The notes under the pieces were generated by a model. That model worked only from the letters and a program-made list of their open reading frames with translations, was not told the origin of the DNA and did not search any database. Both the position numbers and the translations under genes were made by a program. Of a stretch of 64,000 nucleotides of DNA, positions 1-64,000 are shown in pieces. The stretch is from a virus, in the IMG/VR virus record IMGVR_UViG_3300042691_033066, positions 1 to 64,000 of that record. The stretch is one strand, 5' to 3'. Positions within the stretch are counted from its first letter, which is position 1, and every line of letters begins with the position of its first letter.

Positions 1-50
1 GAAGACTGTGGTAATCAAGTAATTAAAACTTAAAAAAATGGAGGTCTAGT

Positions 51-107
51 ATGTGTGGATGTAATCATTGTAATTGCGTAGTTTCCACCATTAACGTAAC
101 TGACTAA
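51..107 (+). CDS. 18-aa Cys-rich small peptide MCGCNHCNCVVSTINVTD (not in ORF track)
   Basis: GGAGG at 40-44, ATG at 51, TAA at 105-107; four Cys in the first 9 codons. Confidence 0.45.
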   Translation: MCGCNHCNCVVSTINVTD

Positions 108-135
108 CAAGGGGGTGATCCTTAACAGTTACGTT
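93..135 (+). promoter_or_regulatory. RNA hairpin carrying an extended Shine-Dalgarno-like sequence
   Basis: AACGTAACTG (93-102) pairs perfectly with CAGTTACGTT (126-135) and encloses AAGGGGGTGATCC (109-121). Confidence 0.5.
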
Positions 136-167
136 CAACTAGTAACCCTTATTACTATGGAGAATCA

Positions 168-204
168 GCACGACTAGGGAGCACACGTTCTCTAGTCGTG
201 TTTC
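168..204 (+). terminator. Intrinsic terminator-like hairpin
   Basis: GCACGACTAGGGAGC-acac-GTTCTCTAGTCGTGT stem (with G-U pairs), followed by only a short T tract. Confidence 0.55.
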
Positions 205-217
205 GCTTGAGACAACT

Positions 218-1201
218 ATGAATACAAAAAAATCATTGATCACCATTACCTCGTTCACCGCAACATTTGTCGCACTCTGTGCCGCAGTGTTTTCAGTGAC
301 GGGTATTGCCAAACTGTTCGCAGGTGCTGCATTAAGTGCAGGTATCATGGCAGCAGCGCTGGAATTAGGAAAGATTGTGAGTATATCTTTCTTATATCAA
401 TACTGGAAAGAAATCCCAAAAACTCTTAAATACTATTTGTCGGTTGCTGCGATAATATTAATGGTTATTACGTCCGCGGGTATCTACGGGTACCTCTCAT
501 CTGCCTACGCTAAGGTCGCTAGCACCCCATTAGCGTTGAGTGCAGACATCCAAACAGTCCAAGGACGGGTGGGTAGTTTGGAACAAGACATCAAACGAAA
601 AGAGGACCGGCTTAATCAATTAATAACACTACGATCTCAGCAAGAAACTCGTTTGGATAATATGGTATCTAAATCCACCACAGGAAATAGTGCTACCATT
701 CGTTCGGCACAAAGTGCATTAACTGCGGCGGATAAAAATGTTACGGATCTACAAAAAGAAATAACCAACCTTTCAGCCCAGAGGGATAGTCTCAATGGAA
801 TCAGTATTAGCAAACGTGTGGAAATTGAAACAAACGGTGATATCGGAACTTTCGTCTATATTGCGAAAGTATTGGGCACTGACCTTGATACGGTGGTCAA
901 ATGGTTCACGTTCGTCATTGTATTAGTATTTGATCCACTTGCAGTAGCTCTCGTAGTTGCGGTCAATTTTCTTATAAAAAATAAAGATACCGTAGATCCA
1001 AGGGAAGAAAAAAAATATGAAATATATCCCGATGAACCGATGATATATCAAGAAGAACTTCCTACTGAATCGGAAATGATAGAAACTTCTACTATAGATA
1101 ATTTTACCGATGTAAACTTTGATTGGAATAATAAAGAGTTGTGGGAAAACAATCCCAATGCAGTTTTATATTATAATACTCGTGTAAATTCACGAATATG
1201 A
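218..1201 (+). CDS. Multi-pass membrane protein with central coiled coil
   Basis: Three N-terminal hydrophobic segments, a heptad-rich middle and a C-terminal hydrophobic segment (WFTFVIVLVFDPLAVALVV). Confidence 0.7.
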   Translation: MNTKKSLITITSFTATFVALCAAVFSVTGIAKLFAGAALSAGIMAAALELGKIVSISFLYQYWKEIPKTLKYYLSVAAIILMVITSAGIYGYLSSAYAKVASTPLALSADIQTVQGRVGSLEQDIKRKEDRLNQLITLRSQQETRLDNMVSKSTTGNSATIRSAQSALTAADKNVTDLQKEITNLSAQRDSLNGISISKRVEIETNGDIGTFVYIAKVLGTDLDTVVKWFTFVIVLVFDPLAVALVVAVNFLIKNKDTVDPREEKKYEIYPDEPMIYQEELPTESEMIETSTIDNFTDVNFDWNNKELWENNPNAVLYYNTRVNSRI

Positions 1202-1204
1202 TAC

Positions 1205-1233
1205 TTGACAAGTATTGTACAATAAGTTATATT
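1205..1233 (+). promoter_or_regulatory. Sigma70-type early/middle promoter
   Basis: TTGACA (1205-1210), 17 nt, TATATT (1228-1233), upstream of uvsE. Confidence 0.75.
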
Positions 1234-1262
1234 TAAGGTATCTCAACCAAAAGGTTACATAT

Positions 1263-2162
1263 ATGCCTCACAATGTCGGTTATTGTTGTATTAACATGAC
1301 GTTAAACAAGCAAAAAATTACTACGGGTCGTGGCATGATTCAACGCACCTTCAAAGAGAAGGGATTAAAGTATGCGTCCGAACTTGCCCTAGCTAATGCA
1401 CGTGATCTGGTCAAGATTCTCCAATGGAATGCGGACAACAACATCACCGTGTTCCGTATGGGATCGGGTATCTTCCCGTGGGGTACAGAATATGATCTGT
1501 ACGATCTTCCTAACATTAATGAAATTGCCGTTACGTTAGCAAATGCCGGCAGTTTGGCTGCACGTACCAATCAACGTGTGACTGCCCATCCCGATCACTT
1601 TGTAAAACTGGGATCGGAGAAGGAATCCGTTGTACTTAATTCTATCAAAGATCTAGAACTCCATTCCAAAGTATTTGACTTCATGGGATTGAGTAATACT
1701 CCATATAATGCTATCAACATCCACGTGGGTATGAACTTTTCCGAAGATGTTGCTAATCGGTGGATTACAAACTATCACAGACTTTCCAAGAATTGTCAAT
1801 CTCGTCTGGTAGTGGAAAACGACGACAAAGCAAACGCATTTTCTGTGCGGCAGTTGTACTATTCGTTACATACCGCACTTAATATTCCGATTACATTTGA
1901 TTATTTTCATCATGAATTCCACACAGACGGATGGACCTCCCAAGACGCAGCTCGTATCGCGGCGAAAACATGGCCGACAGGAATTAAGCCACTTTTTCAC
2001 TACAGCGAATCTAAAAATATTAATGAAGCTGTCTCTGGTAATCCTCGTGCTCACGCCGATTATGTGTTTACTCGCATTGATGATTATGGTTTGGATATTG
2101 ATGTGGATCTAGAAGCAAAAGCAAAAGAATTGGCACTCTTCAAATATCGGAGTTTAACATGA
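1263..2162 (+). CDS. uvsE: UV-damage endonuclease (UvsE/UVDE family)
   Basis: GYCCIN, FRMGSGIFPW, HPDHF, INIHVG, RLVVENDD, FDYFHH, HYSES, RAHADY, EAKAKE motifs; start moved to ATG 1263, downstream of the promoter. Confidence 0.92.
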   Translation: MPHNVGYCCINMTLNKQKITTGRGMIQRTFKEKGLKYASELALANARDLVKILQWNADNNITVFRMGSGIFPWGTEYDLYDLPNINEIAVTLANAGSLAARTNQRVTAHPDHFVKLGSEKESVVLNSIKDLELHSKVFDFMGLSNTPYNAINIHVGMNFSEDVANRWITNYHRLSKNCQSRLVVENDDKANAFSVRQLYYSLHTALNIPITFDYFHHEFHTDGWTSQDAARIAAKTWPTGIKPLFHYSESKNINEAVSGNPRAHADYVFTRIDDYGLDIDVDLEAKAKELALFKYRSLT

Positions 2163-2785
2163 TTAGTTTCGCAATTACTACACACAATGAAGGACAGTAT
2201 ATCCAAGATCTTCTTGATCAACTGGTTCCTTTTTGTGAAAAGACAGGTGATGAAATTGTAGTAGTTGATGATAACTCCACCGATTCATTTACCGTAAATA
2301 TATTGGAAGGATATGAACGGTCTGGTGCAATCAAGTTATTTAATCATGCTCTCAACAATGACTTTGCCGGTCATAAGAATTTCCTAACAGAACAGTGTAT
2401 GGGAGATTATATTTTTCAAATTGATGCAGATGAAACATTTAATTCCAATCTATTGACATATCTCCATGATATTGTAGATAATAATACCAATATTGATTTG
2501 TTTGCTATTCCTCGTGTGAATGTCGTAAACGGACTCACGGACGAAGATATCAAGCGGTGGGGTTGGCAAGTGAATGAGCAAGGATGGGTCATGTTTCCCG
2601 ACTATCAAACGCGACTATATCGTAATCATGCAGACATTCGGTGGGAAGGAAAAGTCCACGAACGTATTGTAGGACATAAAACGATGGCACCACTTCCAGC
2701 CGAAGAAGATTGGGCACTCTATCACATCAAGGACATTGATCGGCAACGCAAACAAAACGATTACTACGCAACAATCCAGAGGTAA
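2159..2785 (+). CDS. Glycosyltransferase family 2 (GT-A fold)
   Basis: ISFAITTHNE, EIVVVDDNSTD, IDADE (DxD), PDYQTRL, VHE. Confidence 0.9.
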   Translation: MISFAITTHNEGQYIQDLLDQLVPFCEKTGDEIVVVDDNSTDSFTVNILEGYERSGAIKLFNHALNNDFAGHKNFLTEQCMGDYIFQIDADETFNSNLLTYLHDIVDNNTNIDLFAIPRVNVVNGLTDEDIKRWGWQVNEQGWVMFPDYQTRLYRNHADIRWEGKVHERIVGHKTMAPLPAEEDWALYHIKDIDRQRKQNDYYATIQR

Positions 2786-2787
2786 GT

Positions 2788-3801
2788 ATGAAAATTTATA
2801 CAGCACTCACGTATGATGATATTTCACTACTGCCACAATACAGTGAGATTGAAAGCCGTCAAAAAATTGACCTAACAACTCAATTGACTAATAATTATAA
2901 TATTAGGGTACCGTTGATTGCTTCCCCAATGGATACGGTGTGCGACGGGTTTATGGCAGTTGCTATGGCACAGTTGGGCGGTGTGGGATGCATCCATAGA
3001 TTTATGCCGATTGAGCCACAAGCTCATGAAGTTAAAATGGTTCGTCGTGAAATAACGGATACAACGATACCAGTTATGGCAGCTATTGGAGCAAACGGAG
3101 ATTATTTAGAACGAGCACAAGAGTTGACAAACGCAGGTGCTAATATTATCTTAATTGATGTCGCACATGGACATCACGTTTTTGTTCGTGATGCAATTGA
3201 TAATTTAAAGAAAAATCTACCGTCACACGTAGATATTATTGCTGGAAACGTTGCGACTGCACAAGGCGCAATGGATCTTGAAGATTGGGGAGCAGATGCA
3301 ATTCGGGTTGGTATTGGAGGTGGGTCACTCTGCACGACCAGAATGAAAACAGGTTTCGGGGTTCCTAACGTTACGTCATTAGAACAGTGTGCCAACGCCG
3401 TATCTGTTCCAGTTATCGCATGCGGTGGTATCCGAAACAGTGGAGACATTGCAAAAGCACTAGCAGTTGGAGCAAGTTCGGTTATTCTGGGGTCACTTCT
3501 TGCTGGAACGAAGGAAACGCCTGGTTCAATCATTGAAAAACTAGACGGGTTATACAAGAGATATCGTGGGGCGGCTTCCTTAGAAACGAAGACGGTTCAT
3601 GGTCAAGCAACCCGAAACGTGGAAGGAGAATCTACGGTCGTCCCGTTTAAGGGTAGTGTTAAATTCGTGGTGGAAGGGCTTTTAGATGGTCTTCGGTCTG
3701 CATTGTCTTATGCCGGAGCGGATTGTCTGTCAAAGTTTACTCCAAATTATGTACAAGTTACTAATGCTGGAATGAATGAGGCTCGTCCACACCTTTTGTG
3801 A
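2788..3801 (+). CDS. IMP dehydrogenase / GMP reductase family protein without CBS domains
   Basis: LTYDDISLLP, SPMDTV, GCIHRF, IDVAHGH, AGNVAT, catalytic loop VGIGGGSLCTTR, GGIRNSGDIAKALA, YRG. Confidence 0.9.
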   Translation: MKIYTALTYDDISLLPQYSEIESRQKIDLTTQLTNNYNIRVPLIASPMDTVCDGFMAVAMAQLGGVGCIHRFMPIEPQAHEVKMVRREITDTTIPVMAAIGANGDYLERAQELTNAGANIILIDVAHGHHVFVRDAIDNLKKNLPSHVDIIAGNVATAQGAMDLEDWGADAIRVGIGGGSLCTTRMKTGFGVPNVTSLEQCANAVSVPVIACGGIRNSGDIAKALAVGASSVILGSLLAGTKETPGSIIEKLDGLYKRYRGAASLETKTVHGQATRNVEGESTVVPFKGSVKFVVEGLLDGLRSALSYAGADCLSKFTPNYVQVTNAGMNEARPHLL

Positions 3802-3808
3802 GGAAATT

Positions 3809-4333
3809 ATGAAAAAATTCATTATCGCACTTGTATTTCTAATTGGTTCTGTGTATATTGTTGATAGACTTCCAAACGTGACTTATAGTCCACTTCCGAA
3901 GTCTAAACCTACGCCGGTTGAACAGTTCATGGATAGAATTGCGTCAATTGAGACACCCGGTGGAACGCATAGAACAGTAAATCGGTTTGGTATGATGGGA
4001 CGTTACCAATTTAGTCCATCTACCGTCCGTGTATTAGGGTTTCGGGTAAGTCAGCGGGAGTTTTTGAACAATAAACACGTTCAAGACACCGTGATGCTAC
4101 GATATATGCGAGTAAATAGTCGTGAATTATCGTGGTATATTAAACGATATGATGGAAAAGTGGTAAATGGTGTCAAAATCACCCGTGCAGGTATTCTCGC
4201 GGGAGCCCACTTTGCCGGTAGTGAGGGAGTGAAGTCGTTTTTTAGAGACGGAAGTAACCGAACGGATGCCAACGGAACCACAGTAGCAAAATATATGTCA
4301 AAATTTAGTAATTTCAACCTACCAGAGATCTAA
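3809..4333 (+). CDS. Lysozyme-like (muramidase/transglycosylase fold) protein with N-terminal signal/anchor
   Basis: SD GAGGA then MKKFIIALVFLIGSV; IASIET (putative catalytic Glu) and GRYQF motif. Confidence 0.6.
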   Translation: MKKFIIALVFLIGSVYIVDRLPNVTYSPLPKSKPTPVEQFMDRIASIETPGGTHRTVNRFGMMGRYQFSPSTVRVLGFRVSQREFLNNKHVQDTVMLRYMRVNSRELSWYIKRYDGKVVNGVKITRAGILAGAHFAGSEGVKSFFRDGSNRTDANGTTVAKYMSKFSNFNLPEI

Positions 4334-4605
4334 TGACAATAGTTATTACAATTTTAAGTATAATAGTTGTTGCATTAGGATATGCAACATATAATCTTTT
4401 AAAGAAATTAGAAACTTATGAAAAAAGTATAGAGGAATTCTATACTTCATTGTCTTTTGTGCTTCACACAATGCAAGCCTTAGACGAACGAAAAATGTTT
4501 GAATCTGATGACGAAGTGGGAACGGTATTTCGGCAAATGTCTGATATATTGTTCACACTTCGTCCTATTATTTACGGAAAGGAGCAAGATGAAGAAGAAG
4601 ACTGA
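4333..4605 (+). CDS. Small single-TM membrane protein
   Basis: N-terminal hydrophobic helix and acidic tail; abuts the previous gene. Confidence 0.6.
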   Translation: MTIVITILSIIVVALGYATYNLLKKLETYEKSIEEFYTSLSFVLHTMQALDERKMFESDDEVGTVFRQMSDILFTLRPIIYGKEQDEEED

Positions 4606-5353
4606 TCTAGAAATCCGGCGTGCGAAGTTGGGAAAGATATATTTCACTGAAGACACGGAAAAGGCAATAGTACAATATAATAAATCAACTGATTTAGAAG
4701 AACGTGAGACGTTATTCAGAGAACGAATACATCCACCAATTGATAAATTAGCAGAAAACATTATTAATCGGTTCAAGTTTCCATATATTGACGGAAACTT
4801 TGAAGATATCAAAAACCAAGTCGTATCATTTCTTGTGTTAAATTTACACAAGTTCACAGAGGACAAGGGAAAAGCATTCTCATACTTCTCAGTGGTAGCC
4901 AAAAACTATCTCGTACTACATAATAATAACTCGTATCGCGACGAATTACGATCTACCTACATCGTAGACTCTTCCAGCGACGAGTCTTTTTTGTTAGAAG
5001 AAGTATTAACTACAAAGCCAGAAGTGGAATCCTCTCAAAAAGACACTAGTGATTTTGTGGAACTCCTCATTCAATATTGGGACTTCAATTTGGACCGAAT
5101 TTTTAAGAAAAAACGAGATCGGGATATTGCCAATGCAGTAGTTGAACTGATGAAACGGGCAAATACAATTGAAAACTTCAATAAGAAGGCGTTGTATGTA
5201 TTAATACGTGAAATGACTAATAATAAAACGGTTCATATCACTAAAGTTATCAATAAAATGAAACTTCATGTATTAGAACAAATGAAAGAGTATCGTCGGT
5301 CTGGATATTTGTCGGACCCCTCCATGCTTTTCGTCTATAATCAAGAAAAATAA
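4589..5353 (+). CDS. Phage late-transcription sigma factor (T4 gp55-like)
   Basis: SD AAGGAG before ATG 4589; YFTEDTEKAIVQYN and KAFSYFSVVAKNY resemble gp55/sigma region 2. Confidence 0.7.
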   Translation: MKKKTDLEIRRAKLGKIYFTEDTEKAIVQYNKSTDLEERETLFRERIHPPIDKLAENIINRFKFPYIDGNFEDIKNQVVSFLVLNLHKFTEDKGKAFSYFSVVAKNYLVLHNNNSYRDELRSTYIVDSSSDESFLLEEVLTTKPEVESSQKDTSDFVELLIQYWDFNLDRIFKKKRDRDIANAVVELMKRANTIENFNKKALYVLIREMTNNKTVHITKVINKMKLHVLEQMKEYRRSGYLSDPSMLFVYNQEK

Positions 5354-5354
5354 C

Positions 5355-5362
5355 TATTTATA
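5355..5362 (+). promoter_or_regulatory. Putative late promoter TATTTATA
   Basis: Recurrent intergenic motif about 25-40 nt upstream of structural gene starts. Confidence 0.6.
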
Positions 5363-5390
5363 GGATACACCTCTTAGTTGAAAGATTATT

Positions 5391-5777
5391 ATGGCATTTG
5401 ACACTGAAATTTTTGATGGAAAAACACTGGCTGATCTGTTCTCGGATATCTACAACAACACAGATAAAAAACGAGAACAGATTAATCAGTTTGTTGCTAG
5501 CTTTGTGAAATTGATCAAAACGCCAGAAGATGCGGCAGTTCTCGGACCTGTTATAAAAGATTTTCTGGACGTAAATGTCAAAAATGACGAACATTTGGTC
5601 AGACTTGCACAAATAGCACAACGTTTGGTGTCGGTTTCATCAAAAGGATCTTCCACTGGCGATATGTTAAGTGAAGAAGAGAAAATGCAACTGTTAAATA
5701 ATATAAAAACTGACTTTGAAACGGTTATTAGCGAACAAGACGAACTAGAAGAATCCATTCAACGACTGAAGAAATAG
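5391..5777 (+). CDS. Hypothetical helical phage protein
   Basis: 128-aa ORF following the late motif. Confidence 0.7.
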   Translation: MAFDTEIFDGKTLADLFSDIYNNTDKKREQINQFVASFVKLIKTPEDAAVLGPVIKDFLDVNVKNDEHLVRLAQIAQRLVSVSSKGSSTGDMLSEEEKMQLLNNIKTDFETVISEQDELEESIQRLKK

Positions 5778-5778
5778 T

Positions 5779-7329
5779 ATGGCATCAGGGGATAGATACG
5801 TATATCGTGAGGGTATTAGTGGTGTACTAGGATCTGCTGGAAAAACTGAGGCGCGATCCGTACCAAACCCTTTTTATGAAGCAATCGTGGTTGATGTTAT
5901 CCTTGACCACATACACCCTCAATATTCTAAGTCAGATGGATATAATGTAGGGGCAATAAAAGTACGAATATTTTCTACCAGTAATACTAGAGATGAAGAA
6001 CTTCTTGACTGGGCAGACCCATTGGATTCCACCATACAAGAAATGCCTTTGTTGGGAGAGATAGTAATATTACATAAAGTATTAGGTAACTTTTTCTACA
6101 CACGTAAAACTTTTCTTGCCCATCGTTTAAATGAAAATGCAATCTTAAATTTAAATAAAGCAATAAATAATAGATTTGAACAAACTAAGAACAAAAAAAT
6201 TTCCGGTAATGAAGAACTAACAAAAGAAAAACATAAATTTGGCGAATACTTTAAACCAGACAACAGAGTTCGTCAGCTAAAACATTTTGAAGGCGACATC
6301 CTATTTCAAGGAAGAATGGGACATTCTATACGATTTGGTTCAAGTCAAATGGATCCAAGTAGTAAAGGAATGGCTCCTAACATTATTCTACGAACGGGGC
6401 AAGGTAAAGGACTAGAAAAAGACAAAACTACAAATGAATCAATATACGGATTAATTTTAGAAGACGTAAACAAAGATGCGTCTTCTATATGGATGACTTC
6501 TGATCAAGTAGTTCCGTTTGAACCAATAACTGTAAACGCAGGAGCATTCTTTAGATCCATTTTAAATGCACCTCAAAAATTTGATAAAGCACAGATTATA
6601 CTAAACTCTGATAGAATACTTTTGAATGCAAAGAAAACTCATATCATGTTGTTTTCTAATGAAGAAATATACTTGAATAGCTTTAAAAGAACTTCAATAG
6701 ATTCTAACGAAAGTATTATACTAACTGCAAATTTAGACATACAACATAAAAGTAGTAGAAATATAGATAATGTAGCCGATGAAGATTTTACGGTGTTGGC
6801 TGCAAGTGACATATCTCTTCTTGCAGGAGAAAAAATAGCACTGACTGCCAAAAAAATACATTTGGGTGGAGTAGATAATGATACTGAACCCGTAGTTGGC
6901 GGAACGAGCTTGTCAATGTTTTTGGCAAGACTGATACAAGCAATTATGGGACTAGGAATAACACCACCACAAATACCAACCTATCAATCGGTAGGATCAC
7001 CTGTACCGACTACCATAGTCCCTCCGGTGGTAGTTCCTGGTCCGTCTGCTGCAATACACGTTATAACGCCAACTGGACCCGGTGTTCTTTCTCCCGCAGT
7101 TATAGCAGCACTAACCGCACTATATGTAGAATTAGTAGCACCGAATCCCGGTTCACAAAAACCCTTACCGTTTTCTGGTGCACCGTTTAACAGTAATGAT
7201 ACATTTATCGGAATGTCAAACCAAGATATTTCTCCTACAATAGTAAAAAACGAATTTGAAGAAGGTGAGCAAATTAAAACCGAAAATAACGAATGGTTGT
7301 TAACTGATTCTTATTATAAGGTAACATAA
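5779..7329 (+). CDS. Baseplate hub/central spike protein (gp5/gpV-like)
   Basis: OB-fold-like N-terminus (PLLGEIV), EGDILFQGRMGHSIRFG, beta-helix-like QIILNSDRILLNAK, C-terminal HVITPTGP; two genes upstream of the ORF before gp25. Confidence 0.6.
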   Translation: MASGDRYVYREGISGVLGSAGKTEARSVPNPFYEAIVVDVILDHIHPQYSKSDGYNVGAIKVRIFSTSNTRDEELLDWADPLDSTIQEMPLLGEIVILHKVLGNFFYTRKTFLAHRLNENAILNLNKAINNRFEQTKNKKISGNEELTKEKHKFGEYFKPDNRVRQLKHFEGDILFQGRMGHSIRFGSSQMDPSSKGMAPNIILRTGQGKGLEKDKTTNESIYGLILEDVNKDASSIWMTSDQVVPFEPITVNAGAFFRSILNAPQKFDKAQIILNSDRILLNAKKTHIMLFSNEEIYLNSFKRTSIDSNESIILTANLDIQHKSSRNIDNVADEDFTVLAASDISLLAGEKIALTAKKIHLGGVDNDTEPVVGGTSLSMFLARLIQAIMGLGITPPQIPTYQSVGSPVPTTIVPPVVVPGPSAAIHVITPTGPGVLSPAVIAALTALYVELVAPNPGSQKPLPFSGAPFNSNDTFIGMSNQDISPTIVKNEFEEGEQIKTENNEWLLTDSYYKVT

Positions 7330-7331
7330 TT

Positions 7332-8204
7332 ATGCCATATAACCCGCTATCAGAAGCAGCTGCTAAAAAACAACTAGAAGAATCACGTACAAAGGGACTG
7401 GAAATATTAAAAAAACGTGATGCATATCCCAAAGGTTCTACTGAATGGAAGCAATATAACGAAGAAGCTCTTCCGGAATATCGTAAATTCCAGAGAGCTA
7501 AGCTTGATTTGGAGATACACAAAGGACGAGCCGAAATAGAAAAACTAGAAGCTAAACGGGATGGGATAAGAGCAAAGTTACCAACAACAAAAGATGCTGC
7601 GTTACTTAAAAAACAAAAAGAAGCAGAAATACAAACCAAAAAAACTGAAGCAGAACAAAAGGCGCTGGAACTAAAGGATAAAGCAGTAGAAGATGGTAAA
7701 AGTAAATTAAAAAGTTTTGCTTTAAGTTTAATACCATTTCCTCCAAAACTTCCGTTAATAAATCCAAAAATATTACAAGCGGTTGCTATAGCAAAACAAG
7801 CAAAGGCTCTTATAGAAGAACGGAAAAAAAAGAGTAAAGAAAATATGAAAAAAAATAAAGAAGTATATGAATATCCGTTAAAACCAACAACACCAACTGA
7901 TGCGTCTGCTACCAAGAAAGAGGTTCCGTCAATACCAACCACAACAACTCCAAAACCACCTCCCCCGGTATACAAACCTCCAAAAACAAATTATTACGTA
8001 GAAATACGAGAACAAAAAAACGCTTGGCAAGCAGTTGTGTATTTAGCAAACCCACGTTCTTTTCAAGATACTAAGTTTTATTCAAAATCAACATACAAAA
8101 CAAAACAAGATGCTATTAATGGCATTACCACAGATGCTAAATCGTCTGGGTTGGTTGGATTACCACCGGAACCAGGCTTCACCTTTCCCGGCACTCAAAC
8201 ATAA
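7332..8204 (+). CDS. Hypothetical Lys/Glu-rich protein with Pro/Thr linker
   Basis: 290-aa ORF in the operon. Confidence 0.65.
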   Translation: MPYNPLSEAAAKKQLEESRTKGLEILKKRDAYPKGSTEWKQYNEEALPEYRKFQRAKLDLEIHKGRAEIEKLEAKRDGIRAKLPTTKDAALLKKQKEAEIQTKKTEAEQKALELKDKAVEDGKSKLKSFALSLIPFPPKLPLINPKILQAVAIAKQAKALIEERKKKSKENMKKNKEVYEYPLKPTTPTDASATKKEVPSIPTTTTPKPPPPVYKPPKTNYYVEIREQKNAWQAVVYLANPRSFQDTKFYSKSTYKTKQDAINGITTDAKSSGLVGLPPEPGFTFPGTQT

Positions 8205-8225
8205 TAGTTTTAGGAGAAATATTAT

Positions 8226-8558
8226 ATGGACAAGCAATTATTAAAAGCATACATTAAAGTCATGGTAGAAGAGGAAGTAAAACGAATTCTTCCTGAAATG
8301 TTAGCTGAAGCAGTTGCTGAAGTTAAACAATTGTCTGAAACCCGACAACCTACTGCGCAACCAAAGAAACCGGCGGTTGATCGTGGTCGTTTGGCAGAAT
8401 TGATGGGAATTACGTATGATGGAGAAACGCTAAGAGCTACTACGAACAATATGGCAATCCCACTACCAGAAAATGCTCCACGAGACGCAGATCCCGAAGT
8501 GATAAAGGCAGTTACAAAGGACTATTCTGCGTTAATGAAAAAAATGGGACTTTCTTGA
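8226..8558 (+). CDS. Hypothetical protein
   Basis: SD AGGAG; 110 aa; directly upstream of gp25. Confidence 0.7.
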   Translation: MDKQLLKAYIKVMVEEEVKRILPEMLAEAVAEVKQLSETRQPTAQPKKPAVDRGRLAELMGITYDGETLRATTNNMAIPLPENAPRDADPEVIKAVTKDYSALMKKMGLS

Positions 8559-8566
8559 GATAAACT

Positions 8567-8947
8567 ATGGCACAGGCAATTGGTATTACACTCCCCATCC
8601 AGATAGGCAACACGGGTTATTTTGAACAATCGTTTGATACCTTGACACAAGTTAAGTCAAACTTTATAAACTTGATACTTACTAGAAAGGGGGAACGTGT
8701 ACATCAACCTGAATTTGGGTGTGGTATCCACGATTATCTCTTTGAACAACTAACCCCAGAGAATATTGAAGGGGCTAGATTATCAGTTGTAGATGCAGTT
8801 GAACGATGGATGCCATATTTGGAGTTAGTTGCGTTTGAATTAGGGGCAGATCCAGAAGATTTGGACAACAATAGACTACAATTATATGTTGGATATAGAC
8901 TTAGAAAAAACCCAAATATCAGAGACTCTATCATTCTGGCGTTTTAG
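8567..8947 (+). CDS. Baseplate wedge subunit, gp25/GPW family
   Basis: NLILTRKGERVHQPEFGCGIHDYLFEQ, AVERWMPY. Confidence 0.9.
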   Translation: MAQAIGITLPIQIGNTGYFEQSFDTLTQVKSNFINLILTRKGERVHQPEFGCGIHDYLFEQLTPENIEGARLSVVDAVERWMPYLELVAFELGADPEDLDNNRLQLYVGYRLRKNPNIRDSIILAF

Positions 8948-8957
8948 GAGATAAATA

Positions 8958-10943
8958 ATGGCAGTAAACCAGTCAATTACAAAAAAATTCACTCCAAATT
9001 ATAAAGACGTTAAGTACTTATCAAAGAATTTTGCCGAATATAGACAAAATTTGATTGAGTTTGCTAGAACATACTATCCAAATACGTACACGGATTTTAA
9101 CGAAACATCTCCTGGTATGATGTTTATTGAAATGGCTGCATATGTCGGCGATGTACTGTCATTTTATATTGATAACCAATTTAAAGAAAATTTACTACTG
9201 TTTGCAAAAGAAAGAAGAAATATAATATCAATTTCTCAAGCATTTGGTTACAAACCCAGACTCACTTCTCCAGCAACTGTTGACGCTAAAATTTATCAAA
9301 TGGTGCCTGCGTTGGGAGCAAGTTTTAACTATGAACCAGACAAAAGATTCTTTCTAAAAGTAACGACCAACTCTAAGTTTTCATCGGACACAACTCCTCC
9401 AAAGACGTTTACTTCTATAGACGATGTGGATTTCTCTGATCCAGCAGGAAGAGAATTAAGAATTCTGTCTCGTGATGCCAATAATGCACCAACAATGTAT
9501 GTTGCTTCTAAAAAGATAAAATTAGTTGCTGCTAACACAAAAACAATAACATTTGGATTTGGTGCTCCACAAAAGTTTACAAAAGTAGAAATCCCTGACA
9601 GTGATTTTATTTCAATAGTAGATGTTGAAGATTCTGATGGTAACAGATGGTACGAAGTAGATTATCTAGGACAAGATTTAGTTATAGAAGAACGTAATGT
9701 AGTAACACGAAATTCTGATGGATTCTTTTCAGAAGAGGCTCTTGTAACTGGATCTTTATCACCATCAAAACTTGCTATATTTAGAAAAAAACCGAGACGA
9801 TTTGTTACACGATTGAATGAAGATCTTAAAGCTGAAATCTGGTTTGGTTCTGGAGTTGGAGATGTGGATGAATCAATCGTCACATTAAATTCGACACAAA
9901 TAGCAAATTCTAAATATGACCAACGAGTTGCAAATAAAGCAATAGATCCAACGGATTTCATAAATTCTGATACATTTGGTTTAGCTCCATCAAACACAAC
10001 GCTCACCGTTACGTATCTTGTTGGCGGTGGTGTTGAATCAAATGTTCCATCCAACACAATAACAAAAGTTGATTTGATAAATGTCGCCAACAGACCAACC
10101 GACTACGCACCAGCAGAACAGAATTTATATGCACAAGTCTTATCAAGTATAACAATATTAAATGAAGAACCTGCTCGTGGCGGCGGTGGCATACAGACAA
10201 TTGAAGAAATACGTCAGAACGCACTGGCATTCTTTAACGCTCAAAATCGTGTGGTTACCGATAAAGATTATATTGTACGTTCGTTGGCAATGCCGGCACA
10301 ATTTGGACAAGTTGCAAAGGTATTTGTTGTCCGAGACGAACAGATTAATTCAATAGGACTGCAAGGAACCGGGTCGTTGGTTTTGAACAATGATGCAAAT
10401 CCATTCAACGATAGATCATATGTAATTGATCCCGTGGCACCAAATTCTATAAATTTATATGTACTAGGATATGATGATCAAAAACGGTTAAGTCCGTTGA
10501 ACATGTCAGTGAAGAAAAATTTAGCAAAATACTTAGAACAATTTAGAATATTAACCGACGATGTTAATATTTTGGATGCATTTGTTGTTAACGTCGGCGT
10601 AGAGTTTCATGTAGTTGTATATAGAAACTATAACATGAACGATGTCGTTGCTCGTTGTATTGATGCAATAAAAGATTTTTTTGATATTGACAAATGGCAA
10701 ATTAACCAACCAATCATTTTGAATGATCTACGACTGACCATAGGTTCGGTGGAAGGCGTACAAACTGTTACGCATGTCACAATAACAAATAAGTATAGAT
10801 TTAAAGATGGTCGTGACTATTATGAATATAGATATCCAATTGATGAAGCAACTGCTGACGATATAATTTATCCTTCGCTTGATCCATGTATATTTGAAAT
10901 TAGATATCCTGAAACTGATATCGTTGGATTTGCTCGTCAATAA
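8958..10943 (+). CDS. Baseplate wedge protein (T4 gp6 / baseplate J-like)
   Basis: YTDFNETSPGMMFIEMAAYVGDVLSFY, EEIRQNALAFFNAQNRVVTDKDY. Confidence 0.88.
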   Translation: MAVNQSITKKFTPNYKDVKYLSKNFAEYRQNLIEFARTYYPNTYTDFNETSPGMMFIEMAAYVGDVLSFYIDNQFKENLLLFAKERRNIISISQAFGYKPRLTSPATVDAKIYQMVPALGASFNYEPDKRFFLKVTTNSKFSSDTTPPKTFTSIDDVDFSDPAGRELRILSRDANNAPTMYVASKKIKLVAANTKTITFGFGAPQKFTKVEIPDSDFISIVDVEDSDGNRWYEVDYLGQDLVIEERNVVTRNSDGFFSEEALVTGSLSPSKLAIFRKKPRRFVTRLNEDLKAEIWFGSGVGDVDESIVTLNSTQIANSKYDQRVANKAIDPTDFINSDTFGLAPSNTTLTVTYLVGGGVESNVPSNTITKVDLINVANRPTDYAPAEQNLYAQVLSSITILNEEPARGGGGIQTIEEIRQNALAFFNAQNRVVTDKDYIVRSLAMPAQFGQVAKVFVVRDEQINSIGLQGTGSLVLNNDANPFNDRSYVIDPVAPNSINLYVLGYDDQKRLSPLNMSVKKNLAKYLEQFRILTDDVNILDAFVVNVGVEFHVVVYRNYNMNDVVARCIDAIKDFFDIDKWQINQPIILNDLRLTIGSVEGVQTVTHVTITNKYRFKDGRDYYEYRYPIDEATADDIIYPSLDPCIFEIRYPETDIVGFARQ

Positions 10944-10956
10944 ATGAGATGATACT

Positions 10957-11997
10957 ATGAGAACTTTTATAAAACCCACGCAAGACGCAACTCTATACGA
11001 ACGATACCCTAGTCTTAATTCTGGACTTGATGAAATTATTGAAATAGGTAAGGTTATAAAGACAGGTGATGGTTCAGCTATGTACGCAACGGCATCTACC
11101 AGAATCGTACTAGATTTCGACATCCCGTCCAGTCAACAATATCATCCAAGTGCTTCTTACTATCTAAATTTACGTATAGCAAACGCAAATAACGTAAACA
11201 GGTATCAGAAGTTAGAAGTATATCCAGTATCACGGAGTTGGACAGAGGGAAGTGGATATAGTTATCAAGATGTTATAAATAATCAAGATGGTGTTTCTTG
11301 GGAGTCCGCAAGTAATGCCACTCCTTGGGTAGAATTGGGAGGTGACATCGTAACATCCATATCGGCTTCATATACATTTACAAAAGTTCCGCTTGACGAT
11401 GTAAAGATAGATGTTACTAGTTTAATAAGACCTGTGGTAAATAATACAAATTGGTATGAATGGAATGGACTCCTAATAAAATTACCAGATCTTGATGAAA
11501 TTGATGCTAATAACGTTGGAAATGTAAAATTTTTTTCTGTAAATACTTCAACAATATTTAGTCCAACACTTGAAATTGTATGGAACAACCAAACGTTTGT
11601 AACGGGTTCATTGAAAAGAATTACAAACGGTAATGTTTCAATCATCCCAAAAAATTTAAAAGAATCGTATACCACGGGCGAAATTGATAAAGTATATTTG
11701 GTAGTAAGAGATCCATTTCCCGACAAACGATTTGACGCAGTTCAACGTTATAGAACAGTGTATTATCTACCATCGGAATCATATTTTAGAATACGAGATG
11801 CAGTTTCAAATGTGACCATACACGACTTTGATCAATACTCTAGTATAAATTGTGATTCATCTGGTTCATATTTTATTTTAGATACTACGGGATTGGAAAT
11901 TAATCGCTACTACTCCTTAGATTTAAAAGTTAAGTCAGACAGTCTGGTATTTTATCCAGAATTTAATTATACGTTCAAGGTAGATACTGATGTCTAA
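10957..11997 (+). CDS. Baseplate-associated structural protein (DNRLRE/CBM-like beta-sandwich)
   Basis: DATLYE..NSGLDEIIE, SWTEGSG..GVSW, PTLEIVW; baseplate context. Confidence 0.6.
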   Translation: MRTFIKPTQDATLYERYPSLNSGLDEIIEIGKVIKTGDGSAMYATASTRIVLDFDIPSSQQYHPSASYYLNLRIANANNVNRYQKLEVYPVSRSWTEGSGYSYQDVINNQDGVSWESASNATPWVELGGDIVTSISASYTFTKVPLDDVKIDVTSLIRPVVNNTNWYEWNGLLIKLPDLDEIDANNVGNVKFFSVNTSTIFSPTLEIVWNNQTFVTGSLKRITNGNVSIIPKNLKESYTTGEIDKVYLVVRDPFPDKRFDAVQRYRTVYYLPSESYFRIRDAVSNVTIHDFDQYSSINCDSSGSYFILDTTGLEINRYYSLDLKVKSDSLVFYPEFNYTFKVDTDV

Positions 11998-12406
11998 TAT
12001 ATTAAATTCATACATTTCAAAATTTTTAGTAAATCTAAAAAAGGAAAACGATGATGTTGTTAAGGTAACAACAAAATATTTTTCTCCTCAAGGAGATGTG
12101 TATGAATTAGATAAACGAACTATTTCTCCCAATTTAATTCAAACTACACAATCTCTTCAAGAGTTAAATCCCGAAATTTCTGATGTATATCCATTCAAAA
12201 CAGTAACGCCATTGGACTACGACGGATCTACGTTGGTATTCGTACCCGCTACGGACACGATACCAACTGCATCACAGGGATACTACGCACCTATTTATTT
12301 TGAGAGATATAATTCAGAAATTATTGCAAACATAGATACTCAATTTCTTGAGTTAGAACCCGCTACGTTAAGTGCTACAGAAATAACGACCGTGAATTTT
12401 AGTTAA
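11990..12406 (+). CDS. Hypothetical structural protein
   Basis: 138-aa ORF overlapping the previous stop. Confidence 0.6.
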   Translation: MSNILNSYISKFLVNLKKENDDVVKVTTKYFSPQGDVYELDKRTISPNLIQTTQSLQELNPEISDVYPFKTVTPLDYDGSTLVFVPATDTIPTASQGYYAPIYFERYNSEIIANIDTQFLELEPATLSATEITTVNFS

Positions 12407-12409
12407 TAT

Positions 12410-13270
12410 ATGCCAAATCAAAATAATTTTAGAAGTAACGTAACAACAACTGAAGACATACGATATACCGCATCTAGAATAGTACAAATTCCAGAAGAAT
12501 CAATTTTTTTGGAAGAAATTGCTTCTAGTTTTGGATACGACGGTGAGGATAACGTAGAAATACATTTCTATACAATTCCCGGTAATCAAATAATATTGAG
12601 TACCGTGGTAAAAATAAACGAGGATATTCTAAAAGCTCACATAGTCAGTTATTCTGATGACACTTACAAAAATTATTTACGGGTAGACCTAACTAAGTTA
12701 TTCGTAGATAAAAATCTAGTATTGATTCCTGGTCAGTACAAAATGGTGATGAATTTCTTCTCAGACGAAATTGGTGGCTATACAGATCGTCGTTTGACTA
12801 TTGAAACCATATCTCCTTCACGAACAGAAGTGGAACTAGTGTTTAATAACACGGTTGATGACATAGTTAGGAATGAAAATGAGTATTTTTTGAAAGAATT
12901 TGTAGATCCTTCGGTTACCAAGACTGATGCGGTTGGTGTGGCGGAGAAAATATTTTTTTCTGGCGTAGCGTTAGACAACGCAGACGAAGGAATGACGGCA
13001 AATGTAGTCGTTGGTAATATAGAAGTAAATGATATTCAAGTAACCGATGATACGATTGGTCGGGTGGACAGATTGAACCTACGTAATGTTTTTGATGCAC
13101 AACTTGATGATTTCTTACAAGATTTGTTCAAATTTATACGTGAAGAAATAGTTATTAATGGTGACGATAGAATTCAACAACAGCAATATCAAGATATTAT
13201 ACGAAAGGTTGTTGAAGAAAAAATCGTTAACATGCGGCAAACGATGGATTCCCGTATAAAGATAAGTTAA
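12410..13270 (+). CDS. Putative baseplate structural protein
   Basis: GQYKMVMNFF, IETISPSRTEVEL; baseplate context. Confidence 0.6.
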   Translation: MPNQNNFRSNVTTTEDIRYTASRIVQIPEESIFLEEIASSFGYDGEDNVEIHFYTIPGNQIILSTVVKINEDILKAHIVSYSDDTYKNYLRVDLTKLFVDKNLVLIPGQYKMVMNFFSDEIGGYTDRRLTIETISPSRTEVELVFNNTVDDIVRNENEYFLKEFVDPSVTKTDAVGVAEKIFFSGVALDNADEGMTANVVVGNIEVNDIQVTDDTIGRVDRLNLRNVFDAQLDDFLQDLFKFIREEIVINGDDRIQQQQYQDIIRKVVEEKIVNMRQTMDSRIKIS

Positions 13271-13290
13271 ATTATAATGGATTTTAATAT

Positions 13291-15558
13291 ATGACATCTC
13301 CTTTTAGGTTTGGTGACGAATTTGGTGACGAATTTACGCAGTTCATACCGGATGATGGTAATTCTGGTGTAGATTCGGGCAACACTGGTCAAGCAGGCGG
13401 CGGAACAATTACAAATACTGGCGGTAATACCACGACAGGTGGTGGTATAACCACTACCACTGATGGCGGCGGTAATAATAACTGTGGTAACCAAGACGAC
13501 TTTTTGGGATGTGTTGATAATAACGGAACTGCCAGATATTCAACGGGAACTGCTAATAATTTTGGAGAATGTGGTACTTACCAAGCCTACGATTTACAAT
13601 GTTTAACAACACCGCCACCGTCCACACCAACAAGCAATTGTCCAGAATATGGATCATTTTTACAATGTAGTAGTGTTAATGGATTGGGGATATACGCAGG
13701 TGGAGATGCGGGACCTGGAAAACCCTGCTACACGTTTACTGCTCCTGCAGATGAATGTAAAACACAAATAGAGTGTCCTCCTGTTGGAGAATTCATCCGT
13801 TGCACGGGTCAGCAAACGTCAATTGGAGGAATTGCAGAGTTTTCTAACGGTATACAAAATGGACAGTGCTCAAGTTTCACTAGAGTTGATGAGCAATGTG
13901 GACCAACGGATCCGCCCCCGCCGCCATCATCCCCTCCACCCCCACCACCGTCAGCAGAAGCATGTCCGCCATATCAAGAATTTTTGGGGTGTAATGGATC
14001 TACGGGTACTTTTGCATTTGGTTCAAGAAATCAATTTGGTGAATGTGAAACGTATTCCATACCATATGCAGTTCAGTGCTACAATCCACCTGTATCGCCT
14101 GAGGCATGTCCTCCAGCGGGACAGTTTATACAATGTAATGGTACCACTGGAGTTTATCACGCAGGAAGTAGAGACGCCACCGGACAATGTGGTACGTATA
14201 CGACACCATATGATATAATTGGCGGTTGTGCAGGGGGAGATCCACCAAGCTGTCCAGCAGAAGGTACATTTAAACGGTGCGTAGGTACTACCGGTTATTA
14301 TGAATCTGGTGTAAGCAATGCACAAGGTCAATGTACAGAATACTCACAAGCATATGATGCACAGTGCTATGATCCGCCTCCACCTGATCCAAGTCCATCA
14401 CGAACACCTGCGCCAAGTAGTCCTGCATGTAGTCCATACGGAACATTTATAACATGTACTGCAAATGGAACGGGTATCTATTCAGAAGGTGTTAAAGATG
14501 CATCTGGGGAATGTAAAACATACCAAGTGTCATTTGACGCTCAATGTACAACGTGTCCACAGAACGGTACATTTATACAGTGTGAACAAAGTACGGGTAT
14601 ATACTATACTGGCGTAAAAAATTCGGACGGAACGTGTGCAACAAGACCAAATCCAAACGACAGTAATTGCGTTGTACAATGTCCACCAGCAAATGAATTT
14701 ATTCAATGTGTTGGCAGTGATGCTGTGTATCATACCGGGACATATAATTATAATTTACAACGTTGTGATACAAGAACAGTACCAAACGATTCACAGTGTT
14801 ATAATCCACCGTCGCCATCAAGCACTCCTGCACCAACACCACCACCATCACCACCACCACAGGAAGATTACTGTCCTCCGTATGGAACATTTGATGGGTG
14901 CGCAGGTGACATTGGAATTTATTACCAAGGAACACGTGTTGGTGGTATATGTGAAAAATATCAAATATTTAATGATGAACGGTGCTATCAACCACCGCCG
15001 TCGCCTTCAAACACACCGGTTCCAATATTCCCAACCCCGTCAAACACACCGGTTCCGATACCCCCAACCCCGTCAAACACACCGGCGCCACCGCCATCAA
15101 ATACTCCTCGACCAACCCCATCTAATACACCATTCCCAACTCCTTCGCCATCGCCTGTCCGATGGAGAGATTGCGTTGATGGAATTTTAAAGGACGGAAA
15201 TGCTCCTGCGGCATATAGAGAAGTTAATTATTCTGGTGCAGGCGGGGGAATGTGTTGGGAACCAACGGGAAATGTTGGATTTTCTCCAAGTTTAAGTGAA
15301 GTATTGATGTTCACGTATCAACGAGGATCCAGTGAATTACCACAAGCAAAGAAAATAACGGCAACCAATCCTTCATACGGAAGATCATATTCTGTAACGA
15401 TAACAACTAATTCTGACATAATTATTACGCCAAGTGCATTTACTATAGCACCACGAAAAAGTGTAGAATTTTCTGTAAAAGTTACTCCGCAATTATTAGA
15501 ACAATTAGGTGATGGTAGTTCTACGTTACAAATGTCATTTGATATCATGGAATTGTAA
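13291..15558 (+). CDS. Cys-rich repeat protein with Pro-rich linkers, probably a virion appendage
   Basis: Ten 4-Cys repeats of about 40 aa, a PTPSNT mucin-like tract and a C-terminal Ig-like domain. Confidence 0.8.
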   Translation: MTSPFRFGDEFGDEFTQFIPDDGNSGVDSGNTGQAGGGTITNTGGNTTTGGGITTTTDGGGNNNCGNQDDFLGCVDNNGTARYSTGTANNFGECGTYQAYDLQCLTTPPPSTPTSNCPEYGSFLQCSSVNGLGIYAGGDAGPGKPCYTFTAPADECKTQIECPPVGEFIRCTGQQTSIGGIAEFSNGIQNGQCSSFTRVDEQCGPTDPPPPPSSPPPPPPSAEACPPYQEFLGCNGSTGTFAFGSRNQFGECETYSIPYAVQCYNPPVSPEACPPAGQFIQCNGTTGVYHAGSRDATGQCGTYTTPYDIIGGCAGGDPPSCPAEGTFKRCVGTTGYYESGVSNAQGQCTEYSQAYDAQCYDPPPPDPSPSRTPAPSSPACSPYGTFITCTANGTGIYSEGVKDASGECKTYQVSFDAQCTTCPQNGTFIQCEQSTGIYYTGVKNSDGTCATRPNPNDSNCVVQCPPANEFIQCVGSDAVYHTGTYNYNLQRCDTRTVPNDSQCYNPPSPSSTPAPTPPPSPPPQEDYCPPYGTFDGCAGDIGIYYQGTRVGGICEKYQIFNDERCYQPPPSPSNTPVPIFPTPSNTPVPIPPTPSNTPAPPPSNTPRPTPSNTPFPTPSPSPVRWRDCVDGILKDGNAPAAYREVNYSGAGGGMCWEPTGNVGFSPSLSEVLMFTYQRGSSELPQAKKITATNPSYGRSYSVTITTNSDIIITPSAFTIAPRKSVEFSVKVTPQLLEQLGDGSSTLQMSFDIMEL
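13483..14985 (+). repeat. Ten protein-level 4-Cys repeats (C-x8-C...C...C)
   Basis: CGNQDDFLGC, CPEYGSFLQC, CPPVGEFIRC, CPPYQEFLGC, CPPAGQFIQC, CPAEGTFKRC, CSPYGTFITC, CPQNGTFIQC, CPPANEFIQC, CPPYGTFDGC. Confidence 0.9.
14998..15150 (+). repeat. 33-bp tandem repeat decaying into PTPSNT-coding units
   Basis: CCAACCCCGTCAAACACACCGG occurs twice, 33 nt apart, with a diverged copy upstream. Confidence 0.8.
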
Positions 15559-15560
15559 TT

Positions 15561-16055
15561 ATGGGAATCATAAATTACACAAAAGGAAATGTTCCTTACT
15601 TAATTAGTTATGAGCCATATACGTTAGACAGTACAAACGTGGCATGTGATCTTATCACTGATATGATATCATTTGATTTGCGCACACGACCAGTCCCAAC
15701 TACTGTAAATTATTTTGTTGGGGCCAGATCTTCATATGTTACGACATTGGCAATAAAAAATATTACGTTAAACGCAAAGTTGAATGTAATTGTTGAATTT
15801 GACAACCAAATTTTTATTTTGGATAAAGAACAATCTACAAACAAACTCACTGTAGATCTTTCGCCAGGACAGACAAAAGAATATGGGATAGAACTAAACA
15901 AATCTAGATTAGATTCACGAGTTGATCCTGTTGGATTTTTAAATAATATAACATTGACGATAAAAAATTATGCAAATGGTTCCATGATAATAAAATCAGT
16001 TACCACAAATCTTCTGGCAGAAAAGTTTTTACCAGACACAATAAACGTAGAATAA
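15561..16055 (+). CDS. Hypothetical Ig-like structural protein
   Basis: Beta-rich; TLAIKNIT..VDLSPGQTKEY resembles the C-terminal domain of the preceding gene. Confidence 0.6.
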   Translation: MGIINYTKGNVPYLISYEPYTLDSTNVACDLITDMISFDLRTRPVPTTVNYFVGARSSYVTTLAIKNITLNAKLNVIVEFDNQIFILDKEQSTNKLTVDLSPGQTKEYGIELNKSRLDSRVDPVGFLNNITLTIKNYANGSMIIKSVTTNLLAEKFLPDTINVE

Positions 16056-16056
16056 A

Positions 16057-19000
16057 ATGTATAAATTTTCAGTTCCAGTCATTGTACAAATTATACCCAA
16101 AAGAGAACCTGCCAGATTAACTTCAACTGTGCGGGTAAATATCTTTCCTGCTGCAACAACTGAGCAAACTGTTAAAATAAATTATCCATTCAATATAACT
16201 CCAAAGCCTGTTGAGATAATTTTATCTGAACCGATAATAGCAACAGCATATCAATATTTACAAAATATATTTAATACTTACGTAGATGAAGATAGAACGT
16301 TAAAAACGTTATTAAACTACGGTGAGGACAGACAATCCGTTATATTAGCAAAACGATATGGTAATATGGATATTAATGGGTTGGGTAGAATCCAATTAAA
16401 ACTTCTACAACCAGTACCCGACGACATTAGTACAACCTCTACGGTATTCTTGAGTAGAGAAGTAGCAAAAACACTAATTGACACCGTAAGAATTAGATTT
16501 GCGCCTCAACTGGATAAAACCCCGTACCTCAGACCAAAAAATACTAAAGTAGACACAGGACTATCTACGGGTAAGTATTTACCAAATGTCACGTTACAAA
16601 GATTGCAATTGAGTTCTGGTTCAACTGGTTTGGTGGACGAGTTTAAAAATAAAACGTTTGAAGATGAAATTTTTAGAAAGTGGTATTCATACGATTTCAA
16701 TTCCACTGAACTCAATTTAGATTTTTCTGATTACGACAACTTCGTGTTTTATGGCTCTGCTACCATGAGACTGGAAGCATTTAAAGAAAAAATATCAAGA
16801 ATAAATCGCATAGAACAAAATAGAATTCAATTTTTGTCCTCATCAACCTACACAGTAACTACGAGTTCTGCGGGAGCAGTATTTGTACAGGAAAAAAGTG
16901 CGCAGTATGCAAAAGAAAAAGAAGAGGTAATTAGAGGATTTGACCGATACGAACAATATTTGTATTTTACACCATCTGGTTCGGACAGTCCTTACTCGGC
17001 GTCGGCATATTACGCTGATACTGGAACCGAGTATAATTCTATTGGATACTGGCCTAAAAATGAATCGGGGAGTTTATACTTAATAACCAACCCTATTACA
17101 GAAGAATGGTTTACTACGCAACTTGAAATAGCACAACGGTTTGATGAGTTTAATGAAAATAACCTAGTAAATACCGTCCCAACTCACGTAAGAGAAGACG
17201 ATAACAACGCAGCGTATATTACGTTTGTGTCAATGATTGGGCATTTCTTTGATAACATCAGACCATACATTGATCAATTTACTCAAATTTATAGTAGAAA
17301 TTTAAATCCAAATGAACAACTTTCAAAGGATTTAATCAATGAAATTGCCGAATCAATCGGGTTTAGATTACCAACACTAAATTCAATCTATAATTTAACA
17401 GATAATATATTGGGTACGGTGGATGTCGAACCAAGACGGGATCTGACCGCAGAAATTTATAAACGTTTGTTACATAACGTACCATTTTATGCAAAAGCTA
17501 AGGGTACTAAAACTGCATTAGACGCATTCATTAGAACGTTTGGAATCACACCACAACTGATTTCTGTACGAGAAACGGGAACTCCTACTAAAAATTCCTA
17601 TTATACATTTGATGAATATTCCACTGGATTGGATTTTGATGAAACAAAAAATTCATATGTGAGATTGCCAATATCAACATCGTTGCGTAACCCCACTACG
17701 TTACAATTTAACATGTCTGCGGCAAAAAATAAGACAATGACAGTGTTAACTGGAGACGATAAGTGGGCATTGAACGTTGTTGTACATCCATCATCATCTG
17801 ATTTGGGAAGATTTGAAATTACCTCTGGTAGTAGTAATACACGAATATTGTCTAGTAGTTATTATGAAATTTACAACGATGAATTAATAAACGTTGCAAT
17901 TCAAAATTATACTACGGGTACGTCTTCTCTATATGTTACGCAGACAGAAGGTGAAGATATTATATTTACAGATGCCGCAACGGAAACTACATATTTTAAC
18001 GATATGTGGAAGGACACGCAATATGTCTATGTCGGTGGAGCAGGTCCACGAGTGGTGTCTGGTTATGAAGGCACGGTGGACGATTTACGTTTGTGGAAAA
18101 CAATTCTTTCCGAAGAAACGTTATTGAATTCCGCATTTGATCCTGGTTCAAATGCAGGTGACACATACGATGCCGCCTCAGACGAGTTGTTGGTAGTCTT
18201 AAACTTTAACAAAATAAATACTGGTTCCGTAGAAGCGTCTTCTTCTATAACAAACCAAAGTCCATACAAAAATATATCGGTATCTCCGTCTCTTGAGGAA
18301 CTGTTCATATTTAATGTGAGCGGATCTGATTTTAACAGATATACAAAGGCAATTCGCCAAGAAATGGCAATCGTTGGATCCACTGGGAAAGTTTCAAATA
18401 AAATTAAAATTGCTGCCGAACCAACGTTTATTAAACAATCGACGGGTGATAAACGACTATACAGAACGCAAAGTATCGTATCCCCAGAAACTAAGAGATT
18501 GCAACGTGGTAGAAACAAAGTCATCGTTGGTGTATCTCCAACAGAAATCATCAATCAAAATATAATACGTAATTTTGGTTATGAAAATATAAATGCAATT
18601 CTTGGATCACCAACTACTCTATATACTACATTTGAAAAATCACTGGCAACACTAAAGAAACATTACCAGCAGTATTATTATGTTGATGTGAACACCAATA
18701 GATTTGTCCGAATTATGTCGGAACTGTCTTCAGTATTGGATCAAGTGGTTGATTATTTTATTCCGTCAAAAGCTACTTTGTTGAAGGGCATTTTGATAGA
18801 ACCAAATATCTTGGAACAAGTAAAAATTCCGCCGGTTAAAAACATACGATTCTACGGAAAAGACACCAGAAAGACATTAAATGCTCCTGGATCACTAACC
18901 AGCAGTAATTCCGATTATGGGGCAACCTTTAATGTTACAAAAACTATTGATGTCAAACCAACCATACCAATTGCAGAGTATCCGACGTATAAACAAATTA

Positions 19001-20754
19001 ATAGAACTTATCTATCAAGTTCGTTTATTGCAAAAACTTCTACATACAACACTAAATTAGAATCAGTTCCAACGTTGAGTGGAAGTGAACATAAACTATT
19101 GGCCACTATAATCCCGGAAGTCATCGTCGGGGCGCAGATAGATCAATACGAGGTAGTCTCTCAGTATAAGGCATACTTAACCCAGAGTATATATCCCACA
19201 CCCACGGGAAACTATTCATACTATACGTCATCTCTAAACTTACAAGAACAAACGCCACCTCCATTAAACGCAGTAGTGGAATCAATTAATTCGGAACTTT
19301 TGAATCAAATTTCCACAAATGCAACGTATATGACGTATACTGCAAGTATGAGTATGCGCAACGAGATACTCACGGCGTCATATAACTTATATAATATACA
19401 ACATGAAACTACAAATTATACTGGATCACGAAAAACACAACGTATCAACGTTGGTTTGGATAACTTAAATAAAATACCTTATAACGATACTTCATATGGA
19501 TCTCATGGCGCAGAACCATACAATAGATTATACAGTAGAAAACTATTCGGTACGGAAATAAACGCACCCAGAATTGGTGGAGAAACTAGTATTTACACTC
19601 CGGCACTGTATGACATACCGCCATCGGCAGATTTCAGAGAGTTTGGGGTTTATACATATTTCAATAATGAAAATGGTATATATTACTTTCCAGAAGTAAT
19701 TAAATCACCTGCATATTCACGGCCACTAACTCAACAGTGGAATTTTACGGAACAGGCATTTGACAGTATAACAACATGGTCATACGGAAGTTCCTATAAT
19801 ATTTATGATGTGGTATATCAGAATGTCACTCGTGATGATTTGACTACTTTAGGAAGCATTTCCTTCAAAGATGTAAACGCTGGTAACAATAGATACTATG
19901 TATTTAAGAACAGACCGGCCTATAGACCAACGGAGGACGGAACAGCATTTTATTCTGGAAGTGTCCCAGCCTATCTTCCACCATCATTAGATAGAAATAA
20001 TTGGGAATTGTTAAGATTTACTCCTGTACAAAAACGTGTACCAAAACGTGTGGTGTTTGATACGTTTACCGTAACAACGCCAGAATTGAATAATTTTAAA
20101 ACTACGACAATTTCAATAAATAGAATTATTGACCTTGTAGATCGGTATGTAGATCCTGTGGTAATACCACCAATATCACCGAATTCTTATGTAACAGGTG
20201 AAATATCACTTCAAAACATGGCAGCTTTATTTGCTGTCCAAGCTAACACCAGTGACGTTAGAATAAGATTGTACAGAACTATTGGTGCCAGAGATGCCGA
20301 TATTAATCGTAGTATTGAAGTTAGACCGGAAGATTCACACGGTGTGCTGTTGGATATGTCCGTTATTAATAGTAATATTTTACAAATAACAAATCCAATA
20401 CCTACACTAGTTGCAGGAGGATCACCACCAGCAGGTAAAATATATTATACAATAAATAATAATACCTCTCTTTCTAAGTTGGGAATAACTTTACATTTAT
20501 TCTACTTTGCACTTCAAATTGAACCAAGGGTACCAAGAGGATACCTCAGAAAGCATTACAGATTTTTCAGAGACAATTCTACGGGTACCAAACGTAGAAA
20601 CTATCTGGGTTGTAAAAATACGCAGGATACTACGATTGACGGTCTACCTGCAATCCAAGTATTCCTCAGTGAAGGAACAGATATTGTTATTTCCCCAACC
20701 ACTACAAACCAAGAAATTATTACGGGTGGCGGCGGACAGTTGAACGTAACGTAA
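16057..20754 (+). CDS. Large baseplate wedge protein (gp7/P2 gpI-like region plus LamG-like domain)
   Basis: YKRLLHNVPFYAKAKGTKTALDAFIRTFGI; YEGTVDDLRLWK; 1565 aa. Confidence 0.7.
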   Translation: MYKFSVPVIVQIIPKREPARLTSTVRVNIFPAATTEQTVKINYPFNITPKPVEIILSEPIIATAYQYLQNIFNTYVDEDRTLKTLLNYGEDRQSVILAKRYGNMDINGLGRIQLKLLQPVPDDISTTSTVFLSREVAKTLIDTVRIRFAPQLDKTPYLRPKNTKVDTGLSTGKYLPNVTLQRLQLSSGSTGLVDEFKNKTFEDEIFRKWYSYDFNSTELNLDFSDYDNFVFYGSATMRLEAFKEKISRINRIEQNRIQFLSSSTYTVTTSSAGAVFVQEKSAQYAKEKEEVIRGFDRYEQYLYFTPSGSDSPYSASAYYADTGTEYNSIGYWPKNESGSLYLITNPITEEWFTTQLEIAQRFDEFNENNLVNTVPTHVREDDNNAAYITFVSMIGHFFDNIRPYIDQFTQIYSRNLNPNEQLSKDLINEIAESIGFRLPTLNSIYNLTDNILGTVDVEPRRDLTAEIYKRLLHNVPFYAKAKGTKTALDAFIRTFGITPQLISVRETGTPTKNSYYTFDEYSTGLDFDETKNSYVRLPISTSLRNPTTLQFNMSAAKNKTMTVLTGDDKWALNVVVHPSSSDLGRFEITSGSSNTRILSSSYYEIYNDELINVAIQNYTTGTSSLYVTQTEGEDIIFTDAATETTYFNDMWKDTQYVYVGGAGPRVVSGYEGTVDDLRLWKTILSEETLLNSAFDPGSNAGDTYDAASDELLVVLNFNKINTGSVEASSSITNQSPYKNISVSPSLEELFIFNVSGSDFNRYTKAIRQEMAIVGSTGKVSNKIKIAAEPTFIKQSTGDKRLYRTQSIVSPETKRLQRGRNKVIVGVSPTEIINQNIIRNFGYENINAILGSPTTLYTTFEKSLATLKKHYQQYYYVDVNTNRFVRIMSELSSVLDQVVDYFIPSKATLLKGILIEPNILEQVKIPPVKNIRFYGKDTRKTLNAPGSLTSSNSDYGATFNVTKTIDVKPTIPIAEYPTYKQINRTYLSSSFIAKTSTYNTKLESVPTLSGSEHKLLATIIPEVIVGAQIDQYEVVSQYKAYLTQSIYPTPTGNYSYYTSSLNLQEQTPPPLNAVVESINSELLNQISTNATYMTYTASMSMRNEILTASYNLYNIQHETTNYTGSRKTQRINVGLDNLNKIPYNDTSYGSHGAEPYNRLYSRKLFGTEINAPRIGGETSIYTPALYDIPPSADFREFGVYTYFNNENGIYYFPEVIKSPAYSRPLTQQWNFTEQAFDSITTWSYGSSYNIYDVVYQNVTRDDLTTLGSISFKDVNAGNNRYYVFKNRPAYRPTEDGTAFYSGSVPAYLPPSLDRNNWELLRFTPVQKRVPKRVVFDTFTVTTPELNNFKTTTISINRIIDLVDRYVDPVVIPPISPNSYVTGEISLQNMAALFAVQANTSDVRIRLYRTIGARDADINRSIEVRPEDSHGVLLDMSVINSNILQITNPIPTLVAGGSPPAGKIYYTINNNTSLSKLGITLHLFYFALQIEPRVPRGYLRKHYRFFRDNSTGTKRRNYLGCKNTQDTTIDGLPAIQVFLSEGTDIVISPTTTNQEIITGGGGQLNVT

Positions 20755-20773
20755 TAAATCAGTACAAACTATA

Positions 20774-20781
20774 TATTTATA
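20774..20781 (+). promoter_or_regulatory. Putative late promoter TATTTATA
   Basis: Intergenic, 30 nt before ATG 20812. Confidence 0.6.
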
Positions 20782-20811
20782 TCAGACCTCTTATATGTGG
20801 AGTTAAAAATT

Positions 20812-21450
20812 ATGGGATATTTAAACAAAGCAACGGTGACCGTTGACGCTATTCTGACAAAGAAAGGCAGAGAATTATTGGCTCGCGGCCGCTCTGCTTT
20901 TAATATCACTCAGTTTGCGGTAGCTGACGATGAAGTTGATTACGGTCTGTACGATGTGGCACATCCATTGGGAACGGAATTTTATGGATCGGCTATTGAA
21001 AACATGCCAATTGTTGAAGCAGTACCAGACGAAACACAAAATTTACGGTATAAGTTAGTTACTCTCTCACGAGGAACAAACCTCATCCCGACAATTCAAA
21101 CGGGTATTTCTTCAGTTCAATTAACATACAGTAACACGCAAAATCCAGTAACCACAATTACTCCAACGACAAGTCAAGGATTTAATGCACTTCCGTTTGG
21201 ATATACGGCAATTCTATATGATCGTGAAGCAGCAGTCCTAACAAGTAATGGACTTCCTGGGTCACCAACCGTTCCCGTGTTTATCGGAGATTCAGTTTCG
21301 CAAAATGCAATTGTTGTATCTGGAACGGTATTTACGATTTCTCCAAAAGATGTGACCACCGCCACAGAAACACAACTTGTACTTATTGGAAATCAAACGG
21401 GTGCAACCATAACGATTCCAGTAACAATCAATCCAGCCACAGTCATTTAA
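20812..21450 (+). CDS. Baseplate/tail-collar structural protein
   Basis: MGYLNKATVTVDAILTKKGRELLA..FNITQFAVADDEVDY; SD GGAG favours ATG 20812. Confidence 0.7.
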   Translation: MGYLNKATVTVDAILTKKGRELLARGRSAFNITQFAVADDEVDYGLYDVAHPLGTEFYGSAIENMPIVEAVPDETQNLRYKLVTLSRGTNLIPTIQTGISSVQLTYSNTQNPVTTITPTTSQGFNALPFGYTAILYDREAAVLTSNGLPGSPTVPVFIGDSVSQNAIVVSGTVFTISPKDVTTATETQLVLIGNQTGATITIPVTINPATVI

Positions 21451-21468
21451 CAATAGGACGTATATCAT

Positions 21469-22662
21469 ATGAGTATTTATTCTAGATTTAGTGTGGATGA
21501 TATAGTAGAAGCAAATCCAACAATAGTAACAACTGGATTGTGGTCTAATGACAGTGGATCATTGGAATCTACTCTACATCTTAACCAAGCAGAAGGTCAA
21601 CAGGTCGGTGTTAGCGGTGAATATTATTTAGACGTATACGACTCTGACCCAGAAGCCACAGAACTTGCAGAAGTACAATTTGCTGTAGCATATGGACACA
21701 TTGACGGCGGTGGCGCTCCATCGTTAAATGAAAATGAACTAGCAACGTTGCCTACCAAGGCAATATACAGTCAATACAGAAACTTGTTACTAGATCCATC
21801 AGATACAAAGTTTTCGTTTGAAGGCGTTGATTCTGATCACATCTATGTAATTAATTTCCAACGTGCACGAATTCGTGAACAACTGGACCCAGGTAACTGG
21901 GAACTTCCATTCTCTGGTGCAAGAGGATTAGTTACACTTATTGACGATAGTGGTCAAACTCTCGGTGCATTGACTGCAAATAGTAAAGCCGGACGAGTAT
22001 TTTCAGTAATTTCTGGTTCAATATCAACTACCTCCGGATCAATTTCTTCCTCATCAAATCCGAGAACGTTTAACGGACATGGATATGGGTTGGTGTATCC
22101 TGACTTGGGTGTTATCGTATTAAATCCAAATGCATTAGTACCGGCGTTGGGATTCTTCATATCAAGTAGTATAACTGCATCAATAATTGCGGGTGGAGCG
22201 GCTAGCAGTTCGGTGGGATCCGCACTATACGATAACGTGGATGATCTAGATACGGAAAATATATCCTATGCGCCAGTTACACATTCATTGACAGAAGATG
22301 GTTGGTCAAATGCAAAATCTGCATACAATCATAATGCAATATATGTAGCAATTAATAAAGCAACTTCCAGTGATGTTTATGATAAAGGATTCAGAGCACG
22401 TTCGGCCGAAACAATTTCTTCAACTCACTATTTCGTACGGTTGAGAAACAAAGAATTTAACTATTCAAATAACCCAACGTTCTATAATCCAGATAACGGA
22501 TCATTGTCACGCCCAGAATTTAGAAATGATCCAAAAGTATATATTACTACGGTTGGATTGTTTAATGACCAAAATGAATTACTCGCGGTTGCTAAATTGA
22601 GTAAGCCAGTACGTAAGAGTTTTGACGAAGAAGTTTTGCTCCGAGTTCGTCTTGACTTTTAG
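21469..22662 (+). CDS. Baseplate/tail-collar structural protein
   Basis: C-terminal YITTVGLFNDQNELLAVAKLSKP..VRLDF. Confidence 0.7.
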   Translation: MSIYSRFSVDDIVEANPTIVTTGLWSNDSGSLESTLHLNQAEGQQVGVSGEYYLDVYDSDPEATELAEVQFAVAYGHIDGGGAPSLNENELATLPTKAIYSQYRNLLLDPSDTKFSFEGVDSDHIYVINFQRARIREQLDPGNWELPFSGARGLVTLIDDSGQTLGALTANSKAGRVFSVISGSISTTSGSISSSSNPRTFNGHGYGLVYPDLGVIVLNPNALVPALGFFISSSITASIIAGGAASSSVGSALYDNVDDLDTENISYAPVTHSLTEDGWSNAKSAYNHNAIYVAINKATSSDVYDKGFRARSAETISSTHYFVRLRNKEFNYSNNPTFYNPDNGSLSRPEFRNDPKVYITTVGLFNDQNELLAVAKLSKPVRKSFDEEVLLRVRLDF

Positions 22663-22693
22663 TAAATAATAGTTAAATAATAGTTTGAATTAG

Positions 22694-22723
22694 AACGACC
22701 CCCTGTTAAATGGGGGTCGTTTT
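22694..22723 (+). terminator. Intrinsic terminator
   Basis: AACGACCCCC-tgttaaat-GGGGGTCGTT followed by a T-rich tract. Confidence 0.8.
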
Positions 22724-22736
22724 ATTCACTCATCAA

Positions 22737-22744
22737 TATTTATT
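22737..22744 (+). promoter_or_regulatory. Putative late promoter TATTTATT
   Basis: Just after the terminator, 28 nt before ATG 22773. Confidence 0.55.
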
Positions 22745-22772
22745 AATAGTCACTATAGAGGATATTTGATAC

Positions 22773-23699
22773 ATGCAAACTTTCGGTAAAGTAGACAGCG
22801 GAGATTATACAATAAATACCATGTACGTGTCTGCTCCAATGTCATGGGAATTGCAATCGGGTTCTAACGGACTACAGATAACATCTCCAGACGATTTGGA
22901 AGGGGCAATTACGTTACAACTTGCCACCAATGACACAGAAGATTTTTTCCAATACGACAACGAACCCAAAATAAACAAGGAAACTGGCGTATACGAGTAT
23001 TTGTTATATAGATCAATAAAACACTTGTTCTATAACAACGGATATTTTTACAGTGGCTCTACCATAGCTACATCCAGTATAACTCCTTTATCGGATTCAT
23101 TTTATGTATTAAGTATTGGTCAAAATTTTTATGGTGATAGAATTGGTCCTGGTTCGTTTGAGCTTTCCACCGACATCGTTGGTAAATATATTTATGACGA
23201 CGACTACGGCAATTTGTATGTAAGTGAATCGGGTCAAATTAATTATATTGGTAATGTGTTTTACAACAATGGAATTGCGGTAATTAAGCACGACACTGGC
23301 TCGGTAGTTACTTCTATTAGTAGTGCGGGACTAAAGATTGTAGAGGATACGGTGTTGTATTTGGATTATACAAGTGAGGTTAAGTTTGAACGACACGAAG
23401 CAAATGTTATTATTCAACCAAACGAGTTCAATTTTTCGCCGTTCAATCCATCAATATTCTCTACATTTGAATCCACGGGCAGCGTTACACAGTCGTTACT
23501 TGATCAAAACCTCAAACCAGCAAGTGGGAGTGCTTGGAACTTATATAATTTGATGGGAGCGGACGTTATTAAACCATACATAACAACTATTGGGTTATAT
23601 AACGATAAATATGAGTTACTTGCAGTAGCCAAAACAAGTGAACCAATACAACGCACTTTCGACGTTAACCAGATATTTATAGTTAGATTTGATGTCTAA
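22773..23699 (+). CDS. Structural protein, paralog of 21469-22662
   Basis: C-terminal PYITTIGLYNDKYELLAVAKTSEP..VRFDV. Confidence 0.7.
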   Translation: MQTFGKVDSGDYTINTMYVSAPMSWELQSGSNGLQITSPDDLEGAITLQLATNDTEDFFQYDNEPKINKETGVYEYLLYRSIKHLFYNNGYFYSGSTIATSSITPLSDSFYVLSIGQNFYGDRIGPGSFELSTDIVGKYIYDDDYGNLYVSESGQINYIGNVFYNNGIAVIKHDTGSVVTSISSAGLKIVEDTVLYLDYTSEVKFERHEANVIIQPNEFNFSPFNPSIFSTFESTGSVTQSLLDQNLKPASGSAWNLYNLMGADVIKPYITTIGLYNDKYELLAVAKTSEPIQRTFDVNQIFIVRFDV

Positions 23700-23713
23700 C
23701 CTTGGAGAAACAT

Positions 23714-24169
23714 ATGACATTAGAAGAAAGATATAACGCAGCCGGAGCCGACACATATGTGGGTAAGGTTCGTTCTAAGCAAGCAGCCGATGCCGGGGCA
23801 ATTGATGGCTCAAATTTTATGAACGGTGAAGGATTTGTTGGAACACCACCAGCACCAGACCAAGTACAGACGGAATTCAAACGAAATGCGGCCGGTGATT
23901 TTAGATACGGTGGTGGTAGTAAAATACCTGCAGCCACTAACAATAAATCATATCCATTAAGTCGTTGGTTGGCAAAGGGCGTGGATAAAGCAGACTCATA
24001 TTTAGTAGACAAGTTTAAACAACTTAATGATGTACGTAACGGAAATAAGGCAATTCATCAATATGACTGGAGAACAGCAGGTAATTCATTTGCTGGTAAG
24101 TCTGCAACTGCAAAAAGTAGAATAGACGGATCACCCGCAGGTCGTGCACCGGGTGGTATCAACGGATAA
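23714..24169 (+). CDS. Hypothetical Gly/Ala-rich protein
   Basis: SD GGAG (23704-07) favours ATG 23714; TATTTATA at 23674-81 upstream. Confidence 0.65.
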   Translation: MTLEERYNAAGADTYVGKVRSKQAADAGAIDGSNFMNGEGFVGTPPAPDQVQTEFKRNAAGDFRYGGGSKIPAATNNKSYPLSRWLAKGVDKADSYLVDKFKQLNDVRNGNKAIHQYDWRTAGNSFAGKSATAKSRIDGSPAGRAPGGING

Positions 24170-24190
24170 TAACATTTACCAAAAGGTTAT

Positions 24191-24556
24191 ATGAAAACTC
24201 GGTCAGCAAAAAATAAAGGAAAGCGATTACAAAACGCTCTCCGTGATTTGATACTGGAACACTTTCCGCAATTAGAACCCGACGATGTAGTATCTACGTT
24301 AATGGGTGACTCGGGGACGGACATAAAATTAAGTCCCGCGGCGCGGAAAGTGTTTCCGTATTCTCCCGAATGTAAGAACCAAGAAAAATTGAATGTCTGG
24401 GCTTCACTAGAACAAGCAGAAAAAAATACAAAGGAAGGAACTTATCCAGTATTATTTTTTAAACGCAACAGAAGTAAAATGTATGTTGCAATGGACGTAG
24501 AACATTTTTTTAATCTTATAAGAAATACACCATCCGTTGACAAAGGTGAGGTATGA
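24191..24556 (+). CDS. PD-(D/E)xK nuclease, Holliday-junction resolvase-like
   Basis: SAKNKGKRLQ, GTDIKL, ECKNQEKLN, PVLFFKRNR. Confidence 0.75.
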   Translation: MKTRSAKNKGKRLQNALRDLILEHFPQLEPDDVVSTLMGDSGTDIKLSPAARKVFPYSPECKNQEKLNVWASLEQAEKNTKEGTYPVLFFKRNRSKMYVAMDVEHFFNLIRNTPSVDKGEV

Positions 24557-24565
24557 TGTTAGATT
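24537..24565 (+). promoter_or_regulatory. Sigma70-type promoter for primase/recombination genes
   Basis: TTGACA (24537-42), 17 nt, TAGATT (24560-65); ATG at 24572 would give a nearly leaderless mRNA. Confidence 0.6.
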
Positions 24566-24571
24566 GTAAGT

Positions 24572-25477
24572 ATGATTATACTTACACTTCTTCAAGAAAT
24601 ATTAGGTAATTACACTCAACAAAAGGACGAGTATTTATTTGCTTGTCCTTTCTGTCATACGCACAAGAAGAAATTATCTGTTAATATAATCAGTAACAAG
24701 TGGAAATGTTGGATATGTGGGGCAAAGGGTGGTCACATTATTTGGTTGTTAAAAAAACTTAACGTATCTAAAGATCTATTAAAAAAGTTTAGAGACGAAT
24801 TCGGGGACGCAGATCTTAATAAGTTTAAAACAACCACTGCTGAAGTGGTACTCAGACTTCCCCATGAATATAAACCACTATGGAAGGTAGAAAAAAGTTA
24901 CCAGTATTATCATGCAATTAGTTATCTCAAACAACGAGGAATTACCGCAAATGACATCTTACGATATAGGATGGGGTTTTGTACAGAAGGTCCGTATGCT
25001 AATAGAATTATTCTTCCTTCATACGATAGAAACAATCACCTCAATTACTTCACCGCCAGGCTCTTTTACGAAGAAGGAATGAAGTATAAGAATCCACCCG
25101 TGTCCAAAAATATTATTTGTTTTGAGAACATGGTGGATTGGAGTGAACCTATAATTTTATGCGAGGGTATGTTTGATGCTATCACACTTCGTCGTAATGC
25201 TATACCGTTACTTGGTAAAACGTTACCAAACGAGTTGGAGAAAAAAATTCTACAAGAAAAGGTATCCAACATAATTATTTTTCTTGACGAAGATGCACGA
25301 AAGGAAGCATTGAAACTTGAACAACACTTGCGTCAATATGATATAGATGTCCGCGTTGTATTGACGAGTGGAAAAGACGCAAGTGAGATGGGGTTTGACA
25401 CTGCGTGGAAAGAAATTGATACCGCACGCCAAACCAATTTTAAGGAACTAATTGAACAACGGTTATTGACTATATGA
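24572..25477 (+). CDS. DNA primase (Zn finger plus TOPRIM)
   Basis: CPFC..CWIC zinc site, YLKQRGI, RIILP, KYKNP, LCEGMFDA, FLDEDA, KDASE. Confidence 0.9.
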   Translation: MIILTLLQEILGNYTQQKDEYLFACPFCHTHKKKLSVNIISNKWKCWICGAKGGHIIWLLKKLNVSKDLLKKFRDEFGDADLNKFKTTTAEVVLRLPHEYKPLWKVEKSYQYYHAISYLKQRGITANDILRYRMGFCTEGPYANRIILPSYDRNNHLNYFTARLFYEEGMKYKNPPVSKNIICFENMVDWSEPIILCEGMFDAITLRRNAIPLLGKTLPNELEKKILQEKVSNIIIFLDEDARKEALKLEQHLRQYDIDVRVVLTSGKDASEMGFDTAWKEIDTARQTNFKELIEQRLLTI

Positions 25478-28400
25478 AAATAAATGTTCCCTTTACAAAG
25501 TTACAACATGTCGTACATCTAGCCGATATTCATATTCGGTTGTTTCGTCGTCATGACGAATATGAACAAGCATTTGAACGGTTATACTCTGATATACGTT
25601 CAAAGCAATTAGAAGATTTTGTTATCGTATTGGCGGGTGACATTGTTCATGCCAAGACGGACATGTCGCCAGAAATGGTGCAAGTCACTTCTCGTTTTCT
25701 AAAGAATATTTCTGACATTGCTCCAACCATTTTAATTGCGGGAAACCACGATTGTAATCTCGCTAATACCAATCGCATGGATGCATTGACTCCGATTGTT
25801 AACAATCTACAACATCCCAATCTCTATTATGTACGAGACAGTGCCGTGGTGTATATTGCTGATACCGCATTTGCGGTCTGTTCTATTTTTGACGAACAAG
25901 ACAAATGGCCTACGCCCGACGAGATTGAGGATGTAGATACCAAGATTGCTCTCTATCATGGACCTGTGCATGGGTCTACGACGGATGCCAACTTTACGAT
26001 TACCAATCGCCACGTACACGTTGATACGTTTACGGGTTACGATATTGTGATGTTGGGTGACATTCATAAGCATCAAGTACTGAAAGAAGCCGATCCTATT
26101 ATCGTCTACGCATCTAGTCTCATCCAGCAAAATCACGGCGAAACACTGGAGAATCATGGCTGGTGTTTGTGGGACATTCCGCATCGTACATTTGATTTTG
26201 TTACTCTTGAAAACGAGTATGGGTATGTAACACTTGAAGTACATAATACACATATTACATACCCGTCAAATATGCCCAAGAACGTCCGTATGCGTTTGTT
26301 TACGGAAGATCTGGACAACACAGAAGTCAAGAAGATTATTACGACACTTCGGAATAATCATAATATTATTGAACTGTCGGTAAACAAAAATCGTTTTAAT
26401 AAAAATACCCCACGGATCGCAAATACTAGTCACGATACATTAGATCTGACCCAAGTTAATGTTCAAAATAATCTCATCACACAGTGGTTGAATCGTAATT
26501 ACGTTACGTTAGATCCAGAAGTTTTGACGGCAATTGAAACGATTAATAAAGATCTTAACAACAAGATTATTAATGAGGATCAGTCTCGTAACATTCATTG
26601 GCGTCCACTGAAGTTTACGTTTTCCAATATGTTTTCGTATGGAGAAAATAACGAGATAGACTTTACGGACATGAAAGGTGTATATGGAATTTTTGCCGCA
26701 AACGCATCGGGCAAGAGTTCTATTATGGACTCGTTAATGTTCTGCCTTTACGATAAGACCCCACGTGCGTTCAAGGGTGACCACATCATTAATAATCGGA
26801 AAGATAACTTTGTTTGTGAACTCACGTTTGAAATTAATAACGAAACATTTGGGATTAAACGCGTTGGTACTCGTAAAAAGAATGGTGATGTGAAGGTGGA
26901 TGCGTCATTCTGGAAGATCTTGGATAACGGCGATATTCTTAATCTAAATGGCGAAGATCGTCGGGATACCAACGCAAATATTCGGAGTCATGTTGGAACT
27001 TATGAAGATTTTATTATGACTGCAATGAGTAGTCAGAATAGTAATGCGTTGTTTATTGACAAGTCCCACTCCGAACGGAAAGACCTACTCATTCAGTTTA
27101 TGGGATTGAATATCTTTGATAAGTTGTTTGATGCAGCACACGACGAAGCAAAGGAAATTACGGGTATTCTCAAACGTTTCAAGAAATCGGATGTGACCGA
27201 CCAGATTGCAGAAACCCACACGAAGCTACAGTCGGTGGAACAAAGTATTCACAGTTATGACTTACAAAAGGATAACCATGAAGGCAACCTTGAAGATTTG
27301 GAAGAAGAATATCGTACATGCCAGTCCACCAAACGTCCGGTACCAGAAGTATCAGGCAGTTTAGAGGAGTTGGAAGTTACGTTCAAGAAAACGCAACAAC
27401 TCTTGAAGAAAGCACAGGAAAACCATGACTACACCAAAGTCAATTACGAAAAGACCAAGGAAGAATATGCGCAGTTAACTAGCGACTTTGAAGCCTATGA
27501 TATGGGGAAGTTGCAGGAATCTGTTGCTAACTACAATAAATTTAACGACCTATTAGTTAAGGGGAATGCCGCGCTTCGGGTGGTAAATACCAAGATTGAA
27601 GAAAAGGTGAAGTTTAAGAATAAGTTGTCGGGTTACAAGTATAATCCTGACTGCGATGTCTGTGTGACAAACAACAAGTCGGTGGTGGATGATTTGGCAA
27701 CGGTCAACGTTGAACTGGATGAACTCAATGCGAAGCGACTCATCCAAGAGGACTCTATTACCAAGATTATTGAAGAGTTAGAACCATTGAAGTTAGAAAA
27801 AGAAGTGTATGATGAGGCAATTGAAGCACAATCGCTGATCCAGAAAACCCACCAGACCCAACAACGGTTGAAGGTGGAACTGGAATCTGCGTTTATGACA
27901 ATGGAAAAGAATGAAAATAAACTTGGATGGATTCAACTAGATATTGATGCGTATAAGCTGAACGAGGAAAACATTCTCCACAATCAGAAAATAGAGACGG
28001 AGCTTCAAGACATTCAACTGCGTATCAACAATACCAAGAAGCAAATTCAAACCGTTGACAGAGAACTTCGCATTCTCCATGGCGATAGTTCGGTGTTGGC
28101 AGCAAAGAAGAAAGAATTAACGAATAAATTAAAGGAAGCCGAAGAACTGGAAACTACCTACGAAGCATACAATCATTATATGCTCGCAGTCGGTCGTGAT
28201 GGAGTACCGTATGAGTTGATGAGTAAAGCTATTCCGAATATGGAAGCAGAAATCAATAGTATGTTATCACAAATCGTGGATTTTACGGTTTCTTTGGAAG
28301 TGGATGGAAAGAATATTAATGGTAAGTTAAACTATGATTTTGATAGAATCTGGCCTTTAGAAAACTCTTCTGGCATGGAACGGTTCGTCAGTAGTTTGGC

Positions 28401-28638
28401 AATCCGTGTGGCACTTTTGAACGCCAGTAACCTACCTAAATCTAATATGTTAATTATTGATGAAGGATTTGGTGTATTGGATGCGGAACACATGCATTCC
28501 ATGCAAACCTTGTTTAATTTACTTAAAACCCATTTTGACTTTATACTTATAGTAAGTCACTTGGACACTGCCCGAGACATGGTGGATAATCTGATAGAAA
28601 TCCGAAAGGAGGACGGTTACTCACAAATATCGGTATAA
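25474..28638 (+). CDS. Fused Mre11(SbcD/gp47)-Rad50(SbcC/gp46) nuclease-ATPase
   Basis: DIH, GD, GNHD, HG, GDIH phosphoesterase motifs; Walker A ANASGKSS; coiled coil with CDVC hook; SSGME signature; IIDEGFG; VSH. Confidence 0.92.
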   Translation: MKINVPFTKLQHVVHLADIHIRLFRRHDEYEQAFERLYSDIRSKQLEDFVIVLAGDIVHAKTDMSPEMVQVTSRFLKNISDIAPTILIAGNHDCNLANTNRMDALTPIVNNLQHPNLYYVRDSAVVYIADTAFAVCSIFDEQDKWPTPDEIEDVDTKIALYHGPVHGSTTDANFTITNRHVHVDTFTGYDIVMLGDIHKHQVLKEADPIIVYASSLIQQNHGETLENHGWCLWDIPHRTFDFVTLENEYGYVTLEVHNTHITYPSNMPKNVRMRLFTEDLDNTEVKKIITTLRNNHNIIELSVNKNRFNKNTPRIANTSHDTLDLTQVNVQNNLITQWLNRNYVTLDPEVLTAIETINKDLNNKIINEDQSRNIHWRPLKFTFSNMFSYGENNEIDFTDMKGVYGIFAANASGKSSIMDSLMFCLYDKTPRAFKGDHIINNRKDNFVCELTFEINNETFGIKRVGTRKKNGDVKVDASFWKILDNGDILNLNGEDRRDTNANIRSHVGTYEDFIMTAMSSQNSNALFIDKSHSERKDLLIQFMGLNIFDKLFDAAHDEAKEITGILKRFKKSDVTDQIAETHTKLQSVEQSIHSYDLQKDNHEGNLEDLEEEYRTCQSTKRPVPEVSGSLEELEVTFKKTQQLLKKAQENHDYTKVNYEKTKEEYAQLTSDFEAYDMGKLQESVANYNKFNDLLVKGNAALRVVNTKIEEKVKFKNKLSGYKYNPDCDVCVTNNKSVVDDLATVNVELDELNAKRLIQEDSITKIIEELEPLKLEKEVYDEAIEAQSLIQKTHQTQQRLKVELESAFMTMEKNENKLGWIQLDIDAYKLNEENILHNQKIETELQDIQLRINNTKKQIQTVDRELRILHGDSSVLAAKKKELTNKLKEAEELETTYEAYNHYMLAVGRDGVPYELMSKAIPNMEAEINSMLSQIVDFTVSLEVDGKNINGKLNYDFDRIWPLENSSGMERFVSSLAIRVALLNASNLPKSNMLIIDEGFGVLDAEHMHSMQTLFNLLKTHFDFILIVSHLDTARDMVDNLIEIRKEDGYSQISV

Positions 28639-28650
28639 TAGAGAGAATGG

Positions 28651-31600
28651 ATGGCAAGAACTAGAAAATCTATACAGCCGTTAAATTTATACAAATATGA
28701 CGTATTAATTGAAGACCAAGGTACACGTTCCGACTACTTTAAAATTAGCCAATTTGACGGCTATTTTTATGGTGGTCGTAACGCATTTCTGGTGGCGGGA
28801 GCTGGTTCGTTAAAGCCCAATTCTAAGATATTAGTAGAAATTTTAAACGTAGACGGAACAACGGTATACAGTGCACCAGTTACTCAATTCGTAGAAGGTA
28901 ATTCTCGACTCATTCAAGTCGAAATATATAACGATACCCCCATCGGAGCTGGTAAAATTGTTATATTGGGATCCACCGATACATATTTGGACGGATCTCC
29001 AGTGCCTCCTGAATGGAAGGACAAATATAATGTTCGTTGGATAACTGACGTTATTATTTCCCCGTTGATAGAAAATAAGACGCCAATTCGTTTTGCGACA
29101 ACTCCATCGGTGGTGGTAGAAGAAAAATTTTACCGAATACCAAGTTCTTCTATATTCACAGAAAAGGTACTGGTACCAATAAGTGTACAACTAACACCAA
29201 AATACTATAGTGTATTTCAAAACGGTTATCAACTTAAAATATCAGGATCACAAGACTCGCAATTTTTATCCGAATATCAAGATGGCATAATCACTGGATC
29301 TGTTGCAGTAAAAGACGGAGAAACTGCTTCTTTATCGTTACCTATAACACGAATATTTAACAGTACATTAGCAGAATCACAAGGTTCACTAATTTACACA
29401 AACACAAATAAGTTAATTACCGAGGGGTTTATAAGTGGCGGCGGTGGATTTTATACGTCTTCGCTTTCTCCACTTGGAACCGTAATACTTACAAGTAGTC
29501 TAAATTTACAATATAGTAAATTGGAAACATTCAACACGGGTTCTGCAGTTTCATATGCAAACCTACGTGTAGTTGATGCAAAAACATTATCTGGTGAAAT
29601 TCACAAAGTACGTGTTTCGTATAAGAACGCAACAGACCCAGGTGAATACGTTACATTATCTGATGTTAACGTTGCCGTACAAGAACTACTGGCAGTTGAT
29701 AGTGCAAGTAAAATAGTCGAGACGGGTAAGTTTAATACGATCTTGGCAAATGATTATTGGTATACTGCTACCATGTCGTTGCAAAAAAATGAAAATACGC
29801 CAACAATACCTCTGTACTACAAATCATCGTCATTAATTTCTAACAGTATTCCTTTAACACAAAGTAATGCAGATTTATTAGATTCTATTAATGTAACACC
29901 AACAATTGTAAATAATGCTTATATCAACGATGTATCTTACTTCATAGGAACAAGAACAGGAAATTCTGTACAAGTCTTTCCTCGCAGTGAATATACACTT
30001 GCATTTGATGCAGTGGTTTCCAAAAAGTCGGGATCGGTTGAACTAAATCAAGCAGATTACTCGTTGGAAGTATATTTGGTTGCACACGAAAATTCTACCA
30101 CAAAATTATTAGAGACTAATTTACGTGGACAATTGCTCGGAACATTAACTCCATCAAGTACATTTACTAAACAAAATTTTGAAGGTACAGAGTTTAATTT
30201 CACTCCAAAGATTATTGATTCTGGAGATTTTGGATTACGATTTATTGCTTATGGCGGTAACTGGAATATTGCAAACATATCACTAAAACCGGCAGAAGAA
30301 CCGTTCTTCAGTCCAGATGAAATTGATATTTTGGTTCCAAATGTAAATTACACAGACAAAATTCTTTCGTTTAAACTGCAATATTTGGACGTAAATAATA
30401 ATTCTGTTGCCACTTCAACACTTTCCATACCAACATATTTTACGGGGTCTGAAGAGTTAGTAATTACCACTGTAACAAATAGCGTTACATCGTCCTATGC
30501 AGAAACGGCATCATTTGTCACACATCAAAATCCCGGCGACAATCGTGTCATTACATCGTTGGGATCGGGTAGTTTAACTGGAGAATCTAATTTACGGTTT
30601 GATGGATCTACGTTAAGTGTTACCGGATCAATGGTGGTGTCGGGTTCTTCTACATTACGAAACATTGGACCTGCACAATTTACGGGATCGGTAAATATTT
30701 CCGGTAGTGCAACGGTCACGGGCAATCTAACGGTTTCGGGATTGTTATCGGCAAATTCACAGTCCATAACATATGTAAGTTCTTCTCAGTTAAATGTGGG
30801 AACAAATATCATCACGGTCAATGTACAGAATCCCATCCCACGATTCGGCGGAATAGCAGTTATTGATTCGGGTTCTTCGCCACAACGTAGTGGATCGTTA
30901 CTATTTGATTCACAAAATGATCAATGGATCTTTGTCCACCAGAATCAAACCAATCCAACATCCTCTGTATTATTGATGGGTCCACAAACATACAATAATA
31001 TTGGGAATGAAACTGCTCTAACTAACAATTATCTGTTGAAATCGGTGAACGCAGAACATGTGGGTGACTCGCAGGTTTATGATAATGGGACAAATGTGGG
31101 GATTGGTACTGCAAGTCCAACCGAAAAGCTAGAAGTCAGTGGAAGTTTGAAAGGAATTGGAGTAGAAACTAGTTTATACAATTTTAAAAATATTTACGGA
31201 CGTTTAAGTGATTCATTATTACACGTTGCCGGTGGAAGTGGTCTTAATGGACTACTTTACTTAAATTACAATGGCGGAACCGTATCAATTGGACAATCAA
31301 CTGCTGCGGTGTTTAGTGTCAACGCAGGAAACGGATTGTATGTAACGACAGGTAATAACGTTGGAATCGGTACTACAAGTCCATCTGGTCCATTACAAGT
31401 CGGTCCATCCAGCGGAACGCCAATGGGATGGGTATATTTTAATAATAATGTTGGGCCATCAAACTCAACTCCTGCGGCAATAACTAGTTTAGCAATGGGA
31501 TGGAATCCATCCAATGGTGGTGGAGAAGCAATTATTGCTTACGGATCAGGGTCAAGCGGTGGTGCGGGAGGTGGTTCTGCTCGGAGATTATCACTTGCAG

Positions 31601-34600
31601 AATGGAATGGCACTACACTAACTGAAGTATTAACTCTACAAAATGCTAAAGTTGGTATTGGTACCACGAGTCCCGCAAATAAATTACAAATTGGATCGGT
31701 TGGTTCGTCCGGCTATGGCGGAAATGATTTAGCAATTGGTAATGGTACACAAGTGATGGCATTTTATCAATATTCCGGTGGTCCGTCTGCATGGTTTACA
31801 AACACAAATTTTTCATTAATGCCATCGGGGGTAGGAAGTACTGGAAACGTTGGTATTGGTACCACGAGTCCGACACAAAAATTAGATGTTAACGGTAGTA
31901 TTGCCTCGCGTGGTGTAGAAATCATAACATCAGACGGTACTGCAAATTATTTAAAAACCGGAGCAGCTCTATATCTTCAATACGGATCAACCAATCTTGG
32001 TATATTAACTGCTGATGGTAAACTTGGTATCGGCACCTTATCACCAACCTCATTACTACACTTATCATCATCTACTGCTCAAATAACAATAGACAGTTCT
32101 AATGATGCAGCCTCGTGGACAAGTGGAATAATACTAAAAACGAAGTTTTATAGAGGATCTGGCATACGATACGATAGTAAAGACGGTAACGAAAAGTGGT
32201 ATGCGGGTGTTCCGTATGCAAGTAGTTATCTGGGTTATCAAATTGGATATGATGGATCTTCCGCAGGTACTCCTGAATATTTAGCAAGTGCGTCATTATA
32301 CATTAATAGTTCACGAAATGTCGGTATTGGTACCACGAGTCCTGGATCAAAACTACAAGTTGCTGGTGATATTCGGTTTGGTACGAACGGAACATACACA
32401 GATCTTCGTATGTACACAGACACTGCATTAAGTGGATATAATCAAACAAATATTATCACACCTACAACGATACCTGGTGGTGGAACAGCACTAACGGCAT
32501 TATATTTGAAAAATGCAGTCAGTGTAGGAACCAACAGAATGGATTTAATTGTGGATGGTAACGTCGGCATTGGTACGACAAGTCCAACGGCTAAACTTGT
32601 CGTTAATGGAAGTAATAACGGAGGTCTTTCTTTAGCAGTTAATGGATCTGACACGGAAGGAACGGTTGCCAAGTTTGCAAGGGGTGGAAGTGAAAAGAAT
32701 TTTTATGTTAATAATACGAATAACCAATATGTTAATTTAAGTACGGAAGGTGATTTTAGATTTAAAGTAGGAGTTACTACAGATCAACCGTATTCAACCG
32801 GCGTTTCAGCTATGGTTATTAGTAGTAGTGGTAATGTCGGTATCGGTACCACAAGTCCCGCAACTCCATTGGATGTTAGTGGCGGTACCGCTGGAACTGG
32901 TGGTTGGAACAGAACGGCAACATTAACTGCGACATATCCTATATTACTTTTTAATAGTAACGGTACAAAGTGGGCGGGTATAGGATACGATTATAGTACA
33001 GCAATGCGTATTTGGGTAAACTCAAATAATAACAATGTTTCCGCAAATACATCAATAGTAACGATTGCAAATACTGGTAGAGTTGGAATTGGAGCAGAAA
33101 CTCCTGATTCATTATTACACATACAATCGGCATCTAATGCAATAGTTCGTATTGATTCAACTAACGCGGTGAATAATGCAGAATTAAAATTATCATACAA
33201 TACGTCTGATTCGCATGGAATGACACTGCGATACAACGGAAATAATGCGTTAGCGTATATTGATAACACGTATCCGACGGCAAGTGGTCAAGTATACGGG
33301 GATATTTACTTCCGTCAAAATATCAACGGAACCATGACCTCCCGAATGATGATTCAAGCGCAAACGGGTAATGTCGGTATCGGTACGACGAGTCCCGGAC
33401 AAAAACTTGATATAGTTGGAAGATTACGATTCCGTTCCGATGGATCCGTTAGTGCAGGAGCTTGGCACACTGATAGTAGTGGAACTCAAGATGTGTTTGT
33501 TGGACAAGTAGGAACTGCTTATACGGATGATTGGGGTGTTTATACAAATGGTAATTGGCGGTTTCAAATTAGAAGAGGTGATGGATTAATATATTTAAAC
33601 GGAAAAACTGCATTTGAGTCAGCAGATAGTTGGTTGCGAGTTAACCAAAGTGCTGCATTTAGTTCTGGCGTATGGTTCGGTAGTACTCCAAATATAGGTC
33701 TTGGTGGAACTGATTCCTATTTGAGTCTAGGTAGTAATGGCGGCACCACAAACTCTCGTATATATTTCCGAGCAGGAACGTATAACGGCACCAACGTCAT
33801 GAATTTTGATGGAACTACTGGAAATGCGTATTATGCAGGAAATATTGGTATTGGTGTATCACCAACGAGTAATAGATTAGACATTCAAGGTGGACATACC
33901 ACTACAACCGCGAGATTATACTCAATAGGCGATGGTGCCACGTTAAATGCATCATTAGATATGTGGGCATCGGAACCAGGCGTAACATACGATGGATCCG
34001 GCATCGGTAATAATGTGAATGGTCATCCGTATTACGGAAGACGAAACACTAGTCTGGCTCAATCTTATATTAGATTTTTTAATGGAAACATATTTTTTGA
34101 TGCAGATTCAACGGACGCGTTGGGGGATACACGACTGTTTATTAGTTCTAGTGGAAACGTCGGTATCGGTACGACGAGTCCACTATATAAGTTACACAAC
34201 GCGGGTACAACTTATGTTGGGGACACGGTTTCATTTGGTGCGGGTGGTAATTCATTAATTAGTTGGACAACTGGATTTAGTGACGGTACAACTTTATTAT
34301 TATATGGTCCAGACGCAGGTTCTATATATATTAGACCAAATGCAGCAAACTCAGGCATATTTCTTAAGAGTAATGGCAACGTCGGTATCGGTACCACAAA
34401 CCCAACGGCAAAGTTGTGTGTAGAAGGTGGCTCGGCAAACTGGAACGAAACAACTCCTGGCACATCAAACGGCACAATTCATTTGGACCCAGGTGTAGCC
34501 ACGGATAATTTTGGTAATGCAATTACTTTTGGCGCAAGTGATTCTTCAAATGGTGAAAATGCACAAGCTGGTATCTACGTCAGAACCGATGGAAGTTATG

Positions 34601-35265
34601 GTTCTAAAATGTATTTTGCAACATCTAATAATTACGGAGCCGGCGCAACTACCAGAATGTATGTTGCCCATGACGGAAAAGTAGGTATCAATACAACATC
34701 CCCATCTAGAACACTACATGTAGTAGGTGATATTTTAGGAGAAGGTACCAACGGATATGGATTAAATGCATCATCTGGGAGATATTATTTCTTTGACAAT
34801 TTCACAGGGAATAATTATATAGGATTAGGTAGCTCAAACTCCGTTGCTCTAGCGGCAGGTGGTAGTGTTACATTAACGGTTACATCTGGAATTCTTGATG
34901 TAACTGGTCAAGTACGTGCCACCAACGAAATTACTGCATATTATTCTGACGCTAGACTCAAGAATTTCCACGGAACGATTAAAGAATCATTAATTAAAAT
35001 AACCAAATTAAATGGATATTATTTTACGGAAAATGAAACTGCCAAATCGTTGGGATATAAGAATGATAAGATGCAAATTGGAGTAAGTGCGCAAGAAGTA
35101 CAAGCGGTACTTCCTGAAGCGGTAGTCCCCGCACCCATTGACGATATGTATTTAACAGTCAAGTATGAAAAACTCGTCCCGTTATTGATAGAAGCAATCA
35201 AGGAACAACAAGTATTAATTGAACAACTTCAAGAGCGGGTAAACATGCTAGGTGAGACACGATAA
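28651..35265 (+). CDS. Long modular tail fibre with C-terminal intramolecular chaperone (peptidase S74)
   Basis: About 14 GNVGIGTTSP-type joints; C-terminal YSDARLK..GVSAQEVQAVLPEAV..YEKLVPLLIEAIKE. Confidence 0.9.
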   Translation: MARTRKSIQPLNLYKYDVLIEDQGTRSDYFKISQFDGYFYGGRNAFLVAGAGSLKPNSKILVEILNVDGTTVYSAPVTQFVEGNSRLIQVEIYNDTPIGAGKIVILGSTDTYLDGSPVPPEWKDKYNVRWITDVIISPLIENKTPIRFATTPSVVVEEKFYRIPSSSIFTEKVLVPISVQLTPKYYSVFQNGYQLKISGSQDSQFLSEYQDGIITGSVAVKDGETASLSLPITRIFNSTLAESQGSLIYTNTNKLITEGFISGGGGFYTSSLSPLGTVILTSSLNLQYSKLETFNTGSAVSYANLRVVDAKTLSGEIHKVRVSYKNATDPGEYVTLSDVNVAVQELLAVDSASKIVETGKFNTILANDYWYTATMSLQKNENTPTIPLYYKSSSLISNSIPLTQSNADLLDSINVTPTIVNNAYINDVSYFIGTRTGNSVQVFPRSEYTLAFDAVVSKKSGSVELNQADYSLEVYLVAHENSTTKLLETNLRGQLLGTLTPSSTFTKQNFEGTEFNFTPKIIDSGDFGLRFIAYGGNWNIANISLKPAEEPFFSPDEIDILVPNVNYTDKILSFKLQYLDVNNNSVATSTLSIPTYFTGSEELVITTVTNSVTSSYAETASFVTHQNPGDNRVITSLGSGSLTGESNLRFDGSTLSVTGSMVVSGSSTLRNIGPAQFTGSVNISGSATVTGNLTVSGLLSANSQSITYVSSSQLNVGTNIITVNVQNPIPRFGGIAVIDSGSSPQRSGSLLFDSQNDQWIFVHQNQTNPTSSVLLMGPQTYNNIGNETALTNNYLLKSVNAEHVGDSQVYDNGTNVGIGTASPTEKLEVSGSLKGIGVETSLYNFKNIYGRLSDSLLHVAGGSGLNGLLYLNYNGGTVSIGQSTAAVFSVNAGNGLYVTTGNNVGIGTTSPSGPLQVGPSSGTPMGWVYFNNNVGPSNSTPAAITSLAMGWNPSNGGGEAIIAYGSGSSGGAGGGSARRLSLAEWNGTTLTEVLTLQNAKVGIGTTSPANKLQIGSVGSSGYGGNDLAIGNGTQVMAFYQYSGGPSAWFTNTNFSLMPSGVGSTGNVGIGTTSPTQKLDVNGSIASRGVEIITSDGTANYLKTGAALYLQYGSTNLGILTADGKLGIGTLSPTSLLHLSSSTAQITIDSSNDAASWTSGIILKTKFYRGSGIRYDSKDGNEKWYAGVPYASSYLGYQIGYDGSSAGTPEYLASASLYINSSRNVGIGTTSPGSKLQVAGDIRFGTNGTYTDLRMYTDTALSGYNQTNIITPTTIPGGGTALTALYLKNAVSVGTNRMDLIVDGNVGIGTTSPTAKLVVNGSNNGGLSLAVNGSDTEGTVAKFARGGSEKNFYVNNTNNQYVNLSTEGDFRFKVGVTTDQPYSTGVSAMVISSSGNVGIGTTSPATPLDVSGGTAGTGGWNRTATLTATYPILLFNSNGTKWAGIGYDYSTAMRIWVNSNNNNVSANTSIVTIANTGRVGIGAETPDSLLHIQSASNAIVRIDSTNAVNNAELKLSYNTSDSHGMTLRYNGNNALAYIDNTYPTASGQVYGDIYFRQNINGTMTSRMMIQAQTGNVGIGTTSPGQKLDIVGRLRFRSDGSVSAGAWHTDSSGTQDVFVGQVGTAYTDDWGVYTNGNWRFQIRRGDGLIYLNGKTAFESADSWLRVNQSAAFSSGVWFGSTPNIGLGGTDSYLSLGSNGGTTNSRIYFRAGTYNGTNVMNFDGTTGNAYYAGNIGIGVSPTSNRLDIQGGHTTTTARLYSIGDGATLNASLDMWASEPGVTYDGSGIGNNVNGHPYYGRRNTSLAQSYIRFFNGNIFFDADSTDALGDTRLFISSSGNVGIGTTSPLYKLHNAGTTYVGDTVSFGAGGNSLISWTTGFSDGTTLLLYGPDAGSIYIRPNAANSGIFLKSNGNVGIGTTNPTAKLCVEGGSANWNETTPGTSNGTIHLDPGVATDNFGNAITFGASDSSNGENAQAGIYVRTDGSYGSKMYFATSNNYGAGATTRMYVAHDGKVGINTTSPSRTLHVVGDILGEGTNGYGLNASSGRYYFFDNFTGNNYIGLGSSNSVALAAGGSVTLTVTSGILDVTGQVRATNEITAYYSDARLKNFHGTIKESLIKITKLNGYYFTENETAKSLGYKNDKMQIGVSAQEVQAVLPEAVVPAPIDDMYLTVKYEKLVPLLIEAIKEQQVLIEQLQERVNMLGETR
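31651..34403 (+). repeat. Dispersed near-identical 23-nt repeats at fibre module joints
   Basis: GTTGGTATTGGTACCACGAGTCC at 31651 and 31849; GTCGGTATCGGTACGACGAGTCC at 33373 and 34159; variants at 32320, 32563, 32836, 34381. Confidence 0.85.
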
Positions 35266-35447
35266 TGGGATTAATACCAGCCACAGGATCGGCGATACAG
35301 TTGAGTCGCGTTGCAGGTGCGTATGGATTAGCTACGACGAATGCAAAGGTTAATGCTACCGCCGTATCTGCTGGATTAAAAACTGCTAATGCGCAAACGC
35401 CATTATCGTCTACATTTGGTGGACGTACCACACCAAATACCTATTGA
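35265..35447 (+). CDS. Small fibre-associated protein
   Basis: 60 aa, coupled to the fibre stop; MGLIPATGSAIQLS..LSSTFGGRTTP. Confidence 0.6.
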   Translation: MGLIPATGSAIQLSRVAGAYGLATTNAKVNATAVSAGLKTANAQTPLSSTFGGRTTPNTY

Positions 35448-35472
35448 CATATAACGGTTGTGTAATTATATT
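35444..35472 (+). promoter_or_regulatory. Sigma70-type promoter
   Basis: TTGACA (35444-49), 17 nt, TATATT (35467-72). Confidence 0.7.
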
Positions 35473-35500
35473 TAACGATTAACCAATTATTGGGGGTTTT

Positions 35501-35905
35501 ATGAAGTTACGAAACGAACAGATATTAAATGTATTTGCTGGACTGAATTCACTGGGAAATGAAAAGTTTTCCGCAAAGTTGGCATGGAAAATTTCTACTG
35601 CTCGCGGCGCTCTTACTCCGTTCGTGGAATCCTTGGAAAAGGCAATGAGTGAACTGCGACTAAAGTATGCAATCCGCGACGAAGAAGGGAATCCAGTACC
35701 TGCGGTGGATGAAAACGGAAAGTCAGTGGAAGGTACTATACAAGTATCTCGGGAAAACGTCCCGGTATTAAATAAAGAGTTGACAGATTTGTTAAGTGTA
35801 GAAACGGATGTAGAAAACGTTAGTCTCTCCGTCAATGATTTCCCCGATACATTGGAAATCTCACCAAATGCGTTGGCAGCATTACAACCAATTCTTCATG
35901 ATTAA
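35501..35905 (+). CDS. Hypothetical protein, possible fibre assembly chaperone
   Basis: 134 aa, helical; own promoter and GGGGG SD. Confidence 0.65.
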   Translation: MKLRNEQILNVFAGLNSLGNEKFSAKLAWKISTARGALTPFVESLEKAMSELRLKYAIRDEEGNPVPAVDENGKSVEGTIQVSRENVPVLNKELTDLLSVETDVENVSLSVNDFPDTLEISPNALAALQPILHD

Positions 35906-35927
35906 ACATATTTGATTATTGGGTAGA

Positions 35928-35935
35928 TATTTATA
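35928..35935 (+). promoter_or_regulatory. Putative late promoter TATTTATA
   Basis: Intergenic, 30 nt before ATG 35966. Confidence 0.6.
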
Positions 35936-35965
35936 AGAAGGTTAAATATTTACCCAATATGACTT

Positions 35966-38900
35966 ATGAATGAAGAAAATAATCCATACGACTCACCAGA
36001 TTACGCACTCAATGGATTCACGGGAACGTTTAAAAAAGTTCCCCCTCCAGAAGATAAAGAGACGTTAACTCGTCGATTTGCCGATTTAGATCCAGTGGAC
36101 GAGGAAACGTCCAGTACAGAACGAGTTCGTAGGTATTATAAGAGACATCCCGAAAAAGTCCGTAAATATTTAAAGGATACCGTGAAAGATCGTGTAGCCC
36201 GTAATCGTGATCGGGCAAAAGCCGTTAAAAAACACGGGAAAGAAAAGATGAAAAACCATGACGTGCATCATCCAAATGGACCGCAGAACGGTGGTGCACG
36301 GCTGGCTAAAAAAGATCATGGTCGGGATAAAGTCAATGAAATTTTTGAGTTGGTAGTGGAAAACACTAACTTACAAAATATTTATCAATTCGTAGAATAT
36401 GCCGTCCGACGACTAAACATCAAAAATACTCCAAAAATTGTCGTATTGGAACCGAAACCTGATATGACTTCGTTGGGATCGTATGACGTACTAACCAATA
36501 CGATTAGTGTTGTTGCTCGTGGACGGATGTTAGCGGACATTCTTCGGACGATTGCGCACGAGATGGCGCACCAACGGCAAAATGAAATGGGAATCATCAC
36601 CAATCCGGCAGTTGATGGAGCAACGGGGTCACCCATAGAAAATCAAGCAAATAGTGTCGCAGGTATCTTATTACGAGATTACGGACGACAAAATAAAAAC
36701 ATCTATCTATCAGAACACTTATTGGTGGAAGGTGGTGCTCATGGTCATTTAGCACATCCATTTGAAGATACCGATTTATCGTTTAATGATTTTGATGAAA
36801 TGATCAATCGGTCATTAGTGGGCAATTTGGAAAAAGAAGGGCCTGTCGTAGAAAAAATGGACGGACAAAATATTGCCTTTACCATTCGTGATGGTAAGGT
36901 GGTCTTTGCACGTAATAAAGGACATCTAAAGAATCGTGCAGAAAAGGCATTGTCTGCCGAAGAATTGACTACAATGTTTGCTGGTCGTGGAGAGATCTCC
37001 GATGCGTTTGCTAAAGCAGCCGAAGACATTGAAGCTGCTATGAGTAAATTATCGCCAGATGAAATTGAACAAGTGTTTGGAAATGGAAAACGGGTGATGA
37101 GTACGGAAATTATTTATCCTGGTACTCGTAATGTTATTCCTTATGATAAGACGGTATTAGTATTTCATGGTACATTAGAACATGACGATGCTGGAGAAAA
37201 GGTCGGTGTTCAAAATACTGAAAATGGAAAAGTCATTGCTAATGCAGTTACTAAAGCAAATGCAGATAAACAACGTACATTCGGTATATCTGGTCCACGA
37301 ACGGTTGCTATTTCTGATCAAGTCACAGAAGAAATGCAACAAGTATATTCTCGTTTATCACAAAAATTAGAAGATCTTCGTGCGCAGTATAATTTAAAAC
37401 CAACTGCCACATTACATGATTATTTGGAAGAGTGGTGGGGAGAACGTTTGACTGAAATAGAAAGTCAACAAGGATTTAAGTTTACTAATCAAGAACGTAG
37501 TGGACTTACTGCTCGTTGGATTGATAACGATAAAACATTTGGTGTAAAAAATATATCTGACGAGAAAAAAGAGTGGTTTAGAGAATTTGAAAAGAATGAT
37601 TTGAAACCAATGCTTAAGCAATCCGTCAAACCAGTTGAACAAGTATTTTTATCGGCAGGTGTGTACTCATTAAAACGGGTAGTTGAATTTTTGTCGGCAA
37701 ATAATCCCGCAATGACTGATGAATTGAAAAAAGAATTTGCGGACAGTGTGCATGGTATACAACAAGCGGGTGGCCCTGAAAAATTACAAAAGTTAGAGTA
37801 TGAACTGGCTAGATTAAAAGAACTTGGTATTGATAACGTGGTACCAAGTGAAGGTTTAATATTCACGTATAATGGAAATCCGTACAAATTAACGGGTGCA
37901 TTTGCTCCAGTAAATCAAATTATTGGAACGATGAAATACGATAGAGCTCCTGAAAAGACAGAGACTCCAGCAACAGAACCTCAAAAAACCGAACCTGCGC
38001 CAGAAAAAGTAGCAGATGAACCCGTGCAACCAAAAACTCCAGCACAACCGCCCAAACCCATTGCAATTTATCCAGGACGGTTTCAACCATATCATGCGGG
38101 ACATCATGTTACGTATGAAGCATTGGTTGAAAAGTTTGGAAAAGAAAATGTGTATGTGGTGAGTTCAGACAAACAAGATAGTATTACGTCACCATTTGGT
38201 TTTAGTGACAAACAGGAAATCATGACAAGTATGTTTGATATCCCAGAAGATCGTATTATCCAAGTAAAAAATCCATACAATCCAATAGAGTTAACAAAGC
38301 AATTACCAGAAGGAACTCCTGTAGTATTTGCGGTCGGTGAAAAAGACGCTCAACGATTGGGTGGTAAATACTTCCAAAAATATGATCCAAATGAAAAAAT
38401 GGTAGGATACAAGCAAGCTGGATATGTGTGGATTGGACCACCACCAAATCTGGAAGTTAATGGAAAAGAAATCAGTGGAACGCAACTTCGGGCAGTTATG
38501 GGCGATCCGGCAATTACTGATAGAGCAAAGCAAGAAATTTTTACCAAAATATATGGTAAATTTGATAAGAAAATTTTTGATAAAGTGGTCAAAAAAACGT
38601 CTGATGCAGAAGAAGCTAAAAAGATAACCGCACAACACGGTGAAGAACCAGTTGTCGCAGAACCTGGTGCGAAAAAACCAACGAAAGGAAAAGGTAAAAA
38701 ACCAGACGAAAAAGCATTGGGCCGTGCTAAATCCGTATTGGGTCAAAAAGTTCGTAATCCAAAAACTGATCGTGACATTCTAGTTGCAACTGCCTTGAAA
38801 TACCCAACAGACGAACCCGTACGAAAAGCAGCAGAACGAATGGTACAACAAGCAATGTCACAAAAAGAAGGAGTGCTTACCGAAAATACAAAGTCTGATA

Positions 38901-48256: not shown

Positions 48257-48841
48257 ATGGCACTTCTTTGTGAATATACTGAACTTCAATATGACAGAAA
48301 TATATTATTAGAATCTATTGATGGTAACAAACCACTAATTCTAAAAAATGTCGTATTGCAACGAGCAAATGCAAAGAATCAAAACGGTCGTGTGTATCCA
48401 AAAGAAATTCTCATGCGTGAAGCATCGGTTTACAAACAAAACTTTGTCAATCAACGCCGAGCACTTGGAGAACTTGATCATCCCGAAAGTCCCGTCGTCA
48501 ATTTAAAAAATGTGTGTTGCAACGTGGTTGGGTTGTGGCCAGACGGCGATGATGTTCGTGGTGATATAGAAATTCTTACCACACCAACTGGTAATATTGT
48601 TCGGGAACTTATTAAGAATAATATCCGGTTAGGAGTATCATCCAGAGGCATGGGATCGGTACGACAGATGGGAGAAAATACCGTAGAAGTCCAAGAAGAT
48701 TTCAGTTTAATTTGTTTTGATATTGTGTCAAATCCTTCCACATTTGGGGCTTTCATTAACGAAAGTGTGGATTCAAAGATTGTCACCCCATACGATACGA
48801 TTGATAAGTTGGTTCACGATTTCTTAAGCGAAGTTAAATAA
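48257..48841 (+). CDS. Prohead protease (T4 gp21-like)
   Basis: NQNGRVYP, ALGELDHP, LGVSSRGMGS, FDIVSNPS. Confidence 0.95.
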   Translation: MALLCEYTELQYDRNILLESIDGNKPLILKNVVLQRANAKNQNGRVYPKEILMREASVYKQNFVNQRRALGELDHPESPVVNLKNVCCNVVGLWPDGDDVRGDIEILTTPTGNIVRELIKNNIRLGVSSRGMGSVRQMGENTVEVQEDFSLICFDIVSNPSTFGAFINESVDSKIVTPYDTIDKLVHDFLSEVK

Positions 48842-48852
48842 AGGAGAGTAAT

Positions 48853-49128
48853 ATGTTATTATTAATCAGTGTTATCGTTGTTGCTGGTACTATTGCATGG
48901 TTTGTCATTAAAGATATGAACAAACCCCTTGCCGAAAAACTTTCTACACATGTCAAAAAAGTTGAAGATAAGGTTGAATCTGTCGCCGATCTCAATAAGG
49001 ATGGTGTGGTTAATGTTGCTGATGCAAAGGTAGCAGTTGAAAAGACAAAAAAGGCAACGGCTAAGGCAACGGCTAAAGTTGTTGATAAGGTTAAAAAGTC
49101 ACGTGGACGTAAAAAGAAAACGGACTAA
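48853..49128 (+). CDS. Small membrane-anchored protein with EF-hand-like loop and Lys-rich tail
   Basis: N-terminal TM; DLNKDGVVNVAD; KKSRGRKKK. Confidence 0.65.
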   Translation: MLLLISVIVVAGTIAWFVIKDMNKPLAEKLSTHVKKVEDKVESVADLNKDGVVNVADAKVAVEKTKKATAKATAKVVDKVKKSRGRKKKTD

Positions 49129-49131
49129 TAC

Positions 49132-49524
49132 ATGCCAGCAGTTAGTAAGCAACAGCAAAAATTATTTGGACTAGTACACGCGTATCAGCAGGGCAAAGTT
49201 CCTGCTGATAAGGTCAGTTCAAAGATTAAAAAGATTGCCAATAGTATTTCTCCGGAAGACGCAAAAAAATATGCGTCTACGTCTCATGCGGACATTAACG
49301 GATTGAAAGAGGTGTTCAACTCCCCATCTTACATTCGGCAAACGTTGGAAGAAATTATACAGACTAATACGCCAGATTATGTCAAGGGACAACTAATTGA
49401 CGTATATACAGCGCAGATGCTTACAACTGTCATGAAAAAATTAAACGAAGAAAATAAAAATGTTTTATTACAAAAGTCATTGAACGAAATAGTGGCTATT
49501 TCGTATAAAATATTAACCTACTGA
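49132..49524 (+). CDS. Hypothetical head-module protein
   Basis: MPAVSKQQQKLFGLV..DAKKYASTSH. Confidence 0.65.
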   Translation: MPAVSKQQQKLFGLVHAYQQGKVPADKVSSKIKKIANSISPEDAKKYASTSHADINGLKEVFNSPSYIRQTLEEIIQTNTPDYVKGQLIDVYTAQMLTTVMKKLNEENKNVLLQKSLNEIVAISYKILTY

Positions 49525-49527
49525 GAT

Positions 49528-50214
49528 ATGGGGAAAACATTATTTGTCAGCGATTTTGATGATACCTTGGCACGTACAGATGCCAAGGTAATTCTTGTTC
49601 GGAATGGTGAACGGACGGAAATGGATCCAGCAGCATTTGCCATATATGAACCAGAAAAAGGCGACACATTTGATTTTTCGCAATTTGATAAACTCATCAA
49701 TCCTCGTCCCATCCAACGATTTGTTAAATTATTAAAACAAGCAATTGGACGAGCAGATAAAATTGCCATATTAACTGCCCGAGGTCATACTCGTCCCGTC
49801 GCGCAATTTTTAAAAATGCACGGAATTGACGCCGGAGTGTCTATCGCAGCAATAGGTAGCGCAGACCCAGAAAAGAAAGCAAGTTATATCCGTAAACATA
49901 TTCAAGCTGGATTTGATAGAGTTGCATTTATTGACGACTCTCCGAAAAATATTGCAGCAGTTGAACGACTACGAACAGAATTTCCTAAAGCAAAGATTTT
50001 AGCACATCAAGCAAAAGAAGAAGAGGAACATCCAACTGATGAACCCAAATCGGCCAACAAGCCTACATTAGATTCACCAGAAATGAGTGCTATTGCTCAA
50101 CAAGCAAAGCAAATGGGATTGACTGATTTTAGGTTTGGTCGGTATGGAAAAGATGGAAAGGTTACACATATTATTAAAAACGGACGATTGGTTCCGAAAC
50201 CCAAGGGGGCATAA
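49528..50214 (+). CDS. HAD-superfamily phosphatase (PNKP-phosphatase-like)
   Basis: DFDDTL (motif I), ILTAR (II), KK (III), FIDDSPKN (IV). Confidence 0.8.
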   Translation: MGKTLFVSDFDDTLARTDAKVILVRNGERTEMDPAAFAIYEPEKGDTFDFSQFDKLINPRPIQRFVKLLKQAIGRADKIAILTARGHTRPVAQFLKMHGIDAGVSIAAIGSADPEKKASYIRKHIQAGFDRVAFIDDSPKNIAAVERLRTEFPKAKILAHQAKEEEEHPTDEPKSANKPTLDSPEMSAIAQQAKQMGLTDFRFGRYGKDGKVTHIIKNGRLVPKPKGA

Positions 50215-50429
50215 TGCACGTAAAGGTTAATGAAGGAAAAGATGATTTGAACAAAGCATTGAAGCAGTTTACAAAAATGGTTAAGAAGTCGGAGATCATG
50301 CAGGAACTACGTAACCGAGAGCACTTTTTAAAGCCATCAAAGAAACGTATTTTCAAACGTCAAGAAGCACTTCGTCGTAGAAAACGTGAAGAACGAAGAG
50401 CAGCAAGACAAAAACATTACGATAATTGA
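50214..50429 (+). CDS. rpsU: Phage-encoded 30S ribosomal protein bS21
   Basis: VKV..DLNKALKQFTKMVKKSEIMQELRNREHFLKPSKKR..RRR; 71 aa. Confidence 0.88.
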   Translation: MHVKVNEGKDDLNKALKQFTKMVKKSEIMQELRNREHFLKPSKKRIFKRQEALRRRKREERRAARQKHYDN

Positions 50430-50450
50430 TATTTTAGAAATTTAGTAATA

Positions 50451-50555
50451 TATTTATTAAAGTGAAAACACTAATGTTTAATATTGGTGGGAATTTTTAT
50501 ATCTACTATAACAGATTATAATATCTGTTTTCATTCCTCATAGGAGTATTACAAT
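50451..50555 (+). promoter_or_regulatory. Putative late promoter (TATTTATT) and structured leader of about 100 nt for the scaffold/capsid operon
   Basis: Motif at 50451-58; hairpins at 50469-50489 and 50510-50529; SD AGGAG. Confidence 0.5.
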
Positions 50556-51719
50556 ATGGCAAAGATTACAAATAATCTTCTAAAACAAGCCATTGCTGAT
50601 GCAGAAGCAGTTCGTGAAACTGCCGTTGCTAACGCAAAGTTGGTATTAGAAGAAGCAATTACCCCACAAATTCGTGATATGATTGCCCGTCGCCTTCGTG
50701 TTGAATCAGAAATGGCAGATACGGAAGAAAAGGAAGAAGTTAAGGAAGAATCAGTAAAAGAACTCCCATTCCAAGACGCTGAGGCAGAAGGAGGTGCAGA
50801 ATTCCCAGCCGATACATCAACCGTTGGTTCCGGTGAAAACAAGGAACCATCAGATGATGCATTTGATACGTCCGCAATTGGCGATGGCGGTGAAAATGTA
50901 GACGATAGTCACACGGACTGGTATGATGATTGGTCTGAGAGTGATTTTGACCTTGAAGAAGTAATCAAGGAATTAGAAGAAGATATTGCTCGTCTTGCGG
51001 AAGCAGAACATGAAGGCGAAGGCGAAGGCGAAGCAGAAGAAAAGGAAGAAGCACCTGAAGCAGAAAAGAAAGAAAACCCATTTGCAGAAAAGAATGGTGA
51101 AGAAATGAAGAAAGAAGGATGGAAGCAGAATGAATTGACACACAAGGCACCTGCAGCAGATCCATCAATCGACGCAAAAGCACCTGTTCATGAAAAAGAT
51201 ATGGAAATGGGTGCTGAAGAAGGTGAAGAAGAACTAGATCTTGAAGCAATTCTTGCAGAACTTGAAGCCGATGAAGAAGATCCAACTGGTGCACCTGCAC
51301 ATGGTGGAATGGATAAGACAAAAGCAATGGCTGCTCATCTTGCGGGACTCAAGAAAGAATTGGCACAACATCGTGCGGTCATCAATACCCTACGTGAACG
51401 CCTACAAGAAGTTAACTTATTAAACTCAAAGTTGCTCTTCACAAACAAGATCTTCCGTAAGGAAGGTTTAACAAACGAACAAAAAGTTCGTATCGTTGAA
51501 TCATTTGATCGTGCAACAAACGTTCGTGAAGTGAAACTCGTTTATGCGGCACTTGTTGAAAATCTTTCAACAGCAGCTAAGACTTTCAATGCATCCCGCA
51601 AGAAAGTCGTTACCGAAGGATTAGCTTCCAAGGTAACACCAAGTACGGCTCCAAAGAAGGAAGTTATCGTTGAAAATACGGTAGCCCGTCGTTTACAAGA
51701 ACTCGCAGGAATTATCTAA
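50556..51719 (+). CDS. Prohead scaffolding protein (gp22-like)
   Basis: Very acidic; AIADAEAVRETAVANAK; LQEVNLLNSKLLF; RLQELAGI; directly before the capsid gene. Confidence 0.85.
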   Translation: MAKITNNLLKQAIADAEAVRETAVANAKLVLEEAITPQIRDMIARRLRVESEMADTEEKEEVKEESVKELPFQDAEAEGGAEFPADTSTVGSGENKEPSDDAFDTSAIGDGGENVDDSHTDWYDDWSESDFDLEEVIKELEEDIARLAEAEHEGEGEGEAEEKEEAPEAEKKENPFAEKNGEEMKKEGWKQNELTHKAPAADPSIDAKAPVHEKDMEMGAEEGEEELDLEAILAELEADEEDPTGAPAHGGMDKTKAMAAHLAGLKKELAQHRAVINTLRERLQEVNLLNSKLLFTNKIFRKEGLTNEQKVRIVESFDRATNVREVKLVYAALVENLSTAAKTFNASRKKVVTEGLASKVTPSTAPKKEVIVENTVARRLQELAGII

Positions 51720-51739
51720 TATTATAGGAGATTTACCAT

Positions 51740-53347
51740 ATGTCAGATGTACAAGATTTTATCAACGAAGCGGGGACGGCACATAAGCACGTCATTGATC
51801 AAACCCGCAAATTAGCAGGTAAGTGGGAACGTTCAGGTCTTCTAGAAGGCTTGAAGGGATATGAAAAGCAAGGCATGGCAGTCATGCTCGAAAACCAAGC
51901 AACACAACTTCTCCAAGAAAACACCAAGACCAACCAAGCTGGTGCAACTGGTGAACAATGGGCAGGTGTTGCTCTTCCATTAGTCCGTAAGGTCTTCGGA
52001 AGTATTGCAGCAAAGAACTTCGTTTCAGTTCAACCAATGAATCTTCCAGCAGGACTTGTGTTCTACATGGACTTCAAGTATGGTACCACACGTAACGGTC
52101 AAACAGCAAACCAATCACTTTATGGTGCCGCAGCTGCTTCTACATGGGGCGGATTCGGTAACACGAACACGGGTGGTCTATATGGTGCAGGTCGTTTTGG
52201 TTACACCATCAACGTCACAAGTTCAGGAACAACGTTAGGTGACACAACTGCATCAGTATCATTCTCAGACGTTAATTTTAATGACGTATATGTAGCAACT
52301 GGAAGTCTCCGTAAGTTCGTCGTAGATAAGGCCGACCTTCCTGGATTTGATCCATTAGCAGTACGCGCATTCGTCCCATCTGGTTCAGGTGCAGATTTTG
52401 CAGCACTCGTACTTCCTGAATTTACGAAGTATGATGGCACAAACGTCACGTTCATTGTCAATACATCAGCAAATGCAGTATTGAACAAAGTTGAATATGT
52501 GAAGCAACCAACGGATACAACTCGTGGTGATTTTGAAGATCGTGATCCAATTCGTGGCTCAGGAAACGGCACAGGACTTGATGACGGTACAGATCTCAAC
52601 ATTCCAGAAATTGATTTGGAACTCAAGAGTGAAACCATCGTTGCCAAGACACGTAAGTTGAAGGCAGTATGGTCACCAGAACTTGCACAAGACTTGAACG
52701 CATACCACTCAGTTGATGCAGAAGCAGAATTGACAAGTATGTTGTCAGACTATGTTGCAATGGAAATTGATCTTGAAATCCTTGACATGTTAATCAACGC
52801 AGCACCAACGGTTGATTACTGGTCAGCAGAAATTGGTTCAACCTGGAACGGATCAGCATTTGCTGCTTCATCTTTCACGGGAACAGCATGGACAAACATG
52901 ACTTGGTACCAAACACTTGGTCAGAAGATGCAAAAGGTCAGTAACCGTATCCACCAACTCACAATGCGTGGCGGTGCTAACTTCGCAGTTGTCTCACCAA
53001 CAGTTGCAACAATTCTTGAAACCATCCCTGGCTTCGCAGCCGGAACAGACGGTGACAAGGCAGAATTTGCAGCAGGTATCACCAAGATTGGTTCATTCAC
53101 CAACCGCTTTACCATCTACAAGAACCCATACATGACAGAAAACGTGATGTTAATGGGCTTCCGTGGAAATCAGTTCTTGGAAACTGGTGCAGTTTACGCT
53201 CCATACATTCCATTGATCATGACACCACTCGTGTACGATCCAGCAAACTTCACACCACGCCGTGGCGTGATGACACGTTACGCCAAGAAGATTGTCCGTC
53301 CGGAATTCTTCGGAAAGATCTACATCGACAAGCTCGCACTTGTATAA
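51740..53347 (+). CDS. Major capsid protein (T4 gp23-like)
   Basis: VQPMNLPAGLVF, AKTRKLKAVWSPELAQDLNAYH, YAPYIPL, FTPRRGVMTRY. Confidence 0.97.
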   Translation: MSDVQDFINEAGTAHKHVIDQTRKLAGKWERSGLLEGLKGYEKQGMAVMLENQATQLLQENTKTNQAGATGEQWAGVALPLVRKVFGSIAAKNFVSVQPMNLPAGLVFYMDFKYGTTRNGQTANQSLYGAAAASTWGGFGNTNTGGLYGAGRFGYTINVTSSGTTLGDTTASVSFSDVNFNDVYVATGSLRKFVVDKADLPGFDPLAVRAFVPSGSGADFAALVLPEFTKYDGTNVTFIVNTSANAVLNKVEYVKQPTDTTRGDFEDRDPIRGSGNGTGLDDGTDLNIPEIDLELKSETIVAKTRKLKAVWSPELAQDLNAYHSVDAEAELTSMLSDYVAMEIDLEILDMLINAAPTVDYWSAEIGSTWNGSAFAASSFTGTAWTNMTWYQTLGQKMQKVSNRIHQLTMRGGANFAVVSPTVATILETIPGFAAGTDGDKAEFAAGITKIGSFTNRFTIYKNPYMTENVMLMGFRGNQFLETGAVYAPYIPLIMTPLVYDPANFTPRRGVMTRYAKKIVRPEFFGKIYIDKLALV

Positions 53348-53378
53348 TACGATTCTTTCGTAACGTAGTGAATAAATT

Positions 53379-53403
53379 GGGTGACCTTCGGGTCACCCTT
53401 TTT
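53379..53403 (+). terminator. Intrinsic terminator with cUUCGg tetraloop
   Basis: GGGTGACC-TTCG-GGTCACCC-TTTTT. Confidence 0.95.
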
Positions 53404-53425
53404 ATTTTTACATCAATTAATTTGA

Positions 53426-53433
53426 TATTTATA
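53426..53433 (+). promoter_or_regulatory. Putative late promoter TATTTATA
   Basis: After the terminator, 23 nt before ATG 53457. Confidence 0.6.
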
Positions 53434-53456
53434 TATGACTCTAAGTGAGGGCGTGT

Positions 53457-54623
53457 ATGCAGAATCGTGAACCCATCATATTTGAAGAAATATCTATGAA
53501 TCCACGGGGATTAACTCCGTTTGGATTTTATGATACAGACGTTCAATTTCAACAAGAAGCACCCGATGTTGCGACATTCGTTGCTCGTCGATTAGGATTT
53601 CCTGTTGTTGATGTTGAACTTACTCATAAACAAATCTATGCGTGTCTAGAAGAAGCAATCACCACGTATAGTAATCAAGTCAATCAGTTTAATGCACGAG
53701 AACACATGCTGTCGGTACAGGGCATGAGTACTTCAACAAATATTACACAACGAAATATTGTATCAACGCCGTTGCCGCAACTAGTAAAACTTTCTGCACA
53801 CTATGGAACGGAAGCAGAGAGTGGCGGAAATGTGACAGTTAAAAAGGGATATATTACCGCATCTGCATATCAACAAACATATGATCTGAAATCATTATGG
53901 GCCGATGTTAGCGAGAGTGGAAAGGTAATAGAAATTCGTCGGGTGTATCACCATATGCCACCGGCTATTGCTCGTTACTATGATCCATTTGCAACCACAG
54001 GACTTGGTTTAACCAACTTGATGAGTGAATTTGGATTTGACGGATATTCGCCACCAGTCACATTCGTCATGATGCCAGCATACGAAGATCTTCTCCGTAT
54101 TCAAGCAATTGAAGTCAACGACATGATTCGTAAGAGTCAATACAGTTTTCAAATATCCAATAATGTTGTACGATTTACACCAATCTTTACAAAAGAAACT
54201 ACAATTTGGTTTGATTATATGGTTGTGGATGATAAAACGTCGGGAATTGCTTTATTACAATCGGGATCAGAAAATAGTTCAGTATCCGATTTTTCTAATA
54301 TTCCGTATAATAATATTCAATATAAGAATATTAATCAAATGGGAAGATTGTGGATTTACCGATATACTCTTGCATTAGCAAAGGAATTATTAGGACTGAT
54401 TCGTTCCAAATATGAAAATATCCCTATACCGGACGCACAGATTCGTTTGGACGGTGAAACTCTTCGTCGTGAAGCAGAACAAGAAAAGGATGCACTGATA
54501 AAAGAAATTCGGGAAACATTGGAACAGACAGGATATCAATCGCAAATAAAAAAACAAATGGAAAATGCTGAAGCGATGAACACCATTTTCAAATATGTAC
54601 CAGTTCCAATATACATTTTTTAA
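53457..54623 (+). CDS. Neck/head-tail adaptor protein (gp13-like)
   Basis: RRLGFPVVDVEL, WIYRYTLALAKELLGLIRSKY, RLDGETL. Confidence 0.8.
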   Translation: MQNREPIIFEEISMNPRGLTPFGFYDTDVQFQQEAPDVATFVARRLGFPVVDVELTHKQIYACLEEAITTYSNQVNQFNAREHMLSVQGMSTSTNITQRNIVSTPLPQLVKLSAHYGTEAESGGNVTVKKGYITASAYQQTYDLKSLWADVSESGKVIEIRRVYHHMPPAIARYYDPFATTGLGLTNLMSEFGFDGYSPPVTFVMMPAYEDLLRIQAIEVNDMIRKSQYSFQISNNVVRFTPIFTKETTIWFDYMVVDDKTSGIALLQSGSENSSVSDFSNIPYNNIQYKNINQMGRLWIYRYTLALAKELLGLIRSKYENIPIPDAQIRLDGETLRREAEQEKDALIKEIRETLEQTGYQSQIKKQMENAEAMNTIFKYVPVPIYIF

Positions 54624-54633
54624 GAGATAGTTC

Positions 54634-55095
54634 ATGCCACGGTTCGTTACTCAACGAGATTTTGAATTTTTCCAACATATCAACAGAGAAATTGTAGTTG
54701 ATGTTGTTGATATTGAAGTTATTATATATAAAATAATAAGTGATATTACAAAAGTAAATATTTACGGTGAAGCGGTAGAAAAACCAATGTACCGTGGTAT
54801 TAGTTTAAATGCACTTATTAAGTATCCAAAAAAGGTGGCAGAAACAGAAGATGGATTTGGATATGATGTTGCACAAACTGCGGTAGAGTTCAGGTTTGTA
54901 AGAAAAACATTACAAGATGTAAACGTCTACCCAGAAGTCGGAGATGTTATTAAGTATAATGAAAATTTTTATAGTATTAATAATATAAACGAAGCACAGT
55001 TAGTTGCAGGTAGACCCGAATACAATCAAACCATTTTGTGTGAATGTCACTTGACACGTAGAAGTACCTTTAATATTGAGGAAACTCACGTATGA
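54634..55095 (+). CDS. Neck/head-closure protein (gp14-like)
   Basis: NIYGEA, PEVGDVI; synteny. Confidence 0.7.
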   Translation: MPRFVTQRDFEFFQHINREIVVDVVDIEVIIYKIISDITKVNIYGEAVEKPMYRGISLNALIKYPKKVAETEDGFGYDVAQTAVEFRFVRKTLQDVNVYPEVGDVIKYNENFYSINNINEAQLVAGRPEYNQTILCECHLTRRSTFNIEETHV

Positions 55096-55883
55096 GTATA
55101 CCAACGTTTAATAGAAATCAAATCGTAACGCCCAAATTACAGAACAGAGCATACGATACAAAATCGTCTGAGGGAATGGGTTCACCTGTCTCAATCGGGT
55201 TACAGACGATTGATACGGCAATATTAAAATACTTACAAACAAAAATAAAACCCGTAGTGACTCAACATGGGAAGCAGATACAAGTTCCTGTGCTATACGG
55301 TAACCCAGAACGATGGAAAAGTGCGCAAGTTGATGGAGCAATTCGTGATAAAAATGGTATGATTCAACTTCCAATCATGATGATTCGTCGTACAGGCATG
55401 AAAGAAAACGCCATCAATAATCCGACTAACAAATATCAAAATTATTTGTTCAAAACTGGCTGGAATTCTCGTAATATCTATGATCGGTTTGCGGCGGTAA
55501 ACGGGGTAACGCCAACGCAACGATACCAACAAACGCTTATACCAGATTATTATGATATTACATATGAAGGTATGATTTGGACCGAATTCATGGAACAAAT
55601 GAATAAAATCATTGAAGGTCTTTCATTTGAAAGTAACGAGTATTGGGGCGAAGACAATAATTACAAGTTTAAAGCAAAGATTGATCAATTTGAACAAATC
55701 ACAGACCTTCCTGCCAATGATGCACGTTTGGTTAGAAGTAAATTTAATATTGATGTAAAGGCATACATTTTACCACAAAGTGCATTGGACAAGAATGGAA
55801 ACAGAACTCAAACTACCAGACTACAATATTCTACTAAAAAAGTGGTATTTGAGTCGGAAGTGGTAACTAGTTTGGATAGATAA
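55092..55883 (+). CDS. Tail terminator/sheath stabiliser (gp15-like)
   Basis: VPVLYGNPERW, LPIMMIRR, PDYYDITY, EQMNKIIE. Confidence 0.7.
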   Translation: MSIPTFNRNQIVTPKLQNRAYDTKSSEGMGSPVSIGLQTIDTAILKYLQTKIKPVVTQHGKQIQVPVLYGNPERWKSAQVDGAIRDKNGMIQLPIMMIRRTGMKENAINNPTNKYQNYLFKTGWNSRNIYDRFAAVNGVTPTQRYQQTLIPDYYDITYEGMIWTEFMEQMNKIIEGLSFESNEYWGEDNNYKFKAKIDQFEQITDLPANDARLVRSKFNIDVKAYILPQSALDKNGNRTQTTRLQYSTKKVVFESEVVTSLDR

Positions 55884-55903
55884 ATTTTGAAGAATTAATT
55901 TGA

Positions 55904-55953
55904 TATTTATTATTAAAATAGTGAAAGTTTGAATAAAAAGTCACATATTTATG
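55904..55953 (+). promoter_or_regulatory. Tandem putative late promoters (TATTTATT, TATTTATG)
   Basis: Motifs at 55904-11 and 55946-53, upstream of the sheath operon. Confidence 0.55.
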
Positions 55954-55990
55954 ATATGTATATCTATTTCAAAAACAAGAGGTTTTACTC

Positions 55991-56251
55991 ATGAAAAAAG
56001 TTACAGACGTAGAATTAGTTGAAATTCAAAAACTTCGTGAAACATTAGTAGAAATAATAACTTCTATAGGTGAGTTAACTCTTAATAAATTCGTATTAGA
56101 GAATCAACTAAGCACCTTAACGGACGATATAAAAACACAACAAGCACGATTTTTGGAATTCCAAGAACAAGAAAGGGTTTTATTTAGTAAGTTACAGCAA
56201 ACATATGGAACCGGTGATATTAATTTAGAAACCGGAGAGATAGCAGAATAA
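55991..56251 (+). CDS. Small coiled-coil protein
   Basis: 86 aa; SD GAGG; YGTGDINLETGE C-terminus. Confidence 0.7.
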   Translation: MKKVTDVELVEIQKLRETLVEIITSIGELTLNKFVLENQLSTLTDDIKTQQARFLEFQEQERVLFSKLQQTYGTGDINLETGEIAE

Positions 56252-56274
56252 TATAACCCATTTGGAGGATTCGT

Positions 56275-64000: not shown

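Follow-up and report, generated by a model that had tools for sequence, protein, structure and literature searches.

Pairing between an SD and the anti-SD sequence of 16S rRNA is normally discussed as a start signal. The locus described here raises the question of what such pairing may be used for in a phage transcript where a long complement of the 16S rRNA 3′ tail lies behind a stop codon, in the loop of a hairpin, with no start codon in reach. The window, i.e. the whole stretch of DNA that was analysed, comprises the first 64 kb of the linear 74,076-bp IMG/VR viral contig IMGVR_UViG_3300042691_033066 (38.9% G+C), to which CheckV assigns a completeness of about 38%. The contig carries gp23-type capsid and gp20-type portal genes and represents a distant T4-like myovirus; its nearest capsid proteins are those of Flavobacterium phage immuto (54.5%) and Microcystis phage Mel-JY01 (49.5%), and the nearest cultured phage is one that infects Flavobacterium. 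The first 3 kb of the window gave no DNA similarity match to cultured phages, and a search for tRNA and tmRNA genes found none.

The complement belongs to a cassette with five parts: an SD with a mini-ORF, a hairpin, a loop displaying GGRGGUGAUY after the stop codon, an orphan GGAG and an intrinsic terminator. On the plus strand of the window the cassette follows the 3′-end of an Hsp20-like gene (positions 1–22, ..KTVVIK, stop TAA at 20–22), which is truncated by the contig start; relatives end the same gene with ..LHITIPRKVQTKENKAKTVVIK* at the equivalent place. No hairpin separates hsp20 from the small ORF (sORF) behind it, and the two are therefore probably co-transcribed. This sORF, the 18-codon, Cys-rich MCGCNHCNCVVSTINVTD (51–107, ATG at 51, stop TAA at 105–107), is preceded by SD1, GGAGGT (40–45), which stands 5 nt before the ATG (6 nt for its GGAGG core at 40–44), is invariant in close cassettes and forms a duplex of −10.5 kcal/mol with the 16S tail. 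The last sORF codons make up the 5′ arm of hairpin H1 (AACGTAACTG, 93–102), which pairs perfectly over 10 bp with the 3′ arm (CAGTTACGTT, 126–135) and encloses a loop of 23 nt (103–125). Further downstream lies a pyrimidine motif, AACCCTT (144–150), which is AACCTT-like in most lineages and for which the alignment and the relatives' folds provided no consistent pairing partner. It is followed by a second orphan GGAG with no start codon, SD3 (159–162), and by a terminator-like hairpin with TTTCGCTT (169–208), whose 14-bp stem (169–182/187–200) closes the loop ACAC. The next gene encodes a membrane/coiled-coil protein of 327 aa with no Pfam match (218–1201), and it starts 9 nt past an 8-nt T-rich tract and 17 nt past the terminator stem.

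A first-pass annotation of this DNA had placed a complement of the 16S tail at 109–121, and the 13 nt, AAGGGGGTGATCC, were indeed recovered there on the plus strand, 1 nt past the sORF stop and within the loop of the perfect 10-bp stem; the conserved core 10-mer, GGRGGUGAUY, occupies 111–120. Over the 64 kb the exact pattern AAGGRGGTGATCC is found a single time, and 100 shuffles contained no instance of it. The complement is also the longest of the 74-kb contig, the runner-up on the plus strand being an intragenic match of 10 nt. The first-pass annotation had described it as much longer than the SDs at real starts, and it is also far stronger: its predicted duplex with the canonical tail GAUCACCUCC reaches −24.1 kcal/mol, compared with −6 to at most −11.8 kcal/mol for the SDs of 44 genes of the same phage.

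Relatives of the cassette were collected through the neighbouring 327-aa protein, i.e. without any use of the motif. A direct search for this protein yielded 22 loci in viral contigs, and a profile built from it yielded 79, 77 of which were analysed. The 10-mer GG[A/G]GGUG[A/G]U[C/U] lies upstream of the gene in 70 of these 77 loci, and the remaining seven hold nothing within two mismatches in the cassette context; the element is thus either intact or absent and never decayed, and the core is kept in every one of the 70 cassette-bearing loci. The collection comprises 46 distinct cassettes with 38–42 distinct hairpins, and searching viral and metagenome contigs with the sORF start alone recovered the same family. 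Matches to a looser pattern (GGTGATC..GTTAYGT..GGAG) were, among those listed, mostly due to chance, and the pattern is useful only after a stem filter. A covariance model, R1, detects exactly one copy in the source contig (62 bits) and one copy each in relatives of 167 kb (89% complete) and 146 kb, and no copy in immuto or Mel-JY01. A search of Rfam returned nothing at gathering score for the 64 kb, and nothing at E ≤ 1 for positions 1–260. The cassette-bearing viruses form a family of large freshwater phages.

The pattern of substitutions within the core is what points to the ribosome as the partner of the loop. Seven core positions (1, 2, 4, 5, 6, 7 and 9) are invariant over the 46 distinct cassettes, while the three variable ones, position 3 (A38/G8), position 8 (A44/G2) and position 10 (C41/U5), face U1537, U1532 and G1530 of the canonical tail. 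Every substitution observed (A>G, A>G and C>U) preserves a G·U pair with GAUCACCUCC, and the invariant positions are those opposite A or C, where a neutral change is impossible. The proposed pairing with the 16S tail is well supported by this uniform wobble-neutrality, and the flanks follow suit: 43 of 46 cassettes have a purine (A or G) at position −1 of the 10-mer, where it pairs with U1540, and 41 of 46 have a pyrimidine (C or U) at position +1, where it pairs with G1529. A partner in cis, CACCYCC, is absent from 60 of the 70 fetched loci, each covered for about 1–2 kb on either side of the motif. A CsrA-type GGA site is ruled out, the GGA itself being variable (G at position 3 in 8 of 46).

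The hairpin that displays the core is conserved as a structure. In isolation H1 folds at −14 kcal/mol (z = −2.8), with none of 200 shuffles as stable, and the region 30–220 folds with z = −4.0. Stems in relatives measure 7–12 bp, with the 5′ arm again formed by the last codons of a short ORF, and loops measure 17–39 nt. The stem passed a covariation test on an alignment of 42 sequences, in which 82% of cells pair, compared with 27–32% when the partners are slid by 1–3 columns; both sides have changed in six of the 12 stem pairs (for example AU 25/GC 14 and CG 21/UA 12), and none of 500 shuffles reached the covariation score. The first-pass annotation had also considered that the complement may be partly paired with TCCTT inside the loop. 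This pairing is predicted by the fold of the window, yet it is conserved for 2 bp at most in relatives, and the inner helix AAGGG/CCUU was dropped for want of conservation. The G·U pairs of the stem (ACAUAGCCGAU, UAACGUAGCU and others) become A/C mismatches on the opposite strand and, in combination with the sORF and the terminator U tracts, they identify the plus-strand RNA as the functional form. A minus-strand reading, in which the sequence would mimic the 16S tail, is ruled out by the same mismatches, sORF and U tracts, and also by the loop substitutions, which are neutral on the plus strand only.

It is important to point out that the hairpin is tied to the end of a reading frame. In the main clade, relatives encode 35 distinct Cys-rich peptides of 16–26 aa with 4–9 Cys residues in CxC patterns, and their Cys codons are used synonymously (TGT/TGC = 139/60), from which it follows that the ORF is a translated sequence. 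Distant lineages carry unrelated sORFs that are not Cys-rich, or mini-ORFs of 1–3 codons that adjoin the motif and have no SD. The stop codon lies −1 to +4 nt from the 10-mer (mode 3) in all 48 cassettes with an ATG-initiated frame ending there, although three of these frames (in L321, L324 and L332) are not credible ORFs, and in some cassettes it overlaps the complement (UAGGAGG.., UAAGGGGG..). Strict adjacency is not universal, because in three distant lineages the adjacent mini-ORFs have no SD and the credible upstream ORF stops about 22–27 nt before the motif. The ORF that ends at the hairpin in L324 and L321 is hsp20 itself, with its stop within the 5′ arm. Since the ORFs of distant lineages differ in this way, the conserved trait is an ORF ending at the hairpin and no particular peptide.

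What follows the motif is as informative as what precedes it. The first-pass annotation had stated that no start codon is found at SD spacing and had proposed a use other than initiation. The first point is borne out in the window and in 45 of the 46 distinct cassettes, which have no ATG, GTG or TTG 3–13 nt past GGRGG. The sole GTG near the motif (115–117) sits inside it and opens a frame of two codons (M-I-stop), and the same GTG frame in relatives extends to 20 codons at most. Near-cognate codons are missing 4–12 nt past GGRGG from 18 of the 46 cassettes; where one clade shows an ATC, this triplet belongs to the 3′ arm, and the frames starting from it have 4–14 codons. No conserved frame follows the motif in any of the 46 cassettes, the frames being 1–20 codons long, and bypass, read-through or a second ORF were rejected on this ground. 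About half of the variants have an ATG in the 3′ arm, approximately 15 nt from GGRGG; this triplet toggles between ACG and ATG with the covarying A/G of the 5′ arm and is therefore not a conserved start. The proposal that the site does not serve initiation thus stands, given that start codons are missing and the near-cognate frames are short and unconserved. Overall, the comparative evidence makes it probable that the loop is under selection for pairing with the 16S tail and is no initiation site.

The surroundings of the hairpin suggest where a bound ribosome might make a difference. SD3 is kept in most lineages and stands 5–16 nt before the terminator stem. The terminator is conserved in position and lineage-specific in sequence, consisting of a GC-rich hairpin and a U tract, with longer U tracts in relatives; a simple terminator scanner did not call the hairpin of the window. 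In the folds of 13 variants no conserved antiterminator pairing of the 3′ arm or linker with the terminator was found, and terminator sequences change across lineages without matching changes upstream. In a distant relative that lacks the cassette, L331, about 10 nt separate the hsp20 stop from the start of the membrane-protein gene; this short gap, together with the mere 17 nt between terminator stem and ATG in the window, indicates that the cassette is operon-internal. The 17 nt also leave no obvious room for a promoter, and a promoter check returned nothing of note. The cassette looks like an insertion that brings a terminator between two co-transcribed genes, in which case the genes behind it, encoding the membrane protein, UvdE, a glycosyltransferase and the GMP-reductase-like protein, would depend on terminator read-through. 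It moves independently of its neighbours: it is found before the membrane-protein gene with hsp20 absent in L018-20 and L049, with an extra gene inserted behind it in L056, and behind hsp20 without the membrane-protein gene in L034/L037. In the last-named lineage no gene of the same orientation follows the cassette, which counts against the explanation favoured below.

Sequence clues to the host point in two directions. The GMP-reductase-like gene has its best matches, at 63–71% identity, in chromosomal genes of Chitinophagaceae/Bacteroidota, and the match ranked next reaches 41%. The 16S ends sampled from Chitinophagaceae genomes read GGAAUACCUCCUU in 24 of 24 cases, as do nearly all of about 150 matches from 128 sampled Chitinophagales genomes; four CTGGATCACCTCCTT matches in Chitinophagales genomes proved not to be 16S ends. 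Against the Chitinophagales tail, GGAAUACCUCC, the loop has an A/A mismatch and a duplex of −17.4 kcal/mol, which weighs against the explanation favoured below, whereas it fits the canonical tail perfectly. Because of this fit, and because an A/G alternation at position 8 can be neutral only if it faces U, the host tail is predicted to be canonical, GAUCACCUCC, and this prediction argues against the Chitinophagales host that the metabolic gene would suggest. Cyanobacteria and most other phyla have the canonical 16S tail. Flavobacterium is likewise among the hosts with a canonical tail (PMC7797042 numbering). In the rpsU leaders of these sampled genomes, AAAGGAGGUAU matches the genomes' own tail over 11 nt, in agreement with the published rule that Bacteroidia have one extended SD, on rpsU (PMC9976891). 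The cyanophage marker psbA/psbD is absent from the phage and its relatives and also from the Microcystis phage and is thus uninformative.

The phage itself encodes bS21 (50214–50429, 71 aa, Pfam 50 bits), which the first-pass annotation had connected with the hairpin. Myoviruses that encode bS21 have been reported to infect mainly Bacteroidia (PMC9723584, PMC9976891). The C-terminal part of the phage protein is very basic, and its residue 54 is Arg instead of Tyr, whereas the bS21 of Chitinophagaceae has this Tyr and ends in a less basic tail; Tyr54 is part of the Bacteroidetes bS21 signature that is linked to anti-SD sequestration (PMC7797042). Cassette and bS21 occur together in the source contig and in G356, and both are missing from immuto. 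In the records searched, however, the link breaks down on either side, since the 89%-complete G355 has the cassette with no bS21 found and Mel-JY01 has bS21 without the cassette. The phage bS21 gene lies 50 kb from the cassette and has an ordinary SD, AAGGGGG. GGAG-type SDs precede about 40% of the phage genes, mostly structural ones, and none of the genes of immuto.

SD-like elements with roles other than initiation are known, among them stabiliser SDs, frameshift stimulators and the gap element of gene 60. The STAB-SDs of Bacillus cry3A and others are SD-like sequences without a start codon that bind 30S subunits; such stabiliser SDs are 7–9 nt long, lie near the 5′-end and block 5′-to-3′ decay. 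The phage element resembles them in not serving initiation, but a STAB-SD is 5′-proximal and has no tie to a stop codon or a loop, while the phage element is located 3′ of hsp20 and the sORF and before a terminator. In the bypass of T4 gene 60, a stop codon sits atop a stem-loop made of the last codons and an SD-like element is found in the untranslated gap. The present T4-like phage shares the stop, a stem-loop from the last codons and the SD-like element, but it has neither matched take-off and landing codons nor a resuming frame: the only downstream GAC of the window (171–173) precedes TAG, and the take-off codons of relatives differ without matching landing codons. Termination–reinitiation tethers operate in the translational coupling of operons and in caliciviruses, where TURBS pairs with 18S rRNA. 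By likeness to them, an rRNA-complementary motif by a stop codon could retain the post-termination small subunit; these tethers serve a restart codon a few nucleotides away, however, and the cassette has no restart codon or ORF. In the rpsO/S15 entrapment, the SD and anti-SD are paired while the folded mRNA stays outside the decoding channel, which is reminiscent of the phage element in that an SD pairs with the anti-SD beside a folded RNA, but the entrapment is a repressor-dependent block of a real start and the cassette lacks a start codon altogether. The layout resembles that of leader-peptide attenuators in the short ORF with its SD, the hairpin that overlaps the end of the ORF and the terminator before downstream genes, as well as in a peptide rich in one residue (Cys) in the main clade; the sORFs of distant lineages are not Cys-rich, and unlike in attenuators no antiterminator pairing was found for the phage cassette.

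Two published systems come near in other respects. The extended SD of Bacteroidia rpsU (McNutt et al. 2023) is a tail complement of 9–13 bp with −14 to −21 kcal/mol that forms stable, tRNA-independent ribosome complexes and takes part in bS21 autoregulation (PMC9976891). The phage element likewise has 10–13 consecutive tail pairs, falls into the same energy class and is essentially unique in the genome. The rpsU SD, however, precedes a start codon and is translated, extends towards the rRNA 3′-end (AAAGGAGGU..) and is found neither in a hairpin loop nor after a stop codon; the phage element lacks a start codon, extends the opposite way (..GGUGAUC), lies in a loop and after a stop, and is located outside the bS21 initiation region. 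In published kinetic work, an SD close to a stop codon altered the release of post-termination complexes from mRNA, and SD-like sequences are also known near the stop codons of leaders (PMC5737721); in both cases the SD lies upstream of the stop, whereas the phage sequence lies downstream of it. The 10–13-nt match, loop display, post-stop position and pre-terminator placement are four features that set the phage element apart from the stabiliser SDs, the frameshift stimulators and the gene 60 element.

These features can be combined in a tentative model, to which we assign a probability of roughly 0.45, in which the 16S tail docks on the hairpin without initiation, in a manner coupled to translation of the ORF ending there. 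A ribosome terminating on the mini-ORF would unzip the H1 stem and leave the motif single-stranded a few nucleotides ahead; the released ribosome, or a free 30S subunit, would then be caught via a 10–13-bp helix with the anti-SD tail and, with no start codon in reach, would stay parked on the untranslated spacer. The locking of the stop to the motif and the coding nature of the 5′ arm favour such a translation-coupled tether. As to the output, our preferred guess is that the parked ribosome controls the terminator and thereby access to the downstream genes, since, if held beside the terminator hairpin or on the second GGAG, it would mask the 5′ arm of that hairpin; protection of the transcript is an alternative. 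Physical capture of a ribosome by the loop is what we infer from sequence comparison, and a 10–13-bp helix within a closed loop of 17–27 nt seems sterically awkward, which counts against docking. To our knowledge, capture of a post-termination ribosome by a downstream SD without a start codon has been demonstrated in no system.

Several other explanations have to be weighed against this docking model. STAB-SDs are defined by being SD-like while lacking a start codon, and a ribosome on the orphan SD or SDs could in the same manner protect the RNA of hsp20 and the sORF, or the RNA arising from read-through, against ribonucleases. The very strong predicted pairing and the location just upstream of the 3′ terminator hairpin are in keeping with such a role; known stabilisers lie 5′, though, while the phage site is 3′ of the ORFs to be protected and a terminator intervenes before the next gene, and neither the length of 10–13 nt nor the loop display nor the stop coupling is explained, so that we consider a stabiliser rather unlikely. 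The invariant 10-mer in a loop also resembles a protein operator, and the C>U change at position 10 equally keeps an intraloop pair with G2, as would befit a loop that is read by a phage or host RNA-binding protein or another RNA and whose resemblance to an SD is coincidental or of secondary importance. This seems very unlikely, given that the A>G changes at positions 3 and 8 lack a partner within the molecule and can be neutral only opposite a U of the tail, that positions −1 and +1 favour pairing with U1540 and G1529 (43/46 and 41/46), and that the exact 13-nt match is beyond chance, with no cis partner found in 60 of 70 loci. The geometry of a stop followed by an SD recalls translationally coupled genes, the phage is T4-like and half or so of the variants do have the 3′-arm ATG, all of which would suit a cryptic ribosome-binding site serving a non-canonical start, re-initiation to a second micropeptide or a bypass of the T4 gene 60 type. 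This reading is scarcely credible, since that ATG alternates with ACG as a stem partner some 15 nt from GGRGG, conventional starts are missing from 45 and near-cognate ones from 18 of the 46 cassettes, the frames, of 1–16 codons, are unconserved, and inspection of the sequences by eye revealed no landing codon with a continuing frame.

A different kind of alternative places the action of the cassette in trans. An extended SD of the rpsU type, together with two ordinary SDs, could act as a decoy that soaks up 30S subunits with a free anti-SD and, in a Bacteroidia host, competes with the host rpsU mRNA, which would be the sole host transcript bearing an SD of this kind, thereby favouring the take-over of ribosomes by phage bS21. 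The loop display, the absence of a start codon and the presence of three SD-like sites in about 170 nt would all suit a decoy, as would a strength equal to that of rpsU extended SDs, which capture ribosomes without tRNA (PMC9976891). The basic C-terminal part of phage bS21 and its lack of Tyr54, unlike Chitinophagaceae bS21 (PMC7797042), point the same way, as do the nearest cultured phage, which grows on Flavobacterium, and the prevalence of Bacteroidia among hosts of bS21 myoviruses (PMC9723584, PMC9976891). A decoy leaves the locking of the stop to the motif and the coding 5′ arm unexplained, however, and the co-occurrence of cassette and bS21 is not strict; a Bacteroidia host is putative, the best-matching order having a non-matching tail, and the element is present as a single copy without any sign of high expression. 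On balance, we regard the decoy as rather improbable. A related and quite unlikely idea is that the cassette reads or manipulates the anti-SD state by capturing ribosomes with a free tail, for example after exchange of the host protein for the basic, Tyr54-less phage bS21, and thereby opens the terminator or starves rpsU autoregulation. If this were true, and if the terminator is the output, the downstream genes would fire only once ribosomes have been remodelled.

The docking model, like its rivals, concerns a small element of about 45 nt. Strict selection, tolerant of wobble changes only, maintains its 10–13-nt match to the 16S tail in no fewer than 46 phage variants that have no start codon there, and the variation allows the 16S tail of the host to be predicted from sequence alone. 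Rfam does not contain the motif, which would be eligible for deposition as an RNA family of its own. If ribosomes are indeed held by the loop, the cassette would constitute a natural viral use of rRNA pairing beyond initiation, be it for tethering, sensing or sequestering ribosomes.

The sORF of the cassette (window 51-107) and its counterparts in relatives (L262-L330) encode a family of cysteine-rich peptides of 16-26 residues, such as MCGCNHCNCGCSTINVTD. Their 4-9 cysteines follow CxC/CxxC patterns, and one form of 26 residues has nine. The 35 distinct peptide sequences have a C-terminal end of the form (N/H)(I/V)T. Judged on their composition, these peptides look like mini-metallothioneins. 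In the cassettes seen, the window (105-108) and relatives included, the sORF stop codon is usually followed by a C (UAAC or UGAC). A stop codon followed by C is a poor termination context in E. coli, and its occurrence at the sORF end would fit slow release there.

In the viral locus L056, a 13-bp hairpin 3′ of the cassette (about 1330-1384), formed by pairing of UCACCCCCUAU with AUAGGGGGUGA, sequesters the SD of the next gene, the ATG lying 5 nt further on; its loop contains TATTTATGG, a putative late-promoter motif. A distant lineage carries the complementary pair GUUGAGAU / AUCUCAAC (L324, 1049-1125; same place in L321), with GUUGAGAU directly preceding the SD-like motif in the loop and AUCUCAAC just 3′ of the hairpin, a complementarity that represents a possible pseudoknot. 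In this lineage the hsp20 stop codon lies within the 5′ arm of the hairpin. In two further loci, L326 and L328, the terminator stem, which lies upstream of position 1201, consists of an SD paired with an anti-SD (GAGGGAGGC / GCCUCCCUC), and the sORF includes a conserved anti-SD-like ACUCCUUCCC; SD-like and anti-SD-like segments of the same RNA could therefore compete with each other.

Chitinophagaceae and Chitinophagales genomes (L090, L095-L123 and G001-G354) have the 16S 3′ tail GGAAUACCUCCUUUU in place of GGAUCACCUCC, and their rpsU leaders harbour an 11-nt SD, AAAGGAGGUAU, that matches the variant tail; the 16S tail and the extended rpsU SD thus co-vary. The GMP-reductase/IMPDH-family gene of the phage (window 2788-3801) shares 63-71% identity with chromosomal genes in Chitinophagaceae MAGs, the next best match being at 41%, which looks like gene exchange with Bacteroidota. 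However, the hairpin loop does not match the 16S tail of that order. The phage bS21 gene (window 50214-50429) has AAGGGGG as its own SD, with the ATG 5 nt downstream, and encodes a protein with a highly basic C-terminal part (KKRIFKRQEALRRRKREERRAARQKHYDN). Position 54 is Arg, whereas the Bacteroidetes-type bS21 of candidate hosts has Tyr at this position and a less basic tail.

At the end of the whole contig (G000, 74053-74076), the last gene, preceded by an AAGGAG SD, is cut 8 codons in (MGLFEKAI..), and no terminal repeat is present; the record is therefore a fragment. In the relative L050, TATTTATA is found at about 345-365, with the start of hsp20 some 75 nt downstream. If this putative late promoter is genuine, hsp20 and the cassette would be late transcripts.
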